A stretch of DNA of 64,000 bases, from the IMG/VR virus record IMGVR_UViG_3300027708_000059, one strand, 5' to 3'. Every line of letters starts with the position of its first letter. Within the stretch, counting starts at the first letter, position 1. Of the stretch, positions 1 through 64,000 are shown piece by piece. The notes under the pieces were generated by a model. The model was not told the origin of the DNA, did not search any database, and saw only the letters and a program-made list of their open reading frames with translations. The translations under genes and the position numbers were made by a program. Source of the stretch: a virus.

Positions 1-857
1 GATATTTGAGCAGGTGTAATAATAAATCCAGAAGTAAGATGTGTATCACTACTATTATCTAATATGTGTCTAACAAGAAGAAACTTAGATCTAAGAGGAG
101 ATTTTTTAAAAGAACGTTTGCCATAGTCCATATTAGATTGATTTAATACTTTGTCTATAGATAAAGATTCACAGCTTACATTAAACATAGGGATTTGTGA
201 ACTTTTTATTAATGACCAAAATGTATTGTATTGATAGAAACTATCACTCTTAGTATAAGTGATGGTTTTGCTTTCTTCATTGTACATTGGGTATTTTAAA
301 TAGTCTTTTAAATTGTGTGCTGGTTTTGGTACAAGTTCTAATAATCCAGAACATTGTTGACCATTATAAAGAATAGCTTTATTAAACCATCTATCATTTG
401 TTTCTACACGTGCATTGTAATTAAACACTCCATCTGGAATAGGTAGGTATTTATAAGCTTTAGTAAAGTCTTTTACATTCTGCAAAATCTCATCATGAAA
501 TTGATAACTAAATGGATATTCAATTACATATGGTTCTATATTACCATAGTATGTATTATATAATATGGTGTTAGTTAAATGTCTCCATATAGAAGCTGTA
601 TTAGTTTCTTCAAACTTTATAGCTGCTATTTGTATTACATTAAGACTTGTTATAGGAAGCATTTTAGTCACCTTACACCTACCTGTAGATTGGATAATAA
701 TTACACTAACAAGATCATCTACACTATAACTGATTCCAGATATAACAGCACTTTTTGGAATATTAGTTCCAAGTACGTTTCCTAGATTATCAGATATAGT
801 GAAAGGACCAGTTCTGTTTCCAGCTTTTGTTAATTTTACTATTATTGTTTTTGCCAT
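1..857 (-). CDS. structural (tail-module) protein, 3' end beyond window edge
   Basis: Minus-strand ATG near 857, 10 nt after the stop of the 1567-aa gene. The frame stays open to position 1 (MAKTIIVKLTKAGNRTGPFTISDNLGN...). It is absent from the ORF track because there is no in-window stop. Coordinates +/-2. Confidence 0.45.
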   Translation of the reverse strand, partial: MAKTIIVKLTKAGNRTGPFTISDNLGNVLGTNIPKSAVISGISYSVDDLVSVIIIQSTGRCKVTKMLPITSLNVIQIAAIKFEETNTASIWRHLTNTILYNTYYGNIEPYVIEYPFSYQFHDEILQNVKDFTKAYKYLPIPDGVFNYNARVETNDRWFNKAILYNGQQCSGLLELVPKPAHNLKDYLKYPMYNEESKTITYTKSDSFYQYNTFWSLIKSSQIPMFNVSCESLSIDKVLNQSNMDYGKRSFKKSPLRSKFLLVRHILDNSSDTHLTSGFIITPAQI

Positions 858-866
858 TTTATTTTA

Positions 867-3800
867 TTATGGTAATATAGTTGTAGTTGTTGTAGTTGTA
901 ACTTGTAATGCCATTCCTGCTAAATTACAATCAGATTGTTTAATGGCTGTTCCTGATAAACGACAATCTATCTCTGTTCCAGTTCCTGTTAAACGACAAT
1001 CACGTGTTGTACTAGTGGTTGTAGTTGTAGGTTCTGGAGGCAATGGTTTACGAGTGGTAGTTGTAGTACTAGTAATAGGCACTTCATTAATAGCAAGTGC
1101 TTCAAGATCACATCCTTCATTAAGTCCAGAATAGAAGAAATTATTCTCAGCTATATAAAAATTAGGAATATAACTATGAAAAGAAATCCAGCTCTGTGTA
1201 TTCATGTTGAACGAAAGTGTCCAAGATTTATTACAGAAGTATTCAGAATCAGTGAGATTTACAATTTTTATAAGTGGTGCTGTTGTAGGATTTTCAATAA
1301 TATAAAAGTCTCTAGTAACACTATTGTATTTAATTTTATCATTTAATGGAATATAGTCAAGTTTTGATATTATAACTCTATCATATTTGGAATCATATAC
1401 ACCATGTAAACCACAGCCATTGAAATGATTATCTGTATCCACTCCCTTAGTAACTATTCTTTCATTGTTTATAATCTCTTCTCTATCAGGGAAATATCTA
1501 AGAATCTCAAATGCTAAATGATCTGTAAAGAATCTATTAAGTCCAGATCCAAATGCAGAAAGATCTTGTGCTTGATTACCTGATATTAAAAAAACTTGTC
1601 CTCTTTTAGCATCTATTGTTATTTGTCCTTGAGGAATCTTTAATAACATTTTGTTTTGACTTCCTACATATCCAAGATCAGTTTCAGCAAAATCAATTGG
1701 AGGAGCTGATCTAAATAAACTATCATTACCAAGATAGGCAGCTTGAGGATTACTAGTTTGAACAGTGAGCATTGTATTATACAAAAGACTCTTATTTTCA
1801 AATCTAGCAAGAATAGCTTTATTTTGAATACCATCTAGTGATGTTAGTTTTCCATAGTTCTGTGGAAAATCAAACATTGCCACTGGAGAATATGATAACC
1901 AGTTATTAACTCTGTTATCAGCATTCACTTCTTGCGTATCAGAATAAATTGCTCTAAATGGATAATTTGTAAAACAAAGTTGTGCTTTCCAATCTGGAGG
2001 AAGATGTGAGAAAAAATCTTCTTTATTCTGTTTAGAAAATGTTATATTATAATAATATGTATTATCAAAAGCAATAGGCACAACACTTTGTTGAAACCAG
2101 TTATCTGGAATACCTGTACTTACATGTGGAAAGAAATCTCCCTCTTTATTATTAAATGCTTGTCTAAGATCTACATTAATAGAAGACTCACAATAGAATG
2201 AAGGAATACCATATGCAAATAAATAAAACTTTCCATCATAGAATGTCCTGCCAGGATTATTATCTTTAGGTTCTTGAGTGTTAGGACAATCAAAATTATG
2301 AGCCTTGTATGAAATGATATTTTTAAACTCAACTGTACCAGATGGATTAGTACTAGTTGTAGTAAAATCACTTAATACAGATCTAGCAGAATGCCAGTAT
2401 TTTGGATAGGCAACATTACCTATCTCATCATAAAATACATCTGAATCATCAGGAGCTCCCACTCTATTATCTATAAAAAAAGGAAGCTTTGTTTTAAATG
2501 CAAATCTACTAATAAATGTATCACCACCAAATACTACATCAGTGGAATATTTAGTAAGTGAATTTAAACTTCTCTGAAAGCCTGTATCAATTGTATTATA
2601 AGAATACATCTGTCCCCATTGGTTAACAAATGTATTTTTTAAAGATCCATAATAAGAGACAACCTTTATAGGTTGTTCTTGTTCAGGAGTTAAACAATTA
2701 GCTGTTTCAGAAATAGTAAATCTTGAATAATCAGAAATAACACTAGTTCCTCCAGGTGCAAGTGTTGGTGTATCACTAGGAAAAGGAAGAGCAGGATATG
2801 AAGTTTTAAATCTTTCTGTAGCTGTCTTTAAATAAACAGAAGATTCTCTACTAAAGTTATTAATATTATAAGTGTCTCCTACATTCTGTACACCTGGAAT
2901 AAGATATTGATAAAGATCAAGTTCTCTTTGTTTAATACCACTATTAGCAATACTTGCAGAATAGTCATAACTAGCTATTGAGTTAAAAGAATAAGCATAG
3001 TTTTTTCTTGTTATTCCATTTACATATATAGTGAGATAGGCTTGATATGCAGTGAACATTGCTCCTGCATTAAATGGATTAGTAATATTTGCTAATGCAG
3101 CACTAGATGTTAATGCATCACTTTGAGCTTCCTTAGTCAGTAATTTATAGAATGCATTCTTTTGAACTTTTACAAAATGAGCATTTCCTGCACCAAAAAT
3201 AGCACTCTCTAATTTAAGAACACCACCTAAGAATGGTTGTCCAAAAGAAGTCTCTGGTGAATTAAATACCATTCTATATTTAGAACCATCAGTGAATCCA
3301 CTTAAGTTTCCACCATCTGTATTGCAAACAAGCTTTCCTGTAGTTTTAGAAACAAAATCAACTCCTGATCCAACATTGTTTGATATGTTTATAGGAACAG
3401 TTATTGAGTTTACTTGTGGAGTTGAATTAGCATCAACCCATTCTGTATGTAGTCCATCTACAGGACTCACCCAAGAATACCTATTTCCTTTAAGAAATGC
3501 TGTATTAAGACGATATGTACTATAATTAGATAGAGAGATAGTTCCTGATGGGTCAGTAGTTTGAAAACTTGGTTTTCCTAAAGAACATATTTCAAATGAA
3601 CCAGCTGAAGCAAGATATGTACGTGTTGCAGGTTGGTTAGTATTACAATCTATATAAAGTAGAGTGTTGTTAATATTAGGAGTTATTGTATAAGTTTGAC
3701 ATTGTGCAGTGTATGAATTACTGTCTGAAAGAAGAAATGGATCTTTTTTAAGATCATTGTATGGATAGTTGGGATAGAAGAAATTAGTTTTCTCTCTTGT

Positions 3801-5570
3801 ATATTGACCAACATTTCTTAATATACCTTTAGCAACAATAGATTTATTTGTACTTCTATCTCCTCTTACAATCTTATATGCAGCAATGTCTGCTTTTTGA
3901 TCTGCTGTTAAATTTGATGAGCCAATTAATTGACTTATTTGTTGAGGGTTTATTCTAACACCAATAGGATAGACAGCATCAGCAGTTTGTATCACTGGTG
4001 CAAGTTGACCTCCACTATACACTAATGTAGGAGTTTCAAATATAGGACTAACTAAAACATCAGGAAATTTATGATGTCTAATAGGAGTGTTAGCAAGAGT
4101 TCCCCAAACATCTACATTACATGGATAAAGTTCTGTTGATTCCCAATAAGCAAATTCACCATACTGATATGGTGTGGCATTTCCAATTGGATCTCCTAAA
4201 GCAGCTCCAGTTACAGATGCTGTATTATATATTTTCCAATACGGACTATATCCTGTATCTCCTTGATAGTAAGTTGGTTCACCTATAAAGTCTGGATTAG
4301 TTGTAGGAACGTCTGGTTGAGAGAATTCGTTAAATCCCATCACTCTTCCTGGAATATGAAATCCATCAGTTTGTTTACCATTTCTTAAAAGAAAAACAAT
4401 CTCAAATGCATACACCTCATCTCTAAGATAACCTCTTAGATTTGTAGCATTAAGAGCATTTGAATAATTTTCTGTAGCTGGAATTTTATAAGTTTCCCAT
4501 TGAAGAGAAATCTGATTTGCAATACCCTGATAGTTAATTCTATCTATAGAGGTAAGTTGATCCCATACAAGTATGTCTTGAACAGCTGTAAGATCTTGAG
4601 CAATTTCATAATATGGATATTTTTCAAATATATCATTAATAGTCAGTTTTATTTGTGTTACATTCTGACCAGTGTATGTAATGTTTCTATTAGCTTGATC
4701 AATAAAATATGTGCCTGCTAATTCTACAGAAGAAATAGCATTAACAGTTTTAATTACTGCTAAATTAAAATATTGCCATTGTCCTGTAACATCTAAATTG
4801 CTGACATTTAATACAATAGATCTACCCACTTGATAATTAAATTCAAGTGTAGTTATCTGAGGATTAGCAATAGGAGTTGGATTAGTGACAGAATAATAAG
4901 AAGTGTATGGATTACCAGCTGCATCAGAATATTGTATAGCAAATTGATAAGTGCCAGCAGTGAGATCTCCCCCAGTGTCAATATGTGTAATAGCTAAATT
5001 AGGAATACTGAAATTAGGTTGCATCTTGAGTTGATTACAATCAATTTCATTTAAATAAGATGGAGTACAGAGAGTGGCCCCAGGAGCTATTATATATGGA
5101 ATGTTATTAAGATCTAAATATCTTCTAGGATTAAGTCCATCAGTCCAGTAGATTTCTGTTGTACAATTGGTAATCTTGTGTACAATTTTATGTATAGGAT
5201 AATCTATATTAAATGCTAAACAAGGAGCATCTATGTAAATATGATAGATGCAATCATTGTTATCCATATATCCAATTTGAGATCCTCCTGTTCCAGGATT
5301 CACTAAAAAGAATATATGTTTATTTTGTTCAGCAATAAAATGCTCACCTATCAAATGATAATTTGTAGGAAAGAGTAGGCAAAATTCATTCCCTGGCTCA
5401 TTCTGATAATTAACAGAGTTTGAGTCAAAGTTTTCAACAGCAGCATTTAATGCATACGTGAGTTTACCTTTAGGAATCTGATTAACAGTTTGATCTAAAT
5501 TTAAACCTGTAGTAGCATTATTATATTCTGGTATAACATTGCCAGCTTGATTATTATCTTCTCCAGCCAT
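867..5570 (-). CDS. giant tail fibre / tailspike-like structural protein (1567 aa)
   Basis: Longest ORF, at the distal end of the structural operon. Poly-Thr linkers and three C-terminal DC(R/N)L-G cysteine repeats. Size and position are typical of a receptor-binding fibre. Confidence 0.6.
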   Translation of the reverse strand: MAGEDNNQAGNVIPEYNNATTGLNLDQTVNQIPKGKLTYALNAAVENFDSNSVNYQNEPGNEFCLLFPTNYHLIGEHFIAEQNKHIFFLVNPGTGGSQIGYMDNNDCIYHIYIDAPCLAFNIDYPIHKIVHKITNCTTEIYWTDGLNPRRYLDLNNIPYIIAPGATLCTPSYLNEIDCNQLKMQPNFSIPNLAITHIDTGGDLTAGTYQFAIQYSDAAGNPYTSYYSVTNPTPIANPQITTLEFNYQVGRSIVLNVSNLDVTGQWQYFNLAVIKTVNAISSVELAGTYFIDQANRNITYTGQNVTQIKLTINDIFEKYPYYEIAQDLTAVQDILVWDQLTSIDRINYQGIANQISLQWETYKIPATENYSNALNATNLRGYLRDEVYAFEIVFLLRNGKQTDGFHIPGRVMGFNEFSQPDVPTTNPDFIGEPTYYQGDTGYSPYWKIYNTASVTGAALGDPIGNATPYQYGEFAYWESTELYPCNVDVWGTLANTPIRHHKFPDVLVSPIFETPTLVYSGGQLAPVIQTADAVYPIGVRINPQQISQLIGSSNLTADQKADIAAYKIVRGDRSTNKSIVAKGILRNVGQYTREKTNFFYPNYPYNDLKKDPFLLSDSNSYTAQCQTYTITPNINNTLLYIDCNTNQPATRTYLASAGSFEICSLGKPSFQTTDPSGTISLSNYSTYRLNTAFLKGNRYSWVSPVDGLHTEWVDANSTPQVNSITVPINISNNVGSGVDFVSKTTGKLVCNTDGGNLSGFTDGSKYRMVFNSPETSFGQPFLGGVLKLESAIFGAGNAHFVKVQKNAFYKLLTKEAQSDALTSSAALANITNPFNAGAMFTAYQAYLTIYVNGITRKNYAYSFNSIASYDYSASIANSGIKQRELDLYQYLIPGVQNVGDTYNINNFSRESSVYLKTATERFKTSYPALPFPSDTPTLAPGGTSVISDYSRFTISETANCLTPEQEQPIKVVSYYGSLKNTFVNQWGQMYSYNTIDTGFQRSLNSLTKYSTDVVFGGDTFISRFAFKTKLPFFIDNRVGAPDDSDVFYDEIGNVAYPKYWHSARSVLSDFTTTSTNPSGTVEFKNIISYKAHNFDCPNTQEPKDNNPGRTFYDGKFYLFAYGIPSFYCESSINVDLRQAFNNKEGDFFPHVSTGIPDNWFQQSVVPIAFDNTYYYNITFSKQNKEDFFSHLPPDWKAQLCFTNYPFRAIYSDTQEVNADNRVNNWLSYSPVAMFDFPQNYGKLTSLDGIQNKAILARFENKSLLYNTMLTVQTSNPQAAYLGNDSLFRSAPPIDFAETDLGYVGSQNKMLLKIPQGQITIDAKRGQVFLISGNQAQDLSAFGSGLNRFFTDHLAFEILRYFPDREEIINNERIVTKGVDTDNHFNGCGLHGVYDSKYDRVIISKLDYIPLNDKIKYNSVTRDFYIIENPTTAPLIKIVNLTDSEYFCNKSWTLSFNMNTQSWISFHSYIPNFYIAENNFFYSGLNEGCDLEALAINEVPITSTTTTTRKPLPPEPTTTTTSTTRDCRLTGTGTEIDCRLSGTAIKQSDCNLAGMALQVTTTTTTTILP

Positions 5571-6525
5571 ATCTATTAGTTCTGTTTGGTAATTCGTACA
5601 TGTTCAATCTATTCAAATCTTGTGTAACTCTTCTTTGTTTAGCGTACACATCTTGCTTCTTAATTTCAATATCTGCCATAATAAAGGCTTCTTCTGAAAG
5701 TTGTTTATAATAAACTAGCTTCTGCTGAATCTGTTGAAATGTTTCATCATTCACCTGATTAGATAAAGTCTCAAACATTTTATATTTAATAAATGCTTCT
5801 ATATATTCCCTTACACGAAAATTATCAGGAATCATTTGATTACCTGCTGTGTCATATTCATTAGCATAAAATATAATTTGAACTACACCTCTTTGAAAGT
5901 TTGTAACAAATTTGTTATCTCTAATGTCAAATGAATCAACAGAAGAAGATCCTGGAGATGATGAGTTATTAGCAACACCATTGTATCCATAAGCTTCTGG
6001 ATTATTGTTATAATCTAAAGAACAATTTCTTCTAGCAGATATGTTTCCTGGCTTAAGTAGATAGGACTGTGTGAAAGATCGTGCTACTTGATTATTTGTT
6101 TTATATACAGTTTGAATTAATTCAGGCATACATTCTCCACCACACTGAGGATCGGTACATCCAACATTAGAACAAGCAGGTCCCCCATATGTAATTGGAG
6201 AAACTTGTATTGTTGTTTGGGATGCAGCTTGAGAATAAAATGAATTTGCTGATTGATATGGATATTGAGGAACTTCTGCACACATCCATGCTTCTCTCAT
6301 AGCAAAGAAGTTATCTGGAAGTCTAGCCTCATAACCCTCTATATAAAGAATTTGTTCAGCTATAACATATGAACTTCTGCCTAACTTCCTAAGACATTTG
6401 TCTGCATAAGTTGGGAACATTAGATCATCTATTGCTCCAGTGTCAAAATAACTTTTTAATTCTTCCTTTACGGTTGAATAAACTATTTCAGGAGTTGTAA
6501 AATTGTATTTGTAGTAGTATGACAT
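5554..6525 (-). CDS. hypothetical tail/baseplate-module protein (Cys-rich)
   Basis: ORF in the tail gene block, start overlapping the downstream gene. CxxxxCxxxQCGGEC cysteine cluster. Confidence 0.4.
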   Translation of the reverse strand: MSYYYKYNFTTPEIVYSTVKEELKSYFDTGAIDDLMFPTYADKCLRKLGRSSYVIAEQILYIEGYEARLPDNFFAMREAWMCAEVPQYPYQSANSFYSQAASQTTIQVSPITYGGPACSNVGCTDPQCGGECMPELIQTVYKTNNQVARSFTQSYLLKPGNISARRNCSLDYNNNPEAYGYNGVANNSSSPGSSSVDSFDIRDNKFVTNFQRGVVQIIFYANEYDTAGNQMIPDNFRVREYIEAFIKYKMFETLSNQVNDETFQQIQQKLVYYKQLSEEAFIMADIEIKKQDVYAKQRRVTQDLNRLNMYELPNRTNRYGWRR

Positions 6526-6532
6526 TTATATA

Positions 6533-7009
6533 TTATTTTCGCCATTCAGAATAAATATGTTGATATTTTTCATCAGTGTTAATGTAATGTGCCAAGAGTC
6601 TTGAGGTGGTACGAGAGGGTTTAAAATACCAAAACTCTAAATGTTTTATTCTTGCACGTTCTTTGAACCAAACCCATCCAAAGAAATAACCTTCAGTGTG
6701 GTAATTAAAATTATATATCACTTTACCTTTTGCTTTAGTCTTTTGCCAATCAATAGGAAGATTAATGAATTCTTTTCCATTATTTGTTTTTATCTTCTTT
6801 CTCTTCTTCTTATTGATTGAGAATTCTCCAAAACCAAAAGGGAGCCTTGCTCTCTCTCCAGTTTCTAATATATAATTTTTGAAAGACTCATTGAAAGAAT
6901 AAACGATATTCTTCCACTCATCAAATGTAATTTTAATTGATGGATGCTTTTTGCAGAAATTGTTGTAGTTTTCTTTACTGGAACTTCTCCAGTCAGTTTT
7001 TACTCTCAT
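6533..7009 (-). CDS. hypothetical protein (basic)
   Basis: Compact ORF in the structural operon. Stop and start are shared with its neighbour (7009). Confidence 0.4.
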   Translation of the reverse strand: MRVKTDWRSSSKENYNNFCKKHPSIKITFDEWKNIVYSFNESFKNYILETGERARLPFGFGEFSINKKKRKKIKTNNGKEFINLPIDWQKTKAKGKVIYNFNYHTEGYFFGWVWFKERARIKHLEFWYFKPSRTTSRLLAHYINTDEKYQHIYSEWRK

Positions 7010-7725
7010 TACTGTTTACTTACTTGATCATCTTTATTATCAGATGTTTTATCATCATTGATTCTAAAATATGTAGCAAGAAGCTTTTGTGATGTGAGAG
7101 CTAACACCTGGTTTTGCAAATATCCAGGTAGGGCATATTCTTTATCAAGAGGATTTTTACAAAAGTCTTCAAGATTGGGTTCATGTCCACCACAACCACA
7201 TTCAGGATACATTACTTCATTAGGAACATCTTCTTCAAATAAAGCAGAAATTCTTATTGCTTTTAATAAAGGATTGTTAATATATAGATAATCATTCTGA
7301 ATCCAATAGTATTCTTCATTCTTAATGATGGGAAGTTTTATTAGATTTACATATCTATTGATTGTAATTTCTTTTAATTTCTTACCAACACCACTTAATG
7401 CATTTATTGAATAAACTCCTTGTATAATATATTGATAGTTTCCCTCAGCTATACGTGGAAGTTTAAATCTACTTCTTCCAATTGAACAGGGATCTACATA
7501 TTCACAACATTCAGAAATAGAGACTTCCACCATCTCTAAACAAGGAATGGTGGTAAACAATGTATCAGTAGCCCAAAGCTTTCTGAGATTTGTTTCTCTC
7601 TTAACTAATAATAAAGTGTTATTTCTAATCTCAGATGCCACCACTCTATCAGTGATGAGGTTATCTGTTGATAACAATTTGTGCATTGAACGCACATCTG
7701 AAACTACTTTTCTTAATGTTGCCAT
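7009..7725 (-). CDS. hypothetical structural-module protein
   Basis: ORF with ATGA-type overlap to its neighbours. CGCGGHEPN cysteine motif. Confidence 0.4.
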   Translation of the reverse strand: MATLRKVVSDVRSMHKLLSTDNLITDRVVASEIRNNTLLLVKRETNLRKLWATDTLFTTIPCLEMVEVSISECCEYVDPCSIGRSRFKLPRIAEGNYQYIIQGVYSINALSGVGKKLKEITINRYVNLIKLPIIKNEEYYWIQNDYLYINNPLLKAIRISALFEEDVPNEVMYPECGCGGHEPNLEDFCKNPLDKEYALPGYLQNQVLALTSQKLLATYFRINDDKTSDNKDDQVSKQ

Positions 7726-8975
7726 TATAAATATTGTTTGAATATATTTGTCATTCCATCAAATTCATCTATTAGGAATGCTGTAACTTCTGCTTTGGAC
7801 ATTGTGTGACCGTTCTTATCATCCCAAAGACTTTTAGCGTTTGAGAAAGAAGGAATTTGATAAAACTTAATTCCATTAAAATCATGACTCACTTCATGAT
7901 GTTTATCTCCAGTGAATATGTAGAAATTGGAATGATCACTCCAAGAATCTCTATATTCCATTGGAAACAATGCTGCAAGTTTAGCTGGTTTAATTGCATC
8001 TCCATGATTAAACATTAATGCTGATTCACCATAGCTTACGTATTTTCTATATTTAGGAGAACCATCAAATGTAACTCTAGGTTCATTTCTAAAATATGTT
8101 TGTAACCAACTAACTAAATGCCATCCTACATATTCATCATGATTTCCAGCTACATATATAATTTCTACATCATTTGAGTATTGTAGCAACAGTGATGTCA
8201 TTAACACCTCATGTTCACAGATTAGTTTAAATGAATCTTGATATGAACATATGTTCTGTTGAGGAGTTCCTTTGGTGGTCATATTTGTCCACTCACTATT
8301 AAACTCATCAGAACCAATTATATATTTAATTTGAGAAAGATTATTAGACATATTAGCTTGTGCTAATATAACTTCCACCTTATACATGATAGTTGCAAAT
8401 CTATCATAAATATTATTATTTCCATCTATATCATGTTTGTTTAGATGGCTATCTTGTTTATTGATAATAATACAACCATTTCTTTTTGCTGGAGTATATT
8501 TTACCTCAACCATTTCTGGAGAGACTGGTTCATATGTAGATAGGAATTCTACAAATGCATCCTGAAAAACTTCTTCTGTTTTCTTCTTACCTAACCAAGC
8601 TTTAACTTGCCAATGAGGTGTTTCGCCATTACCCCAATAGTTCTGGACATATTTAGTTATTTCCCATTTAGATGTATCAATATTACATTTTTCAATCAAT
8701 TCATCTAGACTCTTAATTTCATTCTTGGAATTGATAACAACTTCTCCTGTTCCCTTTATAAGATCTTCTTCATATTTTAATATCTGTTCCTCTAGTTCAT
8801 TAATATAAACTCCAACCTCAGCATCATCTTGTACAGTTTCTCTATTTCTTAATTCATTTAATAATTCATCAACCTCATTTTCTGTAATTCCAAGCTTTTC
8901 AGCATAGAACTTTTTACTTTTTTTCCAACCTAAAAGTTTTTCAAGTTGTTGTAACAGTTGTTGATTTTCTGACAT
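7725..8975 (-). CDS. calcineurin-like metallophosphoesterase domain protein
   Basis: C-terminal half carries metallophosphatase motifs (YVAGNHDE ... MFNHGDA). Preceded by its own terminator, so it starts a transcription unit. Confidence 0.55.
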   Translation of the reverse strand: MSENQQLLQQLEKLLGWKKSKKFYAEKLGITENEVDELLNELRNRETVQDDAEVGVYINELEEQILKYEEDLIKGTGEVVINSKNEIKSLDELIEKCNIDTSKWEITKYVQNYWGNGETPHWQVKAWLGKKKTEEVFQDAFVEFLSTYEPVSPEMVEVKYTPAKRNGCIIINKQDSHLNKHDIDGNNNIYDRFATIMYKVEVILAQANMSNNLSQIKYIIGSDEFNSEWTNMTTKGTPQQNICSYQDSFKLICEHEVLMTSLLLQYSNDVEIIYVAGNHDEYVGWHLVSWLQTYFRNEPRVTFDGSPKYRKYVSYGESALMFNHGDAIKPAKLAALFPMEYRDSWSDHSNFYIFTGDKHHEVSHDFNGIKFYQIPSFSNAKSLWDDKNGHTMSKAEVTAFLIDEFDGMTNIFKQYL

Positions 8976-9080
8976 ATTTAGTTTAGTTTAGTTAAATTAG
9001 CCCAAAGATACGTATTAATTTTTATATTTACCAAATTAATTTAACTTATTTAGTTATATAGTTTAATCAAGTTGGTTATA

Positions 9081-9110
9081 AATAAAAACTCCCAGAGTAG
9101 AAACTCTAGG
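9081..9110 (-). terminator. rho-independent terminator after gene 9153-9764
   Basis: Minus-strand hairpin CCTAGAGT-ttct-ACTCTGGG followed by AGUUUUUAUU. Confidence 0.45.
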
Positions 9111-9152
9111 AGATAAACCCTGTAAAACCAATAAAACAGAGTTTTTTATTAT

Positions 9153-9764
9153 TTATAGAGTCTCACAAAGACCATATCCTGTTATTGTATATGTGTTACC
9201 ACCCACTATTATATCTTGTGGATTAGTTACTATTGTCTGACCTGCTATTACTAAATTTGAAAATTTTCTACTTTGCCAGTCATTATGTGGATTACCACTA
9301 AGAGCTACAAAGACATAACCAGGAAATCCAGTATTTAGTGTAGTTGCAAAGGTGCCTGTATCAGACATCACTGAACATCCTGTATCAGTGTATCCTTGAA
9401 CAGTACCACTAACACTTAAAGAATCAAGTAAGGTTCCAGGGAACACTACATCTATGTATGCTGTATAATCTGGTTTATCTTGTGTACGAACGTTTATTGT
9501 TGCTTGAACAGGTGGTAGAGTAGTGGTAGTTGTTGTAGTGATAGTTGCCAATGATATATCTATATAATTTGTACACGTAGCATTAGATTTAACTCTTATA
9601 GTTGTAGTGGAATTTGGAACTAAATACGATGTATATCCAGCTACAAGAGAAGATTTGGCTATACCTGTTTCAAAGGCTGCTGTATATCCATCTACATTTG
9701 AATATAGATTAAAGTTTCCTGTATCTGCCCCAGCAGTAGTTAGTGTTATTATAGCTGTTAACAT
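9153..9764 (-). CDS. Thr-rich structural protein
   Basis: ORF in the fibre region with a TTTTTTT linker, similar to its neighbours. Confidence 0.4.
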   Translation of the reverse strand: MLTAIITLTTAGADTGNFNLYSNVDGYTAAFETGIAKSSLVAGYTSYLVPNSTTTIRVKSNATCTNYIDISLATITTTTTTTLPPVQATINVRTQDKPDYTAYIDVVFPGTLLDSLSVSGTVQGYTDTGCSVMSDTGTFATTLNTGFPGYVFVALSGNPHNDWQSRKFSNLVIAGQTIVTNPQDIIVGGNTYTITGYGLCETL

Positions 9765-9789
9765 ATTATTTATTTATTTATTTGGTTTA

Positions 9790-10704
9790 TTAAAAAGAAC
9801 GAATAGCACGAACATTTAATGGATTACCTTTACTAGCATAATTTTGATTACCGCTAGAAAAATTCTGGAAAAACGCTTGGGTAAATCCACCATCAATAGT
9901 GTTTTCTTGTGTAGAACTCCAATATGAATCAAGAGTAAAACCACCAATTGCCACTCTATTTAAATAAAGTTTATTCAATTCATCTTCACTTGGTAAGTAC
10001 CAATCGGAATACCCTCCTTGAACCAAGTCTCCACAGAGTCTAGCAGCAATTCCTGCTGTTGAATCCACAGCTATTATATTAATTGTGTTTTGGTTTCCTG
10101 TTCCTATTAGATTGCTAGTAGTTACATGACTACCAACTCCAGATGTCCATATAGCAGAACTAGAAATATCAGCAACTGTTGCAATTAAACCATGTGTTTG
10201 TCCTGAAATATATCCAGGATCACTAGGTTGTAAAATATATGCTAATTTACCCCCTCCATAAGCATCTCCTATTGTATAAGGAAATATTGTACTAGTTGTA
10301 GTTGTAGTAGTAGGAGGTATTGTAGTAGTGGTTGTAGTAGTTGATGTACTAGTTGTAGTTGTAGTTGTAGAAGAAGTAGAAGAAGTAGAGGATGTTGTTG
10401 TAGTTGTAGGACCATATGCACACTGCTGCACTAATGCACAAAAAGCAACTTGTAATGCTGGATTAGTAGCAATACCTGTTAAAATTGTATTTATTAAAAC
10501 ATCACTACTGAGAGCTACGTCTATTTTCTGTAATGCTACAGTGAGAGAGTCGTTAGTGTTAATTCCTGTACTTGGTAAGTTTGGTCCTGAATATATAACA
10601 ATATCAGAATTAACTGGACAAGTCAAAGATTCACCACAACATCCTTTTGGATAAAATGCATAAATCTCTGGACCATAACAAGGCATTCCTGGTAAACAAG
10701 ACAT
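9790..10704 (-). CDS. tail fibre protein with C-terminal DUF1566 (Lcl C-terminal-like) domain
   Basis: Long poly-Thr/Ser linker, then GGYSDWYLPSEDELNKLYLN, which matches the W-x-LP-x(3)-EL-x(2)-L core of DUF1566 found in phage fibres. Confidence 0.55.
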   Translation of the reverse strand: MSCLPGMPCYGPEIYAFYPKGCCGESLTCPVNSDIVIYSGPNLPSTGINTNDSLTVALQKIDVALSSDVLINTILTGIATNPALQVAFCALVQQCAYGPTTTTTSSTSSTSSTTTTTTSTSTTTTTTTIPPTTTTTTSTIFPYTIGDAYGGGKLAYILQPSDPGYISGQTHGLIATVADISSSAIWTSGVGSHVTTSNLIGTGNQNTINIIAVDSTAGIAARLCGDLVQGGYSDWYLPSEDELNKLYLNRVAIGGFTLDSYWSSTQENTIDGGFTQAFFQNFSSGNQNYASKGNPLNVRAIRSF

Positions 10705-10716
10705 AGGAAAATTAAT

Positions 10717-11823
10717 TTAAGGGGTAACTGTAGGAATGTACATTATGTAATAACAAGCAAGAGCAGGTTGAGCATTACTATGTGCAAGTCCACCACCAAA
10801 AGAACTATTAACTGTTGTTGTAGCCACTGTTACTCCTGTAGTAGATGTAGTAGTTTGAACATTATATGGACTCTCATTAGTAATTCCTATAGTACCAGAA
10901 GCACCCCATTGTTGTGGAGTATGTCCTGCAAAGTGATGGTGACCAGGGTCTGTTACAACACTTGTACTAACTGCATTGTGTGTATGTGCAGGAATTTGTG
11001 TACCGTCTAATGTAATAGAATTTGAACCATACGTATTTCCTACAGCATAATTAAAATTATATACAGAAGATGCAGGGTTGACAGCAGCAGATAATGCAGG
11101 TCCAGGAACTAATTGTATAGCACCTACAGGAACACGTCCTCTTTTATCAGGAGTTCCATTTAAACCATTACATAAATAGATATCTTGAAAACCAAGTAGT
11201 GGATTACCAACACCTGTAGAATTAAAATAAGAAAGACTTCCGTAATATTCCACAACTGTATATGGAACCATTCTTGTATAATATTGTGTACTAGTAGTTG
11301 TACCATTAATGTAAGCTTGAATTAATGCATCAAGATCCGAAAGCTTTACATAATTTGTAGAAACGTTTAAAGCAAGAGCTGTAAGACTAACATCTATTTG
11401 ACAAAGCTTTGTAATTATAGCTTGAACAACTGCATGTGTATCAGAAGAACTAGTTACACCTGTAAGACAACCAACTGAATAATCAGCATTTAAGATAGCA
11501 ATATCAGCAGCAACTGCATTAACTTGTGTTTGAAGACTACAAGCAGACTTAATTAAAGCCTCAAATAAAGAAACAGCAGTGATATCACCACAAGTTGGTA
11601 GGAAGCTATTAACTAATGCACAATAGCTTGCTGGAGGTATAGTGATGACAATACCTGTTCCATCTAATGTAGATGTTAGAAAGGTAATCAATGCTTGTTC
11701 AACATATGATAGAGAGTCACCAGTTTTAATTCCTAAAACAGGAACATCTAGTCCTGTATATCTTACACATTGATCTGAGACAATCTCAGTACATCCATTA
11801 TAACAGTTCGAACAATTGCTCAT
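10717..11823 (-). CDS. tail fibre-like protein
   Basis: Gly/Thr/Ser-rich, beta-rich composition. Adjacent to the DUF1566 fibre. Confidence 0.4.
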   Translation of the reverse strand: MSNCSNCYNGCTEIVSDQCVRYTGLDVPVLGIKTGDSLSYVEQALITFLTSTLDGTGIVITIPPASYCALVNSFLPTCGDITAVSLFEALIKSACSLQTQVNAVAADIAILNADYSVGCLTGVTSSSDTHAVVQAIITKLCQIDVSLTALALNVSTNYVKLSDLDALIQAYINGTTTSTQYYTRMVPYTVVEYYGSLSYFNSTGVGNPLLGFQDIYLCNGLNGTPDKRGRVPVGAIQLVPGPALSAAVNPASSVYNFNYAVGNTYGSNSITLDGTQIPAHTHNAVSTSVVTDPGHHHFAGHTPQQWGASGTIGITNESPYNVQTTTSTTGVTVATTTVNSSFGGGLAHSNAQPALACYYIMYIPTVTP

Positions 11824-11833
11824 TTATTATAGT

Positions 11834-12103
11834 TTATTTATTAATTAAAAGTTTTACTTTACTTGCTATCATCTTCACTGAATAATGAACAGCATAATCT
11901 GGGTTACAATACTTGTATGTTAATATTCTTTTGTAGTTTAATAAATCACCAATCACTACATCAGGAATGGGTCTGTTCAATATAAATACAATATTGTTAT
12001 ATGCATCATTAGCAAGAATTGATAATTTGCAATCAATGTCTGCAAGAAGTGCAGGTATACTAGAACATTCTATACAATTCGTAAGCCTTGGTGATAACAT
12101 CAT
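11834..12103 (-). CDS. hypothetical protein
   Basis: Small ORF in the structural block. Its start is uncertain because an alternative Cys-rich micro-ORF overlaps it. Confidence 0.3.
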   Translation of the reverse strand: MMLSPRLTNCIECSSIPALLADIDCKLSILANDAYNNIVFILNRPIPDVVIGDLLNYKRILTYKYCNPDYAVHYSVKMIASKVKLLINK

Positions 12104-12212
12104 CTTTAAATCTTTTTATTTGATTAGCAGCATAATTACATGCTGAACACATTCCATTTACTAGTTGACATCCACAGCCAACTTGAACTCCACATGCTGT
12201 ACAGTTTGCCAT
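12057..12212 (-). CDS. possible Cys-rich micro-protein (51 aa)
   Basis: ATG one base after the stop of the upstream gene. Sequence MANCTACGVQVGCGCQLVNGMCSACNY..., which conflicts in frame with the 11834-12103 ORF. Confidence 0.2.
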
Positions 12213-12213
12213 A

Positions 12214-12825
12214 TTAATATAAATTATTGTTTACGTAATTATTACCTGTGCAATAACAGTTATTTTTTATAAAGTTATTTAACATATTATTTGCTTGAGT
12301 GTATAACTTATTTGATGTATCTACAGCACAAGTATTAGCAGCAGCAATAGATCCTTGTATGAAATAATAGATGCTGTTAAGATTAATTTTTTGTTGTTTC
12401 CTAATAGCAAGATCACATTCCATCATATCCAATTTCATAAATGCATTATCGAACTTTTCTTGAATAACTTCAGTACGCATAATTGTTCTCTCTACATAAT
12501 TTACATATGCAGGAGTAACAGAATATCTTAAATAATATACACCATCTGGTAGAGGTAGCAAAGGTTCACCCACTGCTGTAAGTCCTAAAGATGTAGAATT
12601 AAAAATATTAAAGTCATTAATATTAAAAGGAAGAGAAACCACTTTAAAACCTGGAACAGTTATTTCAATAGTGGGAGATGTTACAGCAGGGACAACTGGA
12701 TAGGTAGATGCATCAGCAATACCTAATGTTAAAGTATTATAAGTAGGTACTACTAATATTTCTAATTTGAGATCTGCCATATTTTTTAAAATAATAATGC
12801 CAGAGGAATTTGAGTTTCCTCTCAC
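12214..12825 (-). CDS. hypothetical structural protein
   Basis: ORF in the structural operon. Confidence 0.4.
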   Translation of the reverse strand: MRGNSNSSGIIILKNMADLKLEILVVPTYNTLTLGIADASTYPVVPAVTSPTIEITVPGFKVVSLPFNINDFNIFNSTSLGLTAVGEPLLPLPDGVYYLRYSVTPAYVNYVERTIMRTEVIQEKFDNAFMKLDMMECDLAIRKQQKINLNSIYYFIQGSIAAANTCAVDTSNKLYTQANNMLNNFIKNNCYCTGNNYVNNNLY

Positions 12826-12864
12826 CCTCTGGCATAGGTTATATGATATTAATTACCTTTCTTC

Positions 12865-14004
12865 TTATGGAATCAAAGTAGTTGTTGTTGAAGTAGAAGG
12901 CCAAACAGTAGTTGTAGTACTAGTAGTTGAAGTGATAGGAGCACTATCATTAACTGGAGTACCTAAAGCAACTGACAACAAAGTTTCAATTGCACCACTC
13001 AAAGATTGAGGAGCAGCAATAATAACCATTGAATCTTCATGAATATAATCTCCCCATTGATAAAGAGATTTATCCCAGTTGTTAAATTTAATGTAAAGAG
13101 TGTTGTAAGTGGTACCATCGGTAACCCAGCTTTCAAAGTTTTCGTTGTAACCAACCATTCTGTAAAGATGCTTCAAATAACCAGCTTGGTAGCTATAGAA
13201 GTTCTTTTCTAATTGTTGAATTTCAGCAGAAGTACCAGCAACATAAGAAGCACGTTGTGTGATAACAGGGTTAGCGATAATATTGCAATTATCAGCAACA
13301 ATGAAATCAGCAGTAGTTGCAGGTCCAGGATAGATGAATGTACGGAAGTACATACGATCATATTCCCAAGGGAATGCAGCAACATCACAAGGTTGACCAT
13401 ACTTAGTTAAAGGTTTACCAGAGATAACTAATTTAGCACTAGCATCATTACCAATACGTTGGAATTGATAGAAAGTACTGAAAGAAATGTTGTCTGGGTT
13501 GTTACCTGGAGCTTTCAAATTTAATTGATAAATCAATCTGTCAATCAAAGCAGGAACATCAACCTCAGCACAAGGATCAGCACCACATGCAAGACAAGGA
13601 GCTTTCACAGTTACTGAACGAGTGAAACCATTGAAATACAAAGTGTCAATGTAACTAGAATGAGCACGTAAGGTTAAAGTTACATCAGTACCAGGAGTAA
13701 CGTGAAAGTTAATAACTTCAGTTACTTGGTTAGAAGCAACAGGAGAACCTGTAACCTTATACCATTCAGTTACGTTAGCAGCAGAAATCTTATCAGATCT
13801 TTTGCTTCCTTGTAAGTAAGTATTTGTTCTACCTTGAGCTAAGTAGAAATAAGGACCAGTTGCTATATTACCAGCATTGGCAACAGCATAGGTGTTAGTG
13901 AAAACACCAAATTGACCAGCGGTCAAATTCTGAGTAGAACCAGAGCTAGGGAGTGTGTTTCCTACTGGAACTACGAAGAGGGTAGTTAATGAAAAATCAG
14001 CCAT
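12865..14004 (-). CDS. structural protein with C-terminal Thr-rich tail
   Basis: 379-aa ORF ending TSTTSTTTTVWPSTSTTTTLIP. Confidence 0.45.
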   Translation of the reverse strand: MADFSLTTLFVVPVGNTLPSSGSTQNLTAGQFGVFTNTYAVANAGNIATGPYFYLAQGRTNTYLQGSKRSDKISAANVTEWYKVTGSPVASNQVTEVINFHVTPGTDVTLTLRAHSSYIDTLYFNGFTRSVTVKAPCLACGADPCAEVDVPALIDRLIYQLNLKAPGNNPDNISFSTFYQFQRIGNDASAKLVISGKPLTKYGQPCDVAAFPWEYDRMYFRTFIYPGPATTADFIVADNCNIIANPVITQRASYVAGTSAEIQQLEKNFYSYQAGYLKHLYRMVGYNENFESWVTDGTTYNTLYIKFNNWDKSLYQWGDYIHEDSMVIIAAPQSLSGAIETLLSVALGTPVNDSAPITSTTSTTTTVWPSTSTTTTLIP

Positions 14005-14023
14005 TTTATTTTAATTTAATTGT

Positions 14024-14755
14024 TTACTCGTTTGTTTGTATTCTATATTGTGCAGACTGTACAGCAGGAGCATTCTCTGTATACATTGCAAGATTTTGTA
14101 CTGTAAGGTCTAGAAGTTCATCTTCCAGATATAATTCTAATTCACAGTCTTGATCAAATGATGGTTCACCATCTAACATTATATATCCTTCTTTATTTAT
14201 ATATTTAGGATATCTCATGTAGCTCAAATATATTTTAGTTGGTGTAAATGTACCATCTGTAAATATACTTATCTCATCTGAAGAAAGAAAGTTAAATGTT
14301 TCTTGATATTCAAATGATGGTTTATAATGATCATTTGTTAATATGAGAGAAAGATCACCATGCTTTGCTAATTCTCTATTAATCCAAAGTTTCCTATCTT
14401 TACATCTTCCTTTATCAGCCAATACATAACTATCTATATAGAACATGTATTTAGGTACTAAAACATTTGTTGGAGCAAACCATTGATTTAACTCAAGGTT
14501 CTTTATCTTTAAATCTAAAGGTTGGTTATTGTAAGTAACTACAAGACTTTGAAGATCTTCATAACGCTTTTTAAAAGCGTCAAGTCCTAATCCTGAAATT
14601 GTACTTTGACCATCAACCTTTTGTTTTATCAGCTTTATCTGAGCTTCATTTAAAGCTAAAATTTTATCTTCTAAAGGAATTTGCTGATGTTCGTTTGTTG
14701 ATAGTTTATTTAATTTCTGATCGATCTTATATAATAAACTATCTACTGGTATCAT
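14024..14755 (-). CDS. hypothetical structural protein
   Basis: ORF whose start overlaps the upstream gene. Confidence 0.4.
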   Translation of the reverse strand: MIPVDSLLYKIDQKLNKLSTNEHQQIPLEDKILALNEAQIKLIKQKVDGQSTISGLGLDAFKKRYEDLQSLVVTYNNQPLDLKIKNLELNQWFAPTNVLVPKYMFYIDSYVLADKGRCKDRKLWINRELAKHGDLSLILTNDHYKPSFEYQETFNFLSSDEISIFTDGTFTPTKIYLSYMRYPKYINKEGYIMLDGEPSFDQDCELELYLEDELLDLTVQNLAMYTENAPAVQSAQYRIQTNE

Positions 14756-15720
14756 ATCGAAGCGAGTTTCTTTGTTTTAAGTTTTCCTTCTAATGTGAGC
14801 AACTCATCTTGGTTATCATCATCAGCAAGGAATTTAATCAATGCATCTTCGTCAACAGCTATTTCATAATCACCCTCATAAATTCTACCATTAGGTTTTA
14901 CTCTATATACAGAATGAGTGACAGCTTGTTTAACAAGATCTCTAATATGGAGCAAGTTCTCTTTCATGTCTGCAAATCTATTAAATACTTCTACAGTTGA
15001 AAGTCCTTGGAATTTACCACCTTTGAATTCTGTTTCTTTCAAAATATTATCCACTAGGTTGTATACAACTTCTTCTTTACTATCATCTGATATTGGAAGT
15101 CCAAGAAGTCTTGCAACTTTCTTTTTCTTCTCTGGAGTCATTGCATCAAATTTGCTAATTGCTTTATTGATCAATTGTTTCTTCTTAAATAGAATTGCAT
15201 TTTCAATCTCATCGTCTGCAACATAAAACTGAATGTCAGCAGGATAGTCACCTCTTTCCCAAGCCTGATAGCTAGAAGCAATAGTTGGATGAACTCTCAA
15301 CCATGCAAATGCTAGTTCTTGGAAAGGATTACTTAAATCATAATAATTATCACCATCTGTAAGTTTAACAGCTTGTACATGTAGTACATCTTCTGTTGAA
15401 GTAGACATTCCGTAATTCCAGAAAGATGATCTAGGTCCTAGGTTAACATCACCAAGAGCTGTCTCTAACTTTGCTTTTAATTCTGTAACTCTTTCAATTT
15501 CCATCTCTCTTTCAAGAGGGTCAGAAATACGTCTAATATATCCAGCATTAGCATCTAATCCTGTTCTATACTGACCATCAAGTTCTTTGTAAGGATACTT
15601 AAATACTCCTGTACCAGGAATTCTTGTTAAGCCTTTGGTAGCAAGTCCACCTTGCATAGTTTGCAGTTGAGAGTTATTATACTCTTTTTTCAGCGTTGAG
15701 ATTTTTCCAATCTTGCCCAT
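14752..15720 (-). CDS. abundant virion protein (function unknown)
   Basis: Carries the conserved leader AAAACCAAATAAAATAACTACAT-ATG, shared with the scaffold-like gene. Sits immediately downstream of the putative capsid gene. Confidence 0.45.
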   Translation of the reverse strand: MGKIGKISTLKKEYNNSQLQTMQGGLATKGLTRIPGTGVFKYPYKELDGQYRTGLDANAGYIRRISDPLEREMEIERVTELKAKLETALGDVNLGPRSSFWNYGMSTSTEDVLHVQAVKLTDGDNYYDLSNPFQELAFAWLRVHPTIASSYQAWERGDYPADIQFYVADDEIENAILFKKKQLINKAISKFDAMTPEKKKKVARLLGLPISDDSKEEVVYNLVDNILKETEFKGGKFQGLSTVEVFNRFADMKENLLHIRDLVKQAVTHSVYRVKPNGRIYEGDYEIAVDEDALIKFLADDDNQDELLTLEGKLKTKKLASI

Positions 15721-15817
15721 ATGTAGTTATTTTATTTGGTTTTATTAGCAGGTAAATTCTCATCGAAGAGCCAGCAATTAGGAAACATATCCTAATTCAA
15801 TTACCTGTAGTTTAAGG

Positions 15818-15851
15818 AGGGCTCCCTAAAGGTGGGAGTTAAAGGGAGCCC
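15818..15851 (-). terminator. GC-rich stem-loop 17 nt after capsid gene stop (terminator or RNA-stabilising element)
   Basis: GGGCTCCC-17 nt-GGGAGCCC, a perfect 8-bp GC stem. The only such GC hairpin in the structural block. Confidence 0.4.
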
Positions 15852-15867
15852 TTCTTGGTAGGATTTA

Positions 15868-17421
15868 TTAGAACTGAGGTATTTCCTCAATCAAAACTGT
15901 ACGAGATAAATCTTCAATGAAAACATCACAACGATCTTTCATCCAGATTTCGTATCCAGGGAATTTGTTAGCACTAGACATACCTTGAGATTTTGCAAAT
16001 CCTAAGTGGTGACGAGTACCATCAATATAACCCCAAGTCATAGAAGGAGCACCTTTCATTCTTACTTCACGAATGTTGTTGATCATAGAACCATCACTCA
16101 TTGGACTAACATCAAACACCATAAATACTGGAGTGCTCTTTTTGTTCTGACCAAATTCAAGATTGCTCTGTGGAAGATCCAACTCTTTCAAGTGAATCAA
16201 TTCAACACGACCAGTCTCACGTGTAACCATTGCATCAAATGCAAAGTTATAAGTGATATGCTGACCTTCACCCTGCATGTAACGATTACCGCTATCTGCC
16301 ATGAAAGTAAGACCTGAGTTAAGAGCATCTGTTTTCAAAGCTTGTTGAAATACATCAAATCCAGCTTCATTTGTATACATCTTAACCTTACGATCTTTAA
16401 CATCAACCCTACGGTAGAATAGATCACCAAACACTGAACGAATCAAGTTAGCAGTAAATTCACCACGATTGTATTGTACTAAGTTACCATTGTTACGCAT
16501 TCTGTGGTAAACACCAGCAGATGTACGCTTCAACTCTTGTTTAGAACCATTAGTCTTAACAGTACCTGGTTTGCTCCAGATCATACGTTTAACCTTTAAT
16601 TCTAACATAGATTTACGCATCCAGAACTCAATGAATGGTTCCCATTTAACATCATTACGAGTTAAAGGTAATTGGTTTCTACGCTGTGGAGCATATACCA
16701 AAATATCCAAAGGTTTGCCAGAAGCATCAACCATCATTTTATCATCAGCCCATTCAGTGATTTTGTGCTCATAACCATATGCAGAACCTAAAGATTCAAA
16801 CATAGTGATTTGCTCACCTAAACGAGGAAGACCTAATAAGTCTTGATCGAATTCACCAATTGCAGCATCAACTAATTCTAATTCAATACCAGTTTGTAAG
16901 AAGTTAGCACTTACATAATCAACAGTTGGGTTATCACTAACCAAAGTGAAGCTATACAAGTAACCTACGTTCCAAGGAACTGGATCTTTAATTACATAGA
17001 AACGAGGACCATACTGACGAGAACCTACAGAAATAATTGCATTCTTAGAGAACTCATTAGTGTCTAAAACTAAAGAAAATTCTTGACCATCAATACCAGG
17101 CTTAGATAAAGCTCCAGTTGAATCAGGAATGTCAATAATTTTAGGGAATTTGTAAGGAACAGCTACTTGCCATTTCCAAGCATCACTATTATTATCAATG
17201 TAATAAGGAGTGCTTTTGTTAATCATATCTAAGAAATCATTGCTATACAATGAGCTCTGAGTGTACAGACTGATAATTTTCTTATCATAATCTGCTGGTT
17301 CGGTGCTATGGAAACTCTCTAAGTGGTTAGCGTCTGTAAGTTTACCTACAGCACGTTTATCCATAGAGGCTACTCTTGCATACGTAAAACCAGTAAGTCC
17401 TGGGATTGTTTGAATTGCCAT
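15868..17421 (-). CDS. putative major capsid protein
   Basis: 517-aa ORF directly after a scaffold-like acidic gene and a portal-like gene. Followed by a stem-loop. The call rests on position and size only. Confidence 0.5.
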   Translation of the reverse strand: MAIQTIPGLTGFTYARVASMDKRAVGKLTDANHLESFHSTEPADYDKKIISLYTQSSLYSNDFLDMINKSTPYYIDNNSDAWKWQVAVPYKFPKIIDIPDSTGALSKPGIDGQEFSLVLDTNEFSKNAIISVGSRQYGPRFYVIKDPVPWNVGYLYSFTLVSDNPTVDYVSANFLQTGIELELVDAAIGEFDQDLLGLPRLGEQITMFESLGSAYGYEHKITEWADDKMMVDASGKPLDILVYAPQRRNQLPLTRNDVKWEPFIEFWMRKSMLELKVKRMIWSKPGTVKTNGSKQELKRTSAGVYHRMRNNGNLVQYNRGEFTANLIRSVFGDLFYRRVDVKDRKVKMYTNEAGFDVFQQALKTDALNSGLTFMADSGNRYMQGEGQHITYNFAFDAMVTRETGRVELIHLKELDLPQSNLEFGQNKKSTPVFMVFDVSPMSDGSMINNIREVRMKGAPSMTWGYIDGTRHHLGFAKSQGMSSANKFPGYEIWMKDRCDVFIEDLSRTVLIEEIPQF

Positions 17422-17454
17422 TTTTGTTATTCGTTTAAGTTGTTATTTATTTGT

Positions 17455-18720
17455 TTATGAAAACCACGATTGAGATGCTGCCTGAGATTTAGTGTTTGAT
17501 TTAACACCACTTTTACTTACTTGTCTTGCAACTTCTCCAAATAACTCATTAGACTTTTTGCTAATTCCAGATTTTTGAATTGTTGAAAGAGTTGGATCTT
17601 TTTCTAATATTTTTAGAAGAAGAGCAACCTTTACTTTTTGCTCATGATTCTCAGGTCTTTTTAGATCTAGTATTGTTCTGTCAAAATCAGTTAAGGTTTC
17701 TCCAGATGGTGTTTTGTATTTATCTGTTAATAGAAAATCTTGTAGCTCACCAGCTAATTTCGGATTAAGAGGAATACCATCAAACTCTTTTGTTTTTAGT
17801 TTCTCTTGTAATACAGTTTGGACATTATTAACATATTGGTTCCTAATGGCTGCCTTCTGTTGTAATACCTTTTGTCCCTGTTCTTCTAATTGTTGAAGCT
17901 TTGCTGCTTCCTTTTTAATCAACACTTTGTGGTGTTTTGCTGCCACTGTTTCAAGATCACCATAGTTTTTCAATCTTTCGATTTCTGTAGTGACATCTTC
18001 AGGATCAAAACCCTGATCATTAAGTGCTTGTTTTAAAACTGCAATTTGATTATTCTCTTCAGAAAGATCAAGATTAGCAAAGCTTTCTATATTATTATAT
18101 GTACCGAAATATTCTTTAGGATCAACTCCTTTTACAAATATGGCTTCAAATGCTTGTTGATAATCTTCTCCAAACTGTCCAATAAAGTTATTTACCACTT
18201 CAATTGCACCTTTCTTTTTCTCTGCATTAAATCTTTCAAGAAACTCTTCAGGAGTAGAGATTGCTACATCTTCTTCATCTTCATCCTTAGAAAATACTCC
18301 AAGTTTAAAAAGATCATTAGAAAGAGCACCAAACTTACTTACTTCAGGTTCTTCTTCATCATCATCATCATCAGATTCAGAAACAGGAGCTTTCACTTTA
18401 GTAATAGGAGCTTGCTCCTCATTATCTTCATCATCATCTCCTCCTAGTAGAAAGTCTTCAATAGAAACTTTAGCGTCATCATCCTTCTTCTCTTCTTCAG
18501 CTTCTGGTATAACAGAAGTTGTTGCTTTCTTAGAAGATGGTGCTTTAGGAGCAGGAGCTTTGTCCTCTGGTGTGAGGTCTTTGATATCTTCAGGATTACT
18601 TGTAGAGGTTTCTGAGGACATCAGATCATTTAATAGTTCTGCGTTCCCTAGTCCCATTTCCATAGTATTTTGAATACTAAAGTTACCAAATGATTGGTTA
18701 TCAAAATTTTCTTCAGCCAT
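17455..18720 (-). CDS. putative scaffolding protein
   Basis: Highly acidic (DDDDDEEE runs) with a coiled-coil-like C-terminus. Lies between the portal-like and capsid-like genes. Conserved strong leader. Confidence 0.5.
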   Translation of the reverse strand: MAEENFDNQSFGNFSIQNTMEMGLGNAELLNDLMSSETSTSNPEDIKDLTPEDKAPAPKAPSSKKATTSVIPEAEEEKKDDDAKVSIEDFLLGGDDDEDNEEQAPITKVKAPVSESDDDDDEEEPEVSKFGALSNDLFKLGVFSKDEDEEDVAISTPEEFLERFNAEKKKGAIEVVNNFIGQFGEDYQQAFEAIFVKGVDPKEYFGTYNNIESFANLDLSEENNQIAVLKQALNDQGFDPEDVTTEIERLKNYGDLETVAAKHHKVLIKKEAAKLQQLEEQGQKVLQQKAAIRNQYVNNVQTVLQEKLKTKEFDGIPLNPKLAGELQDFLLTDKYKTPSGETLTDFDRTILDLKRPENHEQKVKVALLLKILEKDPTLSTIQKSGISKKSNELFGEVARQVSKSGVKSNTKSQAASQSWFS

Positions 18721-18855
18721 ATGTAGTTGTGTTTATTTGGTTTTAACGGTGTAAAAGTATATTATATTAAATTCATAGCAAAGGGTTTAGATACTATATG
18801 AGTCAATTTTCCAGATAATATAGCATTAACATTTTTTACTCTAACCCAATTTGTT

Positions 18856-19383
18856 TTATTCTTTGAATACTGTGTAGACTTTTGTAGTCACAATCCTTCC
18901 AAAATACACTTTATGTATATTAACTCCCATATCATCACATTCTTTTTTTAATGCATTTTTTATAGCAGTGAGGGTTGTTTTCTTCTTAATGTCTTCCCAT
19001 TCACAATCTGTAAGATAATCTGCAATTATTCCACGTGAAACGTCATGTATATTTCCATCAGCAGTATTTGTGTCTATTAGATATTTTTTTGGATCTATTA
19101 TATCAAACTTAATGATTGGTTCTACTGATACTTGTTTATTATCAATTGTTGTAATATCTACAGGCTGAACATGAAAGGTATCTATAGATTTCATCACTAT
19201 ATGCACCTCATCCATCAACGGTATTTTCCAATTAACTCCTTCTTTTAAATTGTATTTATACTTACCAAGTCTCAATAGAACACCTGATTCGTAACATCTC
19301 AATACAACAATTGGGGAGAAATAGTCTTTAAACTTTTCTGCTACCCATTCAATTGTACTTATTAAAAGATTTCCGTCTAGCAT
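18856..19383 (-). CDS. hypothetical head-module protein
   Basis: ORF whose stop overlaps the portal gene start. Confidence 0.4.
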   Translation of the reverse strand: MLDGNLLISTIEWVAEKFKDYFSPIVVLRCYESGVLLRLGKYKYNLKEGVNWKIPLMDEVHIVMKSIDTFHVQPVDITTIDNKQVSVEPIIKFDIIDPKKYLIDTNTADGNIHDVSRGIIADYLTDCEWEDIKKKTTLTAIKNALKKECDDMGVNIHKVYFGRIVTTKVYTVFKE

Positions 19384-21965
19384 TATTTAGTTTTTTTAGC
19401 ACGTCCTTTTGCATTTTCTCTAGCAACAGCTAAATCATTTGCTTGATTCTCTCTAGCCACTTGTAGTTTTTCTCTCTCTAATGCCATCTTATCCATAGCT
19501 TGTTTACTCTTAGATTGAATATCCATCACCTTCATATCATAATCTTTAGCAGCTTTAGCCTGGTCATTAGTCAGCTTACTCATTTCTAGTACATCTGGAA
19601 CAGCATTTGCATCCATATCAGGTAGAGGACCACTTTTAGCTTCAGCAGCTATAATGGCAAGTTCTTTCTTATTAATCCTGTCTAGCTCATTTTGATAATC
19701 ATCATGTGCAAGTTGTTGTTCGTGTTGAGCTTGAGCTTGCTGTAATTGAGCTTGAGCCTGTTGTTGCTGTTGTTCAAGCTGTTGTTGTTGCTGCTGTTGC
19801 TGTTGCATTTGCATAGCTTCTTGCTTCTCCTTAAGTGTCTTGAACACTTTTTTCATCTGACGTACAGAATCTGTACTGTATAATTCAATAATGTCATGAA
19901 GACTTCCACCATTCTGTATAACAGCTTGTGACAATCCTCTAAGCTCATTAAACATCTTCTGATCTTCAGGTCTATTAGTAAGGAACACTTTAAGATCTCT
20001 AAACTTAAGATCTGATCCGTTCACTTGAACAAATGCAGATTCTCCATTATTAGTGATGTATGACAATGTTGATTGTGGTTTCTTACTTTCTACATATAAA
20101 GCTGCATCTATAATAGCTTGATAGAGTTGACCAAGAACATATTCATGAGCTACAAATAAAGGTTCTGTTTGAGAATAAGACTGTGTAATAGCAGTGTTTG
20201 TACCTGTAGCACTCTCACTAGCTGATACACTTCCCATTCTTTGTTTAGACATACCTATCAGTTCCCAGCACTCATTCTTTAATTGTATAGCTAGTTGATA
20301 ACGAGCTTGCATTTCCTGTGTACGTGTAAGATCTAAAGATGTAAATTGATTGAATGAACTAGGAGCTTTTAAATTCTCAGGACTATCATCTATAAATACC
20401 ACACCTCTATTACGAGCTTCCATTTCCCAGATATCCAAAGCATCTTGTGCATCTCCATCTTTAGGAATAGGAATATGTCTCAATGACATAAGTTGCACCT
20501 TACCCACTTCTTTCTCAAGTAGTTTGTAAAGCTGGTTCATACATACATTATATAACACTTGGAAAGGTTTCATAAGATCCACTAAGCTTTTAGGCTCTGT
20601 ATTTTTAATCTCATGTACAAGTCCAATGATAGGACAATAGTTTAAAAGTTTATATGGTTTAATGAAATAGATATCTGGACCAATCTTAATTCCTTGATAC
20701 CATTGGTTAATCCATCCCCATTCTAAAGATTGTTGTGTAGGAATAGTTCCTGATTTATAGCTTTCGTCAACTAGGGTTGATTGCTCATTACCCATTTCAT
20801 CTATATATATCAACTTACCAATCTTCTTCTTAGAAATCCAATAGCTTCTCACTACAACATATTTATAACCAAATGAAGATACATTAGATGTAAGTCCTAA
20901 GAAATCTTTAAGACCATCATCGTTCTCTTTCATCTCAGATTCTATAATCATTCTTGTCTGAAGAACCAAAGGATCAAATGTATCATATTGTATTGAATCA
21001 TTTCCAGGTATAGCATCAGGGTTCCCAAGATTTGATTCTCTAACATTAATCAATCCATAATCTTGTAGTGAACTACGTAAATGATCAATCTCTTCTTTAG
21101 TCAATTCTGGAATTGATTCTATTATCTCAGAGAGTTCCATAACTTGCACAGTACCAGCAGCATATGCACCTCTTGCTCTACCTGTAGGATCTGAAATAAA
21201 TTTTCTATCTGGAGTACTTAGGAACCAAGTGGTCTTTGGATTAGCCACTTCTATATTAAATCCTAATTTAGAATTGTCTTCGTATATATGATAGAATTCT
21301 CTAGCAGATATTAACATATCCCTAAAAGCATCTTCACTCATTTCTTTTGTATTGAATTCAGCCTTCTGACATGTAAGAACATGGTTTGCCCATTTTTCAG
21401 CTACAGAAGTGTAGTCATCTAATTCATCCTTCACCTCTTCCATTGTCATTTGCTGAATCTCTTCATCTGGAATCTCCTGTCCTTGTAGGGCAGCTTTTTC
21501 CATAATCTTTTGTCTGGCTTGATTAATAACATACTCTTGTAGAATACCTGTCTTAAACTCTAGCTCTTCTGCTTGACTGTCATCATCAAAAGCCTTCACT
21601 CTAAATGCATCTGGTCTCTTAGAGATTTCTCCTACTAATTCATTAATAGGAGTGGTGAGAATAGAATAATGTTTAACGTGAGCAGGTAGTTGAAGATTAA
21701 CTTCAAGCATCTGTGTAAAACTTTTTACTGTTGGCTCTTGATAAAAATCCTCCATACGAAGAATTCCTTTTACAAGATCATAGTTCTTTACAAACGTATC
21801 TCTGTTTTTTACATATTCAGCATAAGCTTTATTTGCAAAATAATCCATTGTATTCTTAATCCAACTTTCATCTTGTTTTTCTTTATCTGTTTTAAATTGA
21901 TCAGGAAAGATGTTAAGATAGGCATACCTAATGGTAGCATCTTTTGTATATCTAATTATTGCCAT
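19383..21965 (-). CDS. putative portal protein
   Basis: 860 aa, start/stop-coupled to the terminase large subunit. Poly-Gln coiled coil and basic tail at the C-terminus. Confidence 0.55.
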   Translation of the reverse strand: MAIIRYTKDATIRYAYLNIFPDQFKTDKEKQDESWIKNTMDYFANKAYAEYVKNRDTFVKNYDLVKGILRMEDFYQEPTVKSFTQMLEVNLQLPAHVKHYSILTTPINELVGEISKRPDAFRVKAFDDDSQAEELEFKTGILQEYVINQARQKIMEKAALQGQEIPDEEIQQMTMEEVKDELDDYTSVAEKWANHVLTCQKAEFNTKEMSEDAFRDMLISAREFYHIYEDNSKLGFNIEVANPKTTWFLSTPDRKFISDPTGRARGAYAAGTVQVMELSEIIESIPELTKEEIDHLRSSLQDYGLINVRESNLGNPDAIPGNDSIQYDTFDPLVLQTRMIIESEMKENDDGLKDFLGLTSNVSSFGYKYVVVRSYWISKKKIGKLIYIDEMGNEQSTLVDESYKSGTIPTQQSLEWGWINQWYQGIKIGPDIYFIKPYKLLNYCPIIGLVHEIKNTEPKSLVDLMKPFQVLYNVCMNQLYKLLEKEVGKVQLMSLRHIPIPKDGDAQDALDIWEMEARNRGVVFIDDSPENLKAPSSFNQFTSLDLTRTQEMQARYQLAIQLKNECWELIGMSKQRMGSVSASESATGTNTAITQSYSQTEPLFVAHEYVLGQLYQAIIDAALYVESKKPQSTLSYITNNGESAFVQVNGSDLKFRDLKVFLTNRPEDQKMFNELRGLSQAVIQNGGSLHDIIELYSTDSVRQMKKVFKTLKEKQEAMQMQQQQQQQQQLEQQQQQAQAQLQQAQAQHEQQLAHDDYQNELDRINKKELAIIAAEAKSGPLPDMDANAVPDVLEMSKLTNDQAKAAKDYDMKVMDIQSKSKQAMDKMALEREKLQVARENQANDLAVARENAKGRAKKTK

Positions 21966-24007
21966 TATATAAAAAGTTTACTTTTTTGTTTACGATTTCC
22001 ACCAAATAATGTGGATGATGATTGTGAAAATAATTTATTATTATTTTTCTTATTTGAATAAAGTGACATCACTCTAGGATCTGAACTTCCTCCAATTCTT
22101 CCCATGATAGGATCCATTTTCATAGCTTGAGCTATTGCTAATTCTGCTGCTACGATTCTATCAAAGTTACCATTGTCATTATATTGTATAATCTCCTCTA
22201 ATAGAACAGGATCAAATATCTTGCTCACTCCTCTAACTTCTTTGATTACAACACCAGCATCATCTTTCTCTGATATAATAATTTCCTCCATATACTTCTT
22301 AAGACAGTTGTGAAGGTAATCAATTATCTTACCAGATGAACGATGAACACCATATTCTCTTTTAACAGTGGTGTTAGGAACAATCTCTTGTAACCATTGA
22401 GGTTGTTTCTCTAGATAATGAGCATCTCCCTTTGCTTTCATATATTCAATAAATGATATATCATCATTCTCACAAAGGGTTCTAGCATTATAAAACTTAA
22501 TAAGGAGTCTTGCTTGTTCTTCCCACACATCTTTATTATCTGGTCTAGCACAATACGAAGCTACGAACATATCTTGATATTTCTCTCCCATAAGATCGTG
22601 CATTCTCTTATATACATATACAGATCCTAAAGAAGAACTGTATGCTGCTTTACCTTGTCTGTAGGGATCCACTCCAGCTACATATAATCCATAAGGAGGA
22701 TTTTCTACAGGGAATTCATATACAACAATTGGAGCATCTTTCAGATCGTTATTCTTTAGAGGAAAGTTTGATATAGGAAGTTTATCTGTAAACTCATGAC
22801 TCACCTTGTCCTCATCTTGAAATAATATAATAGGAGTTCCTGTACGGTCCTGTTGTAACAACCTAGCTTTCTGCCTTTTAGCTGGTTCTATATCAAAGAT
22901 GTTTGTATCTTCATTTAAGAATATATCATCTACCTCCATAGGGTAGTACATCTTTTCTTTTAAATAAGCTATTCTATCACCAGCTTTCTTAAGTCTTTCT
23001 AGATTACTATTAGTAATTTCAAGTGCTTTCTGTTCATTACTAACCAGCATTTCTATATTATGCAAATCACTTCCAAGAGGTTGTTCTAGAAAAGCTCCTA
23101 ACGTAGACTTTTCTTTAGCTTCCATCCTATACTTATAGGAAAGAAATAATCCATGTATACGTTTCTCATCTTTTGCATTATTATATGTAAGAAAGTTAAA
23201 ATTGTCTACATCAAACATTAAGCTCTTTGCATCCATGAACTTCTTCATATCTCCACCTGTACCTGTAAGAATTGGAGAACATCCCCAACCAAATGGTGTG
23301 GTAAAACCTGGAACAGCAGCTTGTAATCCTCTAAGAAAATTACCCTTACCAATCTCATCTATAATAAGCTTACGTGGTTTTGTACCAGCAATAGCTTCCT
23401 CATTATTACCTTCATCAAGGTTACGTACAAGAATAGAAGAGAAAGGTATTCTCTCTCCTCCTCTGGTTTTAATACCCAATGTCACTTGACTCTTCCAATT
23501 GTCCTCAATTCTTTGCCATCTCCAAGCTTCTGGTAGGAAGTTAAGTCCTTTATCAATCTTATCTGTAATCAGTTTTATATCTGGAGAGTTTAGTCCAGCT
23601 ATAATGTTTTGGGAGTTCTCATCAAATGTAGCTCCCCATGATATATAAGAAGCCTCAATAACACTCTTAGCAAACCTTCGTATACCAAGAATGACTAAGC
23701 CTTTCTTTTCATTATGTGCCCTATCAATCTCATTTGTCACCACCCACTCATTATCTCGTAGATAAGGATTGGCATATTTCTGATTAATTCTACCTCTCTC
23801 ATCTATAATATCCACCTCTGTATGCCAGATGTTTAAATGCCAATAAAGAAAGGGGTTAATATAAACCCCATTCATCATTGCTCCATTTAAGCAAAGTTCT
23901 TTATGAAAATCAAAGAACGGTTTATGTTCAGCAGAATCTTTATCTGGGATTCTTTTCTGATTAGCAAACCAATCTTTGTAATCTATATTCTTTAGTTCTA
24001 AACTCAT
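21965..24007 (-). CDS. terminase large subunit
   Basis: 680 aa with an ATPase Walker A-like segment (GIRRFAKS), Walker B (LIIDEIGKG) and a C-terminal nuclease-like segment. Adjacent to the portal gene. Confidence 0.65.
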   Translation of the reverse strand: MSLELKNIDYKDWFANQKRIPDKDSAEHKPFFDFHKELCLNGAMMNGVYINPFLYWHLNIWHTEVDIIDERGRINQKYANPYLRDNEWVVTNEIDRAHNEKKGLVILGIRRFAKSVIEASYISWGATFDENSQNIIAGLNSPDIKLITDKIDKGLNFLPEAWRWQRIEDNWKSQVTLGIKTRGGERIPFSSILVRNLDEGNNEEAIAGTKPRKLIIDEIGKGNFLRGLQAAVPGFTTPFGWGCSPILTGTGGDMKKFMDAKSLMFDVDNFNFLTYNNAKDEKRIHGLFLSYKYRMEAKEKSTLGAFLEQPLGSDLHNIEMLVSNEQKALEITNSNLERLKKAGDRIAYLKEKMYYPMEVDDIFLNEDTNIFDIEPAKRQKARLLQQDRTGTPIILFQDEDKVSHEFTDKLPISNFPLKNNDLKDAPIVVYEFPVENPPYGLYVAGVDPYRQGKAAYSSSLGSVYVYKRMHDLMGEKYQDMFVASYCARPDNKDVWEEQARLLIKFYNARTLCENDDISFIEYMKAKGDAHYLEKQPQWLQEIVPNTTVKREYGVHRSSGKIIDYLHNCLKKYMEEIIISEKDDAGVVIKEVRGVSKIFDPVLLEEIIQYNDNGNFDRIVAAELAIAQAMKMDPIMGRIGGSSDPRVMSLYSNKKNNNKLFSQSSSTLFGGNRKQKSKLFI

Positions 24008-24336
24008 TTTCTGTTTTTAAGGAAATCTTCAGCCATAGAGCTCATCTCTCCTTTACCCCTAATCTCCACTTTACTCTCTTCAGCACTTCTAAGCTTATCT
24101 ACCACCTCAAGAAGAGATAGATAATTCTTCATTGTTTCCTGTACAAACTTACCCTGTGCTTCAATACTAGCTATCACCATTGGCAACATACCACCTTTGG
24201 ATGTAGGCTTCCATTCAATTCTATCCTTAAGCTCATGAAGCTGATTAGCTGTCACATATGCCCTCCAGGATGTTAATTGTTCTTCTGCCCAATCAAGCTC
24301 TGTATTAATGTATGTAGTTTTTTTAATAGTCGCCAT
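24004..24336 (-). CDS. hypothetical protein (candidate small terminase)
   Basis: Small ORF immediately upstream of TerL, overlapping it by 4 nt. Confidence 0.3.
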   Translation of the reverse strand: MATIKKTTYINTELDWAEEQLTSWRAYVTANQLHELKDRIEWKPTSKGGMLPMVIASIEAQGKFVQETMKNYLSLLEVVDKLRSAEESKVEIRGKGEMSSMAEDFLKNRK

Positions 24337-24628
24337 TATCTTCTTCTTCTTTTAAAATATTATCAAGGTCTAAGCCCTGTCTTATAATATCATCTATTTC
24401 ACTCTCATCTGTATGTGGAATATCCATATCTAGTTGAGCTTTGTATTTAGATAGGGCATATACAAATTCCTTATCTGTTATTCCCCATATATCTCCATAA
24501 TCTGCTAGGCTCGTTGCAATGTGTCTACCTATATTATATTGTGGATAGGAACTATGTAGTTCGTTTAATATACTGATTGTCTGATTGTAATAGTTTGGTT
24601 TCTTCGACATGTCCATAAGTTTATACAA
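24323..24628 (-). CDS. hypothetical protein
   Basis: ORF overlapping its neighbour. Confidence 0.3.
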   Translation of the reverse strand: MYKLMDMSKKPNYYNQTISILNELHSSYPQYNIGRHIATSLADYGDIWGITDKEFVYALSKYKAQLDMDIPHTDESEIDDIIRQGLDLDNILKEEEDNGDY

Positions 24629-24809
24629 GAATGCCTGCTCCTTGTGCTGTCAGCTTTGTTACAGCTGGCTTAACCACAGAATTCAGAATAGCTTGTATTT
24701 GTTCATTAGCTATTTGTTGTGTATCAGCTGTTATTCCAGGGGTAGCACATAGAGCTGCTAATCGTTCAATCATCATAAAAGAATCTTGTGTCATTTGGTT
24801 TGGGTTCAT
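24621..24809 (-). CDS. hypothetical protein
   Basis: 62-aa ORF in an overlapping chain. Confidence 0.25.
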   Translation of the reverse strand: MNPNQMTQDSFMMIERLAALCATPGITADTQQIANEQIQAILNSVVKPAVTKLTAQGAGILV

Positions 24810-25054
24810 GCTAATTCGTTTAAATCGTCTTCATCAGACAGTTTTATTGTTTGGGTTAAATCTTTTTCTACATTTTCAAAATTAATGTTCTCTCTCATAT
24901 ATTCACTATTAAAAGAGACACCTAATGTATCTTGTTCTTCTCCATGTATTCCCATTATGTCAATATATTCCACACCTCTATGATAGAGATCATGCAATGT
25001 ATCCATTAATATCTCTATAGGAATTTTCTTTAATATTATTTCTTGTCCATCCAT
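24806..25054 (-). CDS. hypothetical acidic protein
   Basis: ORF in an overlapping chain. Confidence 0.3.
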   Translation of the reverse strand: MDGQEIILKKIPIEILMDTLHDLYHRGVEYIDIMGIHGEEQDTLGVSFNSEYMRENINFENVEKDLTQTIKLSDEDDLNELA

Positions 25055-25341
25055 TATAATTGTTTTAATTCTTCAGCTATATTTTCTTCCACTACAGCTA
25101 GCCATTTATTCAAAGGACAGCTACAGGAAAGGCATTTAGTTTTTGCAGACAGCGTACATCCACAATCTGTGCAATGAACATCCAATCTGAATGTCTTATG
25201 CTTTGTAGAAATAAGAGGACACTCTTTACATATAGAGATTCTCTCTTTAGCCACTTCCTTAATGGCTTTTTTAAGTTTGGCTGGGGGAACTAAGTTGTTT
25301 CTCCATCCTTCATATACTTGTGAAAAATCAATTTTCATCAA
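25054..25341 (-). CDS. zinc-ribbon protein
   Basis: CKEC...CTDCGC...CLSCSC cysteine pairs. Confidence 0.4.
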   Translation of the reverse strand: MMKIDFSQVYEGWRNNLVPPAKLKKAIKEVAKERISICKECPLISTKHKTFRLDVHCTDCGCTLSAKTKCLSCSCPLNKWLAVVEENIAEELKQL

Positions 25342-25678
25342 TCTTTGGTTTTAATGATTCAATTGCCATTCTTATATTATCTAGCTTCACTGTTAACGAC
25401 TGCCTCTTTGTTTCTGTAATATCCTCGTTCAAAAGCGTTTTTTCATGTATTGCTTTAAAATGTAATAACTTATCTATTTGTTTAGCTGCTTTCTTTTTAT
25501 TAAAGAGCATCTTTCCAAATCCAGCTATCTCTACACTATGATTATTAGCCATTGCCTCATTAGTAGATTGATATTGGTGATCTACCACTGCGTCTATTAT
25601 CTTCTCACTTGTAAGCATCTTCACTGCTAACACCCTAACAAGATAATCTTTCACTGACAGACTCCTTGGCTTATCCAT
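25328..25678 (-). CDS. HU/IHF-like DNA-binding protein
   Basis: N-terminal helix region plus VEIAGFGKM arm motif, resembling the bacterial HU fold (GFG.F). Confidence 0.45.
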   Translation of the reverse strand: MDKPRSLSVKDYLVRVLAVKMLTSEKIIDAVVDHQYQSTNEAMANNHSVEIAGFGKMLFNKKKAAKQIDKLLHFKAIHEKTLLNEDITETKRQSLTVKLDNIRMAIESLKPKIDEN

Positions 25679-26021
25679 GTGTAATTTTTATTTCCATTTG
25701 AATATCCTTTTCAAAATTCAGAATAATCACTGGATTAACCTTCACCTTTGTTCCGTCCTTAACCAACACCCCTATCTTCTTCAGCTTACTAATCATATTG
25801 TTAATTGTAGGAGACGTTGTATTGTATTTTGCACAAAACTCTTGTCTGATGTTGGCGTAACTGATGTTTCCTTTAATGGCAGCAAAAGCTATCAATTGAA
25901 CTTCTCTTTGTGTAAGATGGAGATTGTTAATGGCTGACAAAACATTATAATACATCTGAGCAACAGCATATTGATCCCCTAAAGGCTTTTTAAGCTTCTG
26001 AACAATTACACTATTTTCCAT
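25671..26021 (-). CDS. winged-helix transcriptional regulator (first gene of leftward operon)
   Basis: HTH-like segment (TQREVQLIAFAAIKGNISYANIRQEF ... ISKLKKIGVLVKDG). Confidence 0.4.
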   Translation of the reverse strand: MENSVIVQKLKKPLGDQYAVAQMYYNVLSAINNLHLTQREVQLIAFAAIKGNISYANIRQEFCAKYNTTSPTINNMISKLKKIGVLVKDGTKVKVNPVIILNFEKDIQMEIKITHG

Positions 26022-26041
26022 ATTTAGTTTATAATAATAAG

Positions 26042-26072
26042 CAAAGATAGACCAATTAACAACATCTACAAA
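26042..26072 (-). promoter_or_regulatory. Bacteroidota-type promoter candidate for leftward operon
   Basis: On the minus strand: TTTG - 19 nt - TATCTTTG (TAnnTTTG), about 20 nt upstream of the ATG at 26021. Confidence 0.35.
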
Positions 26073-26123
26073 TAACTAATAACAATATTTACTAATGTTA
26101 TTGCTATATTATGTATTAATTTC

Positions 26124-26360
26124 CTATGCAGGTTTCCAAAACACCATAATAACATTAACAAAAAACAACCCTATAATCAATTCCTCTTCTGTAGAACCAT
26201 CATCTAATGTATATTCATTAAAAGACAACCCTGTATAATAATAAGGATTGTTAAGTGCTTTAATTTCAAATGTAGTTGTTAACTCTCTATATCCCCTAAA
26301 CCCATACACTAAAGCCAACACTAACAAAAATCCTGCAAAGAATAACAATGTCTCAATCAT
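26124..26360 (-). CDS. small membrane protein
   Basis: 78-aa hydrophobic ORF (MIETLLFFAGFLLVLALVYGF...). Confidence 0.35.
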   Translation of the reverse strand: MIETLLFFAGFLLVLALVYGFRGYRELTTTFEIKALNNPYYYTGLSFNEYTLDDGSTEEELIIGLFFVNVIMVFWKPA

Positions 26361-26394
26361 AATAAATTTGTTTATACGTATATGGAATTAATTA

Positions 26395-26605
26395 CACCTT
26401 CCCCACCCACTCACCCCAAAGGTCAATGTTTATTTTAAGACCACCAAATGTTTTTCCAGATATGTGCATATATATGTGAGAATGTCCCCCCTATATTAAA
26501 AATTTTTTATAAGCCCCCCCACCCCATTATATTGGGGAGAGAGAAGGTTACTCCACATATCAACCCCTCCTAAGTTTGGGCAAGTGGGTGTAATCCCCAC
26601 ACTAA
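26395..26605. other. C-rich / G-quadruplex-prone tract at divergent junction
   Basis: CCCCACCCACTCACCCC, GTCCCCC and GCCCCCCCACCCC tracts plus the inverted partner GGGCAAGTGGGTGTAATCCCCACAC, in a genome that is otherwise about 30% GC. Confidence 0.5.
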
Positions 26606-26624
26606 AACATTGCCTCTCATCATT

Positions 26625-27017
26625 ATGCCATTAGAATTTAAAAAGTATGAATCAGCAGAAGCAGGTATTTTCGAAGATCTTGGAACTATCAGATCTGTTG
26701 CAGGTAAAGGCGGAGAAATTGGTTTCATTCCAAAGAATTGGAATAACACTGCAAAGAACGTTGCAATTGTTATCTTCAAGAAGAATGGTACTTCTGCCAC
26801 AGTATCAGCAAGCAAGCCACTAAGCGTTGCACTGCGTGCTAAAGAAGTCAGCATTCGTCAGTTGATGAAGTTTCAGTTAACTGAAGCTCCTAACGGAACA
26901 ATCTTTGTCAGTATGCCAGGTGGTGGTGCTCCAATTCAAAAGCACGCTGTTGACAGCATCAAAGATGAAGACTTTGAGGTGGAGGAATTGTCTCACGAGG
27001 ACACTATTGCAATGTAA
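26625..27017 (+). CDS. early protein, GC-anomalous (about 43% GC), acidic C-terminus
   Basis: The ORF track start at 26610 is TTG; the first ATG is at 26625. Followed by a strong terminator. Composition differs from the neighbouring genes. Confidence 0.55.
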   Translation: MPLEFKKYESAEAGIFEDLGTIRSVAGKGGEIGFIPKNWNNTAKNVAIVIFKKNGTSATVSASKPLSVALRAKEVSIRQLMKFQLTEAPNGTIFVSMPGGGAPIQKHAVDSIKDEDFEVEELSHEDTIAM

Positions 27018-27025
27018 TGCAATCT

Positions 27026-27057
27026 AAGAAAGGGCTAATCGCCCTTTCTTTTCTTTT
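27026..27057 (+). terminator. rho-independent terminator
   Basis: GAAAGGGC-taatc-GCCCTTTC followed by TTTTCTTTT. Confidence 0.7.
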
Positions 27058-27377
27058 ATATACAATCTTTAAGCTGTAAACTGCAAGAGAATAGTAAACT
27101 TTATATAGTATTTGTATATAATATAATAGGTGTATCAACAGTCTTGGAATATAAACAACATTTTCAAACAGCTATATTATACAAATGTAACATACATATA
27201 GCATTAACATATTACAATTGTAATGAGACACAATAATCAGATGTACACTTATAAGATAGAGATAGGCTTATAAGAGCAAAGCAGGTACATCAGTGATAAA
27301 TATTTAATGCATTAGATTGTTATTAAATATCATTCTCATTGCAATTGTATTTTTATTCACACACAAAAAACAAAATT

Positions 27378-27527
27378 ATGAAAGAGTATATAATTACATA
27401 CCAACGTACAGATGGTTCTTTTAGATTTACATTCATTGATGCTAATAACATTGATCAAGCTAAAGAATTAGTATATAATGATAAATTAGATTGTGTTCAG
27501 ATATTAAGTGCTGAATGTAATTACTAA
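27378..27527 (+). CDS. small early protein (49 aa)
   Basis: An internal ATG of the 27339 ORF sits about 18 nt after the conserved TTCACACACA motif. Confidence 0.35.
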   Translation: MKEYIITYQRTDGSFRFTFIDANNIDQAKELVYNDKLDCVQILSAECNY

Positions 27528-27542
27528 AGTTTATTCTCCTGG

Positions 27543-27596
27543 GACACAATAATCGTCAACTGTGGTCATCATGCTACACGTTTGGGTTATTGTGTC
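27543..27596. repeat. perfect 10-bp inverted repeat with 34-nt spacer
   Basis: GACACAATAA ... TTATTGTGTC, inside a 340-bp noncoding stretch. Confidence 0.5.
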
Positions 27597-27880
27597 TACG
27601 AGATTTTAATGCACCAATCTATCTTCCCAAGGGATAGCAGTTATAACATAGTCGAGGTTAGTAGACTTTATATAATCAACTTAAGATAAGGTTATATAAA
27701 GAACGAAAGCCTAAAATCCACATATTGGAGTAGACGTACAAAAATGTTATAGCTGAGTGCAGAGGGATTTTATGTGGTGATACATGGATTAACCAAATAT
27801 ATTGGACAATTAATTGTATTCCAGACAGCAGGAAGACTGCTCACCACATTTTTCATTTACACACATTAAATAATAATTAT

Positions 27881-28081
27881 ATGAACAAACAATTTCTATT
27901 ACAAATGCTTGAATTATCAAACACTAACAGACCATTTAAATATGTAAGTGAGTTATTGTTACAAATAGCTGTTGATCCTGAGCTTGATGATAATGTATCT
28001 ATTGATGATTTTGATAATGAGTTCTATTCAGTTAGGAGTATTAGCTGGATTAAACAATGTTTCAATTTTAATTTAAAATAA
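27881..28081 (+). CDS. hypothetical early protein
   Basis: ORF preceded by the CACACA motif. Confidence 0.4.
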   Translation: MNKQFLLQMLELSNTNRPFKYVSELLLQIAVDPELDDNVSIDDFDNEFYSVRSISWIKQCFNFNLK

Positions 28082-28111
28082 TATTAATTAAACCTTATAA
28101 ATCAATTAGTT

Positions 28112-28483
28112 ATGAATGCAGCAATAGAATTTAACAGTTTTGTTACAGGTAAACCAGATGTTATATGTGCTTATGTAAGAAAGGTAAATTATGGTGAAGA
28201 TCATTATAATGTAAGTCTTCCATTGGGATATACAGAGGAACAATATGCTAATTTTATGCTTGATCTAGATTTTACATATGATAATGGATTTGGAGGACAA
28301 GAAGTAGATGGTGAAATATGGTTTAAAGATGGTACATGGGCTGATAGGGGAGAATATGATGGTTCAGAATGGTGGAACTATCATAAATGTCCTAAAGTAC
28401 CAACATTTCTTTATCCTTTAGAAGAAGAATTACCTTTTGATCAGGCAAATTATTGGGATGGTGATGAAACATCTAAACAATAA
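28112..28483 (+). CDS. hypothetical early protein
   Basis: ORF preceded by the conserved TTATAAATCAATTAGTT-ATG element. Confidence 0.45.
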   Translation: MNAAIEFNSFVTGKPDVICAYVRKVNYGEDHYNVSLPLGYTEEQYANFMLDLDFTYDNGFGGQEVDGEIWFKDGTWADRGEYDGSEWWNYHKCPKVPTFLYPLEEELPFDQANYWDGDETSKQ

Positions 28484-28523
28484 TTTTAAACAACAATTAT
28501 AAATCATTAAACTACAATTAGTT

Positions 28524-28676
28524 ATGAAAAAAGATTATTCAATACAGTTAATAATAATGTTAATATTTGGAGCATTGTTATTTATAATAGCAACAAGTTC
28601 TTGTTCTGTAAATAGAGGAGGATATAAAGCTCCTAAAACATGGCATTGTGTAGTTGGTAAACATCAATTGAGATGA
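28524..28676 (+). CDS. tiny secreted/membrane peptide (50 aa)
   Basis: MKKDYSIQLIIMLIFGALLFIIATSSCS... Signal peptide followed by Cys. Preceded by the conserved upstream element. Coordinates +/-2. Confidence 0.3.
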   Translation: MKKDYSIQLIIMLIFGALLFIIATSSCSVNRGGYKAPKTWHCVVGKHQLR

Positions 28677-28719
28677 TAATTTCAAATAAATATTATAAAC
28701 AATTATAAATCAATCAATT

Positions 28720-28947
28720 ATGAAAGAAAGTTTAGAAAAATTCACAGCCATTATATTTGATGGTAAAATAGACATCAATGATTTCTATCATGCTAGCTTT
28801 ACAGATAGATGTATTAGATTCCAGGGTAAAGCTAATAGTGATGTAATACATAAATACAAGGATGCAGGTTGGAAATTCACATTAGATGATAGTGCTACTA
28901 TTATAGAAGGTGATATGGATAATGTATCTTTAATATTCACATTTTAA
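28720..28947 (+). CDS. hypothetical early protein
   Basis: ORF preceded by the conserved upstream element. Confidence 0.4.
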   Translation: MKESLEKFTAIIFDGKIDINDFYHASFTDRCIRFQGKANSDVIHKYKDAGWKFTLDDSATIIEGDMDNVSLIFTF

Positions 28948-28959
28948 TATATTCCATAT

Positions 28960-29136
28960 ATGAGAAAGTATATTAATATAATAATGGGCATTGTTATGTT
29001 CATTGTTACAACAGCATTAATTGGATGTATTATATATTTCACTAATCCAACCATATTATCAATAGCACTAATATGTGTTATATCTGGAGTTGGGTATATA
29101 ATTTCTTATTTATTTATCACTGATTATTTAAATTAA
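28960..29136 (+). CDS. tiny two-TM membrane peptide (58 aa)
   Basis: MRKYINIIMGIVMFIVTTALIGCIIYF... followed by a second hydrophobic helix. Confidence 0.3.
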   Translation: MRKYINIIMGIVMFIVTTALIGCIIYFTNPTILSIALICVISGVGYIISYLFITDYLN

Positions 29137-29142
29137 ATCATT

Positions 29143-29262
29143 ATGAAAGATCATCAATTAGAAAAAGTTAAAAGAATAGAAGTGAGTATTAAGCTATTTG
29201 GCTTAATTCTCGTTCTCACATCGTTCATTTATTTATTACTTTACATTAAATTTGCAAAATAA
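29143..29262 (+). CDS. tiny single-TM peptide (39 aa)
   Basis: MKDHQLEKVKRIEVSIKLFGLILVLTSFIYLLLYIKFAK. Its stop overlaps the next ATG. Confidence 0.25.
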   Translation: MKDHQLEKVKRIEVSIKLFGLILVLTSFIYLLLYIKFAK

Positions 29263-29390
29263 TGAAAGCATTAATTATTATTTCAATATTAGCCATATTG
29301 TTTACATCATGTAGACCAACTAGAGGTTGTCCTGCATATGATAAAACATTTTGGTATAGAATGGGTGGATCTCGTCCATTTTTAAGATAG
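29262..29390 (+). CDS. tiny lipoprotein-like peptide (42 aa)
   Basis: MKALIIISILAILFTSC... (signal peptide plus Cys), followed by a T9 run. Confidence 0.3.
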   Translation: MKALIIISILAILFTSCRPTRGCPAYDKTFWYRMGGSRPFLR

Positions 29391-29488
29391 TCGTTTTTTT
29401 TTATTAGCAGTTAAAAAGGACTCTGGGTATTTCTATACCTGGAGCCATTTTTATTCATTTATTCACACACATTAAAAAATTATTAATT

Positions 29489-29626
29489 ATGAGTACAATC
29501 ACTCTTACACCAATTGAGTTTGATCTATTCAAGGACATTGCAGACTTTTATTTTGACTTCACTGTTAAAATGGGAATTGTACATGTTATAGCTAGCACAG
29601 AAATGTTAGCTAAGCTTGGATATTAA
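29489..29626 (+). CDS. small hypothetical protein (45 aa)
   Basis: ATG about 27 nt after the third copy of the TTCACACACATTAAA motif. Confidence 0.3.
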   Translation: MSTITLTPIEFDLFKDIADFYFDFTVKMGIVHVIASTEMLAKLGY

Positions 29627-29680
29627 TTCATTAAAGACTATCTTTGTATTTTACAGAGGTAGTCTTTTAAATCTTAAATT

Positions 29681-30184
29681 ATGAGTGATTTTATACCAGC
29701 TAGATTAGTACCAAAGAGCTATAAGCCTTTGAAACTAGAAAAAGGAATGTTCTTTGTTACAATAAAGAACAATGCTATTCATTTACATACACTTAATTTT
29801 GTTCCTAAGGATGTAGAATTATATACCCAATTAAATGGAATGCCTGTTGAATTATATATAGTTTATGAAGGCAATTCAAATCTTAATGAGTTTGAAATCT
29901 TAGCAACACCAGAACAAATAGGTTGGTTTGATGATGGTGATTATTCTGATGAGATATCAGATATTACAATTAGACAAATCAACATTATATTCTCTGAGCA
30001 TGAAGGATTTATAAATCTTGAATATGATATAGATGCAGATAAACCTGTATTATATGATAATAAAGTGACTATGAGATTTATAAATGACTCTGGACCTATA
30101 GATTTTGATGATTGGGAAGATTTTGATGAGGATGATCAAGATAATAATGAGAATGATTTTGAAGATAGATTAATTAACGAATAA
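29681..30184 (+). CDS. acidic early protein
   Basis: C-terminal DFDDWEDFDEDDQDNNENDFED tail. Confidence 0.5.
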   Translation: MSDFIPARLVPKSYKPLKLEKGMFFVTIKNNAIHLHTLNFVPKDVELYTQLNGMPVELYIVYEGNSNLNEFEILATPEQIGWFDDGDYSDEISDITIRQINIIFSEHEGFINLEYDIDADKPVLYDNKVTMRFINDSGPIDFDDWEDFDEDDQDNNENDFEDRLINE

Positions 30185-30195
30185 ATTTCATATAT

Positions 30196-30384
30196 ATGGA
30201 ACAATTAGAAAAAGCAATAGAGAAAGTATATTATATGTTCTTTCTAAGAAAAGAAAGAGATAACAGTAGAATAACAGGTAAGTTTAACACTGTACATCCT
30301 CCAAGAAAACCATCATACCAACAATGGTGTAGAGAATTTAATGTATCAATGCTCCATAATAGAGTGATTGTACATATGGACTAA
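30196..30384 (+). CDS. hypothetical protein
   Basis: ORF. Confidence 0.35.
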   Translation: MEQLEKAIEKVYYMFFLRKERDNSRITGKFNTVHPPRKPSYQQWCREFNVSMLHNRVIVHMD

Positions 30385-30460
30385 TTCAGGTGTGTGGATA
30401 GTAAATATGCCCTCAACATTAATTTGTTGGGGGCTTTTTATTTAACTTAAATCAATTAAA

Positions 30461-30649
30461 ATGGATAATACACAATTAAATAGGCTATTAAATGCAGCCT
30501 GCGAAATCATTATTTTGTTAGAACATCATGCTGATACATATATTGCAAATAAGATTGAAGCTTTGTTTCAAGAAATAAAATATTCAGATAACTTAGATGC
30601 TGATATGGAAGCACAAGATTGGGAAACTTTTAAAGAAAACAAAATATGA
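30461..30649 (+). CDS. hypothetical protein
   Basis: ORF overlapping the next start (ATGA). Confidence 0.35.
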   Translation: MDNTQLNRLLNAACEIIILLEHHADTYIANKIEALFQEIKYSDNLDADMEAQDWETFKENKI

Positions 30650-31044
30650 AAAAGCTAATAACATTAGTTATTACAATGGTAATAACAATAACAATTTATG
30701 CACAAGACAGTACAGTGTTAAAATCAGAAGCTCAGAAAATGTGTACTTGGAATGACACATTAAGAGATTGGAACTGTCCTGATGTTTTATACAAAGAAGT
30801 AGCAATTGTATTAAAGAATGAGGTGTTCTATGTAAATGATGAATATAATTCAAAATATAAATTGACTTCCAAGGGTGATTTAACAAAGTATGATGAGTAC
30901 AATTTAATTGTTTTCAATAATGTAATTGACAAAGATGGTGAAAGATGTGTTTTGTCTATGATTACACTTGTAAATGGTAATACGTCAATGTACATTGATT
31001 ACAAAAATAAACAATTGAGATATTTTTTCAATATCCCAAATTAA
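30646..31044 (+). CDS. secreted protein (signal peptide)
   Basis: N-terminal MKKLITLVITMVITITIYAQ. Confidence 0.45.
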   Translation: MKKLITLVITMVITITIYAQDSTVLKSEAQKMCTWNDTLRDWNCPDVLYKEVAIVLKNEVFYVNDEYNSKYKLTSKGDLTKYDEYNLIVFNNVIDKDGERCVLSMITLVNGNTSMYIDYKNKQLRYFFNIPN

Positions 31045-31074
31045 ACATTAAATCAAAATTTAAACTAGAAAGCC

Positions 31075-31629
31075 ATGGCAACAAAATTATCTTACAAAAA
31101 CGCAACAGAAAAGAAAGAAGTTAGAGATTTTTTATTCTCTTTATTTGCAAAACATCATTTTAATAAAATAGTTGGATTACCTGGTCCAGATATAAATGAT
31201 TATATATCGTTTTGTAAATCACATGGGTATAAGAAGTTTAAAATGTATGAAATGGATGCTGTTATTCTTAAGAAACAGTTAAAAAAGATTAAAACACACA
31301 GAGCATCATTAATACATGGAGACATAATCAAAGCTAATCCTAATAGAAAAGATGTACTCTATGATCTTGATTATTGCGTAACTGTTAGATATATGAAGGA
31401 ACATATTGAAAAATTCAATAATAACTTCATTATGACATTTAGCAGAAGAATCAAAGACATTGAAACTATTACATCATTCTTTCAGGCAAAAGATGAAGAG
31501 GTTATATCTATTGTTACAAAGTTCTACCCAAGAGAACATAAGATTTACAAGACAGATAAAGGAAATGAATACATATATATTAATTACAGAGATACATCTA
31601 ATATGTGTTGTATAGCTAAAATAAATTAA
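31075..31629 (+). CDS. hypothetical protein
   Basis: 184-aa ORF. Confidence 0.45.
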   Translation: MATKLSYKNATEKKEVRDFLFSLFAKHHFNKIVGLPGPDINDYISFCKSHGYKKFKMYEMDAVILKKQLKKIKTHRASLIHGDIIKANPNRKDVLYDLDYCVTVRYMKEHIEKFNNNFIMTFSRRIKDIETITSFFQAKDEEVISIVTKFYPREHKIYKTDKGNEYIYINYRDTSNMCCIAKIN

Positions 31630-31631
31630 TT

Positions 31632-32138
31632 ATGCCTACAATAGATATTCCAGATAAGATATGTTCTCATTGTGGTGGTATTAGATGGATAACTAAAAAA
31701 CAAAAATATGTTCGAAAAAATGGAAGTATTGGCGAAAGTATTGCAATGATATGTAATGTTATACAAAATGATTATGAAAAAAAATATAATGCTAAAAATT
31801 CTGATAAAAGAAAACTTGTTTATAAAAAATATCACAATAAATTAAAAGATGATTTAGAATATAAAGAAAAAAATAAAAAACGTTCAAAATTATGGCGTGC
31901 ATCTCATCCTGAAAAAAGTAAACAATCTTCTGTTTTGTTTAGATTAAATAATGAAATAAAAATTAAAAAGTGGAAAAAAGAATATAATAATAAATCTACA
32001 ACAGAATTAAATGACTATTATGTTAAAAAATTAATTAAGCAAGATACAATTTTAAATTCTAAAGATATACCACAAAAACTTATAGAATTAAAACGAAAAC
32101 AATTATTATTAACAAGAAAATCAAAACAAAATGGCTAA
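31632..32138 (+). CDS. Lys-rich zinc-finger protein
   Basis: N-terminal CSHCGG, followed by a highly basic repeat region. Confidence 0.45.
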   Translation: MPTIDIPDKICSHCGGIRWITKKQKYVRKNGSIGESIAMICNVIQNDYEKKYNAKNSDKRKLVYKKYHNKLKDDLEYKEKNKKRSKLWRASHPEKSKQSSVLFRLNNEIKIKKWKKEYNNKSTTELNDYYVKKLIKQDTILNSKDIPQKLIELKRKQLLLTRKSKQNG

Positions 32139-32376
32139 AATTAAAAAAGTACAAACAGTAATAGAAACAGCAGTAAAAACAGAATTTATTGATGATGTTA
32201 GAAGAGCATTACAAAACTTTGGAGATTCTAATGCAACATTATATAATGAAACAAAAGATCTTAAAGTGTGTCAAACAGCTATAAAAGCTTATAACTCAGC
32301 CATTAATGCTGCTAAAACACAAATTATTTACAAGAAAATTACTGGAACTCCAGCAGAAATTCCATTTTTATCATAA
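32131..32376 (+). CDS. hypothetical protein
   Basis: ORF overlapping the upstream stop. Confidence 0.4.
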   Translation: MAKIKKVQTVIETAVKTEFIDDVRRALQNFGDSNATLYNETKDLKVCQTAIKAYNSAINAAKTQIIYKKITGTPAEIPFLS

Positions 32377-32393
32377 TTAAAAACCCACACACC

Positions 32394-32606
32394 ATGGCAA
32401 CATTAGTATGGAGTAGCAAAGACTACTCAAGACATCACATTCAAGTGTCAGAAACAAATGACAATGTAAATAAGCTAATGAATAGCATATTTACTTATTC
32501 CAGGGAAAAGAGTGAGAGGATATTTGTTAGTAATAACAGATATTATTATGCTCCAAGCCCAGAATACAAAGCATTCGTAGTTAGATTTAAAGGAATTAAA
32601 AAATAA
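32394..32606 (+). CDS. hypothetical protein
   Basis: ORF. Confidence 0.35.
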   Translation: MATLVWSSKDYSRHHIQVSETNDNVNKLMNSIFTYSREKSERIFVSNNRYYYAPSPEYKAFVVRFKGIKK

Positions 32607-32612
32607 TAAAAA

Positions 32613-32987
32613 GTGAAACACAAATTTATAAAAACAGAAGATATATGGTATATTGACTTACCAGAATTTATTGAACAAGGATTAGGTACCAAAGCTAATT
32701 TAATGATGGTTGCAGGAGCAGATGTAATGTTAGACATTCTATCTAATGATGGAAATGAAATCACATTAGAATTTTCTAGTGAACCAATTGAAGGTAGCCA
32801 ACATACATTAGTCAAACAAAGATTTGGTTTAGATAAAGAACTATTAAGTAAAATAGGACATGCACCTGTAGATTATGGTGCTTATTATAACTGGAAAGAA
32901 AATAACAGTCAATCTGTTTGGTTATGTCCTGTTACAGAATATGTATTTAATGGAGCATATCCAGAAAAAATATACGTAAAAGTTTAA
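32613..32987 (+). CDS. hypothetical protein
   Basis: ORF. Confidence 0.45.
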   Translation: MKHKFIKTEDIWYIDLPEFIEQGLGTKANLMMVAGADVMLDILSNDGNEITLEFSSEPIEGSQHTLVKQRFGLDKELLSKIGHAPVDYGAYYNWKENNSQSVWLCPVTEYVFNGAYPEKIYVKV

Positions 32988-32988
32988 T

Positions 32989-33165
32989 ATGGAACTAATT
33001 TTCAATTGGTGCGTAGATGTATTAATATTCCTAGCCAATGTGCTAGGAATAACATACAAAGAGATTAATGTATGGATATTCTGTATAATAGAACCTATTG
33101 TATTTATATACATGTTAACATTAATTATTAAACAAAACAGATATATTAAAAGAATTATAAACTAA
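32989..33165 (+). CDS. tiny membrane peptide (58 aa)
   Basis: ATG one base after the upstream stop. Sequence MELIFNWCVDVLIFLANVLGITY... Coordinates +/-2. Confidence 0.3.
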   Translation: MELIFNWCVDVLIFLANVLGITYKEINVWIFCIIEPIVFIYMLTLIIKQNRYIKRIIN

Positions 33166-33469
33166 TCACAACCTGTCGTGATCCAAATCTTAATTAGATC
33201 ATTTGCCCTTGCACCCTTGTCTCAGGGTTGGGATAAACATAGATTACTTGACTTTCTTCTTCTAATTAAGATGTATGAGGTCTTTTTAAAGATAAAGTAA
33301 TCAGGGAGGTTTCTCTGTACCAGAACAGAAGCTTATTGATCATTGTTTATAGGTCTTTAGTTGGTTCTACCCTAACTATTGATCTATAAATGATGATTTA
33401 TTGATTGATAAATTATGGCTGATATGGCGGATATATGGCGGATTAAAATCATTTTGTTGACATCACCAA

Positions 33470-33502
33470 TATGATGAAATATAGTTGTATATTTGTCAAA
33501 TT
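33470..33502 (+). promoter_or_regulatory. promoter-like element (TTGACA-17 nt-TATAGT, then TATATTTG)
   Basis: Read directly in the sequence. Its function is uncertain in a Bacteroidota context. Confidence 0.3.
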
Positions 33503-33599
33503 CAGTAGTATGACTACTGATATATGAGAAAAAGTAAACCAATAGCTTTACCAATAGGTATGTTTAGTAAAGATATAGCTTTACATATTATGAGCTATT

Positions 33600-33880
33600 T
33601 AGTTTACATAATAAATGATTAATCCACCAAAAAGTGCCTTATATGACACATTATGATGTATTTATGCGACATTTAAGACACATTATCATACCAAAAAGTG
33701 CATTATACGACACTTTAAGCAACATAAAAATTAGAAATATAAATCTAAAAACATAAAAATTAGGCGCAAAAGAATATAAATAGGAGCAAATTAGAAATAT
33801 ATATCTAAAAGTATACGCAATAGGGTATAAATAGACAGAATATTAAGAATTTATATGCTAAAGGGTATAAACCGTTCCAA
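33600..33880. repeat. iteron-like direct repeat cluster
   Basis: CCAAAAAGTGC(C/A)TTATA(T/C)GACAC occurs twice, GACACATTAT twice, TTAGAAATATA(A/T)ATCTAAAA twice, and GGGTATAAA twice. No ORF spans the region. Confidence 0.5.
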
Positions 33881-33908
33881 TTTGTCACACCTTCAAATAA
33901 ATTAAATT

Positions 33909-34142
33909 ATGGATCATCCAGTAACAATATTAAGAAATAGATTAATTAAAATAGGTATAACCATTGAAATGGTTAGTAACTATCCATGGATATACTTAGA
34001 TAAGGTTAATGGTAATGTAGTGAAGGAAAAATACTTTGCTAATCATGGCTTTACAATAGGATTTAATCCTGCAAAAGTGGGAGATGTATTTAGTTACACT
34101 GATCTTAAAGAAATATTTAAAATTATTAGAAAATATAAATAA
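33909..34142 (+). CDS. hypothetical protein
   Basis: ORF immediately after the repeat region. Confidence 0.4.
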   Translation: MDHPVTILRNRLIKIGITIEMVSNYPWIYLDKVNGNVVKEKYFANHGFTIGFNPAKVGDVFSYTDLKEIFKIIRKYK

Positions 34143-34144
34143 TT

Positions 34145-34348
34145 ATGGCGGACATAACAAAATGCTTCGGAGAAGAAGATGAAATCATCTGCCCTTATAG
34201 AGACCGTTGTTACAGATTTACAGCAAAAGCTGATGAATATCAAAGTTACTTTCAAGGGATGCCACTTAAAAATGATAAATGCGACCACTATTGGGGAGAT
34301 GGTGGAGAAAATATCTGGAATCAATCAACAGAAATAGAAACATTATGA
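34145..34348 (+). CDS. Cys-rich small protein
   Basis: C..C...C and CDHYW cysteine pattern. Confidence 0.4.
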   Translation: MADITKCFGEEDEIICPYRDRCYRFTAKADEYQSYFQGMPLKNDKCDHYWGDGGENIWNQSTEIETL

Positions 34349-34536
34349 CATCAAAAGAAAAAGCAGAACAATTATGGGGTAAATATTTCCAATTAAATTA
34401 TGATTGGGATGGAGGGACAAAGGACCAATGGGCAAAAGAAGGTGCATTAATAGCAGTAGATGAGATATTGTATAATTGTTATGAAGTTATGAAACCATTT
34501 TGGGAAGAAGTTAAAAAAGAAATAGAATTATTATGA
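34345..34536 (+). CDS. hypothetical protein
   Basis: An internal ATG of the 34279 ORF overlaps the upstream stop (ATGA). Confidence 0.4.
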   Translation: MTSKEKAEQLWGKYFQLNYDWDGGTKDQWAKEGALIAVDEILYNCYEVMKPFWEEVKKEIELL

Positions 34537-34751
34537 TAGTACAAACAATACATGAAATCCTTAATCCTTTTGATGTAGAAACACCATTGGGATATGGTGT
34601 GGCAATATTTATGATCGCAGGTTCTATTCATTCCAATCCACAATTTATCATCAGGCTGTATAATACAGGTGAAGTTAGAACAGTGGATCAAAATGATATT
34701 AAAATTTACGGTAATCCTACAACTGGAGAACCATTAACACCTAAAAAATAA
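34533..34751 (+). CDS. hypothetical protein
   Basis: ORF with ATGA overlap. Confidence 0.4.
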   Translation: MIVQTIHEILNPFDVETPLGYGVAIFMIAGSIHSNPQFIIRLYNTGEVRTVDQNDIKIYGNPTTGEPLTPKK

Positions 34752-34753
34752 TC

Positions 34754-34954
34754 ATGACTATATTTGAAGTTTCAGTAAAACTAGAATTAATAGACAAATC
34801 TGATAATCATCACAGTTTTGCACGTACATTCACTTCTAATGAAGGTTTTTACGAGTGTTGGGAACAAATAGATATATTTAGAAACAGCAAGTTTGCTGAA
34901 CAACCAACAATAACACATGTGCTTAACACCGCATCATTAGATGTAATATATTAA
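34754..34954 (+). CDS. hypothetical protein
   Basis: ORF. Confidence 0.4.
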   Translation: MTIFEVSVKLELIDKSDNHHSFARTFTSNEGFYECWEQIDIFRNSKFAEQPTITHVLNTASLDVIY

Positions 34955-34960
34955 AAAATT

Positions 34961-35182
34961 ATGAAAACACCAATGGAATTAGCTCTATCTAGAATAGAAT
35001 TAATGAAAGATATTAAACCAGATAGTATACATTGGCAAATGTTTAAGGACAATTACATATACATGGAAAAGCTAATGATGGTGGATAAACAAATAGAACT
35101 GTATAATCAATTAAACACATTAGGCTTGTTATTACCAAATTCAATTGGTTTTGAACTAGCAGAATTAAAAAACAAATTATGA
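34961..35182 (+). CDS. hypothetical protein
   Basis: ORF. Confidence 0.4.
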   Translation: MKTPMELALSRIELMKDIKPDSIHWQMFKDNYIYMEKLMMVDKQIELYNQLNTLGLLLPNSIGFELAELKNKL

Positions 35183-35373
35183 GAAATGAAGAATTATACG
35201 AATATGTATTCCATTTTAATCCATATAATGAATTATGGAGTGCAATACCTAGAGACATCTACCAACAATATTTTAACAATAATGAGATGGATGGGGTATT
35301 AAAATCAAAAGAATTAACAACATTGTTTTCTTTAATAGGAAAAGGTGCTACCTTTGTAAACTCAATTAGATAA
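35179..35373 (+). CDS. hypothetical protein
   Basis: ORF with ATGA overlap. Confidence 0.4.
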   Translation: MRNEELYEYVFHFNPYNELWSAIPRDIYQQYFNNNEMDGVLKSKELTTLFSLIGKGATFVNSIR

Positions 35374-35380
35374 TACAGTT

Positions 35381-35638
35381 ATGGAAAATCGAGTTGGTTT
35401 AAGAAGCAATACATCAAACTATCAGAAATTATTGAGAGTTATAGCATTTGGAAAACATAACTTAGATATATCCAATAGTAAAACCCTTAAATATTTATAT
35501 ATAGGTAAAACTTATTATTTATTACGTTCAGGAGAAATAATGATTAAACGTGAATGGCATGAAAAAGGAAATCCAGAATATATAGTGTGTGGATTACATG
35601 AAGAATGTGTTGCTACTAAAAAAAGACTTAAAAAATAA
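35381..35638 (+). CDS. hypothetical protein
   Basis: ORF. Confidence 0.4.
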   Translation: MENRVGLRSNTSNYQKLLRVIAFGKHNLDISNSKTLKYLYIGKTYYLLRSGEIMIKREWHEKGNPEYIVCGLHEECVATKKRLKK

Positions 35639-35641
35639 TAT

Positions 35642-37594
35642 ATGAAAGTTTATATCTATGACATAGAAACTATGCAGGAGTTATTCCTAATAGGCTTATT
35701 TGATCCAGAGACAAAAGAATATCAAGAGTTTGAAATAAGTAGATGGAATAATTCACTTGACAGGTTCATTAAGTTCATAGAGAATAAAGATGAATATTAT
35801 TGGGTGGGCTATAACAATCTACGTTTTGACAGTCAGGTGATTGAATATGTTATTAAGAATTATGATGATTGGCATCATCTATCTGGTCTTGAAATATGTG
35901 CTAAAATTGCACAGAAAGCAGCAGATGTGATTCATGATGCTAATTATGATGTATTTCCTGAATACAGGGAACATGAACTCTCATTGAAACAATTAGATTT
36001 ATTTAAAATAAACCATTTCGATAATAAGAATCGTATGGTGAGCTTAAAAAGATTGGAGTTTGAGATGGATCTTGAGAACATTGAAGAGATGCCCATTCAT
36101 CATCAAAAAATTGATATGTCGAAAAAAGACATAATTCTCACCATGAACTATTGTAGAAATGATGTAATGGCTACTTATGAGTTCTATAAGATAACTACAG
36201 GTGATACAGAGCATCCTTTGTATAAAGGAAATAATCAGATACAGCTCAGAATGGATATAAAGGAAGAATTTGGTATTAACTGTCTTAATTATTCTGACAG
36301 TAAAATTGGTGATGAGATGATTAAGAAGTATTATTGCCAAGAGAAGGGTATAGAATATGCACAGCTACCAAAGAAAGGTTATTTTAGAACAGAAATCAAT
36401 GTAAAGAATTGTATTGCCAGTTATGTAGAATTTAAAACACCACAGCTAAAAGAGTTCCTCAAGAAGATTAAAGCCATTAAACTAAAGCTGTTAGATGATT
36501 TTAAAGAGAGTGTAGTGTTTTATGATAACACCTATTCATTCATGAAGGGTGGTTTGCATACAGAGAATAGTCCAAAGATATTTGAAGCTGATGATGAATA
36601 TGAAATCATTGATTGGGATGTATCTTCTTATTATCCTGCGATCATCATTAACAATGAGAAATATCCACAACATCTAGGTAAAGATTTTCTTAGAGGATAT
36701 AAGCAAATGTTTGATAAGAGACTAGAACTAAAGCCTTTAGCTAAGACAGATAAGAAGATTAAAGGGATTGTTGGTGCTCTTAAGCTCGCTGTTAACTCTG
36801 TTTATGGTAAAAGTTCTGACATGCAGAATTGGATATATGATAGACAACTAACTATGTTTACCACCATAACTGGTGAACTATCACTAATGATGTTAATTGA
36901 AGCATATGAACTTAGAGGTATACATGTTATATCTGCTAATACAGATGGTGTAACACTGAGAGTTAAGAAATGTGATCTTGAACTAATGAAAGCTATTAAC
37001 AATTGGTGGATGGACCTCACTAGTTATGAGTTAGAACGCACTGATTATAAGAAGATTATATTTTCAACAGTTAATGATTACCTAGCAATTAAAACAGATG
37101 GAGAAGTTAAAAAGAAAGGAGATTTCCTCACAGATTTCGAATTACATAAGAACAAAAGTGCTAGAATTGTACCATTGGCACTTGAACAATATTATATTCA
37201 CGATATACCTGTTGACATTACTATTAGCAGTCATAATAATATCTTTGACTTCTGCCTAAGACAAAAAGCAAGTAGGGATTTTCATTATGAAGGGCACACT
37301 AAGAATGGTAAAACAGTGTATAATAAGCTTATTCGTTATTATGTCTCTAATACAGGAGAGAAACTAATGAAGGTAAAGAATGATAGCTGTACAACAAATG
37401 CTGCTCCTATTAGTCAAGTTGAAGCTGGTGAATGGGTAATGACCGTATGTAATCATCTTACAAAGGATCATCCTCTATCTAATATCAATTATGAGTATTA
37501 TATAGAGAAAGCAAATAGAATCATACATAAGATACAGCTAGAAGGTAAGAAAAGAAAAGTCAATATTGACAAAAACCAATTAACATTATTCTAA
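35642..37594 (+). CDS. family B DNA polymerase with 3'-5' exonuclease domain
   Basis: Exo I YIYDIET, Exo II GYNNLRFD, Exo III YCRND. Pol motif A DVSSYYPA, motif B KLAVNSVYGK, motif C ISANTDGV. Confidence 0.8.
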   Translation: MKVYIYDIETMQELFLIGLFDPETKEYQEFEISRWNNSLDRFIKFIENKDEYYWVGYNNLRFDSQVIEYVIKNYDDWHHLSGLEICAKIAQKAADVIHDANYDVFPEYREHELSLKQLDLFKINHFDNKNRMVSLKRLEFEMDLENIEEMPIHHQKIDMSKKDIILTMNYCRNDVMATYEFYKITTGDTEHPLYKGNNQIQLRMDIKEEFGINCLNYSDSKIGDEMIKKYYCQEKGIEYAQLPKKGYFRTEINVKNCIASYVEFKTPQLKEFLKKIKAIKLKLLDDFKESVVFYDNTYSFMKGGLHTENSPKIFEADDEYEIIDWDVSSYYPAIIINNEKYPQHLGKDFLRGYKQMFDKRLELKPLAKTDKKIKGIVGALKLAVNSVYGKSSDMQNWIYDRQLTMFTTITGELSLMMLIEAYELRGIHVISANTDGVTLRVKKCDLELMKAINNWWMDLTSYELERTDYKKIIFSTVNDYLAIKTDGEVKKKGDFLTDFELHKNKSARIVPLALEQYYIHDIPVDITISSHNNIFDFCLRQKASRDFHYEGHTKNGKTVYNKLIRYYVSNTGEKLMKVKNDSCTTNAAPISQVEAGEWVMTVCNHLTKDHPLSNINYEYYIEKANRIIHKIQLEGKKRKVNIDKNQLTLF

Positions 37595-37830
37595 TGGCAA
37601 ACGTAAAAAAATCTGTTAACAAATTAACAGTAAAAAAATATATAGTGATATATGATGATAATAAGGGATTTGTTGAACAATGGGCAATGGGTAGTTCAAA
37701 GGAGATTATTGATCATTTTAATGAAGATCCTGAATTATATATAAATGCTGAAGAGTTTCTTACAATATATGAACTTGGTTCAGCTGTTCAATTTAAGTTT
37801 GTAACACCACAAATAGTATTAGATTTATAA
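37594..37830 (+). CDS. hypothetical protein
   Basis: ORF with start/stop coupling. Confidence 0.4.
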   Translation: MANVKKSVNKLTVKKYIVIYDDNKGFVEQWAMGSSKEIIDHFNEDPELYINAEEFLTIYELGSAVQFKFVTPQIVLDL

Positions 37831-37841
37831 AAATATATACA

Positions 37842-38099
37842 ATGGCTATTAATCGCACAAATATTGCAACACATTTAATTGAATATCAATTAACTATGGT
37901 GGGTAAAACTATGGCTGATGCTCAAAAAGATGATATGTGGTTCTTTAATTGGACATTTACACAGGAACAGCATGAAGAGTTCAAAGCTTATGCTCTTCCT
38001 TTGATTAAGAAAGTGTTTAAATGCAATAGAGCTAAAGCACAAGATACATTTGCTTGGTTTGATTTGCAATTTGGCTTACGTATAAAAGAAAAAGAATGA
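37842..38099 (+). CDS. hypothetical protein
   Basis: ORF. Confidence 0.4.
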   Translation: MAINRTNIATHLIEYQLTMVGKTMADAQKDDMWFFNWTFTQEQHEEFKAYALPLIKKVFKCNRAKAQDTFAWFDLQFGLRIKEKE

Positions 38100-38437
38100 G
38101 AAGAATAAAGAACTTACTACGTTGGATCCCAATCATCTGGAAAGACAGAGATTGGGATTTTTATTTCACATATGAAATCTTGAAGAAAAAACTTGAATTC
38201 CAAGCAGAATATACAAGAAAGTATGGATATCATGAAGCTTCTTTACGTGATGCTGATAGAATGCAAACTTGTGTAAATCTTATTACTAAGTTACAGAATG
38301 AAGAATATATAATTATTCCAGTGACAAATAGAGAATACACTGAGCAAGATTTTAAGAATGATCAAATTAGACATGATAAAGCAAGGAAATTATTGTTCAA
38401 AATATTAGAACAAGACATTGAAAGATGGTGGGATTAA
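38096..38437 (+). CDS. hypothetical protein
   Basis: ORF with ATGA overlap. Confidence 0.4.
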   Translation: MRRIKNLLRWIPIIWKDRDWDFYFTYEILKKKLEFQAEYTRKYGYHEASLRDADRMQTCVNLITKLQNEEYIIIPVTNREYTEQDFKNDQIRHDKARKLLFKILEQDIERWWD

Positions 38438-38460
38438 TTTAACAAATAAAACTAAAAATT

Positions 38461-38649
38461 ATGAAAAATTTTGAAGATTGGGAAAGAGAATATCTTACAG
38501 ATTTCATATATTTGCAAGAACAAGGTTATGAATTAGATCGAAAAATTGATGAGCTGATGAATGAACGTACTCCTGCAAATATAGTAGTTATAGACAAAGA
38601 TAAAATATTAGAACATGAACCTATCAAATCTGAAATTCTCCCATTTTAG
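38461..38649 (+). CDS. hypothetical protein
   Basis: ORF. Confidence 0.35.
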   Translation: MKNFEDWEREYLTDFIYLQEQGYELDRKIDELMNERTPANIVVIDKDKILEHEPIKSEILPF

Positions 38650-38680
38650 TTCTATCCAAAGGAGAGGATATAGTTTAGAT

Positions 38681-39250
38681 ATGATTTTTCTTCTCAATTT
38701 AATTGTAGAAGAACAACCAGATCTTGAGAAGCTATGTTCAGAAATTCCAAAGATAGAAGCTATATACCAAGGCATACAAAGAAAGGGACTAATAACAGAA
38801 GAGGGTAAATTAACTCTACCTGGAAAAGAACTAATGGCTTTCTTAGAAACAGAAGAAGATGAATCCTCTGAACTTGTTAAGAAAAAACCTAATGAAGATG
38901 ATTTTAATTCATGGTGGAAAGCCTATCCTGGAACTGATACATTTACACATAAGAACAAAAGTTTTTCAGGTAGTAGAAATCTTAGAGCTAAGAAGGATGA
39001 ATGTAAGATTAAATTTGATAAGATAATAGAAGAAGGAGAATACACTGTAGCTGAATTGATTGAAGCTGTAAAACATGAGGTGCTCCAAAAGAAAGAGAAT
39101 TCTGTAGCAACTAGTATTAACAAAATGACATTCATGCAAAACAGTCTCACCTATTTGAATCAAAGAACATTTGAGCCATTCATAGAGCTTATTAAAGAAG
39201 GACACAAGATTGTAGAAACACAAATTATAAAAGGGAGTACAGACATATGA
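38681..39250 (+). CDS. hypothetical replication-module protein
   Basis: Internal ATG of the 38615 ORF, chosen to avoid overlap with the upstream gene. Its stop overlaps the helicase start. Confidence 0.4.
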   Translation: MIFLLNLIVEEQPDLEKLCSEIPKIEAIYQGIQRKGLITEEGKLTLPGKELMAFLETEEDESSELVKKKPNEDDFNSWWKAYPGTDTFTHKNKSFSGSRNLRAKKDECKIKFDKIIEEGEYTVAELIEAVKHEVLQKKENSVATSINKMTFMQNSLTYLNQRTFEPFIELIKEGHKIVETQIIKGSTDI

Positions 39251-40314
39251 GTTTTGAACAACTTAAACAAGAAGTCCAATCAGGAATGGATGGTAGGAAC
39301 AATGGTATTCCTATGGGTTTTGATAGGCTTAACAAGCATATTGGAATTAGAAAGTCCATATATACACTAGTAGGTGGTAACACTGGTTCTGGTAAGACAT
39401 CATTCATTGATGATGCTTATGTATTAAATCCATTTGATTGGTATATTGATTCTAAGAGAAACAACACAGACATAAAGCTTAGAATTATATATCGTTCTAT
39501 GGAAAGAAATAGCACATATAAGCTAGCTAAATGGATCTCTAGAAAGATATTTGTAGACTATGGAAAACTTATTCCTGTAGGAAAGCTTCTTGGTTGGACA
39601 GATAAAATGACTCCTGATGAGCATGATTTATTCTTGATGTATGAAGACTACGCAAATCATATGAAAGAAGTGATTACACTTATTGGTGGTCCAGAGAATC
39701 CTGTAGGTATAGCTAAAGAGCTAAAAGAGCATGCACTAGCTAATGGTAAAATAGAACAGCTAGATGAACACAATAAGGTTTATATTCCTAATAATGCTAA
39801 TGAGATTACATTAGTGGTAATAGATCATATTGGTCTTCTTAAGACAACAAAGACACAACCCACTAAAAAGGATGCTATTGATAAGATGTCTGATGAACTC
39901 AGATATGCAAGAGATTTCTTTGGATATAGTCCTGTTGTTGTTAGTCAGTTCAACAGAAGTATTTCTAATATCACCAGACTAAAGAATGGTGATGTAGAAC
40001 CACAACTGGAGGATTTCAGTGAGAGTTCTAGTACACAGAATGATGCAGATGTTGTTCTTGCTCTATTTGATCCTATGAGATATAAGGTGGCAGATCCATC
40101 TGGTTATGATCTTAATATTCTTAGAGATGAATATGGTAATAAATACTTTCGTTCTCTCAGGCTTATTAAGAATACATTTGGTTCTGATGATCTTAGAATA
40201 GGAATGGGTTTCCTTGGTCAAGTGGGGATGTTCAAAGAGCTTCCTAAAGTTAGTGCAATGAGTGCAGGTTTATATGAATCAGTGGTAAATAAAACATTTT
40301 TCTTAAATAAATAA
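39247..40314 (+). CDS. DnaB-family replicative helicase (RecA-like C-terminal domain only)
   Basis: Walker A GGNTGSGKTS, Walker B LVVIDHIGLL, and SQFNRS (cf. DnaB SQLNR). Confidence 0.65.
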   Translation: MSFEQLKQEVQSGMDGRNNGIPMGFDRLNKHIGIRKSIYTLVGGNTGSGKTSFIDDAYVLNPFDWYIDSKRNNTDIKLRIIYRSMERNSTYKLAKWISRKIFVDYGKLIPVGKLLGWTDKMTPDEHDLFLMYEDYANHMKEVITLIGGPENPVGIAKELKEHALANGKIEQLDEHNKVYIPNNANEITLVVIDHIGLLKTTKTQPTKKDAIDKMSDELRYARDFFGYSPVVVSQFNRSISNITRLKNGDVEPQLEDFSESSSTQNDADVVLALFDPMRYKVADPSGYDLNILRDEYGNKYFRSLRLIKNTFGSDDLRIGMGFLGQVGMFKELPKVSAMSAGLYESVVNKTFFLNK

Positions 40315-40318
40315 AATT

Positions 40319-40519
40319 ATGAAATTAGAATTAGTAAAATTCAATTCCTTCCCAAATAAAAAGGATAAGTTTTGGCAGATAGTGCTAATACCAACCATCA
40401 CAATATTGGCTAATGAAGAAAACAAAGATGAATACATAGCTATTAACTTTGAGTGGTTATTTTGGACGCTAACACTTATAATCTCAGAACATGGAAAGAA
40501 GTACATATATCAAGATTAA
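40319..40519 (+). CDS. hypothetical protein
   Basis: ORF. Confidence 0.3.
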   Translation: MKLELVKFNSFPNKKDKFWQIVLIPTITILANEENKDEYIAINFEWLFWTLTLIISEHGKKYIYQD

Positions 40520-40736
40520 ATCAGAAGCTCCTCTACAATTAGTGTATGAACTATATAGAGAGAGATTTGATCATGGTGGAAATAACATATTTCTTAATCA
40601 AAATGATTTCTTCAGATTTGTCCAGATGTGGAACAATATAAATAACTTATGTCATCAAGCAATAGAATATTATGATGCAAAGTTTGGAATTGTAACAGTC
40701 TTGGATAAGGATGGCAAACCTTTAAAATACATGTAA
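40491..40736 (+). CDS. hypothetical protein
   Basis: ORF. Confidence 0.35.
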   Translation: MERSTYIKIKSEAPLQLVYELYRERFDHGGNNIFLNQNDFFRFVQMWNNINNLCHQAIEYYDAKFGIVTVLDKDGKPLKYM

Positions 40737-41827
40737 TGAAATCAATTAGAGATAAGCGACAACAAGAATTTGCAGATATATGGCTTAAGAAGAAGCGTGG
40801 TATTTTAAATTTATGTCCCAGGTTTGGTAAAATTTTCACAACTATTAATATTTTGGAGAAAATGCCTGATGATATTAATATTCTAATAGCCTATCCAGAT
40901 GTAAAGATTAAAGACTCTTGGCAAACAGATTTTAAAGCAAGAGGGTATAACAATCCAAATATTAGATATGTAACACATTTATCTTTATGGAAATATAATG
41001 GTATTGATGTTAATATTAAATTTGATGTTATTATTATTGATGAGATACATTTACTATCTGATGCACAACTAGATGAAACTGATGAGTTGATAAGAAATAA
41101 TAAACATATATTAGGACTCACAGGAACTCTATCTGTAGCAACAGAACGTGAGATAGAGGAAAGGCTTGATCTACATGTAATAGCTCACTATCCTATTGAA
41201 TTAGCCATTCAGGAGGGTGTTATAGTGGATTATGAGATAAATGTAATAAAGGTGCCCCTTGATAACACTGTTATGGTTAAATATAAGACCAAAACAAGAA
41301 CAGAAAAACAACAGTTTGATAGTTATGCATGGGTGATTGACCAATTAGAGAGACAAAATAGAAATACAATGTTTCTTAGGTTAGCCAGGATGAGAATTAT
41401 TCAGTCATCTCTTGCCAAAACTAATGCTACAAAGGCACTTTTGGCAAAATATAAAGATGAACGTATTCTTGTATTCTGTGGACTAACTAAAATAGCAGAT
41501 GAATTGGGTATTCCTTCCTATCACAGTAAATCAGACGAGAAACAGGTGTTTGATGATTTTGCTGAAGGTAGAGGTAATCATCTAGCTGTTGTAAAAATTG
41601 GTAATACAGGGGTGACATATAAACCTCTTAATAAGGTGATCATTAACTATTTTGATAGTAATGGAGAAAACCTAGCACAAAAGATAAATAGATGTATGGC
41701 CATGGAATATAACACTCCAGATAAAAAAGCACATATTTATATCATCAGTTCAACTGAAGAAGTGGAGGCTAAATGGCTAAAAAAAGCATTGGAATTCTTT
41801 GATAACAGTAAAATTAAATACATATGA
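40736..41827 (+). CDS. superfamily 2 (DEAD/DEAH-like) helicase
   Basis: Motif I-like GKIFT, motif II IIIDEIHLL, motif III-like GLTGTL. Confidence 0.6.
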   Translation: MKSIRDKRQQEFADIWLKKKRGILNLCPRFGKIFTTINILEKMPDDINILIAYPDVKIKDSWQTDFKARGYNNPNIRYVTHLSLWKYNGIDVNIKFDVIIIDEIHLLSDAQLDETDELIRNNKHILGLTGTLSVATEREIEERLDLHVIAHYPIELAIQEGVIVDYEINVIKVPLDNTVMVKYKTKTRTEKQQFDSYAWVIDQLERQNRNTMFLRLARMRIIQSSLAKTNATKALLAKYKDERILVFCGLTKIADELGIPSYHSKSDEKQVFDDFAEGRGNHLAVVKIGNTGVTYKPLNKVIINYFDSNGENLAQKINRCMAMEYNTPDKKAHIYIISSTEEVEAKWLKKALEFFDNSKIKYI

Positions 41828-42069
41828 AATTAATAAATATAAACACAACAGCGTATAAAGAAGAAGATTTTCTATTATACACTGATTTAACAAAAAAACA
41901 GATAATTGCAGTGATTGAACCCTTTGTACTTGCTGAACGTCAAGATTTATTAGATAGTGAAGGTACTTTTTATGATAATGAGATGTTAGTAAATGCTTTA
42001 AAAGCAACATATTCTAAAAATCATATAGACCATTACCAAATTGAGGACATTGATCAAATAAGCATTTAA
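41824..42069 (+). CDS. hypothetical protein
   Basis: ORF with ATGA overlap. Confidence 0.35.
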   Translation: MKLININTTAYKEEDFLLYTDLTKKQIIAVIEPFVLAERQDLLDSEGTFYDNEMLVNALKATYSKNHIDHYQIEDIDQISI

Positions 42070-42080
42070 ATTATATAAAC

Positions 42081-42278
42081 ATGAAAATAGAATTAATAAA
42101 AGAGCAAGAATTTAATGACACTCCTTGGTATAGTATCCATATAGATGGAATATATATAAGTGGAACATTAACTAGAAAACTTCATGATGCTGAAGGGTTT
42201 TATGAAACACTTTCTAAAAATCCTGATGCAAAAAAGATAAAAGAAATTTTGAAATATCAAGAAATAGTTGTACCTTAG
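42081..42278 (+). CDS. hypothetical protein
   Basis: ORF. Confidence 0.35.
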   Translation: MKIELIKEQEFNDTPWYSIHIDGIYISGTLTRKLHDAEGFYETLSKNPDAKKIKEILKYQEIVVP

Positions 42279-42296
42279 TGGCTAAAAAAAAAGATT

Positions 42297-42968
42297 ATGG
42301 CAAGTAAATTAATTGGTGTTGTTGGACAAACAGGTACTGGAAAGTCAACAAGCATTAAACATCTGAATCCAGCAGAAACCTACATTATTAATGTAGCAAA
42401 GAAAGAGTTGCCTTTTAAAGGAGCTGAAAAACTGTATAATGCAGAGTTGAAGAACTACAAAGAAGTGGATGATGCAAATGAGATAGCTCGTTTGTTAAAG
42501 ACTATTTCTGATAAAGCTCCTCATATCAAGAACATTATCATCGAAGACTCTAATTACATTATGGGATTCAATATTATCTCTAAAGCTACAGAGGTTGGAT
42601 TTACCAAATTCACTCTAATGGCTAGAGATATGGTGGATCTATTTAGAGAAGCTAGAAGACTAAGAGATGATATCAAAGTGTTCTATTTCACTCATCCAGA
42701 AACTATAGAAGATGGTGGTGAAATTATAGGATATAAGATTAAGACAGCAGGAAAAATGATTGATAATCAAATCTTGCTTGAAGGACTACTTACAATGTGT
42801 TTATATACATTTGTAGAAGATAACAAAGATGGTAGTGCTAGTTATAATTTCTTAACTAATAGATTTAGAAAGTTTCCAGCTAAAACTCCAGATGGAATGT
42901 TTAAAGACATTAAGATTCCAAACAACTTGCAATTAGTTGCAGATACAATTGATGCGTATTATATTTAA
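42297..42968 (+). CDS. P-loop ATPase (AAA_24 / Sak4-like recombination ATPase candidate)
   Basis: Walker A VVGQTGTGKST and Walker B IIIEDSNY. Sits among recombination genes. Confidence 0.5.
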   Translation: MASKLIGVVGQTGTGKSTSIKHLNPAETYIINVAKKELPFKGAEKLYNAELKNYKEVDDANEIARLLKTISDKAPHIKNIIIEDSNYIMGFNIISKATEVGFTKFTLMARDMVDLFREARRLRDDIKVFYFTHPETIEDGGEIIGYKIKTAGKMIDNQILLEGLLTMCLYTFVEDNKDGSASYNFLTNRFRKFPAKTPDGMFKDIKIPNNLQLVADTIDAYYI

Positions 42969-42989
42969 CAACAATAAAAACTTAAAACT

Positions 42990-43226
42990 ATGAATGAAGA
43001 ATTAATTAAAGAATTTGATGATCTTGTTGAAAAAATCTTAGAAGATGAATTTGATGATGTAAAAATGACAATGTATGAAGTATATGACATTGCAACTAAA
43101 ATGCAATATAATAGATTATATGCATCAGCCAATGTTATTAATACAGGATTAGATTGTATACCATCAGCATTAGAGAAAATTGCAATGGAATTAGCAAATG
43201 TAGCACAGTCAAGAGCAGAATTTTAA
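42990..43226 (+). CDS. hypothetical acidic protein
   Basis: ORF. Confidence 0.35.
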   Translation: MNEELIKEFDDLVEKILEDEFDDVKMTMYEVYDIATKMQYNRLYASANVINTGLDCIPSALEKIAMELANVAQSRAEF

Positions 43227-43252
43227 TAACAAACAATAAAAACTAGAAAACA

Positions 43253-44122
43253 ATGAGTAACATTGGAGGAAAAAAACGTGAGCAATCACAAATGTCAGAT
43301 TTTAAGAAATCTGTAGGATTATTTGAAGCAACTGTGGTTGCAATTAACCCTGATATTGAAGAATATAAGGAGAAATTGGGCATGGAGCTTAAAGAAGACA
43401 GTAAAGCTGTTGAGTATCTTGGTACAAGTCAAGATGGTAACAAAACACTTCGTGTAGATGTGTGGTTGGAAGATGTAAAGAACAACAACAAGTTCAAAAC
43501 AACGTTCTTCTTGGAAAACAAGGAAAAGGAGAATAAGGACAAAACAAAGAAGCAATATATTAACAATATTGGTTCTTGTTCTTGGGCTGATGATGCTAAC
43601 AATCTTCCTACATGGTTTGCTGCTAGAGAATATCGTGTAGCATTTGTAGGAGAAGAAGAGCTTTACAATTTCATGCGTACATGGTTGGGAGATCTTGATT
43701 ATCGTGATGCTGAAACCACTCTACAATTAGATTGGTCTAAGATGATGAAAGGTAATGTTAAAGATCTAAAAGCACAGGTTAATGGAGAATGGTGTACTAA
43801 TATTGTTGCACTTGCTACTATTAAGACTGTTCAAAAGGAAGATGAGATTAAGGAATATCAAGGTGTTTTCAATAAAGCATTCTTGCCATCTTATTCTCTA
43901 AAGCTGTTTAGATTGATTAACTATAATGATCAAACTATCATCAGTAATCTACGTGCTAAGAAGTCTAAAGACTTGAAACCACATGAACGCTTTGTTATTA
44001 ATGTAACAGGTGAGTATGGTTGTAAAGACTTTTACACTTTTAAAGACCTAAAGGAGTACAATTCAGATGATAACCTTGTAGCTTCGGACAAGGTGATTGC
44101 TGAAGATGATATGGAATTTTAA
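43253..44122 (+). CDS. hypothetical protein (possible ssDNA-binding/annealing protein by position)
   Basis: 289-aa ORF between the ATPase and the primase. No clear motif. Confidence 0.35.
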   Translation: MSNIGGKKREQSQMSDFKKSVGLFEATVVAINPDIEEYKEKLGMELKEDSKAVEYLGTSQDGNKTLRVDVWLEDVKNNNKFKTTFFLENKEKENKDKTKKQYINNIGSCSWADDANNLPTWFAAREYRVAFVGEEELYNFMRTWLGDLDYRDAETTLQLDWSKMMKGNVKDLKAQVNGEWCTNIVALATIKTVQKEDEIKEYQGVFNKAFLPSYSLKLFRLINYNDQTIISNLRAKKSKDLKPHERFVINVTGEYGCKDFYTFKDLKEYNSDDNLVASDKVIAEDDMEF

Positions 44123-44185
44123 TTTAGAAAAACCAATAAAACCCTCTCATCATTCAGTTGGTGAGGGGGTTTTTATATTTAAGCT

Positions 44186-45190
44186 ATGATTACAGGAAGA
44201 AAGAAAACAAAACTTACCATGCAGTCTGTTCTTGATAAGATTACAGAATATGACATATTTAGGTGGTATATGCCTGATAAATCATGGAAACTCAATCGTG
44301 TAACATATTCTCCATATAGAAATGAGAGTAATCCTTCCTTCATAATAGGGAATAAGAATGGCAATCTATCATTTATAGATTTTGCTGACACTAGTAGAAG
44401 AGGTGATTGTTTTGAATTTGTCAAGACATTACATAATCTTTCTTCTATGGATGATGTGTTAAAATTGATTGATAGAGATTTTCATTTGGGAATAGCTAGT
44501 GGTGTTGCTACAGAGGAATATAAAAAGATAGTTTCTGAATACAAACAACCTGAAGATCTTGGTAAGAGATATTCCCTTATACAAGTGGTAACAAGGAAGT
44601 TTAATAATGATGAGCTAGCTTATTGGAATGCCTATCACCAGAGTTTACAAGATCTCAGAGATAACAATGTATATGCTATTAAGAAGGTGTTCTTGAACAA
44701 GAGCTTATTTGCTATTAAGGAGAATGAGTTAACATTTGGTTATTTCTATGATGGTCACTGGAAGATATATAGACCATTTGCAGATAAGAAAGTTAAATGG
44801 GTTCCTAATAATGTACCTATCACAGCAATGGATGGTAAAGAAGATATAAAAGATTGTCAAATAGCCTTTATAAATAAAAGTAAGAAGGATTATATGGTGA
44901 TGAAGAAACTTTTTCCTTGTAGCTGTGCAGTGCAAAATGAAGGACTTGGTTGCTTTTCTACAGAGAATGTAGAATATCTAAGAGCAAACAGTGAGAAACA
45001 AATCTTAAGCTTTGATTCTGATGTTACAGGTGTACAGAATAGCCAGCAAATCACTAAAGTGTTTGGTTTTGGTTATCTGAATGTACCCAAGAAGTATTTA
45101 ACAGAAGGAATTAAAGATTGGGCTGATCTTGCTAAAATACATGGTATGGATGTAATTGAGAATTATTTAAAACAAAAGAAACTGTTATGA
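44186..45190 (+). CDS. DNA primase-like protein
   Basis: SPYRNESNPSF resembles the primase zinc-binding motif (CPFH..TPSF) with the Cys residues replaced. A later SFDSDVTG fits a TOPRIM D-x-D. Position is between helicase genes. Confidence 0.45.
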   Translation: MITGRKKTKLTMQSVLDKITEYDIFRWYMPDKSWKLNRVTYSPYRNESNPSFIIGNKNGNLSFIDFADTSRRGDCFEFVKTLHNLSSMDDVLKLIDRDFHLGIASGVATEEYKKIVSEYKQPEDLGKRYSLIQVVTRKFNNDELAYWNAYHQSLQDLRDNNVYAIKKVFLNKSLFAIKENELTFGYFYDGHWKIYRPFADKKVKWVPNNVPITAMDGKEDIKDCQIAFINKSKKDYMVMKKLFPCSCAVQNEGLGCFSTENVEYLRANSEKQILSFDSDVTGVQNSQQITKVFGFGYLNVPKKYLTEGIKDWADLAKIHGMDVIENYLKQKKLL

Positions 45191-45453
45191 CAGTAGAATT
45201 AGATTATTGGGATAGAGTGAGTTATACATCACCCCATTCTGAAATGAAACGTAAAGAAAATATAGAAGCAGATGCAGAAATAGAAATATTTGAGAAGTTT
45301 TATAAAATGAATAATAGACTTCGTTACTGTAATGGTTCTTATTATAGATTTGGTACAAAAGAATGGCAAGATAAATACAATAACTGGTTACAAAGTGATG
45401 ATTATAAAGCAAAATCATTTAACCTATATTATGGAAATGGAGTAGTAGATTAA
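45187..45453 (+). CDS. hypothetical protein
   Basis: ORF with ATGA overlap. Confidence 0.35.
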   Translation: MTVELDYWDRVSYTSPHSEMKRKENIEADAEIEIFEKFYKMNNRLRYCNGSYYRFGTKEWQDKYNNWLQSDDYKAKSFNLYYGNGVVD

Positions 45454-45464
45454 AAACATAAATT

Positions 45465-45638
45465 ATGAAACAGAAAGAAAATAACTTATTTGATCTAATT
45501 GAAGCTATTGAAGATAATATTGAATGGCTAGAGACATTAGAAGAAGATGAAATAGAATGTATATCTATTGAGAATTTAGAAGGAATATTAAGCAAATTTT
45601 TTAACAAAACAATTAAAATCAATAAAGATGGCAAATAA
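45465..45638 (+). CDS. small acidic protein (57 aa)
   Basis: MKQKENNLFDLIEAIEDNIEWLETLEEDE... Overlaps the next start by about 11 nt. Coordinates +/-2. Confidence 0.3.
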   Translation: MKQKENNLFDLIEAIEDNIEWLETLEEDEIECISIENLEGILSKFFNKTIKINKDGK

Positions 45639-46437
45639 AATAGAAGTTTACACAACAACAAAAGATTTATTATTAGCAGCACCTGTTCCACAAGATACAA
45701 GAACATATAAAGCTGTAAGTCATGGTCAATTAATTGATCTAACATTGAATAGTATTGAGAAAGCTGGATTTACACTAGACAAAGAGATATATAGTTCTAG
45801 TAGAGGTGGAAGTGTAGCTAATGGTAGATTTAGTATTAGTAATGTAGCTGATAGTGAAATGCAATTACAAATAGGCTGGCAGAATAGCTATGACAAAACT
45901 TTGACATTAAAGTTTGCTATGGGCACACGTATATTCATTTGTCAAAATGGTTGTGTATCTGGAGATATGGGAGCATTCAAGAAGAAGCACCAAGGAGTTA
46001 TTCAAGATTTCACACCTGGAGCAATTTCTGAATATATCAAACAAGCTGGAGATTCTTTTGTAAGCATGCAGAAAGAAAGAGAAGAAATGAAGCAAATCGA
46101 AATCACCAAGAGAATCAAAGCTGAATTGATTGGTAGAATGATGATTGAAGAAAGCTTCATCACCTCAACACAGATGAACATCATCATGAGAGAATTAGAT
46201 GCTCCTACACATGATTATAATGCTAAAGATAGTCTTTGGGAGTTGTATAATTATACAACATTTGCTATGAAAGAGTCTCATCCAACATTATGGATGGACA
46301 CTCACATGAAAGCACATAGTTTCTTTGTTAATGAGAGTGGATCTATTATATCTCCAACAAAAGAATATAATTATGAGCCTACAGAGATGTACAAACAAGT
46401 TGAAATAGATTGGAATCACGCTGAAATATTAAGTTAA
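45628..46437 (+). CDS. hypothetical protein
   Basis: 269-aa ORF. Confidence 0.4.
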   Translation: MANKIEVYTTTKDLLLAAPVPQDTRTYKAVSHGQLIDLTLNSIEKAGFTLDKEIYSSSRGGSVANGRFSISNVADSEMQLQIGWQNSYDKTLTLKFAMGTRIFICQNGCVSGDMGAFKKKHQGVIQDFTPGAISEYIKQAGDSFVSMQKEREEMKQIEITKRIKAELIGRMMIEESFITSTQMNIIMRELDAPTHDYNAKDSLWELYNYTTFAMKESHPTLWMDTHMKAHSFFVNESGSIISPTKEYNYEPTEMYKQVEIDWNHAEILS

Positions 46438-46438
46438 T

Positions 46439-47155
46439 ATGAATTTTGAGAAATTTAAAGAATCTTTTCATGAGAGCTGGCATAATAAAATGCAACCTTT
46501 CATAGAAAGTGAGGAGTGTGATGCTATTTATAAATTTCTAAAAGCTGAAAGTCAGAGGGGCAAGAAGATTGCCCCTCTTTCTTCTAATGTCTATAGATGT
46601 TTTGCAGAAACTCCTTTAGATGATGTAAAGGTGGTCTTGCTAGGTATGTGTCCCTATCATACACTAAAAAGTGGTAATCCTGTAGCTGATGGACTATTAA
46701 TGGGTTGTAGAAACACAATGGAACTACAGCCATCATTAAAACAGTTTTATGACGCTATAGAGAGAGAAGTATATGAAGGACTAACATTAAATGCATACAA
46801 AGATCCAGATGTCACTCATCTAGCAAAAAAGGGTGTATTGATGTTAAATGCTGCTTTAACAACAGAAATAAACAAAGCAGGCTCTCATATAGAATTATGG
46901 GAACCATTTACAAAGTATTTATTTGAACATGTATTAACACATTCAGGAGCACCAGTGATATTTCTAGGCAAAGATGCAGCTAAATATGAGAAATATTCAA
47001 ATCCATTCACATGGTCATTTAAACTATCTCATCCAGCATCTGCTAGTTACAAAAATACACAATGGGATACAGAGGGTGTATTTACAAAGGTTAATAAGAT
47101 AATTAAAGAAAACAACAATTTTACCATCGAATGGTTGAATATTCTACCATTTTAA
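46439..47155 (+). CDS. uracil-DNA glycosylase (family 1-like)
   Basis: WHNKMQPF ... DVKVVLLGMCPYH ... GLLMGC matches the UNG water-activating loop (GQDPYH) and surrounding pattern. Confidence 0.7.
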   Translation: MNFEKFKESFHESWHNKMQPFIESEECDAIYKFLKAESQRGKKIAPLSSNVYRCFAETPLDDVKVVLLGMCPYHTLKSGNPVADGLLMGCRNTMELQPSLKQFYDAIEREVYEGLTLNAYKDPDVTHLAKKGVLMLNAALTTEINKAGSHIELWEPFTKYLFEHVLTHSGAPVIFLGKDAAKYEKYSNPFTWSFKLSHPASASYKNTQWDTEGVFTKVNKIIKENNNFTIEWLNILPF

Positions 47156-47165
47156 AAATAAAACC

Positions 47166-47474
47166 ATGTTACAAGAAGTAGAAATCAAAGATTTAGAAGC
47201 AGGAGATGAAATACTCATCTCTTGTCAGAGCTTTTTTAAATATTTAATATTGTTGAGAACTCCTCAGACAGGAAAGAAATTACATTGGAAAACACAGGGT
47301 CCTATGTATAAATCTGTAAAATGTTCTACAAGAGTTGATTCAATAGTACATACATCTAATACACATAAATGGACAGAAAATAAATATATACTCACCAATA
47401 AAGATCATAATAAAGAAGTGTATATAGATTTAGCATATAGACAAATATTATTAGTTAAGAAAAACAGCAATTAA
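47166..47474 (+). CDS. hypothetical protein
   Basis: ORF. Confidence 0.35.
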   Translation: MLQEVEIKDLEAGDEILISCQSFFKYLILLRTPQTGKKLHWKTQGPMYKSVKCSTRVDSIVHTSNTHKWTENKYILTNKDHNKEVYIDLAYRQILLVKKNSN

Positions 47475-47476
47475 TT

Positions 47477-47665
47477 ATGAAAAACACTAGAGACCTTAAA
47501 AATTATGTCAGAGACATGATTGTTAAACATCCAGAACTAAAAGAGCAAATGCTTGAATTTTTAGAATTATGTATGAATGAAATTGAAGAAGGTGAAAGTC
47601 CTTCTAATGAAATGCATTTATGTGTACGTGATATTGAACAATTAATTACAAATCAACAATTATGA
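47477..47665 (+). CDS. hypothetical protein
   Basis: ORF. Confidence 0.35.
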   Translation: MKNTRDLKNYVRDMIVKHPELKEQMLEFLELCMNEIEEGESPSNEMHLCVRDIEQLITNQQL

Positions 47666-48033
47666 GAACATTAAAATACGGAGGAGATCTTCAAATAGGA
47701 GATTTTATTGGAGTAAGTGTTAATAATTGTATGGATTTTGGATGGTATTGTGGTGATGGTATAAATAAAACATTACAATATTATACTATATGGGCTCCTA
47801 AAGTTAGATATGAAGATTATGAAGCATGGAAAAAACTTCCAGAGGACAAAAATCCTGGGGCTTATAAGAATGGATGGACAATAAAATGTTTGTATAAATC
47901 ATATATAAACACTGTACATGATACAAGAGTGATAAAAATTCTTCATCCAGAAGATATATTTACAAATAAAGCAGATAGAGAAGCATACGAAAAGTCAAAA
48001 GAAGTATTAATTAAGTTAAATTTCATCAAATGA
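47662..48033 (+). CDS. hypothetical protein
   Basis: ORF with ATGA overlap to the GHKL gene. Confidence 0.4.
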   Translation: MRTLKYGGDLQIGDFIGVSVNNCMDFGWYCGDGINKTLQYYTIWAPKVRYEDYEAWKKLPEDKNPGAYKNGWTIKCLYKSYINTVHDTRVIKILHPEDIFTNKADREAYEKSKEVLIKLNFIK

Positions 48034-50366
48034 TATTAGAAAAACAAACAGAAGCCACCATTTTAGAAACAGGAGATTCATCAGAATCAATTGGTATGTC
48101 ATTAGACTTAGATTCTGCTCAGATATTGATGCAGATGTTAAGTAAGAATCTATATTCAGATTCAATAGGCTCCACTATCAGAGAATGTGCATCTAATGCA
48201 CTTGATAGTCATAGAAGAGCTGGTGTTGACAAACCTATAGTTGTAGGATTTAAGAAGAACAAAGAAGACAATTATGAATTCACTGTAGAAGATTTTGGTA
48301 TAGGCTTAGATGCTGATGATGTACGTAATATTATTAGTAAATACGGTAAATCTACCAAAAGGAATAGTAATACAGAATTGGGTATGATGGGACTTGGTTT
48401 TAAGGCTCCTCTTGCTTATAGTTCTAGTTTCTATTTTGTATGTAGGAAAGATGGTATGGAGAGGAAATACATGATGTATGAAGGTGAAGACACCAACAGC
48501 ATTGATCTTCTTTATGAAGCTTCTACAACAGAAGAAAATGGTGTAAAGATCATTATTCCAGTTAACTACTATGATAGAAGTGCATTCACCAGGAAGATTA
48601 AGGAGCAGTTGGCTTATTTTGAGAGTGTTTATTTTGATTGTGAGGATAATGTAAACAATGATTTTATCATCCACAGAAGTGAACATTTCCAATTCTCTGA
48701 ACTATCTAGTAGTGATTATTTACACATATCTCTAGACAATGTCTACTATCCTATTGATTTCGATAAACTAGGAATCAAAGAAAGGATAGACTTTCCTGTA
48801 GCATTGAGGTTTAGTCTTACAGATGGGTTATTTCCCACTCCAAACAGAGAATCCATTAGATATACCAAGGAAGCTAAACAAATCATCCTAGATAAGATAA
48901 GGAAGGTGGCTGATTTCTATGCTAATAAGTATAATGAGACTATGGTTGAAACAGATGATGTTACGGCTGTATTTAAACATTTCTCTGAATCTCGAAGGTA
49001 TGTAAAAGGATTCAAAAAAGATTCATCATTAAATATTAGCAATTTACATGAGTGGTGTTCTATAAAGCTTCTAAGTCCTACATTGAAAGGTGTTAAACTC
49101 TTAGATCTTGAGAGAGTTAATTTCATAAGAGAGCATCTTCTTCAGGAATATGAGATAAAGCATAGTGTTTCTAATAACAGAATAAAAGAAGCAAAGAGAA
49201 GCTATGATCAAGTGATTAATACATCAGACATAGACAGACATAAACTTTACATATATTCTGATAAAATCTCTGGTGCAAAGAAAAACTATTTGAAATCTAT
49301 TCATACTGGAAGATGGGAGAATGAAGGTAAACTAGTTAAGAGAAAACATACATCTGTTACATTAGGAAGTGTTTTACGTACCACTAATTATAAAACATAT
49401 GTAACATTACTAGAGCTTAAAAAACATCCAAAATCTGAATGGAGAGATAGAATTAAAGAATATCAACATATTGTATCCCTGTTAACTAATAATTTTATTA
49501 ATCTTGATGAGATGGTTATTCCTGATATATGGATAAAAAACAACACAAGAGCAAAAGCAGTTATCACTGGAACAACTGGTGGTGGTGTAAGAAGAGTTAA
49601 ACTAGCAGGAGAGATTGTTGGTAAAGAAGGCACACCATTAGAGAGATATGTAGATGGTAAAAACTGTAAATGGGTGAGTGTAACCTATAAACTAGAGGAA
49701 ATACATCGCATGAAACACCTTGTTGTATATGGTGGAGATGCTGATGTAGCTAAAATGGATAAATTGTTTAGTATTGTTGCAGGCAACAGGATGAAAACAA
49801 AGATTAAATTTATTCAGTTCTCAGAAAGGGAACTAAAGAATCTAGAAAAAATAGACATTCACAATTGGGTAAAACTTGAAACATTTATGGAAGGTAAAAA
49901 CAAACCATTCAAAAGACTAATCACTGCATATCTTATTCATCAATTAATGAGGAAAAATGAGGATGTGTTTGAGAAGAAACAACAACTTATGGGCATTTCT
50001 GGTGATCTCTATCTAAAACTTGATTTATTAGAAGAATACAAGGGTAAATATTTTTGTTATGCAAATGAAGACATATATAGTGCAATGTTAGAAATAGCTA
50101 ACGCTAACAATTTGTTCGATGGAGAGATATATCCTATATATAAGGAAATTAAAACTCTTACAGAGAAACTTACATTCTTACAACCATTATGTGATAAGCT
50201 TTCTTATTATCGTAATGAGAAAGATCCAATTCTAGATGCTATTGCAGATTTGTTCAAATATTACAGAACAAGAATAGATTGGAAAAACTACAACATTAAG
50301 TTGACAGAAGAAAAGTTGTTAGAGAAAGAGCTAACAGAAGAAAACGTTGAAGAATTAATAGACTAA
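48030..50366 (+). CDS. HSP90/HtpG-family GHKL ATPase (778 aa)
   Basis: LYSDSIGSTIRECASNALDS, EDFGIGL, ISKYGKST, GMMGLGFKAP, and middle-domain-like VNFIREHLLQ (cf. NVSREILQ). Confidence 0.65.
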   Translation: MILEKQTEATILETGDSSESIGMSLDLDSAQILMQMLSKNLYSDSIGSTIRECASNALDSHRRAGVDKPIVVGFKKNKEDNYEFTVEDFGIGLDADDVRNIISKYGKSTKRNSNTELGMMGLGFKAPLAYSSSFYFVCRKDGMERKYMMYEGEDTNSIDLLYEASTTEENGVKIIIPVNYYDRSAFTRKIKEQLAYFESVYFDCEDNVNNDFIIHRSEHFQFSELSSSDYLHISLDNVYYPIDFDKLGIKERIDFPVALRFSLTDGLFPTPNRESIRYTKEAKQIILDKIRKVADFYANKYNETMVETDDVTAVFKHFSESRRYVKGFKKDSSLNISNLHEWCSIKLLSPTLKGVKLLDLERVNFIREHLLQEYEIKHSVSNNRIKEAKRSYDQVINTSDIDRHKLYIYSDKISGAKKNYLKSIHTGRWENEGKLVKRKHTSVTLGSVLRTTNYKTYVTLLELKKHPKSEWRDRIKEYQHIVSLLTNNFINLDEMVIPDIWIKNNTRAKAVITGTTGGGVRRVKLAGEIVGKEGTPLERYVDGKNCKWVSVTYKLEEIHRMKHLVVYGGDADVAKMDKLFSIVAGNRMKTKIKFIQFSERELKNLEKIDIHNWVKLETFMEGKNKPFKRLITAYLIHQLMRKNEDVFEKKQQLMGISGDLYLKLDLLEEYKGKYFCYANEDIYSAMLEIANANNLFDGEIYPIYKEIKTLTEKLTFLQPLCDKLSYYRNEKDPILDAIADLFKYYRTRIDWKNYNIKLTEEKLLEKELTEENVEELID

Positions 50367-50369
50367 TTA

Positions 50370-50400
50370 AAAAGGGGGAGATATTCTCCCCCTTTCACAT
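50370..50400 (+). terminator. rho-independent terminator
   Basis: GGGGGAGA-tatt-TCTCCCCC followed by TTTCACATTT. Confidence 0.65.
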
Positions 50401-50416
50401 TTAAAACAAAAACAAC

Positions 50417-51973
50417 ATGAGTATCAGTTTCAATTGGTTCAAATCCAAAAAAGTACAAGAGTTACAAGATTTACAGATTGAGGAACAGAGGATCAAAAAT
50501 GACCTCTTACGTAAAGATTTATTTAAAACACCTTTCCCAGACACAATTAGTGTCAACATTGTAAGCAGTGAACCTAAAGTTGAGCCTAAAGAAGATTTAG
50601 ACAACAAGCCCTATCTAAATGTAAAACTAGTGAATGATGTGCTCACCATTGTTCTAAAAGATGGTAGCATAATTACAAAGCCTGGAGCTACAGCTGATGA
50701 TTTCAAAAGAGCTAGAGCATGTTTTACAGAGAACATGTTAATTGATCTTGTTGCTACACAGGAAGTGGTGCAAGAAAGAAAAGAAAGAGAAGATGAAGTT
50801 AAAAGGTTTAAAGCTATTCACAAAGGTTTTGAACTTTTGAGCAAGTTTAGCCATTTTAGAGTGGAGGGTAATTCTGTCTATCTATCTGGAATAAATAGAA
50901 GTCTTCCTCAATTACTAATAGAAAGATTTATAGAGATTGTAGACAGTTATAGCGATTTCTCCCAACCATATGCAGAAAAGTTGTTGTTACAAAATGATGA
51001 GTTCGTTGGACTAAAGAGGTTCTTTATGTGGGCTTGTCTAAATCCAAGAGTAGAAGTGGCAAACAGCTTATTTGATTTCCTAAGTAAAAATGGTATGAAG
51101 ATCACTAAACAAGGATTCTTTGTAGCATTGAGAAATGTTGTAACATCTCATGGATCTGCTGAACTAGTTCATTTCATTAGCAATGCTTATAATAAAGTGA
51201 AAGCTGTATGGAAGAAATCTCCAGCTGATTATCATGTATTCCTAGAGAATGGTGCATATAAAATGGTTCACACTGATTCCTTAACTTACACTATGATAGA
51301 AGATTGTGATAGATGTGATGGTTCTGGAACAACTTTTGAATATGATGAAGAATATGATGATCATGGTCATTGTTATGAGTGCGATGGTAAAGGTGATGTA
51401 GAAGTTACCTATCATAAAGACAATGGTCAATTGATTGGTAATCTAACAGAACTATATCTTGATCTTCCTAATAGATCAGAGAATAGATTTACAGACAACT
51501 GGACAAGAACATTTGATATTCGCATTGGACAAGTGGTGAGTATGCCAAGTGAGAATTGTGATTGGAGTACACAAGATTGTGCTACAGCAGGATTACACTT
51601 TGCTGGTCATACAGCTCCTTATGTTCTATGTGGTGATACAACAGTTTTCACTCTTCACAATCCTATGAAAGTTGTGGGTATTGGTACAGAGAAGGGTAGA
51701 TGCTGGGAATATCTTCCATTTATGACTACAAATGTTACTGAAGCAAATGAAATCATGAATGATAAAGATTTTGATTTCTTACAGCTAGATGAAGCATATG
51801 CAATTCGTGAATTGGAAAATCTTGCTGAGAAAGCTAAAGAAGGTTTCCAAACAGAAACTAGCAAGCATGATTTCAATCTGCCAAGTATTTCTGTAAATGA
51901 AATTAACAATATTGTAAAATCTCTAGATGAAATGAAAAGTGAAATTTCAAGTAGAGTGAGCAATATTGATTAA
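50417..51973 (+). CDS. protein with DnaJ-type CxxCxGxG zinc-finger repeats (518 aa)
   Basis: CDRCDGSG and CYECDGKG lie 20 residues apart. A further Cys cluster is CDWSTQDC...C. Flanked by terminators on both sides. Confidence 0.5.
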   Translation: MSISFNWFKSKKVQELQDLQIEEQRIKNDLLRKDLFKTPFPDTISVNIVSSEPKVEPKEDLDNKPYLNVKLVNDVLTIVLKDGSIITKPGATADDFKRARACFTENMLIDLVATQEVVQERKEREDEVKRFKAIHKGFELLSKFSHFRVEGNSVYLSGINRSLPQLLIERFIEIVDSYSDFSQPYAEKLLLQNDEFVGLKRFFMWACLNPRVEVANSLFDFLSKNGMKITKQGFFVALRNVVTSHGSAELVHFISNAYNKVKAVWKKSPADYHVFLENGAYKMVHTDSLTYTMIEDCDRCDGSGTTFEYDEEYDDHGHCYECDGKGDVEVTYHKDNGQLIGNLTELYLDLPNRSENRFTDNWTRTFDIRIGQVVSMPSENCDWSTQDCATAGLHFAGHTAPYVLCGDTTVFTLHNPMKVVGIGTEKGRCWEYLPFMTTNVTEANEIMNDKDFDFLQLDEAYAIRELENLAEKAKEGFQTETSKHDFNLPSISVNEINNIVKSLDEMKSEISSRVSNID

Positions 51974-51986
51974 ATTTTAACATAAT

Positions 51987-52030
51987 CTGTCCCATTTATT
52001 TCGTATATTTGGGACAGATTTTATTTATTT
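51987..52030 (+). terminator. rho-independent terminator (loop carries TATATTTG)
   Basis: CTGTCCCA-15 nt-TGGGACAG followed by ATTTTATTTATTT. Confidence 0.6.
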
Positions 52031-52033
52031 ATT

Positions 52034-52453
52034 ATGATTAGAAAGAAAAAAGCAGCCCCTAAGAAAGTTGCAAAGAAAAGAATAGCTGCTCCCAAGACTA
52101 GAAATGCTGGCACAATGAGTGAAAGTGCTTTCTGGAGTTTTATACGTAGTGGTCTTAGACAAAAATCAAGATGGTGGAAACCTATTACACAATGCAAAAT
52201 GTTAGCTAAAAGAGTTTACAAAGGACCTAATAAGCGACAAAGATTTGAATATCAATGCAATGAGTGTAAGAATTGGTTTATTGAAAAGAAAGTTAACGTA
52301 GATCATATTATAGGAGCAGGTTCATTGAAGTGTGCTAACGATCTTCCAGGGTTTGTAGAAAGGTTATTCTGTGAAATTGACAACTTACAAGTCTTATGTG
52401 AGAATTGTCACAATATTAAAACTCAAAACGATAAAAATGGAACAGAAAAGTGA
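52034..52453 (+). CDS. HNH endonuclease
   Basis: VDHII ... NLQVLCENCHNIKT (HNH H-N-H pattern with a Cys pair). Basic N-terminus. Confidence 0.55.
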   Translation: MIRKKKAAPKKVAKKRIAAPKTRNAGTMSESAFWSFIRSGLRQKSRWWKPITQCKMLAKRVYKGPNKRQRFEYQCNECKNWFIEKKVNVDHIIGAGSLKCANDLPGFVERLFCEIDNLQVLCENCHNIKTQNDKNGTEK

Positions 52454-52673
52454 AATTAGTATTAACAAAACACCATCATTCTGTGAGAATTGGCATGAAG
52501 GATATGTAGAATATCAAGGTAGACAACACAAGTTCTGGCTAATAAATCCAAAAAGAATTAATCCAGAAGATTACGATTATGAATTAGAAGTGAGATGGTT
52601 CTTTAAAAACGTTCCTACGGAAGTTAGAATGATGTACTCACTAATTGTTGAATCATTTAAACAAAAAATATGA
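52437..52673 (+). CDS. hypothetical protein
   Basis: Internal ATG of the 52371 ORF overlaps the HNH stop. Confidence 0.35.
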   Translation: MEQKSEISINKTPSFCENWHEGYVEYQGRQHKFWLINPKRINPEDYDYELEVRWFFKNVPTEVRMMYSLIVESFKQKI

Positions 52674-53689
52674 AAACAGAAGCAACCTATAGAGCAGTAA
52701 AAATGGACAGCTCTAGTTCCTTGAAGGAATTTTGTCTAGACAGAAAGAAATACCATCGTAAGTATATTCTTAATGAAGCAGTAGAAGAAGGTGTAAACAA
52801 GGCTGCGACAATTGGCAGGATAGTTGAGACACTTCTATTAGAACCAGAAGAGTTTGACAATAGATTCTATCTATCTGTATGTAGTAAAGCACCTACAGGA
52901 TTGATGTTAGACTTTGTAAATGCTTTAAGTAAGCATACAATAGATTCTACAGATGCTGATACTGGTGCAGTTACAAGAACATTTGAACAGATTGCACAGG
53001 ATGCATATGTTGATTCTGGGTTTAAGATTAAATTTGAAGCTGTTCTTACTAAGTTTATAGGAAGTGATGCAGAAATCTTCTATAAAGAAATGAGAGAAGT
53101 GCAGGCTAAAGGTCTTACAGTGGTAACCACTGAAGATATAGCTAATGCTGATAGAACAGTAACTGAACTTAAAACTAATTTTGTCACTAAAGAAGTGATT
53201 AATTTAGTTAGTAGTGTTCGTTATACAGTGATGAATCAATTCCAGGTAGAAGGATATCTTGTGGATGAGCATCCATTTAAGAGTATGATGGATAAAATTG
53301 TGATTGATCACAATGAGAAAACAATCCAGGTGTATGATCTTAAATGTGTTTGGGCTGTAGAAAACTTCTATGAAGAGTATTATCTATACAGGAGAAGTTA
53401 TATTCAAGCTTATTTATATTGGAAAGCATCTGCATATATATGTCCTGAAGGTTATACAGTTCTCTATCCTAAGTTTATTGTATGTGACAGCACAAACTAT
53501 TTCAATCCATTGATTTATACAATGACTGATATAGATATAATGGATGCATATAATGGATTTGAACATAAAGGAAGAGTCTATCCAGGTGTTAAATTATTGA
53601 TTCAGAACTTAGACTGGGCAATTGCTAATGATACATGGAATATCAGCAAGGAGAATTACATTAATAACGGAGTAGTAAACATTAGATAA
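52670..53689 (+). CDS. PD-(D/E)xK nuclease (phage exonuclease candidate)
   Basis: IVIDHNEKTIQVYDLKC fits the D ... (D/E)-x-K core. Lies in the recombination neighbourhood. Confidence 0.45.
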   Translation: MKTEATYRAVKMDSSSSLKEFCLDRKKYHRKYILNEAVEEGVNKAATIGRIVETLLLEPEEFDNRFYLSVCSKAPTGLMLDFVNALSKHTIDSTDADTGAVTRTFEQIAQDAYVDSGFKIKFEAVLTKFIGSDAEIFYKEMREVQAKGLTVVTTEDIANADRTVTELKTNFVTKEVINLVSSVRYTVMNQFQVEGYLVDEHPFKSMMDKIVIDHNEKTIQVYDLKCVWAVENFYEEYYLYRRSYIQAYLYWKASAYICPEGYTVLYPKFIVCDSTNYFNPLIYTMTDIDIMDAYNGFEHKGRVYPGVKLLIQNLDWAIANDTWNISKENYINNGVVNIR

Positions 53690-54247
53690 ATGGAGATAAA
53701 AAAGACAATAACTAGTATATTCATGGTTCCTACGCTAAAGATAGATAAAGACAAGCTAAAAGACAATGGATATATAAATGGTTATGCAAAAGATGAAAGC
53801 CCAGATGCAGCAAGTTATGAAAACTGTGTCTATCTTTTGTTTAAACCATCCAATCTTGATAAGTTTCGTAGTTTTCTAGATGGAGAATATGAAAGGACAA
53901 AAAGCGTAATAGATGATTATGATTATGAAGATGGATATATTGTCGTAGTTTACAAGCTAAATCCAAAATTTAATAAGGATTACAAGCTTGTAAAAGAAGG
54001 TTTATATTCTAGAACTTCTAAAGAATTCCAAGCATTATTTCCAAAAATTGTCAAAATTGTAAAGAATGGACTTCATAGAGAGGAAATATCTTTACAATAC
54101 AGAGTTTTTAATAAAACTGAAGACATGATTTTATTTTGGGAAGAAAAGCTAGGAGTTATATTTGATCATGATCAAGAAGTTTGGCATGGATATGAGTATA
54201 AAAATGAAATTCTTAACATTAATAAATTTAAAGAGCATGTACAATAA
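53690..54247 (+). CDS. hypothetical protein
   Basis: ORF. Confidence 0.4.
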   Translation: MEIKKTITSIFMVPTLKIDKDKLKDNGYINGYAKDESPDAASYENCVYLLFKPSNLDKFRSFLDGEYERTKSVIDDYDYEDGYIVVVYKLNPKFNKDYKLVKEGLYSRTSKEFQALFPKIVKIVKNGLHREEISLQYRVFNKTEDMILFWEEKLGVIFDHDQEVWHGYEYKNEILNINKFKEHVQ

Positions 54248-54443
54248 AGAAATACTAGATGAACTAGTGAGACAATTTGGTGTAACTAGTGTTATATTAT
54301 TTTGTAAAATGGAAAGTACAAAGAATTCAATTCTATATAATGATTGTATCAAATCTGGAGACAATGAATGTGTAGAATATGATTTTGAGAGAGATTGGTG
54401 GGGAAAAGCAGGAAATGAATTAACACAAAACTTAAAAAAATAA
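54237..54443 (+). CDS. hypothetical protein
   Basis: Internal ATG of the 54162 ORF, chosen to avoid a large overlap. Confidence 0.3.
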   Translation: MYNKEILDELVRQFGVTSVILFCKMESTKNSILYNDCIKSGDNECVEYDFERDWWGKAGNELTQNLKK

Positions 54444-54444
54444 T

Positions 54445-54816
54445 ATGACAGCATTAGAATTATTAGAAGCCTACCCAAAAGCTGCTATTGTAGTGAAACA
54501 ATGGTATTTAGAAAAAATGTTAGAATCATTAAACAACGATTCTCTTCCAGAAGATTTTAAAGAACATGTCAGGAATGAAGGAGTGGATGATTATAAAATT
54601 GCAGCAGTGATTGATATTGGTCCAAGAGCATTATTTGATGCATTTGATGAAAATCATATATATATTCAAATTAATGTATTACCAGAAGATTCATCAGCTA
54701 CATTTACTCATATTATAAATAATTCTTTTGTTTCTTTAATTGTTTATAATAATAGAAAAGGAGCAGAAAGAGCTGCTATTGAACAAGCATTTGAAATTTT
54801 AAATAGTAAGTTATGA
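54445..54816 (+). CDS. hypothetical protein
   Basis: ORF. Confidence 0.4.
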   Translation: MTALELLEAYPKAAIVVKQWYLEKMLESLNNDSLPEDFKEHVRNEGVDDYKIAAVIDIGPRALFDAFDENHIYIQINVLPEDSSATFTHIINNSFVSLIVYNNRKGAERAAIEQAFEILNSKL

Positions 54817-55112
54817 GACAAATAGATGAACTGGTCAAAACAAATTTTACTATAAAAAGACGTTTTCGTAATAAACATACGAAAATAGATATTATAGATT
54901 GTCAGCCTCATTTATATTTACATGATAATCTTATAGCTAAAAGAAATGACAAAGATGAACTTCTAATTAATCATTGTGGTTGGGAAACTGTCACTACAAG
55001 AGCAAGGTTAAATTCCCTACCTGGCGTAAATATTAGAATTCTTAAAGGAAACTTTATATTAAATGAAAAAGGACCTATGGAAGAAGGTTGGATAAATATA
55101 GATAAATTATGA
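54813..55112 (+). CDS. hypothetical protein
   Basis: ORF with ATGA overlap. Confidence 0.4.
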   Translation: MRQIDELVKTNFTIKRRFRNKHTKIDIIDCQPHLYLHDNLIAKRNDKDELLINHCGWETVTTRARLNSLPGVNIRILKGNFILNEKGPMEEGWINIDKL

Positions 55113-55360
55113 GAGATAAAATAGTAGAACAAGTTATTAATAAATATGAAGATAGGAGTTATATTGGTATTGCTAAATATGGCACCACTCTAGAAGACAA
55201 TAACAAGGATAATTATTTAAAACATCTACAGGAAGAATTGATGGATGCTACTCTTTATTTAGAGAAAATAATGTATCTAAATAAAGAAATAACTAGGTTA
55301 GTTAAAGATCATCCAAATGATTGTGAACTTGGTATGTTAATAAGGAACATGGTTATATAA
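55109..55360 (+). CDS. hypothetical protein
   Basis: ORF with ATGA overlap. Confidence 0.4.
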   Translation: MRDKIVEQVINKYEDRSYIGIAKYGTTLEDNNKDNYLKHLQEELMDATLYLEKIMYLNKEITRLVKDHPNDCELGMLIRNMVI

Positions 55361-55386
55361 TATTTTAGTTTTCTCTTGGTTAGTAA

Positions 55387-55420
55387 AGGGGGATGCATTA
55401 AATTCGCATTCCCCTTTTAT
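55387..55420 (+). terminator. rho-independent terminator
   Basis: GGGGGATGC-attaaattc-GCATTCCCC followed by TTTTATTTTTT. Confidence 0.55.
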
Positions 55421-55445
55421 TTTTTAACATACAAACAAAAAACAC

Positions 55446-57302
55446 ATGGATTTAGGATTAGAAGCCTTGAGCAAAATTACAATTTTTAGCAAATATGCTA
55501 AATACAATTCAGAACTAAAACGAAGAGAAACCTGGGATGAAATTATTGATCGTTATCAAACAATGATGATTAAAAAATATCCTTTATTAGAAGATGCTAT
55601 CATCAATAGTGCTAAATTCATCAGAGAAAAGAAAGTCTTACCATCTATGAGAGCATTACAGTTTGCAGGAAGTGCGGCTGAAGTGAATAATGCAAGAATT
55701 TACAACTGTTGCTACCTACCAATTGATAGCTTACATAGCTTTTCAGAAACTATGTTTCTTTTATTAGGAGGAACTGGTGTAGGATTTAGTGTTCAAAAAC
55801 ATCACGTAGAACAACTTCCAGCTATAAAGAAGCAAGACACTTATAAAATGAGAACCTATCTAATTGAGGATAGTATTATGGGATGGGCTGATGCTGTTAA
55901 AGTGTTAATGAAATTCTACTTTGAAGGTGGATATAAGCCTAAATTTGACTTTAGAGCTATTAGACACAAAGGAGCAAGACTTGTTACAGCTGGTGGTAAA
56001 GCACCTGGTCCTGAACCATTAAAGATAGCATTAGCTCATATTGATGCTGTTATGGAAAGAAAAGAGAATGGTAGTAAGCTATCTCCTTTAGAATGCCATG
56101 ATATTCAATGTCATATAGCAAATTCTGTATTAGCTGGAGGAATTAGAAGAAGTGCAATGATCTCTTTATTTAGTCATGATGATGAGGAAATGATCACATG
56201 TAAATATGGATCTTGGTGGGAATTGAATGAGCAAAGAGGTAGAAGTAATAATTCAGCTGTTCTTGAGAGAGGACAAGTTGGAGAAGAAGAATTCTTAGCT
56301 CTTTGGAAAAGGATTGAACTATCAGGAAGTGGTGAACCAGGAATCTATTGGACTAATAACAAAGATTGGGGAACTAATCCTTGTTGTGAGATTGGGCTAA
56401 GACCATATCAATTCTGTAACCTATGTGAGGTGAATGTTAGTGATATATCTAGTCAGGAAGAATTAAATGATAGAGTGGTGGTAGCATCATTCTTTGGTAC
56501 ATTGCAAGCTGGATTTAGTGACTTTCATTATCTAAGACCTATCTGGGCTAAGACAACACAGAAAGATGCTCTATTGGGCATAGGAATGACAGGTATAGGA
56601 TCTGGTGAAATCTTAAAATACAATCTTGAGATAGCTGCAAACACAGCAAAGGTTGTTAATAGTATGATATCTGCCCAAATTGGAACTAATGAAGCAGCTA
56701 GAATTACATGTATTAAGCCTAGTGGAACAACTAGTCTAGTCTTAGGTACAGCTAGTGGAATTCATGCTTGGCATAATGACTACTATTTAAGAACCATGAG
56801 ATTTAATAAGAATGAGGACATTGCTAGCTATTTAATGGTGAACCACCCAGAATTATGTGAAGATGATGTACTTAGACCTAAAGATACAGTGTGTGTACGT
56901 ATTCCAGTTAAAGCTCCTGAAGGATCTATCCTTAGAACAGAAACAGCACTTGATACATTAGAACGTGTAAAGAAATTTGCTACACAATGGATTGTACCAG
57001 GACATTTAAATGGAGATAATACACATAATGTAAGTGCTACAATCTCTATTCTAGAAGATGGATGGAAAGAGGTAGGTGATTGGATGTGGGAAAATAGAGA
57101 AGTGTACAATGGACTATCTGTACTACCACATTTTGGAGGAAGCTATAAACAAGCACCTTTCGAGGACATTACAAAAGAACAATATGATGAGAAGATTAAT
57201 TCTTTAAAATCTATTGATCTTACAAATGTTACAGAGCTAGATGATACAGTGAATTTTAATGAATCTGTTGCTTGTGGAGGAGGAGCATGTGAAATAGTGT
57301 AA
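55446..57302 (+). CDS. ribonucleotide reductase catalytic subunit, probably class II (B12-dependent, NrdJ-like)
   Basis: GGTGVGFS, the catalytic NPCCEIGL (N-x-C-x-E) and a C-terminal CGGGACEIV Cys pair. No NrdB/NrdF small subunit nearby. Confidence 0.7.
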   Translation: MDLGLEALSKITIFSKYAKYNSELKRRETWDEIIDRYQTMMIKKYPLLEDAIINSAKFIREKKVLPSMRALQFAGSAAEVNNARIYNCCYLPIDSLHSFSETMFLLLGGTGVGFSVQKHHVEQLPAIKKQDTYKMRTYLIEDSIMGWADAVKVLMKFYFEGGYKPKFDFRAIRHKGARLVTAGGKAPGPEPLKIALAHIDAVMERKENGSKLSPLECHDIQCHIANSVLAGGIRRSAMISLFSHDDEEMITCKYGSWWELNEQRGRSNNSAVLERGQVGEEEFLALWKRIELSGSGEPGIYWTNNKDWGTNPCCEIGLRPYQFCNLCEVNVSDISSQEELNDRVVVASFFGTLQAGFSDFHYLRPIWAKTTQKDALLGIGMTGIGSGEILKYNLEIAANTAKVVNSMISAQIGTNEAARITCIKPSGTTSLVLGTASGIHAWHNDYYLRTMRFNKNEDIASYLMVNHPELCEDDVLRPKDTVCVRIPVKAPEGSILRTETALDTLERVKKFATQWIVPGHLNGDNTHNVSATISILEDGWKEVGDWMWENREVYNGLSVLPHFGGSYKQAPFEDITKEQYDEKINSLKSIDLTNVTELDDTVNFNESVACGGGACEIV

Positions 57303-57401
57303 TATGAAAGGAGATAACCTAGTACAGAATATAATAAATGGTATTTATTATTCTATAAAAGATAAAAGATAATATTTTTTGTTTTTGATTAATAATGATG
57401 A

Positions 57402-57438
57402 AAGCCCTGGTGTTTCTACACTGGGGCTATTTTTTTTC
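57402..57438 (+). terminator. terminator-like hairpin with T8 run
   Basis: AGCCCTGGTG...CACTGGGGCT followed by ATTTTTTTT. Confidence 0.45.
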
Positions 57439-57511
57439 AAAAAAAGTGTATATTTTTTAACGTTATGTGGATTAATTTTAGTAAATTTGTTAAAATAAAA
57501 AAAGAAAAAAT

Positions 57512-58594
57512 ATGGCAAAAGCAACAAAAGAAGTAAAGGTGAACAGCAAACATCAAGAGGCTCTTGATAAGCTAAACAAAACCTATGGTGTAGGTACAAT
57601 TCTTACATTAGACAGTAAAGGAACTGGTGATTATGATCTAATCAGTACAGGAAGTATTGGATTTGATAACATCACTCTAGGTATTGGAGGATTTGCAAAA
57701 GGTAAAATGTATGAACTAATGGGATGGGAAGGTTCAGGTAAATCTACAATCTGTGGACATGCTGTAGCAGAATGTCAAAAGAAAGGTGGAGTGGTGCTCT
57801 ATATAGATGGAGAGCATGCTGTAGATAAAACTTATTTCCAATCTCTAGGAGTTGATACAAATAAAATGTTGATTGCTCAGCCAAGTTGTGGTGAAGAAGG
57901 TTTTAACATTGCTATGGAAATGATTAATACAGGAACAATTGATCTTGTTATCATCGATTCAGATTCAAGTTTAATTCCTAAGAAAGTGTTAGATGGTGAG
58001 GTGGGGGATAGTTCTATTGGTAGAAAAGCTTTATTGAATAGCAATGCCTATCCAAAACTAAAAGGTGCCCTATCAGCAAACAATGTTTGTGTTATTGTAA
58101 TTTCTCAATACAGGGAAAAGATTGGTGTTATGTTTGGTAACCCCACTACAACACAAGGTGGACATGCTCTTAAGTTTTATACAGATGTACGTATAGAAGT
58201 GAGTAAGAGTCTTGCAAAAGAAGGTGATCAAGCTTATGGTAATATAACTAAGGTGAAGTCTATTAAGAATAAAATGTCTCCTCCATATCAACTTGCACAA
58301 TTTGAGATTGTTTATGGTGTGGGTATTGATAAACTTAAAGAGATTATGGAACTTGCTAGTGACTTTGAACTTATCAAGAAATGGGGAAAAACCATCACTA
58401 TGGGAGAAACCAAATATACTATTGAGGAATTCAGTGCTTTATTAACAGACAATGAAGAATTCTATAATCAATTAAAGTCTCAAATCATTGACAAGATTAA
58501 TGCAATAGAGAAGGTTGTCGTAGAAGAACCTAAAATAGAAATTGAATTTTTAACCGATGAAAAAATAATTGCTGATGTTACAAGTGAAATTTAA
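57512..58594 (+). CDS. RecA/UvsX-like recombinase
   Basis: ISTGSIGFDNITLGIGGFAKGKMYELMGWEGSGKST ... YIDGEHAVD, a near-canonical RecA core. Confidence 0.8.
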   Translation: MAKATKEVKVNSKHQEALDKLNKTYGVGTILTLDSKGTGDYDLISTGSIGFDNITLGIGGFAKGKMYELMGWEGSGKSTICGHAVAECQKKGGVVLYIDGEHAVDKTYFQSLGVDTNKMLIAQPSCGEEGFNIAMEMINTGTIDLVIIDSDSSLIPKKVLDGEVGDSSIGRKALLNSNAYPKLKGALSANNVCVIVISQYREKIGVMFGNPTTTQGGHALKFYTDVRIEVSKSLAKEGDQAYGNITKVKSIKNKMSPPYQLAQFEIVYGVGIDKLKEIMELASDFELIKKWGKTITMGETKYTIEEFSALLTDNEEFYNQLKSQIIDKINAIEKVVVEEPKIEIEFLTDEKIIADVTSEI

Positions 58595-59012
58595 AAAAAT
58601 CTCTAGCAACACTAAACTTCCTTTTAAAGGGAGTTTAGATGCTGCTTGCTCTGATGTATATGCACATTCTATTACATTTGAGGATGGTAAAATGGTAATA
58701 GGACTAGGATTCAAAACAGAAATCCCTAGAGGATATAAAGGAATTCTTATCCCTAGAAGTAATCTAACTAAACATCCCTGGATGATGAATAATTCAATGG
58801 GAATTATTGATGCTGACTATCGTGGAGAATGGAAAATGATTCTCACACCATTAAATGGTGATCTTATAACTACTTCTCTTCCTTATGGTGCAGGAGATAG
58901 AGTGGGACAAATATATTTTGAAGCTGTCACTCCTGTTGAATTCATAGAGGTGGAAGACCTATCAGAAACTGAAAGAGGAACAGGAGGATTTGGAAGTACA
59001 GGATTAAATTAA
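58575..59012 (+). CDS. dut: dUTPase
   Basis: dUTPase motifs PRSN, GIIDADYRGE, GDRVGQI and RGTGGFGSTG. The track start at 58569 is TTG; the ATG is at 58575. Confidence 0.8.
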   Translation: MLQVKFKKISSNTKLPFKGSLDAACSDVYAHSITFEDGKMVIGLGFKTEIPRGYKGILIPRSNLTKHPWMMNNSMGIIDADYRGEWKMILTPLNGDLITTSLPYGAGDRVGQIYFEAVTPVEFIEVEDLSETERGTGGFGSTGLN

Positions 59013-59017
59013 TATTT

Positions 59018-59395
59018 ATGGAAAATAAATATTTTACTCCAGATATAGAAGATATACATGCTGGTTATGAATGTGAGCTTTTATTATATGCTGAGTGGGA
59101 CCCAATTACAGTAAAACCATACACTGCATTAGAATCAGTAGTTAAGTGTATAAAAGATAAAATAATTAGAGTTCCCTATCTCACTAAAGAACAAATAGAA
59201 GCTGAGGGATGGAAAGAGACATCTATAAATCATTATACTAAAAAAGATATATTTCTTAAAGTCTACATTGGTTATTTACATGATGAGATATTGTCCTTTA
59301 GAATTTCTATATATAATGCTGAGGGAACATTATTTAAAGGAGAATGTAAAGACATTAACACATTTAGAAAACTCTTTAAATTATTAGATATATGA
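59018..59395 (+). CDS. hypothetical protein
   Basis: ORF. Confidence 0.4.
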   Translation: MENKYFTPDIEDIHAGYECELLLYAEWDPITVKPYTALESVVKCIKDKIIRVPYLTKEQIEAEGWKETSINHYTKKDIFLKVYIGYLHDEILSFRISIYNAEGTLFKGECKDINTFRKLFKLLDI

Positions 59396-59607
59396 GTATA
59401 ATCACATCCCTTAATGAAGATGAAATAGACATCTTTAAAAAACAATATCTTAGTGCTCCTGATATTAAAAAGGAGATAGAAAAACTTGAAACTGAAAAGG
59501 TTAGCAAGACTAAGAAGAAAGCATATAAGATATGGAAGGATCAAATTAACCTCTTTATTGATCTTTATAATTTAAAAACAGGAGGAAACTATAAAAAAAT
59601 AATATGA
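59392..59607 (+). CDS. hypothetical protein
   Basis: ORF with ATGA overlap. Confidence 0.35.
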   Translation: MSIITSLNEDEIDIFKKQYLSAPDIKKEIEKLETEKVSKTKKKAYKIWKDQINLFIDLYNLKTGGNYKKII

Positions 59608-59966
59608 AGCTAACAGAATTAGGAAAAATTAAGGAATACCAGAGAGACTTTTATGAACTATTTGATAGAAAATTAGAGATAGACTGGTTGAGAATGAAAG
59701 GATTGATTGACTATCCTAGAGAAGATGTTGTAAGTAATCAATCTCTGGAAGAACTATTTAATGATTGTGTTTCAAAACATGGGGCTGATGCTAACAAACT
59801 TAGAGCTAAGAAACTCAGAGTGAGTCACAGTGATTATGAAAAAGAAAGACGTGTATTAATAGATTTTAGTAAGGCTGTAATTAGTAGAAGACTAAATACA
59901 AGAAAAGCAGCATTATTGATCAATAGAGATCGTAGCGTATTATATCATTTTCTAAACTGTATGTAA
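59604..59966 (+). CDS. hypothetical protein
   Basis: ORF with ATGA overlap. Confidence 0.4.
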   Translation: MKLTELGKIKEYQRDFYELFDRKLEIDWLRMKGLIDYPREDVVSNQSLEELFNDCVSKHGADANKLRAKKLRVSHSDYEKERRVLIDFSKAVISRRLNTRKAALLINRDRSVLYHFLNCM

Positions 59967-59967
59967 T

Positions 59968-60360
59968 TTGAAATGTTTAACCTGTGGTAAGAATGCTGAT
60001 AGTGAATATTGTTTTCAACATAAACCTAGAAAACCTCTAGCTCAATCTAGATTAAACAAATCTGCATTTTCTGCTGGTAACGTAAAGAAAATTAGTGAGA
60101 TGCAGGAGTTTTTTATGTCTTTATGGAAAAAAAGAAGACATTTCTCTGAGATTAGTGGAAAATATTTAGGTAAGGAACCAATGAGCACATATTTCCATCA
60201 CATTCTTCCAAAAGAAAAATACCCAGAAGCTTCTTTAGATGAAGAAAATATCATACTTTTGACACTTGATGAACACACCAATGTAGAAGGTGATATGTAT
60301 AAATACGAAGAAGTTAATAAACAACGTGAATTATTAAAAATTAAATATGGAAAAGCCTAA
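59968..60360 (+). CDS. HNH-like (His-Me finger) nuclease candidate with N-terminal zinc ribbon
   Basis: CLTCGK...CFQH, then FHHILPKEKYP ... NIILLTLDEH. Confidence 0.4.
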   Translation: MKCLTCGKNADSEYCFQHKPRKPLAQSRLNKSAFSAGNVKKISEMQEFFMSLWKKRRHFSEISGKYLGKEPMSTYFHHILPKEKYPEASLDEENIILLTLDEHTNVEGDMYKYEEVNKQRELLKIKYGKA

Positions 60361-60997
60361 CAGAGAAAGAAAAACAGATATAAAATATCTTATTCAACTC
60401 AATGAAGAACAAAAAATTGCTAAAAGTCTTATTGTAGATAATCAAGTGGTTGTTGTTACAGGTGTGGCAGGTACAGGTAAAAGCCTTGTATGTGCCCAAG
60501 TGGCATTAGATTTTCTTAATAAAAAACAAATAGAAGAAATCTACATCACTAGAGCAGCAATTGAAGTGGGCAAATCATTAGGTTTTCTACCTGGAGATCT
60601 TGGAGAAAAGTTTGATCCATATCTAGAAGCATTCAAAGATAATCTTTACAAATGCTGGGATAAAGTTAAAGTGGACAACATGCTCAAAGATGGTAAGGTG
60701 AAGGCTCTTCCTGTACAATTCATTCGTGGTAAAACTGTAGATGATCTTTTAATTGTAGAAGAGGCTCAAAATCTTTCTAAGCATGAAATATTAGCAATTT
60801 TAACTAGGCTTGGTAAAACAGGAAAGATTATTATTAATGGAGATAATGAACAAAAGGATATTAAAGATGACTTTAATGGACTTAGTTATGTTATAGAACT
60901 ATCTAAGAAAATCAAAGACATTAAATGGATTAAATTAAAAGAAAATCACAGAAGTGATCTTGTTGGAAAAATCCTAGATTATGAATATAATAGATAA
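60347..60997 (+). CDS. PhoH-like ATPase
   Basis: VVVVTGVAGTGKSLVCAQVAL (Walker A) and FIRGKTVDDLLIVEEAQNLS (PhoH box). Confidence 0.7.
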   Translation: MEKPNRERKTDIKYLIQLNEEQKIAKSLIVDNQVVVVTGVAGTGKSLVCAQVALDFLNKKQIEEIYITRAAIEVGKSLGFLPGDLGEKFDPYLEAFKDNLYKCWDKVKVDNMLKDGKVKALPVQFIRGKTVDDLLIVEEAQNLSKHEILAILTRLGKTGKIIINGDNEQKDIKDDFNGLSYVIELSKKIKDIKWIKLKENHRSDLVGKILDYEYNR

Positions 60998-61025
60998 TAA
61001 TTTTAAACAATAAACCAAAATAAAC

Positions 61026-61328
61026 ATGAAAAATCAGTTCTTTTACACTAGAAAAGACATTACAGGAGGAACTCCTGAAGCCCCAGAATTTAAAACTTAT
61101 ACAGACAGTTTTAACGTTGAAAAGGTTATTCGTAGCCTATCAATTGAAGATGGTAGGACATTAGTCTTATTAGATGATCTTCATGAGAGAGTACAAGAAA
61201 CTCCAGATATAGATGTTAGGACCAACAAGATTAAAGGTGTTAAGCGTGAACGTAATATATTTCAAAGTGAAATCTATTTAGATGATGCTGATGCTAGTAG
61301 ATTCTATATGTTAACATCAATTGGATAA
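61026..61328 (+). CDS. hypothetical protein
   Basis: ORF. Confidence 0.4.
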   Translation: MKNQFFYTRKDITGGTPEAPEFKTYTDSFNVEKVIRSLSIEDGRTLVLLDDLHERVQETPDIDVRTNKIKGVKRERNIFQSEIYLDDADASRFYMLTSIG

Positions 61329-62073
61329 TATGCTTCCATTCATTAGTTGTAAATGTATAACTTACGGAAGAGTAGTTACGCTTGAGGAGAGTATTGAATC
61401 TTTTCTCAAGCAAGACTATCCTTCAGATAGGTGTGAGCTTGTAATAGTTAATGACTATCCTTTGCAAACTCTTATTTATGATCATCCTCAAATTAAAATA
61501 GTTAATCTATCTGAGACCTTTACCACTATAGGTAAAAAAGAGAATTATGCTACAGAATTATGTCAAGGAGATATAATATGTCAATGGGATGATGATGATG
61601 TAGCTCTACCACACCATTTAAATAATGTAGCTAAATACATGACTGATAGTGTGAATATCATTCACTGGGAAACAGGAGTGTTATGTCATATTACAGGAAT
61701 TGAACAAGTGGGTTGGATAGGTAATTCTGGTATTGTGTTTCGTAAATCAGCTTGGAAAGCTGTAGGAGGACATCCTCTTGAAAATGCTGGATATGATATG
61801 ACATTTATTGAAAGTATCAATAGATATGGAGGAAGACTATTTGTTAAAATGCCTAAAGAAGAAGCTTCTTGGTTTTATATGTGGGGAGGTAGAGGTTATC
61901 ATATGAGTGGAGAAGGTACAGATCATCCTGGAAAACTCAATGCTATACAAAGGCACAGTGCTCATATTGAAAGAGAAAGAATCAATGGAAGAATTCCAAC
62001 AGGAGAAGTCTTATTAGTTCCTAATTGGAAAGAAGATTATTCAGAAATATTAAAAAACTATTTAAAATTGTAA
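61321..62073 (+). CDS. family-2-like glycosyltransferase
   Basis: ELVIVNDYP (the VVDDGS position) and ICQWDDDDV (DXD motif), in a GT-A-like arrangement. Confidence 0.5.
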   Translation: MDNMLPFISCKCITYGRVVTLEESIESFLKQDYPSDRCELVIVNDYPLQTLIYDHPQIKIVNLSETFTTIGKKENYATELCQGDIICQWDDDDVALPHHLNNVAKYMTDSVNIIHWETGVLCHITGIEQVGWIGNSGIVFRKSAWKAVGGHPLENAGYDMTFIESINRYGGRLFVKMPKEEASWFYMWGGRGYHMSGEGTDHPGKLNAIQRHSAHIERERINGRIPTGEVLLVPNWKEDYSEILKNYLKL

Positions 62074-62074
62074 A

Positions 62075-62611
62075 ATGGCACATCCAGAACAGAGAACATT
62101 CATGACATATGTAAAAGATAAATTTCCTGAAAAGTTTACAAATTGCAGAGTGTTAGATATTGGTTCATTAGATATTAATGGAAACAATCATTATTTATTT
62201 ACAAACTACAAATACATTGGTGTAGATATTGGTGCAGGAAATAATGTAGATGTTGTGTGTAGAGGACATGAATTTAAAGACTCTGAAGGATTTGATATTG
62301 TTATATCAGCTGAATGTTTTGAACATGATGAATTTTGGAAAGATACAATTAAAAACTGCATCAATCTAACTAAACCAGGAGGAGTGTTCTTATTTAGTTG
62401 TGCTACAACAGGAAGACATGAACATGGTACAAAAAGAACTACTCCTCAAGATTCTCCATTTACATCAGAAATTGAGAATGATTATTACATGAATCTTACA
62501 GAACAAGATATTCGTGAAGAGATAGATATGGAAAATCATTTCTCTGAGCATGAGTTTATTGCTAGAGAAACATGGCCTCAAGATTTATATTTCTGGGGAA
62601 TGAAGAAATAA
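62075..62611 (+). CDS. class I SAM-dependent methyltransferase
   Basis: Motif I VLDIGSLDINGN, DIVISAECFEH, and KPGGVFLFS. Confidence 0.55.
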   Translation: MAHPEQRTFMTYVKDKFPEKFTNCRVLDIGSLDINGNNHYLFTNYKYIGVDIGAGNNVDVVCRGHEFKDSEGFDIVISAECFEHDEFWKDTIKNCINLTKPGGVFLFSCATTGRHEHGTKRTTPQDSPFTSEIENDYYMNLTEQDIREEIDMENHFSEHEFIARETWPQDLYFWGMKK

Positions 62612-62647
62612 AAAAAAGCTCCTTAATAGGGAGCTTTTCTTTTAGTC
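62612..62647. terminator. bidirectional terminator between convergent blocks
   Basis: A8 - AGCTCC-ttaata-GGGAGCT - TTTCTTTT. Confidence 0.6.
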
Positions 62648-62750
62648 CTATAATACTGAGACTATAGGGGGGCTTGCCAGTTTTATTTATTATTACTTTC
62701 TAGGCAGTTAGGACATGTTCCTTCATAATATATATTATGAATAGAGCATA

Positions 62751-62909
62751 TCATTTTGATAATCTTTTTTGTTTCATAGGAGCCATAGGACTCTTTAGTC
62801 TCTTAACTGTATCAGCTTCCTTCATATAATTTCCATTAACTGGATTAGGAGGCTTTACCTTGGGAGCCTTTCTTGGTGCTCCAGACTTCTTAGCTTTACC
62901 TGATGTCAT
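62751..62909 (-). CDS. Lys-rich small basic protein (52 aa)
   Basis: MTSGKAKKSGAPRKAPKVKPPNPVNG... Its ATG overlaps the upstream stop as TAATG. Not in the track because it is under 60 aa. Confidence 0.4.
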   Translation of the reverse strand: MTSGKAKKSGAPRKAPKVKPPNPVNGNYMKEADTVKRLKSPMAPMKQKRLSK

Positions 62910-63328
62910 TAGCAACCATTTTTACATTTACCACCCATCTTCATCATTCCACCTTTTTTCATAGATGTAGGTACCATAGAAGCAGCTGATCCACCATATT
63001 GCATTTTCTTCTTAGGTGTTTTGCCTTCTTTCTTCATAGCAATTGCTATTGCAGCCTGCTTAGCCATCTTACCACCCATTTTCATCTTAGATCCAGCTTT
63101 AGCTTTAATAACTCCACGTCCTACAAGAATATCAGCTTTGCTAATTTTACCATCTTTATTAAGATCAGGAAATGAAGCACCGTCTTTAGCTTTGTTAAGG
63201 TTACCAACATTCTTAGAAACAGAATTCTTAGATGGAGATAATGTACCACCACCTTTCATCATTGGTGCCATTTTATCCATTACTTTTTTAGCTATTGCTT
63301 TTTTAACAGCTTTTTTAATTGTTGCCAT
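62909..63328 (-). CDS. Lys/Gly/Met-rich basic protein (139 aa)
   Basis: MATIKKAVKKAIAKKV ... MKKGGMMKMGGKCKNGC. Low-complexity basic sequence. Confidence 0.5.
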   Translation of the reverse strand: MATIKKAVKKAIAKKVMDKMAPMMKGGGTLSPSKNSVSKNVGNLNKAKDGASFPDLNKDGKISKADILVGRGVIKAKAGSKMKMGGKMAKQAAIAIAMKKEGKTPKKKMQYGGSAASMVPTSMKKGGMMKMGGKCKNGC

Positions 63329-63353
63329 TTTTATTTGTTTTATATTTTAATAA

Positions 63354-63905
63354 TTATTTACCTTTACGAGCTTTGCCCATTGCTTTAAATGTTTTAGCTA
63401 ATGCTTTTCTTTTAGGAGTACATGTTGCTTTTGTCATAGGAGTGCAATATCCTTTGTGTTTAGGATTAACAGCCTTTTGAATCCAGTTCTTGTCTTTTAC
63501 TTTACCACCAGATTTCATCTTTGTAGCACCAAGTTCTTTATCTTTCTTTAATACAGGAGCAGCAGCTGTTTTTCCAGCTATTGTATTTTCTTGAACTTTA
63601 GTCCATGCACCATTAGGATCAATTGGTCCAACAGCAGCAGATGGTTTAAGACCAAGACCAGCTTGAGCTTTTTTCATTTTACCACCACCTCTAAGTTTAA
63701 AGCCCATTTTATCATATCCAGGCTTTCCTTTAAGCTTTTGTCTATCCACATCTTTATCTGCTTGCTTTATTTTCATAGAAGCTTCTCTCATAGCAGGAGC
63801 TGAAGTAGCTTTTGACATTTCTAATGCAGCTTGATTACCTTTTTTCTTGTAGATAGCTGTACTATCACCGTATTGAGCTTTTTTAATTTTTTTAACTGTT
63901 GCCAT
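63354..63905 (-). CDS. Lys-rich basic protein (183 aa)
   Basis: MATVKKIKKAQ ... KTFKAMGKARKGK. Its N-terminus is paralogous to the 139-aa protein. Confidence 0.5.
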   Translation of the reverse strand: MATVKKIKKAQYGDSTAIYKKKGNQAALEMSKATSAPAMREASMKIKQADKDVDRQKLKGKPGYDKMGFKLRGGGKMKKAQAGLGLKPSAAVGPIDPNGAWTKVQENTIAGKTAAAPVLKKDKELGATKMKSGGKVKDKNWIQKAVNPKHKGYCTPMTKATCTPKRKALAKTFKAMGKARKGK

Positions 63906-64000
63906 TATTTTTTTGTTTTAGCTTTAATTTTCTTCTCTTGTTTAAGCATCTGAGCTGTAGGTTTCTTTCCAGATCCTTTAGCTGCTCTGATATTATCCCA
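63906..64000 (-). CDS. Lys-rich basic protein, 5' end beyond window
   Basis: Open frame ...WDNIRAAKGSGKKPTAQMLKQEKKIKAKTKK with its stop overlapping the next ATG (TAATG). Confidence 0.4.

Follow-up and report, generated by a model that had tools for sequence, protein, structure and literature searches.

A conserved non-coding control region occupies the junction at which the leftward structural genes of this phage diverge from its rightward early genes. At a probability of roughly 55%, we favour a single explanation for its parts: the junction would act as a bidirectional transcription-control region at the late/early switch, combining a leftward host-type promoter, an array of C-runs, a rightward start core of non-host type and a swappable early cassette. 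Good evidence that the tract is a mapped genome end, a G-quadruplex or a structured RNA was not obtained. On the conservative reading alone, the junction is an ordinary region of divergent promoters, nicely resolved and unusual in base composition.

Few known phages are as abundant as those of the crAss-like group. The source of the window, i.e., the whole stretch of 64,000 nucleotides that was analysed, is an uncultured freshwater crAss-like phage. Its capsid protein matched the Pfam family Crass_capsid, terminase and portal matched PHROGs families, and the tail proteins CrAss_Ring_1 and CrAss_Ring_2 were found. The host most likely belongs to the Bacteroidota; TerL relatives occurred in two Sediminibacterium bins and one Cytophagales bin, and Shine-Dalgarno sequences were missing at the phage start codons. 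The GC content was computed at 0.24-0.38 per kb and ~0.31 overall, in agreement with the ~30% given in an earlier note on this DNA. Genes for terminase, portal and capsid are located left of the junction and those for DNA polymerase, primase and helicase right of it. The C-rich tract is contained in the 264-nt intergenic gap between the two operons and is flanked by a 78-aa ORF on the minus strand and a 130-aa ORF on the plus strand, confirming the divergent late/early switch described previously. The 78-aa gene was also called in relatives, with homologues 74-95% identical. A megablast search of the INPHARED phages with the junction region gave no match.

All four C-rich strings pointed out in the earlier note were recovered, namely CCCCACCCACTCACCCC (26401-26417), TGTCCCCCC (26483-26491), GCCCCCCCACCCC (26513-26525) and GGGCAAGTGGGTGTAATCCCCACAC (26578-26602). 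The plus strand of the 64 kb carries 35 runs of at least four C, and seven of these fall inside 26401-26598, far more than in the best 250-nt window elsewhere. With an expectation of ~0.11 runs per 200 nt (Poisson p ~1e-11, before correction for ~320 windows), the cluster is far beyond chance. The junction tract is present in a single copy in the window and was found in all relatives examined, which comprised 31 distinct variants. As it is conserved in relatives sharing the same gene order, its absence from close relatives, which the earlier note had named as part of the outcome that would speak against its interpretation, was not what was found. Exact-pattern scans of IMG/VR returned matches to CCCCACCCACTCACCCC only in unrelated high-GC phages, and 15 matches to AAGTTTGGGCAAGTGGG, 14 of which were unrelated coding sequence and one of which came from the contig that also gave locus L004.

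The leftward half of the junction comprises the following features:

26124-26360, minus strand: ORF of a 78-aa hydrophobic protein, first of the leftward structural/packaging block (from the ORF list)
26401-26417, minus strand: first C-rich tract CCCCACCCACTCACCCC, adjoining the -7 box on its downstream side and reading GGGGTGAGTGGGTGGGG on the minus strand
26417-26424, minus strand: -7 box GACCTTTG of the leftward promoter, matching the consensus TAnnTTTG at 7 of the 8 defined-or-free positions, with G in place of the first T
26425-26444, minus strand: promoter spacer of 20 nt that separates the two conserved boxes and is the 'variable block' of the junction
26445-26448, minus strand: -33 element TTTG; in 29/31 variants, TTTG or GTTG precedes the -7 box by 19-21 nt

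The motif TAnnTTTG at positions -12 to -5 is the -7 box of Flavobacterium sigma-A promoters (PMC9723704). The arrangement (T/G)TTG-N19-21-TAnnTTTG, followed at once by GGGG, occurred at the same place in 29 of the 31 junction variants, while two variants showed no match. The box GACCTTTG is common to four variants of the window's sublineage, and relatives outside this sublineage carry TATCTTTG, TACCTTTG or TAACTTTG. Between lineages, the spacer is only 29-56% identical compared to 80-100% for its flanks and is the only part of the junction that varies freely. The -7 box points toward the 78-aa ORF and precedes its ATG by 57-64 nt. Strict matches to the promoter pattern numbered six in the window as opposed to 2.2 +/- 1.6 in shuffled sequences, a modest excess, and the same promoter type was found upstream of two other leftward genes (26072-26042 and 9035-9003). 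As judged from sequence, the leftward element is clearly a promoter of the Bacteroidota sigma-A type. It resembles such promoters in both boxes, in the 19-21 nt spacing, in orientation and in the distance to the first leftward gene, but differs from them by a G-run of 4-7 nt immediately after the -7 box and by further G-runs within the first 20 transcribed bases. At the window's other two promoters of this type, no G-run was seen after the -7 box.

Two other candidate elements in this region were rejected. A hairpin within the variable block was conserved neither in position nor in sequence, and a promoter spacer explains the block better. The string TAAATTTG at 26363-26370 (plus strand), considered as a possible -7 box of host type for rightward transcription, is accompanied by no -33 box and is missing from the wider family; we judge it to have arisen by coincidence in the AT-rich surroundings of the start codon of the 78-aa gene.

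The predicted leftward start, on the minus strand, is at ~26412, which is ~5 nt past the -7 box. Every variant retains the first C-rich tract. As the complement of the G-rich stretch after this box, the tract holds the predicted start and the first bases of the leader. It would open a ~50-nt leader of the structural/packaging operon, and the GC-rich start region would keep the leftward promoter hard to open until activation. This modifies the earlier suggestion of a leader for the first early gene: the tract covers the predicted start region of the leftward transcript behind a host-type promoter and does not lie in the leader of the rightward gene.

Between the two transcription units, the junction is occupied by an array of C-runs and AT-rich sequence:

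26456-26485, no strand assigned: conserved block TCCAGATATGTGCATATrTATGTGAgAATGT, identified from alignments and unique in the window; it contains the palindrome CATATATATG
26486-26497, plus strand: second C-run with TATATT, CCCCCCTATATT; the C-run is 5-7 nt long in relatives
26492-26513, no strand assigned: AT tract TATATTAAAAATTTTTTATAAG, 22 nt, between two C-runs and unique in the window
26514-26525, plus strand: third C-rich tract CCCCCCCACCCC; a C5-7 run occurs here in every close relative

The stretch 26486-26497 forms a direct repeat with 26522-26533, 36 nt apart. A second copy of CCCCCCTA is located at 62672 on the minus strand, and ATATTAAAAATTTTTTA within the AT tract is invariant across the close lineage. 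Each variant contains three to nine runs of at least four C, located on the same strand in all 31, with a preferred spacing of 28-33 nt (48 of the 137 spacings in the family). The C-runs lie upstream of the leftward promoter and of the rightward start, always on the early-sense strand and around the AT tract. In the bidirectional reading, they would work on the DNA itself, offering a protein or polymerase contacts in phase, and not as folded RNA. Homopolymeric C/G tracts occur in promoter spacers of phase-variable genes such as Bordetella fim and Neisseria opc/porA. Similar to these, a C7 run of this lineage is placed between a -35-like and a -10-like hexamer and differs by 1-2 nt in length between lineages, but the runs are short (5-7 nt) and the wider family does not retain the hexamers.

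Phased C-runs beside an AT tract would also suit a replication origin or a packaging site. In an origin, an initiator would bind the C-runs as iteron-like sites, the AT tract would be the unwinding element, and divergent transcription might help opening as at the primary origin of T7. The spacing of 28-33 nt corresponds to about three helical turns, relatives possess tandem units of ~30-33 nt of the form TTGACA-N-CCCCCC-TA, and the element, with its 22-nt AT tract between GC-rich boxes, is unique in the window. In addition, cumulative GC skew reaches a minimum at ~27 kb, and the switch from C-runs to G-runs at 26525/26534 marks an exact flip of strand composition. Nearby genes encode an HU/IHF-like protein (25328-25678) and a small winged-helix-like protein (116-aa ORF, 25671-26021) with a weak match to Phage_rep_O. 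However, the change in gene orientation accounts for the skew minimum equally well, the repeat unit is little more than a C-run with flanks that are not conserved, and neither a DnaA-box-like sequence nor any other known signature of an origin was identified. The Phage_rep_O match of the 116-aa ORF (17.6 bits, E 0.006) stays below the Pfam cut-off of 28.7, and a PDB sequence search with this protein was empty. An origin at the junction is, on balance, decidedly unlikely.

Another alternative is that folding of the DNA is itself the signal, either as a G-quadruplex on the G-rich minus strand or as an i-motif on the C-rich plus strand. Such a structure might keep the strands apart for a polymerase dependent on a single-stranded template, or an RNA G-quadruplex might form in the leftward leader, into which the first C-rich tract would be transcribed as GGGGUGAGUGGGUGGGG. 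Using G4Hunter (window 25, threshold |score| >= 1.5), the segments 26386-26427 (-1.92, covering the first C-rich tract) and 26498-26536 (-1.72) were the two strongest of the 64 kb, and 29 of the 31 family variants reached the threshold, always on the same strand. Potentially in line with a single-stranded template, phi14:2 gp66 was assayed on denatured DNA, and the phi14:2 early promoters gave no sequence motif. Nevertheless, with no more than three G3+ runs each on the minus strand, neither of the two tracts in the window fits the canonical four-run motif. This motif (four G3+ runs, loops of at most 7 nt) was present in 8/31 variants and its relaxed form (loops of at most 12 nt) in 11/31. The runs are also shorter in close relatives, e.g., C6 plus C3 in place of C7 plus C4. 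The earlier description of the minus strand as G-quadruplex-forming thus holds with respect to the scores but not to the canonical motif, and we regard a signalling role of such a structure as very improbable.

It was further considered whether the junction represents the physical genome ends, with a short terminal repeat or cohesive ends and a terminase recognition site, and with the C-run array as packaging signal. Such ends and promoters could share the region, as they do in T7, N4 and crAss001. CrAss001 packages its DNA with a direct terminal repeat of 576 bp and carries its early operon at the genome end; in its record, the early operon adjoins a non-coding stretch of ~0.6 kb at a divergent junction. 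The terminal repeats of these three phages and the junction have in common a non-coding stretch of a few hundred bp that heads the early genes and contains short repeated motifs, but share no sequence similarity. Several contigs terminate at the junction. On the early side, contigs of three lineages (L026, L029 and L030) begin at the same nucleotide, GGKTA|CT, with L028 beginning 2 nt earlier, and on the late side contig L051 ends at GGGTACTACA, 5 nt past this point. Forty-one of 80 TerL loci were broken off upstream of TerL, and 8 of the 14 loci ending 1.9-2.7 kb from TerL did so inside the ~300-nt junction. Three contigs of genome size (L067, L072 and L080; 104-114 kb) likewise end there. 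In the 103,660-nt contig behind L072, the one contig tested for a terminal direct repeat, the first 29 nt occur once and are not repeated at the other end, which fits a linear contig broken at this position but differs from the repeats of T7, N4 and crAss001.

Against genome ends at the junction, at least 20 independent assemblies run straight through it. Contig ends in the wider family do not fall on one nucleotide but are spread over the first C-rich tract, T-run, core and leader, and where a short contig starts at the boundary, its other side likewise breaks off at the next conserved non-coding block. This is the behaviour of a de Bruijn graph at a conserved hub flanked by strain-variable cassettes, and mosaicism was directly seen, so that strain mosaicism explains the clustering of contig ends. 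Genome ends at the junction are unlikely. The record of Leptolyngbya phage Lbo-JY46, also considered as evidence on ends, begins at its first ORF and was discarded as uninformative in this respect.

The rightward half of the proposed bidirectional region is headed by a single element:

26534-26552, plus strand: rightward core GGGGAGAGAGAAGGTTACT, candidate start element of the early transcript, found in the 31 junction variants

The family consensus of the core is ATGGGAGGGGAGGGTACT, written GGGAGrrGAGGGTACT. The core occurs once in the window and is kept in every family member that was found by an independent route. A scan of a genome collection with the core motif returned no matches. No TAnnTTTG was found beside the core. 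A sigma-70-like pair TTTATA/TATATT at 26506-26533 is restricted to this lineage; as CATG, CCAA and similar strings replace it in the wider family, it was rejected as a general rightward promoter. Since the pair is not kept across the family, the host enzyme may act at the core in this lineage but is not assumed to do so in the family. On the strength of the alignments, the rightward core is conserved across the whole phage family and is of non-host type.

Rightward early transcription would begin at or just before the core. In crAss-like phages, early genes are read by an injected polymerase, and a non-host enzyme of this kind, the virion RNA polymerase, may act at the core; alternatively, the host enzyme may do so together with a phage factor. 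The presence of a virion RNA polymerase in the source phage is assumed from the crAss-like family, as neither its gene nor a DFDxD motif was found in the 64-kb window and extra flanks, a search that covered all but ~40-50 kb of the genome. In relatives, the genome measures ~105-118 kb. A T7-like single-subunit RNA polymerase, an idea raised by strings resembling TATAGGGG, was dismissed because none is encoded among the rightward ORFs. A single published experimental study of crAss-like early promoters was found, and it reported no common motif upstream of the early transcripts. As no motif was reported for the phi14:2 early promoters, there is nothing against which the core could be matched.

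Hairpins at N4 promoters P1-P3 are stems of 5-7 bp with 3-nt loops at a fixed distance upstream of the start. As in phages with a virion RNA polymerase (N4, phi14:2 and crAss001), the core heads the early operon, borders the structural block, lacks host-type boxes and has small hairpins available. Whereas N4 promoters are defined by their hairpins, here a purine-rich primary sequence is conserved and the hairpins are weak. Both CCCCA-TTATAT-TGGGG (26521-26537; z-score -1.2) and GTGGG-TGTAATC-CCCAC (26584-26600; z-score -0.45) reach only ~-4 kcal/mol, and the candidate N4-type hairpins have loops of 2-8 nt in relatives and no covariation. In a bolder version, the core and the ~30-nt-phased, strand-asymmetric array of G-runs and C-runs together would form the recognition or entry site of a crAss-type virion RNA polymerase, at which the duplex may be kept open by folding of the G-rich strand or by a phage protein, and which may coincide with the leading genome end. 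We consider this version a long shot. If true, it would provide the first early promoter defined by sequence or structure for the crAss-type virion RNA polymerase class. The junction offers a concrete candidate for what the injected RNA polymerase of crAss-like phages recognises, being unique in the window, present in 31/31 variants, placed at the head of the early genes and free of host boxes, and the adjacent textbook host-type promoter serves as an internal control for the rightward core.

Downstream of the core, three features make up the early cassette:

26553-26624, plus strand: leader of the first early gene, with AACCCC (26562-26567) and the hairpin GTGGG-TGTAATC-CCCAC (26584-26600)
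26625-27017, plus strand: first early gene, 130 aa, of no known family
27026-27050, plus strand: intrinsic terminator ending the cassette, a 10-bp stem followed by a T-run

Also weighed was a reading of the junction as a structured non-coding RNA or, in line with the earlier proposal of a structured 5' leader for the first early gene, as a long folded leader that might work like a riboswitch or attenuator. GGGGAG..., AACCCC, GTGGG and CCCAC downstream of the core could pair alternatively, and a GGGG-loop-CCCC hairpin outlasts cassette exchange with varying loops. However, folding z-scores were ordinary (+0.47 for the rightward leader, +1.13 for the leftward leader and -0.44 for the whole junction), and the hairpin is neither followed by a U-run nor does it cover the start codon. 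Rfam 15 gave no match at gathering score in the whole window, and at E<=1 only two implausible eukaryotic families outside the tract. In the alignment fold by RNAalifold, a single invariant 4-bp hairpin was obtained with a covariation term of -0.14. The proposal of a structured leader consequently found no backing, and a structured RNA at this site is highly improbable.

The long-range helix implied by the inverted partner of the C-rich tract was not supported either. The inverted pair itself exists (26404-26419 and 26575-90; 16 nt, 81% complementary), but the helix is not maintained, as compensatory changes numbered zero and every change breaks a pair, and its 3' arm is lost to replacement when the downstream cassette is swapped. 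An invertible promoter between these inverted repeats, which are 155 nt apart, was rejected because, in L025 and L027, the variant upstream sequence does not match the internal segment in reverse complement. Similarly, the 10-bp palindrome CATATATATG is present at 26468-26477 as had been noted, but is strain-specific, with relatives reading CATATGTATG or CATATGTGTG.

The protein encoded by the first early gene had no Pfam, PHROG or PDB match and no tblastn match among the INPHARED phages, and its AlphaFold model reached a mean pLDDT of 55.5, a quality insufficient for a search by fold. Behind the same core, other lineages possess ORFs of 133 aa, 140 aa or others, and the boundary of the mosaic between lineages is located directly 3' of the rightward core. 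AACCCC and the GGGG-loop-CCCC hairpin, whose stem is constant and whose loops vary among relatives, are the only parts of the leader that are kept when the gene and the remainder of the leader are replaced. The cassette that is clearly exchanged between lineages comprises the leader, the first early gene and the terminator. Arbiol, Comeau and Krisch reportedly described T4-type PeSL cassettes, in which a conserved early promoter and a stem-loop flank shuffled small early ORFs of unknown function. The arrangement described here is similar in that the conserved core, the retained hairpin and the terminator bracket a swappable first early gene, but it differs in having one cassette position, at a divergent junction, and in a conserved flank that is not a sigma-70 early promoter. 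The junction thereby shows the first early gene being exchanged as a cassette behind a fixed control element, which is of relevance to early anti-host functions.

The C-rich tract occupies the entire 264-nt gap between a 78-aa leftward and a 130-aa rightward ORF, and the earlier note had thus placed it rightly between divergent genes; the strings quoted there were all confirmed in the sequence.

Features of the junction and its borders (plus-strand numbering)
26124-26360, leftward: 78-aa ORF, left border of the gap
26401-26417: first C-rich tract, CCCCACCCACTCACCCC
26401-26421: box 1, 86-100% identity of relatives to the window
26422-26455: variable segment, 29-56% identity in lineages differing there
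26456-26548: block with 80-95% identity, similar to the flanking coding genes
26468-26477: palindrome CATATATATG
26486-26491: C6
26514-26525: C7-A-C4
26530-26552, rightward: core as it occurs in the window's lineage, TATTGGGGAGAGAGAAGGTTACT
26578-26602: GGGCAAGTGGGTGTAATCCCCACAC
26625-27017, rightward: 130-aa ORF, right border of the gap
27026-27050: strong terminator closing the 130-aa ORF

The mean GC content of the window is ~31%, and 7 of the 35 plus-strand runs of at least four C in 64 kb fall within 26401-26598, where ~0.11 would be expected per 200 nt (Poisson ~1e-11, before correction for multiple windows). The two C-rich tracts also account for the top G4Hunter scores of the window (-1.92 and -1.72). 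Such a cluster is far beyond chance; the tract is strongly non-random, and the anomaly in composition noticed earlier was real.

The leftward block codes for the large terminase, the portal, a capsid protein matching Pfam Crass_capsid and the tail proteins CrAss_Ring_1 and CrAss_Ring_2, the rightward block for DNA polymerase, primase, helicases, rIIA/B, ribonucleotide reductase and UvsX. The best TerL matches were Leptolyngbya phage Lbo-JY46 (41%) and Cellulophaga phages (31%). IMG/VR contains 274 TerL relatives, and the 80 listed of these are 82-98% identical, most of them 82-85%, with the longest contigs among them at 102-118 kb. Exact proteins of the window occur in lake metagenomes. By these comparisons, the phage lacks a close relative in culture and is a member of a large uncultured family. 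Contigs of family phages, one of which is 112 kb long, were found binned into bacterial MAGs, namely L188 and L190 with Sediminibacterium, L191 with Cytophagales and L189 with a ‘Clostridium’ MAG, and the four binned contigs are a useful host hint, yet also indicate bin contamination. Because of the Sediminibacterium and Cytophagales binning, and as start codons lack a Shine-Dalgarno sequence, we assume a host among the Bacteroidota.

The junction element is unique within the window and was found in every relative retrieved, comprising about a dozen close-lineage variants and the wider family, reached via TerL and via the core motif. With 31 distinct variants in all, the tract is conserved and the original observation is confirmed. 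As an internal neutral control, the variable segment shows that constraint acts on the remainder of the junction; it coincides exactly with the spacer between two boxes of a predicted leftward promoter. On the minus strand, 26448-26414 reads TTTG-GTGGTCTTAAAATAAACATT-GACCTTTG-GGG, and 29 of the 31 variants have the order (T/G)TTG, 19-21 nt, TAnnTTTG and G-run at this position (examples are TATCTTTGGGG, TACCTTTGGGG and TAACTTTGGGG); the -7 box of the window's strain starts with G instead of T. In Flavobacterium, the sigma-A -7 box is TAnnTTTG at -12 to -5 (PMC9723704). Given this arrangement on the minus strand, the first C-rich tract is the complement of a G-rich stretch directly after the -7 box and would hold the predicted leftward start (~26412) together with the opening bases of a ~50-nt leader. 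A leftward host-type promoter with the first tract as its G-rich start region is therefore well supported at the sequence level. Bacteroidota-type promoters of the form TTTG-N19/21-TATCTTTG are also predicted at two other positions:

26072-26042, minus strand: upstream of a 116-aa ORF (25671-26021)
9035-9003, minus strand: upstream of a 416-aa ORF (7725-8975)

Host-type promoters before leftward genes agree with the crAss-like phage phi14:2, whose middle and late genes are transcribed by the host RNA polymerase.

Readings of the tract that rely on nucleic acid structure were not supported. RNA folding z-scores were ordinary (rightward leader +0.47, leftward leader +1.13, whole junction -0.44), RNAalifold on 22 family leaders kept a single invariant 4-bp hairpin (covariation term -0.14) and no covariation, and no Rfam match was found, all of which speaks against the structured leader that had been proposed. 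DNA hairpins amounted to ~-4 kcal/mol. Pairing across the long-range inverted pair reaches 92% in the close lineage, which reflects only the conservation of each arm on other grounds; none of the changes is compensatory and each of the eight changed cells disrupts a pair, and the suggested inverted partner is hence not a maintained helix. The palindrome CATATATATG turned out to be strain-specific among relatives. Similarly, the proposed G4 motif found no support, as the window lacks the canonical motif, which occurs in only 8 of the 31 variants, though high G4Hunter scores are retained in 29.

On the rightward side, the most conserved string across the family is (C/T)ATGGGAGrrGAGGGTACT. No TAnnTTTG was found beside the rightward core. 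A sigma-70-like TTTATA/TATATT pair, a scan match in the window's lineage, is not retained across the wider family. Immediately behind the core the sequence turns mosaic: leader, first gene and terminator are exchanged together as a unit between lineages, as seen for 26625-27017 of the window and in related loci L040, L041, L043, L046, L048, L054, L065, L142 and L152, so that the same control element is followed by ORFs of 130, 133, 140, 128 aa or others. AACCCC ~10 nt after the core is kept in each cassette, and so is a GGGG-loop-CCCC hairpin, which in most lies 25-60 nt before the ATG. For the 130-aa protein, which is acidic at its C-terminus, no relative was found in Pfam, PHROG or PDB; its AlphaFold model (pLDDT 55) was too poor to use. 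One contig, L050, leaves the junction right after ATATTAAAAATTTT for unrelated sequence (ATATGCAGGAAATGGAAGAGGACG...) spanning the last ~75 nt upstream of an 83-aa gene (window orientation), and represents a rearranged variant or else an assembly chimera. Rightward early transcription would start at or just before the core and is probably driven by something other than the usual type of host promoter. An injected virion polymerase would be the obvious candidate by analogy with phi14:2 and crAss001; the polymerase gene was not found in the window or the reachable flanks.

The early-sense strand carries 3-9 runs of at least four C in all 31 variants, compared to 1-4 such G-runs. Adjacent runs are most often spaced by 28-33 nt (48 of 137 spacings, a count that is descriptive only because the sequences are related to one another). 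Some relatives have tandem TTGACA-N-CCCCCC-TA units of ~30-33 nt and palindromes such as GTTCCACGTGGAAC, and no flanking consensus is kept beyond the C-run itself. The pattern resembles phased contact points on DNA for some protein or polymerase. Longer junctions elsewhere in the family (L065, L072, L127, L128, L139, L140, L144, L160, L185) contain the perfect palindromes GTTCCACGTGGAAC and GTTTCACGTGAAAC, an inverted repeat GCATGAA-N-TTCATGC and tandem TTGACA-N-CCCCCC, which look like regulator-binding sites missing or degenerate in the window's lineage. An HU/IHF-like protein (25328-25678, minus strand; Bac_DNA_binding, 26 bits) and a small winged-helix-like protein (25671-26021, minus strand; weak Phage_rep_O and HTH_Mga matches below cut-off) are both encoded less than 1 kb from the junction and are candidates for binding it.

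Contigs L026, L029 and L030, from three lineages, begin at one nucleotide (GGKTA|CT) and L028 begins 2 nt earlier, while L051 stops from the opposite side at GGGTACTACA. In 41 of the 80 listed TerL loci the contig is broken off upstream of TerL; 14 loci end 1.9-2.7 kb from TerL, eight of them within the ~300-nt junction, and three of these eight contigs measure 104-114 kb. This pattern would fit physical genome ends; crAss001 has a 576-bp terminal repeat and its early operon at the right genome end, in its record beside a divergent junction. However, over 20 assemblies cross the junction without a break, the ends are spread over several positions in the family, and short contigs break also on the far side, at the next conserved block, which argues for an assembly effect. 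The first 29 nt of L072, one of the three contigs of 104-114 kb, are not repeated elsewhere in it. Assemblers typically break contigs where a conserved hub lies between strain-variable cassettes, and mosaicism of this kind was observed directly; a genome terminus may lie at the junction but is unproven. The same holds for a replication origin, which the skew minimum would suggest; this minimum is, however, confounded by gene orientation, and the Rep_O-like match lies below cut-off.

The best reading of the junction is that of a bidirectional control region, with a predicted, well-supported host-type promoter and its G-rich start region on the leftward side, a conserved core probably not of host type on the rightward side, a presumably phased C-run array between them and a swappable first early gene behind the core. 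It is of value mainly as a concrete and testable candidate for the element that initiates early transcription in a crAss-like phage.

Several other signals were observed in the window. GTCCTATAATACTGAGACTATAGGGGGGCTTGCC at 62640-62680 has the terminator of the last rightward gene on one side and the end of the following leftward block on the other. It contains the window's sole further copy of the CCCCCCTA 8-mer (minus strand, 62672; CCCCCCTATAGT), and its plus strand resembles a T7-type promoter (TAATAC...TATAGGG); its conservation is uninformative because the four identical contigs are all of the same species. The ~830 nt after the first early gene (27051-27880) contain only one or two doubtful ORFs (49-62 aa) and an inverted repeat of 16 nt (94%; 27213-27228/27334-27349). 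This ORF-poor stretch recalls a pair of long intergenic regions at the beginning of the phi14:2 early region; both are highly transcribed and were reported to be non-coding RNAs without a known function. A plus-strand motif, TTTTTATT..(T)CACACA(C/T)(A/T)AAA, occurs at 27346-27370, 27849-27872 and 29452-29478, 10-20 nt upstream of three early ORFs and twice just after a terminator-like hairpin, and the related CCCCACACTAAAAC lies ahead of the first early gene at 26595-26608. This recurring motif may act as an expression signal of early genes.

Follow-up and report, generated by a model that had tools for sequence, protein, structure and literature searches.

The gene-free stretch of 740 bp at positions 33166-33908 of the window (the whole 64-kb stretch of viral DNA analyzed here) is most likely a transcription-control junction rather than a replication origin. 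We lean, somewhat beyond even chances, toward a compound intergenic junction that carries HipB/XRE-type operators, here called M, and separates two co-directional early-gene groups of a Bacteroidota-type phage.

The ORFs flanking the region encode 58-124 aa and contain no DNA-binding domain by Pfam. The ATG at 33909 opens ORF77, the first of eight small ORFs running into the DNA polymerase gene. The first-pass annotation had reported no ORF longer than 32 codons in between, which is accurate for ATG starts and fails for the GTG and TTG starts of the mechanical ORF list:

33178-33300: GTG-start ORF, 40 aa
33634-33756: GTG-start ORF, 40 aa
33384-33554, minus strand: TTG-start ORF, 56 aa

None of the GTG, TTG or ATG ORFs inside 33166-33908 is conserved: indels disrupt the reading frames in relatives, and the ATG of the 32-aa ORF is lost in two of them (L003 and L300). 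Searches with blastn return no relevant match to the region among cultured phages.

Repeated 10-mers number 18 in the region; 300 dinucleotide-preserving shuffles average 1.5 and never exceed 11. All the repeats listed in the first-pass annotation are present, with small corrections to coordinates or bases. The inverted repeat is a perfect 12-bp pair, reported as an 11-mer that was off by one base on the right arm. The direct repeat ATATGGCGGAT occurs as tandem copies at 33422 and 33433, and four further repeats each occur twice: CCAAAAAGTGCMTTATAYGACAC (33627 and 33691), GACACATTAT (33645 and 33677), TTAGAAATATAWATCTAAAA (33731 and 33791) and GGGTATAAA (33824 and 33864). For CCAAAAAGTGCMTTATAYGACAC there is no other match in 64 kb with up to three mismatches, and none in 100 shuffles. 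The region comprises three modules: hairpins at 33187-33398, a -7 box at 33488-33495, and a dyad module at 33534-33888 in which the motifs Pal-D, Pal-A, B and M, two copies each, are joined by a second promoter-like box.

The upstream module consists of the following elements:

33187-33198 / 33261-33272, plus strand: H1, 12-bp stem with arms ATCTTAATTAGA / TCTAATTAAGAT
33242-33249 / 33295-33302, plus strand: H2, long-range helix GATTACTT / AAGTAATC found by alignment; the element spans 33242-33330
33338-33398, plus strand: H3, hairpin of about 23 bp with outer arms 33340-33355 / 33381-33396 and inner arms 33358-33364 / 33371-33378

The H1 stem flanks a conserved 62-nt core, whose inner hairpin (ACCCT at 33213-33217 with AGGGT at 33224-33228) is identical across five sequences. 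Its arms are swapped wholesale to CCTAGTTGTA / TACAACTAGG at an unchanged position in L003 and L299, and L300 carries a G-T wobble that is tolerated on the plus strand only. The terminal hairpin of H2, TCTGT-ACCAGA-ACAGA, sits in a 41-nt block (33290-33330) identical in the window, L081, L300 and L003 and different by one base in L299. A distant copy (L052, 4393-4548) keeps both H2 helices with three compensatory pairs and one wobble (100% of cells paired), and its 3' end is a hairpin followed by a T-run. The alignment of H3 contains two compensatory pairs and two one-sided wobble changes, with 95.7% of cells paired; about three independent lineages stand behind the covariation of the H1, H2 and H3 helices. 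The G-U pairs of H3 form exclusively on the plus strand, as do the wobbles of the hairpin module generally, and the plus strand folds to -65.6 kcal/mol (z -2.9) versus -50.1 kcal/mol (z -1.7) for the minus strand. Folded alone, the H1/H2 block is not better than shuffles (z about 0.15). H3, which has no clean U-run, resembles a hairpin that would terminate or stabilize the RNA of the upstream operon. Rfam 15 yields no match at the gathering score in 64 kb and noise only (E 1.6-10) in 32900-34000, ARAGORN finds no tRNA or tmRNA in the window, and a profile search with the H-element returns a single match there. Overall, 33187-33398 is a candidate small RNA or 3'-UTR element without an Rfam match.

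Two promoter-like boxes and their surroundings complete the non-dyad part of the region:

33414-33443: three ATGGCKGAT units at 10-11 bp spacing, 5' of P1, the looser third copy being ATGGCTGAT at 33414
33457-33485, plus strand: sigma-70-like TTGACA-17-TATAGT, 11 of 12 consensus positions
33488-33495, plus strand: P1, -7 box TATATTTG (TAnnTTTG) of the Bacteroidota sigma-A type
33503-33519, plus strand: hairpin CAGTAGT-ATG-ACTACTG directly after P1, unique in the window
33876-33888, plus strand: P2, box CCAATTTGTCAC with core ATTTGTCAC at 33880-33888, 21 nt 5' of the ORF77 ATG

The TTGACA-17-TATAGT element and the TATATTTG behind it had been placed at 33470-33502 and taken for a consensus-like promoter. 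Both are present, slightly displaced (33457-33495), and the conserved element is TATATTTG; the sigma-70-like match is lineage-specific, at chance level and probably fortuitous. TTGACA-N16-18-TAnAnT has one match in 64 kb, where by our rough estimate about two are expected, and a promoter scan of 32.5-34.5 kb gives 12 sites versus 14.2 expected. L300, L003 and L299 lack TTGACA-17-TATAGT, though they keep the adjacent -7 box, and TGTATATTTG at P1 is invariant in six homologues despite indels in the upstream flank. The ATGGCKGAT units vary from three copies in the window and L299 to two in L003 and a remnant in L300. Kin of the hairpin after P1, GGTAGTATTACTACC or CAGTAGTTATACTAC, occur in the modules of L099, L086, L147, L300 and L003.

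The -7 box of the flavobacterial sigma-A is TAnnTTTG (PMC9723704), and flavobacteria are devoid of Shine-Dalgarno sites (PMC6847099, PMC9723704). Elsewhere in the window, TAnnTTTG precedes the start codons at 9010(-), 26049(-), 29247, 29639, 52004 and 57482 by about 15-45 nt, and only 3 of 97 genes are preceded by a Shine-Dalgarno core. This promoter grammar and the lack of Shine-Dalgarno sites make a Bacteroidota host most likely. Transcription from P1, which in the window has no clear -33 TTTG element at the usual distance, would start at about 33502. L300 retains the core of P2, ATTTGTCAC, and so do the distant relatives L099 and L075, in which it stands directly 3' of an intrinsic terminator; ATTTGTCA is common to P1 and P2. 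P2 is likely the promoter of the ORF77-to-polymerase string, a function that we only infer because the TA of TAnnTTTG is missing and the box reads CCAATTTG.

The region bears comparison with the promoter-plus-stem-loop (PeSL) cassettes of T4-type phages (PMC2839356, PMC4122927). Here too the order is a stem-loop (H3) and then an early-type host promoter (P1), and the two are set between ORFs that are small and variable. A mosaic junction of close relatives falls at the element edge (33333/33334 against L002, whose H3 stands directly 3' of a different upstream gene), and distant relatives have a terminator directly before the P2 box. PeSLs, unlike H3 and the dyads, which occur once in 64 kb, are present in multiple copies per genome; the promoter type here is TAnnTTTG, and the long dyad array that follows is absent from PeSLs.

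Could the whole region be a small-RNA locus? Its main products would be H1/H2/H3, an RNA of about 130-200 nt transcribed from P1 up to the vicinity of Pal-A, or both, and the dyads would be RNA hairpins. The compensatory changes in the helices fit such a reading, as do the L052 copy, which has a terminator on its upstream side and a hairpin and T-run of its own at the other end, the absence of any ORF for about 400 nt downstream of P1, and the tmRNA gene that relatives carry at a comparable spot upstream of the polymerase gene, which indicates that this neighborhood holds RNA genes. No promoter is evident 5' of H1, however, no Rfam family matches, the H1/H2 block alone gives a null folding score, and M and Pal-A are found in both orientations, M moreover without RNA-type covariation. 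We consider a small-RNA locus highly improbable; it may hold for 33187-33398 and leaves 33620-33880 unexplained.

That downstream part is occupied by the dyads:

33534-33551 and 33567-33584: Pal-D, two copies 33 bp apart, GTAAAC-N6-CTTTAC and GTAAAG-N6-CTTTAC
33634-33649 and 33698-33713: Pal-A, two copies 64 bp apart, A-tract plus GTGC-N8-(G)ACAC (element 33626-33717)
33731-33748 and 33791-33808: B, two copies 60 bp apart, AAATTAGAAATATAWATCTAAAA, dyad TTAGA-N8-TCTAA (element 33728-33810)
33760-33779: M0, degenerate M-like copy TTAGGCGCAAAAGAATATAA between the two B copies
33811-33830: M1, GTATACGCAATAGGGTATAA, 20-bp dyad TATAC-N8-GTATA
33851-33870: M2, TTATATGCTAAAGGGTATAA, start-to-start 40 bp from M1

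Pal-D and B are confined to their own locus in 64 kb. L002 and L003 have one Pal-D copy each, and Pal-D-related AAAAAGTAAAGCTATAACTTGAC repeats stand 5' of the first gene in the L085/L147/L151 group. Pal-A includes three GACAC(A/T)TTA units (33645, 33677 and 33709), and its family consensus is the palindrome GTGCAATATATTGCAC, perfect in L051. In L300 the first Pal-A copy is flipped: 32 aligned positions, corresponding to window 33633-33663 on the other strand, are 93.75% identical. Such an inversion favors a site acting at the DNA level, one that would work in either orientation. An intrinsic terminator was rejected for Pal-A, whose stems reach no more than 4-5 bp and whose T-run is confined to the minus strand; the inversion in L300 speaks against it as well. 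A loose Pal-A pattern picks up two more palindromes in coding DNA at about 13.9 and 17.5 kb, presumably by chance. Both copies of B are retained in L003 and L300, and matches to B at other loci were discarded as coding sequence (KEKYSSKK...). Bacteroidota LexA-like SOS boxes have the forms GGA-N5-TCC and CTAA-N5-TTAG (PMC8565304); judged by eye, the half-sites of B come in the reverse order and are spaced differently, and we rejected B as such a box.

The last of the four dyads, M, has the motif TTATAYGCNAAAGGGTATAA with the full dyad TTATAC-N8-GTATAA and corresponds to the GGGTATAAA repeats. Exact matches occur in at least 118 IMG/VR contigs. Among 105 distinct viral contexts, 68 have a partner at exactly 40 bp (62 contexts) or 41 bp (6 contexts), and 5 have one at any other offset of 20-150 bp. 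Each contig has a single M pair, as does the 64-kb window, a copy number that fits an origin or another one-per-genome site. The partner lies in direct or inverted orientation across phages, and M is co-directional with the genes in 87 cases and anti-directional in 24; because both occur, M points to a site acting at the DNA level. Outside the polymerase family, M pairs are found in other phage groups after terminase/portal genes or between portal-like and capsid genes. In more than 60 nuclease-free contexts from unrelated phage groups the pairs are near-identical at an exact spacing of 40 bp, and the 20-bp spacer varies freely, a pattern that marks selection on two predicted binding sites rather than scars.

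No protein family was found to be common to the M-bearing loci, and a test of association between M and gene families within the polymerase family was set aside as confounded by phylogeny. The Cys-rich 67-aa protein ORF67 co-occurs with M in several phage groups and has no informative structure or family match; it is also encoded at loci without M and is at most a weak lead as an M partner. Exact M sites number 98 in 596 Gb of bacterial genomes, about the chance expectation, and these matches are single; on this basis we rejected both a host regulon site and a DnaA box as readings of M. An RNA hairpin was rejected for M given the lack of pairing covariation (C-A is commoner than U-A at the key position) and the occurrence of both orientations, and so was a T4-like late promoter (TATAAATA), which is present in one of the two copies only and whose motif is not enriched. 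The M-pair consensus has no relevant blastn match in cultured phage records, and the literature searched contains no description of the site.

The first-pass annotation had offered two options, an iteron origin and an operator hub or repressor-binding array. The first finds no support. Cumulative GC skew reaches its minimum at about 27 kb, at the coding-strand switch, with no inflection at 33.2-33.9 kb, although skew in the 64-kb window follows transcription and is a weak test of an origin. A search of the region that tolerated one mismatch finds no DnaA box (TTATCCACA), and an AT-rich unwinding block does not stand out, the GC content of 60-nt windows over 33590-33889 being 22-32% against about 30% for the genome. 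Iterons are at least three same-orientation direct repeats of 17-22 bp at regular spacing; the dyads have two copies each at spacings of 33, 64, 60 and 40 bp. Initiator genes adjoining the repeats were not found, the wHTH candidate being 4.8 kb away. The placement of a noncoding island ahead of the polymerase and helicase block, which the first-pass annotation called classic for an iteron origin or a repressor-binding array, is not conserved: the module lies downstream of the polymerase gene in relatives whose polymerase is about 75% identical.

A modified origin hypothesis would take the M pair, and maybe other dyads, as dyad iterons in the style of phage lambda, bound by a phage initiator such as the wHTH protein (38615-39250, just upstream of the DnaB-like helicase gene), with opening assisted by P1. 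The iterons of the lambda origin have palindromic arms around an A-tract. M resembles them in its size of about 20 bp, dyad symmetry, central A-tract, helical phasing and, in this family, proximity to replication genes. The single pair per contig also suits an origin, the module is always near the polymerase, wHTH and helicase genes within the polymerase family, M adjoins DnaB, helicase, primase-polymerase or DNA polymerase genes in several other groups, and recombination junctions cluster at M. Yet lambda has four or more iterons, whereas M has two copies in either relative orientation, is not in or beside an initiator gene, and comes with neither an unwinding block, a DnaA box nor a skew signal. 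Its positions among terminase, portal and capsid genes in other groups do not fit an origin, wHTH and helicase genes accompany it solely within the polymerase family, and its HTH associates are of the HipB-like type, that is, repressors rather than initiators. On balance we regard an origin as quite improbable.

The operator-hub option fared better. It agrees with the two-copy dyads, the flanking promoter boxes, the 40-bp phasing and the likeness of M to HipB sites. The E. coli hipBA operators O1-O4 have the consensus TATCCN8GGATA, and O1 is TTATCCGCTTAAGGGGATAT (PMC3376134); M is identical to O1 at 15 of 20 positions. Both follow the same plan, with inverted half-sites of 5-6 bp around an 8-bp gap in a site of 20-21 bp, and both come in multiple sites, for cooperative HTH dimers of the XRE family in hipBA and as a pair with fixed phasing in M. 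The half-site is TATCC in hipBA and TATAC in M, and E. coli has four sites, O1 and O2 being about 28-29 bp apart by our count on the O1O2 oligonucleotide, against two sites 40 bp apart here. HipB operators belong to hipBA, whereas M lies in phage intergenic DNA without a hipBA module, and the HTH partner is an antitoxin in the one case and a GIY-YIG nuclease fusion in the other.

The neighbors of M point the same way. At three bacterial loci (L229, L265 and L280), M is 2-19 nt from a HipB-like HTH_3 gene; a second M-like site lies 41 bp away in L229 and L265, and in L265 a gene for a HipA N-terminal domain follows the HipB-like gene. HipB-like HTH genes also adjoin M at the phage loci L028/L139, L055/L132 and L061. 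Searches of the 64-kb window itself for XRE/HipB-like HTH genes are negative, and none turns up in the few kb around most M pairs. On these comparisons, M looks like a HipB/XRE-type operator dyad.

In this phage lineage the HipB-type HTH is found solely in free-standing GIY-YIG nuclease genes. Four of the six closest relatives (L081, L002, L003 and L299) carry such a fusion at the locus, at three different insertion points, and 12 of 82 polymerase-family loci encode the family. The window has no GIY-YIG-HTH gene and is the empty, unoccupied allele. The C-terminal domain of the fusion has HipB(Lp) as its best match (PDB 8ezt, E 2e-13) and shares 43% identity with the HipB-like protein of L265; the GIY-YIG assignment is based on sub-threshold Pfam matches (7 of 10 members, best E 0.014) together with invariant Y, Y-G, R, H, E and N residues. 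The cassettes carry their own TAnnTTTG promoter. In L055/L132 the nuclease gene is 36-53 nt from M, and the mosaic junction of L002 is located within M2 and that of L003 where M1 starts; L081 has a collapsed pair. From the gene positions at the locus, which in two relatives (L028/L139 and L061) are exactly between M1 and M2, the M pair may double as a recognition or landing site of these mobile genes.

I-TevI is a GIY-YIG nuclease whose C-terminal HTH also represses its own promoter. The genes of this phage family are alike in having an N-terminal GIY-YIG and a C-terminal HTH, in being free-standing with their own promoter, in being present or absent among near-identical phages, and in having a recognition-type site beside or around the gene. 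Their HTH is of the dimeric XRE/HipB type, unlike that of I-TevI, the presumed target of their putative cleavage is an intergenic operator pair rather than coding sequence, and the M site is widespread in phages without the nuclease gene.

These observations raise the alternative that the region is homing-endonuclease debris, in which the repeats are targets, autoregulatory operators and scars left by gain and loss of GIY-YIG-HTH cassettes in a hyperplastic intergenic spot, with no role for the phage. The frequency and scattered insertion points of the cassettes, their own promoters, the coincidence of junctions with M, and the differences in element copy number and orientation between near-identical phages are all in line with it. 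A pure homing target, though, should decay or be selected against, and the conservation of M pairs without a nuclease implies some phage role for M: exact 40-bp pairs are kept in more than 60 nuclease-free contexts in which the spacer is free to vary. Moreover, conservation of the RNA hairpins and of the boxes P1 and P2 does not depend on the cassette, and the L014 cassette has no M nearby. We judge debris alone to be unlikely.

Equally doubtful is a more speculative idea, that the M pair is a cis-code shared by unrelated uncultured Bacteroidota phages, once per genome, and read in trans by HipB-like proteins that the carrier lacks. The readers could be GIY-YIG-HipB fusions of co-infecting phages, acting by repression or cleavage in competition, or host HipBA complexes, for which the sites would serve as operator decoys, keeping the toxin complex bound to phage DNA as it replicates.

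Returning to the transcription-control junction, its elements could work together as follows. The transcript of the upstream small-gene operon would end in the structured RNA H1/H2 (about 150 nt) and the long hairpin H3, which may serve as a 3'-end, stability or termination element or constitute a separate small RNA. P1, as a host sigma-A promoter, would then start a long untranslated leader, whose DNA holds the four predicted protein-binding dyads, two copies each of Pal-D, Pal-A, B and M, and the P2 box 21 nt 5' of ORF77 would provide a second promoter. Each 20-bp M site may bind one HTH dimer, and since the 40-bp spacing puts two dimers on one helix face, cooperative binding is possible. 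Because M2 covers about -38 to -19 of P2, M occupancy would block or tune the entry of RNA polymerase into the ORF77-to-polymerase string.

This reading would turn a generic label of possible origin into a testable anatomy of the gate to the replication genes in an uncultured phage family. It brings out a newly found 20-bp HipB-operator-like site, strictly paired at 40 bp, in more than 100 viral contigs, and the pair offers a handle for finding its binder and for studies of host and competition. As a conserved structure, the H-element is a candidate for a new phage RNA. The link between M and the HipB-domain GIY-YIG proteins suggests a mobile nuclease that borrows a repressor fold to target conserved regulatory DNA, and an M pair read in trans, if true, would represent a new class of phage-phage or phage-defence interaction through a non-coding site.

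The window (GC ~31%) carries its structural genes on the minus strand (867-26854) and its early and replication genes on the plus strand (27339-62611). The plus-strand block also encodes a DnaB-like helicase, a GHKL ATPase-domain protein that is possibly a topoisomerase subunit, RNR, RecA and PhoH. The polymerase shares at most ~33% identity with cultured phages, and blastn of the region against cultured phages returned no match; many relatives with ~75% polymerase identity are found in IMG/VR on contigs of 105-117 kb. A Shine-Dalgarno core is present for only 3 of the 97 window genes, and TAnnTTTG lies ~15-45 nt upstream of several start codons. The flavobacterial sigma-A -7 box is TAnnTTTG, and the phylum of the flavobacteria does without Shine-Dalgarno sites (PMC9723704; PMC6847099 for the latter). 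Given the few Shine-Dalgarno cores and the TAnnTTTG boxes ahead of genes, we infer that the host is likely a member of the Bacteroidota.

The region studied is a 743-bp gap (33166-33908) ahead of ORF77; on a crude gene call, the plus-strand block has no larger ORF-poor stretch beyond the divergent region at ~27-28 kb. Short ORFs within it are not conserved among the relatives compared. The first-pass annotation had described direct and inverted repeats here, and the observation is real: all of them are present, with sequences and coordinates slightly corrected. The gap contains 18 repeated 10-mers compared with 1.5 in shuffles. Between 33534 and 33888, four different dyad motifs occur in two copies each:

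Dyad motifs of the array and the nearby polymerase gene
GTAAAG-N6-CTTTAC, two copies: Pal-D
GTGCAATATATTGCAC (consensus), two copies: Pal-A
TTAGA-N8-TCTAA, two copies: B
TTATAYGCNAAAGGGTATAA, two copies (M1, 33811-33830; M2, 33851-33870): M, a 20-bp motif that includes the two previously noted GGGTATAAA copies
35642-37594, plus strand: family-A DNA polymerase, in the plus-strand block

Pal-D and B are found nowhere else in the 64 kb, and a loose Pal-A pattern also matches two palindromes in coding DNA, which we take as chance. The same kinds of elements, reordered, form a noncoding module in the relatives with ~75% polymerase identity. There the module lies ~400 bp downstream of the polymerase gene (pol, ORF126, module, ORF183, ORF68, ORF88, wHTH gene) in loci where a helicase gene co-occurs, and thus the dyad module is conserved yet has moved relative to pol.

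Six homologous loci were compared, four on viral contigs (L001, L081, L002, L003) and two from metagenomes (L300, L299). L001 is identical to the window and L300, a TARA scaffold, is colinear with it at 84%. Within L300 a ~31-bp segment containing the Pal-A1 dyad is inverted (7555-7586, corresponding to window 33633-33663) while the relatives are otherwise colinear, and this inversion points to Pal-A being a site that would act at the DNA level. Among relatives the locus is a mosaic: L002 is without window 32606-33333 and has two ORFs in place of window 33619-33865, and a single additional ORF sits elsewhere in the locus in each of L003, L081 and L299. The inserted ORFs all belong to one family (181-243 aa) with invariant GIY-YIG-type residues; 7 of 10 members give GIY-YIG Pfam hits, all of them sub-threshold. 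Every member except the L003-type also has a C-terminal HTH_3 domain, and among solved structures the best relative of this domain is HipB of Legionella (E 2e-13). The window and L300 represent unoccupied alleles with no GIY-YIG gene. Relative to L002, which is 99% identical, the window has two insertions, 31044-31627 (ORF184 alone) and 32606-33333 (ORF124 (DUF6717), ORF58 and the H1/H2 hairpin element); the adjoining ORF168 is a divergent allele with 43% identity.

An exact-pattern scan found M in at least 118 IMG/VR contigs, in many unrelated gene contexts. Among the matches listed, a second copy lies at exactly 40 or 41 bp in 68 of 105 distinct contexts, and a partner at any other offset from 20 to 150 bp in 5 of 105. 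The partner may be direct or inverted, and M itself may run with or against the genes; base-pair statistics of M do not support an RNA hairpin. M was not found among cultured phage records or in the literature searched. In 596 Gb of bacterial genomes there are 98 exact matches against ~140 by chance (our own estimate), and three of these matches have a HipB-like HTH_3 gene 2-19 nt away:

Bacterial M matches next to HipB-like genes
L229, 7597, Spirochaetaceae MAG: exact M 18-mer; second M-like site 41 bp away
L265, ~1515, reverse strand, Sphaerochaeta MAG: exact M 18-mer; second M-like site 41 bp away; gene for a HipA N-terminal domain after the HipB-like gene
L280, ~162, Motilimonas cestriensis: exact M 18-mer; M-like dyads at 27 and 55 bp

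HipB binds cooperatively to TATCCN8GGATA operators (PMC3376134), and M shares this layout, agreeing with hipBA operator O1 at 15 of 20 positions. In their HTH domain, the phage GIY-YIG proteins share 43% identity with one of the bacterial HipB-like proteins. In L028/L139 and L061 a GIY-YIG-HTH gene fills exactly the space separating M1 from M2, and in L055/L132 one lies within ~50 nt of M. The junction of the GIY-YIG gene falls within M2 in L002 and adjoins M1 in L003, and in L081 the pair is collapsed. From this likeness to O1, the adjacency to HipB-like genes, the HTH homology and the junctions at M, we place M among operator-like sites of the HipB/XRE type, a class assigned from sequence and context, and predict that the mobile nuclease-HTH proteins recognise it. 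The operator reading is weakest on the binder: the 64-kb window has no HipB-like gene, and none lies within a few kb of most M pairs, yet the pairs show more conservation than mere scars would.

M has a single anchor in a cultured host, a prophage in the isolate genome of Sphingobacterium alimentarium DSM 22362 (NZ_SMBZ01000011.1; L124/L228), which supports a Bacteroidota host for the window phage. Its convergent pair, 41 bp apart, is flanked by a small HTH_23-like gene on one side and a 113-aa ORF on the other, with an HNH endonuclease gene following. About nine viral contigs, including L093, L094, L105, L109, L130, L141, L146 and L001, start or stop no more than ~100 nt from an M pair, where about three would be expected; these ends are likely assembly breaks at a repeat common to co-occurring phages and less likely genome termini. 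ORF67 (34145-34348), a Cys-rich 67-aa protein (MxDITxC...C...CYRxTA...C..YWG) with no informative family or structure match, has homologues both where M is present, in several phage groups that are otherwise unrelated (L128, L141, L156, L188, L195, L196, L200), and in loci that lack M.

The consensus-like promoter previously proposed here, the sigma-70-like TTGACA-17-TATAGT, is probably fortuitous, being a lone match at chance level that is missing from three of the six homologues. The candidate promoter box P1 (TGTATATTTG, 33488-33495) is invariant in all six, while the 60 nt upstream vary by insertions, and it fits the -7 box of the presumed host; no conserved ORF follows for ~400 nt. P2 (33876-33888), with the conserved box ATTTGTCAC, lies 21 nt upstream of ORF77, and in distant relatives this box is immediately 3' of an intrinsic terminator. 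Elsewhere, a 48-nt junction cassette (TAATTT.AAA...ATTATAAA...TTATGAA) occurs three times, at 28069-28116, 28481-28528 and 28677-28724. The end of each copy supplies the ATG of the next in a series of small early ORFs, which suggests a module that is repeated between genes or at translation starts.

Upstream of the array, 33187-33398 folds better on the plus strand than on the minus strand, and its wobble pairs are plus-strand throughout. In L003 and L299 both arms of the 12-bp H1 stem give way to a complementary pair of unrelated sequence in the same position, and hairpin H3 (~23 bp) has two compensatory pairs. Four of five aligned sequences share an identical 41-nt block (33290-33330), from which L299 departs by one base. 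A profile of this block found a distant copy in L052 (E 7e-13), where three compensatory pairs preserve a long-range helix and a terminal hairpin, with all cells pairing; this copy lies 3' of an upstream terminator and itself ends in a hairpin and T-run. Rfam gave no match. We read the module as a structured RNA at the upstream operon's 3' end or as a small RNA, on moderate evidence that comes from about three independent lineages; H1/H2 alone give a null folding z-score. No tmRNA was found in the window. Relatives carry a tmRNA gene (L011 6388-6799; L027 6522-6933; L035 5329-5746; L066 941-1308; example tag peptide VKSQSERVAEGEAILASIFATEYALAA), which in three of them precedes the polymerase gene by 1-2.7 kb, roughly the position of the window's noncoding region, and in L066 by ~6.7 kb.

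The first-pass annotation had offered two readings of the region, an iteron origin or an operator hub. For the origin we found no support: the region has no DnaA box and no AT-rich block, each motif has two copies only, in either orientation, M follows terminase or portal genes in other phage groups, and M belongs to a repressor-type site class. The cumulative GC-skew minimum maps outside the region, to the strand switch at ~27 kb, a weak test as skew tracks transcription in this genome. Because of this weakness, and because M appears at one place per contig, in many cases close to replication genes, we leave a small chance that 33.2-33.9 kb is a replication origin. A further candidate for a regulatory or origin region is the divergent-transcription region at the skew minimum (26900-27900), which contains several inverted and direct repeats (e.g., inverted repeats 27104-27125/27173-27194) as well as TAnnTTTG boxes, described as opposed, at 27189(-) and 27801(-).

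The operator-hub reading is supported and can be sharpened. Two HTH dimers 40 bp apart on the M pair would occupy the same helix face, and other proteins would bind Pal-D, Pal-A and B. Since M2 spans approximately -38 to -19 of P2, its occupancy could gate transcription into the string of genes from ORF77 to the polymerase. As a phage intergenic control junction the region is of an ordinary kind; less ordinary are its contents, a widespread, undescribed HipB-operator-like site pair tied to GIY-YIG-HipB fusion genes, and a conserved structured RNA candidate.

Follow-up and report, generated by a model that had tools for sequence, protein, structure and literature searches.

An rIIA-family GHKL ATPase and its rIIB-like partner in an uncultured, distantly crAss-like/Cellulophaga-phage-like virus

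The rIIA and rIIB-like genes and their surroundings

The window analysed here is a stretch of 64,000 nucleotides from a virus (IMG/VR record IMGVR_UViG_3300027708_000059). An open reading frame on its + strand runs from ATG to stop at positions 48030-50366, as listed in the preliminary description of this DNA, and encodes a protein of 778 amino acids with an N-terminal GHKL ATPase domain, a transducer-like domain and a C-terminal half that varies within its family. The protein is a homologue of T4 rIIA and not a phage Hsp90 chaperone. Residues 1-470 match the profile phrog_612 ('RIIA') with E=1.2e-54 in a PHROG search, and the further PHROG matches comprise five RIIA profiles and one labelled RIIB (phrog_609). 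T4 rIIA itself (NP_049616) was found by BLASTP with E=2e-17 in an alignment that is collinear and places residue 1 on residue 1, and by hhalign over residues 10-353 (97.4%, E=1.3e-11). A tblastn search matched 2606 phage records with the annotation rIIA. Full-length matches to models of phage rIIA proteins were returned by Foldseek from BFVD with E values from 1e-27 to about 1e-13, among them proteins from KVP40, 44RR2.8t, Marfa, pf16, Caulobacter phages and one crAss-like phage. The nearest relative by predicted structure is an uncharacterised protein of 'Virus NIOZ-UU157' with 42% identity. Sequence searches of the PDB with the 778-residue protein, T4 rIIA and two profiles found no solved rIIA structure.

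The T4 protein and the one described here are of similar length (725 and 778 residues) and are collinear from Met1, sharing an N-terminal strap, GHKL motifs I-IV, Y-P at 240-241 and P-x-R-E at 271-274. However, identity reaches only about 18-26% and does not extend past the first ~350 residues, and the C-terminal ~430 residues cannot be aligned by sequence. The family, to which PHROGs 612 and 2979 belong among others, is large, with 11,830 clusters at 50% identity when counted at E≤1e-10, and only 14 residues are invariant across 86 diverse rIIA sequences. These are the initiator Met, Y42, Y240, nine GHKL catalytic residues and an Arg-Glu pair in the second domain.

Directly downstream on the same strand, as in T4, lies a gene for an rIIB-like partner of 518 residues (50417-51973, +). 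It matches phrog_609 ('RIIB') with E=1.6e-11 and two more RIIB PHROGs, and BLASTP aligns it to T4 rIIB with E=1e-6 and a second collinear HSP. Neither rIIA nor the rIIB-like protein has a transmembrane segment, which also holds for the T4 pair. T4 rIIB is shorter (312 residues) and has a weak, mostly sub-threshold N-terminal HTH signal without counterpart in the rIIB-like protein. The latter contains a double CxxCxGxG zinc-ribbon insert (51305-51394, +; residues 297-326, motifs at 297 and 319). The match of this insert to DnaJ_CXXCXGXG is sub-threshold; the insert is conserved in a syntenic relative (L005), whose rIIA and rIIB are 58% and 60% identical to the proteins described here, and is absent from the part of T4 rIIB that could be aligned. 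The order rIIA then rIIB is also found in L005, Caulobacter phage phiCbK and Streptomyces phage Francob. Together with N4-like phages (PMC8594841) and the crAss-like cr116_1, phiCbK and Francob carry the same two-gene cassette although their lineages are unrelated. The phiCbK proteins are similar in size (769 and 542 residues), but identity to rIIA of such phages is 19-25% globally in a multiple alignment and at most 35.5% where the N-terminal regions align locally. The preliminary description regarded the 778-residue protein as unusual for a phage; as rIIA it is among the commonest phage proteins, and few phage gene pairs are as widespread as rIIA with rIIB.

Between the two genes is a GC-rich hairpin (50371-50395, +) with an 11-bp stem and a 3-nt loop (-18.3 kcal/mol, z=-5.0), and L005 has a hairpin of different sequence at the same position. 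It had been described as a strong terminator closing the unit. The hairpin is indeed stable, but its tail on the + strand is only UUUCACAUUU, a weak U-tract, the scanner did not call it on that strand, and by its position it separates rIIA from rIIB and does not close anything. The gene had also been placed between UDG and an HNH nuclease. Both are nearby but not directly flanking: upstream there are three small ORFs and then UDG (46439-47155), and the HNH gene (52034-52453) lies beyond the rIIB-like gene. Primase, exonuclease, RNR and UvsX-like recombinase genes are further neighbours. A promoter scan around the genes was uninformative, giving fewer sites than shuffled sequence.

The phage is uncultured and distantly crAss-like/Cellulophaga-phage-like, whereas T4 belongs to the Straboviridae. 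A megablast search of 50,697 phage records with the 20 kb surrounding the gene gave no close sequenced relative, and there are no tRNAs in the window. The contig is present in freshwater and other metagenomes. A Bacteroidota host is suggested by leader sequences that have no Shine-Dalgarno motif. A literature search on rIIA in crAss-like phages gave nothing informative.

Domains of the rIIA-family protein

The Bergerat-fold (GHKL) ATP-binding domain comprises residues of about 42-195 (48153-48614, +). Pfam detects it with HATPase_c_3 at 28.7 bits, for a cut-off of 25, and with HATPase_c at 26.9 bits, for a cut-off of 26.4. Motif I, RECASNALD (48180-48206, +), contains E52, N56 and D59, which are invariant in the 86 diverse sequences. 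By analogy with GHKL enzymes, E52 would be the general base and N56 a Mg2+ ligand; their counterparts in T4 rIIA are E47 and N51. In motif II, DFGIG (48291-48305, +), D88 is invariant and probably contacts adenine, as GHKL enzymology indicates, and G90 and G92 are conserved in at least 90% of the sequences. The ATP lid S108-T-K110 and motif III, G118xxG121xG123xK125 (together 48351-48404, +), align to the TopoVI-B lid 'SSK...GMYGLGVK', with K110, G118, G121 and G123 invariant family-wide. The motif IV region NGVKIIIPV (48537-48563, +) includes the invariant G171. The GHKL catalytic positions are also invariant in 34 close homologues. As judged from the sequence, an ATP site of the GHKL type is complete, with E52, N56, D59, D88, G90, G92, K110, G118xxG121xG123 and G171 all in place. 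We know of no rIIA protein for which ATPase activity has been demonstrated biochemically.

The second domain is transducer-like (residues 196-330; 48615-49019, +) and consists of several beta strands, a loop and a long helix. Between 220 and 282 residues of the protein can be aligned structurally to the two-domain ATPase modules of MutL, ParE and TopoII. The loop carries the family motif P-x-R-E (P271, N, R273, E274; 48840-48851, +). Y240, R273 and E274, which lie outside the GHKL core, do not vary among the 86 diverse sequences, including those of T4 (APSRE), phiCbK and Francob, and the invariance of P241 and P271 refers to an alignment of six sequences. The R273 loop is a candidate gamma-phosphate sensor. 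Together, the invariant GHKL set and the Arg-Glu pair predict that rIIA has ATPase activity with an arginine acting across domains, and they supply point mutants for work in T4.

The C-terminal half (residues 331-778; 49020-50363, +) is of mixed alpha/beta structure and then helical. It has no confident match to a solved structure, and its structural matches are other rIIA models only.

Relation to Hsp90 and TopoVI-B

The preliminary description took the protein for a phage-encoded Hsp90/HtpG paralogue on the basis of five sequence strings said to separate Hsp90 from other GHKL ATPases. All five are present: LYSDSIGSTIRECASNALDS at residues 41-60, EDFGIGL at 87-93, ISKYGKST at 102-109, GMMGLGFKAP at 118-127 and VNFIREHLLQ at 363-372. 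The first four make up a true ATP-binding site of the Bergerat/GHKL type, and the assignment to the GHKL ATPases stands. They do not single out Hsp90, since TopoVI-B scores equally well or better. The N-domains of TopoVI-B and Hsp90 are about equally near to that of rIIA, with MutL and GyrB farther away. TopoVI-B ranks first in profile searches of the PDB. The diverse profile matches it at E=1.4e-10, and no other solved structure fits motifs I-III and the lid better by sequence; its NCBIfam model scores 33.6 bits, slightly above the 29.9 bits of the Hsp90 model. The fifth string (49116-49145, +), proposed as the catalytic-Arg motif of the Hsp90 middle domain at about 150 residues from motif III, is in fact about 240 residues past it and is not conserved. 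Of 34 homologues that are 55% or more identical, 22 have R at position 367, 11 have K and one has N, and the residues on either side vary freely.

Similarities to Hsp90, HtpG, TRAP1 and GRP94 exist in the Bergerat N-domain, which includes the helix before motif I ('LYS[DN]...RE..SN..D'), and probably in a split ATPase, to which the second domain would contribute a basic residue. On the other hand, the rIIA lid is S-T-K as in TopoVI-B and not GTIAKSGT as in Hsp90, and no whole-protein model of Hsp90 matches. Pfam HSP90 (PF00183) gave no match even at E≤10. The NCBIfam Hsp90 model (PRK14083) covers residues 33-121 only, and its score is far below its cut-off of 455 bits; E. coli HtpG, used as control, reached 861.7 bits. 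Residues 191-778 have no sequence similarity to the middle and C-terminal domains of HtpG, and the predicted model of residues 300-778 contains neither the Hsp90 M/C fold nor the C-terminal dimerisation domain. Identity with an Hsp90/HtpG chaperone is made very improbable by the lack of a PF00183 match, the sub-cut-off NCBIfam score and the failure to detect M and C domains. These findings, TopoVI-B as best profile match and no HSP90 middle domain, are those that the preliminary description itself had named as evidence against its proposal. Its alternative suggestion of a GHKL-type effector points in the right direction. A literature search joining phage rIIA with Hsp90 gave nothing but immunology papers on Fc-gamma-RIIA.

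A resemblance to the Hsp90 motif NxSRExLQ is present in the P-x-R-E loop and the long helix of the second domain. The best local match of this domain to HtpG in hhalign is insignificant (E=0.76), although it places R273 on R336 of NVSREILQ. The likeness had first been seen by eye and the hhalign match is thus not independent evidence, so that equivalence of P-x-R-E with the SRE loop of Hsp90 is not established. It is conceivable, if rather unlikely, that the rIIA family is a viral sister group of the Hsp90-type 'split' ATPases, in which the R273 loop and long helix, along with the Hsp90-like helix that precedes motif I, would be the true counterpart of the HtpG R336 loop and rII would act as an ATP-gated clamp on a protein client, e.g. 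a Rex-like sensor or channel, and not on DNA. If so, the 70-year-old rII problem could be approached through defined catalytic residues open to mutation, and perhaps through inhibitors.

Possible functions of the rII module

The function should be considered in view of what is known for other rII modules. T4 rIIA orthologues have been described as counter-defence proteins with an N-terminal GHKL ATPase and a variable C-terminal domain (Iyer et al. 2021, PMC7824862), a layout with motifs I-IV that the 778-residue protein matches. RexAB is overcome by rIIAB, and RIIB triggers CARD-gasdermin systems (PMC10312443). When divergent rII modules (<40% identity, that of N4 included) were knocked down, the phages became sensitive to lambda RexAB, and the effect was neutral without Rex (PMC11879866). 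The need for rII under Rex-type exclusion and its dispensability otherwise apply to T4, T6, N4, MM02, EdH4 and SUSP1 (PMC11879866; PMC10312443).

rIIA and its rIIB-like partner are the rII module of a distantly crAss-/Cellulophaga-phage-like phage and, by analogy with these systems, would quite probably provide ATP-driven counter-defence against abortive infection of the Rex-like kind. The role is one known from T4, T6, N4 and further coliphages, whose divergent rII modules all counteract lambda RexAB. In the proposed mechanism, ATP would bind in the Bergerat pocket of rIIA as in other GHKL/GHL ATPases, and rIIA would dimerise, probably through the conserved N-terminal strap of residues 1-40. 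The second domain would assist hydrolysis through one of its residues, for which R273 is the best candidate. The ATP cycle, together with rIIB, could then neutralise a Rex-type abortive infection system of the host or a prophage, which acts by membrane depolarisation or cell suicide, and the infection would run to completion. The analysis shows that the distribution of the rII counter-defence cassette extends to an environmental lineage with relatives among the crAss-like and Cellulophaga phages and with Bacteroidota as probable hosts.

Other explanations should be weighed against this. A genuine Hsp90/HtpG paralogue, either a folding factor for replisome or virion proteins or a means of taking over host proteostasis, is largely refuted by the domain analysis given above and is scarcely credible. 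A DNA-manipulating GHKL ATPase, acting in phage replication, recombination or repair as a clamp like those of TopoVI-B, MutL or MORC, would agree with the TopoVI-B match, with the position of the gene among replication and recombination genes, and with the ATPase-plus-transducer architecture that rIIA shares with TopoVI-B, MutL, GyrB, ParE and MORC. Mutations in T4 rII also suppress DNA-ligase defects. The similarity does not, however, extend beyond some 85 residues in the ATP-binding core, and the invariant second-domain residue is Arg in rIIA and Lys in the GHL enzymes. The C-terminal half is unrelated to those of the GHL enzymes, and rIIA has no DNA-gate, Toprim or endonuclease partner domains; Pfam and the C-terminal model revealed no Toprim, TopoVI-A-binding, MutL C-terminal or DNA-binding domain, nor a CW or coiled-coil one. 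The neighbour is rIIB, and T4 rIIA adjoins the topoisomerase genes 60 and 39 without being a replication gene. Since rIIA/B knock-down was neutral in five phages on Rex-free hosts (PMC11879866), a core replication role is disfavoured, and we regard a DNA-directed function as improbable.

An rIIA homologue might also control lysis timing or membrane energetics instead of counter-defence. The label 'RIIA lysis inhibitor' in PHROGs and RefSeq and the historical 'rapid lysis' phenotype are in line with this, as is the reported membrane association of T4 rII (T4 record annotation; names in PMC8785237). Yet the T4 record ascribes rapid lysis to 'effects of specific prophage', and recent work describes rII as acting against Rex conditionally and as showing no phenotype when the host lacks Rex (PMC10312443, PMC11879866, PMC8594841). 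Latent period and burst size of a coliphage rII deletion have already been seen to be unchanged in a defence-free host, and the lack of transmembrane segments in both proteins is a further argument against a lysis function, which makes it very improbable. The two readings overlap because Rex acts via membrane depolarisation.

For the gene described here the main value of the analysis is a correct annotation, the claim of a phage-owned Hsp90 chaperone not being upheld. Within the counter-defence explanation, target specificity may differ from that of T4, since rIIA proteins vary greatly in their C-terminal halves.

An rIIA-family protein with a GHKL ATPase domain

The ORF at 48030–50366 on the + strand runs from ATG to stop over 778 codons and encodes a new, divergent member of the very well-known rIIA family. 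The top match of its product in PHROGs is phrog_612 "RIIA" (E=1.2e-54, residues 1–470), followed by five further RIIA families. Using tblastn, 2606 phage records match the protein, including 910 Escherichia (T4-like) records as well as Caulobacter phiCbK-like and Streptomyces phages; the genes hit are annotated as rIIA. Identity to T4 rIIA is 18–26%; BLASTP aligns the two proteins residue 1 on residue 1 (E=2e-17) and hhalign places a profile of close homologues on T4 rIIA with a probability of 97.4% (E=1.3e-11, residues 10–353). An AlphaFold2 model (pLDDT 77.7) was compared with BFVD by Foldseek and matches predicted rIIA structures over their full length (E 1e-27 to 1e-13), among them those of phages KVP40, Aeromonas 44RR2.8t, Klebsiella Marfa, Pseudomonas pf16, Caulobacter Seuss, Streptomyces Bmoc and the crAss-like phage cr116_1. 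Among predicted structures the closest relative, at 42% identity, is an uncharacterised protein, and metagenomic orthologues are numerous (55–96% identity). In an exhaustive HMMER scan the family comprises 14,355 clusters (50% identity) at E≤1e-3 and 11,830 at E≤1e-10.

The protein has a two-domain ATPase architecture. Five peptides quoted in the preliminary description are all present (residues 41–60, 87–93, 102–109, 118–127 and 363–372), and the first four form a complete Bergerat/GHKL nucleotide site. Motif I reads R51-E52-x3-N56-x2-D59, motif II D88-x-G90-x-G92, the ATP lid S108-T-K110 and motif III G118-x2-G121-x-G123-x-K125, with motif IV around G171. Pfam detects HATPase_c_3 (28.7 bits, cut-off 25) and HATPase_c (26.9 bits, cut-off 26.4) at residues 46–147.

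Relationship to Hsp90 and a candidate catalytic arginine

The product had earlier been read as an Hsp90/HtpG paralogue. This reading fails the refutation test set for it beforehand, since TopoVI-B ranks ahead in PDB and NCBIfam searches and similarity to the Hsp90 middle and C-terminal domains is lacking. Pfam HSP90 (PF00183) gives no match to the protein even at E≤10. The NCBIfam scores are 33.6 bits for TopoVI-B, 30.3 for sacsin-N and 29.9 for "HSP90 family" (cut-off 455), all within residues 33–136; E. coli HtpG, the positive control, reaches 861.7 bits. In HMM searches of all PDB sequences TopoVI-B came first with every type of query, at E=0.006 with the single sequence, 1.4e-4 with a close profile and 1.4e-10 with a diverse profile of 86 rIIA sequences. 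With the latter, Hsp90 N-domains were second, from 4.9e-7 downward; MutL, GyrB and MORC were not among the top 60 PDB matches. Beyond the N-domain nothing Hsp90-like was detected: in Smith-Waterman comparisons with the middle and C-terminal region of HtpG, residues 191–320 and 321–778 score under the shuffle means (z -0.7 and -0.3), and domain-specific rIIA profiles reach at most 0.2% in hhalign. A chaperone identity is therefore very unlikely. The "HSP90 family" labels that automated pipelines attach to similar phage proteins are an over-interpretation, which the earlier reading repeated. For two BFVD matches that bear this label in UniProt, K4I3N1 (Escherichia phage EC6, 303 aa) and A0A8S5ULM6 (Myoviridae sp., 837 aa), the similarity covers just the first ~300 residues of the model; both are probably GHKL proteins of the rIIA type, short or divergent and likewise over-annotated.

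What remains of the Hsp90 likeness lies in the N-domain. The diverse rIIA profile (Neff 5.4) aligns in hhalign with HtpG at 95.2% (E=2.9e-8, residues 31–180 on HtpG 14–182), and this alignment takes in the helix and "LYS" ahead of motif I, whereas MutL (78%) and GyrB (70%) align from motif I onward only. The best PDB and NCBIfam matches of T4 rIIA, though weak, are also Hsp90. From this alignment and these matches, the rIIA GHKL domain is placed by sequence near Hsp90/sacsin and TopoVI-B and not with the generic histidine-kinase type.

The fifth peptide, VNFIREHLLQ, had been likened to the Hsp90 catalytic-Arg motif and placed some 150 residues past motif III. The measured distance is ~240 residues, and the peptide is unconserved even in 34 homologues of 55–91% identity. 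Only 14 positions are invariant among the 86 diverse rIIA sequences (M1, Y42, E52, N56, D59, D88, K110, G118, G121, G123, G171, Y240, R273 and E274). Nine are GHKL catalytic-site residues, which leaves M1, Y42, Y240 and the pair R273-E274. This pair belongs to a second-domain loop, P-x-R-E (48840–48851; TPNRESIRY here, APSREALSL in T4), positioned after the beta strands of that domain and before a long helix. We propose R273 as a candidate trans-domain phosphate sensor. The P-x-R-E motif was not found discussed in the literature searched, and a catalytic arginine in rIIA is a prediction, the sole forward-looking element of the finding.

The rII cassette and its possible function

The next ORF (50417–51973, + strand, 518 codons) matches three "RIIB" PHROGs (best 1.6e-11) and T4 rIIB in BLASTP (E=1e-6, plus a second collinear HSP). 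In phiCbK and Streptomyces phage Francob rIIB likewise directly follows rIIA on the same strand, and so it does in a syntenic metagenomic relative, L005 (58% identity for rIIA, 60% for rIIB). In view of the RIIB-like neighbour and this shared gene order, the pair at 48030–51973 is an rII cassette. Neither protein has TM helices, the maximal 19-residue Kyte-Doolittle scores being 0.89 (rIIA) and 1.09 (rIIB).

The rIIB-like protein carries a double CxxCxGxG (CDRCDGSG and CYECDGKG; residues 297–326, 51305–51394), a DnaJ-type zinc ribbon inserted between two segments alignable to T4 rIIB. Its matches to Pfam DnaJ_CXXCXGXG, NCBIfam DnaJ and anti-TRAP are all sub-threshold; the 60%-identical relative keeps it as CDDCGGDG and CGACEGEG. 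In Pfam the N-terminus of T4 rIIB has weak HTH matches, most of them sub-threshold, of which no counterpart was found in the rIIB-like protein.

The presumed terminator behind rIIA is a real 11-bp GC-rich hairpin (50371–50395, -18.3 kcal/mol, z=-5.0) with a poor + strand U-tract. The relative L005 has a GC-rich hairpin of unlike sequence, with a better U-run, at the same intercistronic site (about 8367–8388 in L005). The hairpin may act as a partial terminator, or as a processing/stability element that sets the rIIA:rIIB ratio.

In rIIA orthologues a GHKL ATPase is joined to a C-terminal domain that varies, and these proteins have a role in counter-defence (PMC7824862). T-even phages overcome lambda RexAB via rIIAB by an unknown mechanism, and RIIB itself is sensed by CARD-gasdermin systems (PMC10312443). 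The rIIAB genes are present in N4-like phages (PMC8594841), and knock-down of rII modules with <40% identity (T4, MM02, EdH4, SUSP1, N4) sensitised each phage to RexAB and was otherwise neutral (PMC11879866). By analogy, rIIA would undergo ATP-dependent dimerisation and hydrolysis and, together with rIIB, would neutralise a Rex-like abortive-infection system of the host. The similarity to TopoVI-B and the location of the gene among replication genes would also fit a DNA-related role, which we consider a minority alternative to this counter-defence function.

Genomic setting and host

The surroundings are broadly as first described, with primase, a DUF932 protein and UDG upstream, and an HNH nuclease, a PD-(D/E)XK-type exonuclease, RNR and a UvsX-like recombinase downstream; the 518-codon ORF between rIIA and the HNH nuclease had been overlooked. 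The DUF932 gene (45628–46437, Pfam E=4.8e-9) lies between primase and UDG, an arrangement kept in L005. The HNH endonuclease gene (52034–52453), right after rIIB, shares ~80 nt with a GTG-start 100-codon ORF in another frame (52371–52673).

The window, a segment of a phage genome, is organised in two divergent arms. The - strand arm (867–24007) holds structural and packaging genes, including a 1567-aa virion protein (phrog_37948), major head protein, portal and terminase, and the + strand arm (28000–62000) replication and early genes. No tRNAs were found in the window, and megablast with 20 kb around the gene against 50,697 phage records yielded no near-identical DNA.

The nearest matches to the terminase come from Leptolyngbya, Cellulophaga, Flavobacterium and crAss-like phages (41% identity to Leptolyngbya phage Lbo-JY46, about 30% to Cellulophaga phi17:2/phi4:1 and crAss-like phages). 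The leaders before the gene starts (48000–48032 and 50387–50419) are rich in A and have no Shine-Dalgarno motif, e.g. AAAACAAAAACAACATG. Such leaders are typical of Bacteroidota and their phages. Because of these leaders and the terminase relationships, a host from the Bacteroidota is probable.

The lowest-GC stretch, 28000–34000 (26–28% vs about 31–34% elsewhere), contains only small ORFs and begins just past the strand switch, where, near 27 kb, the GC skew changes sign. This stretch is probably an early-gene region.
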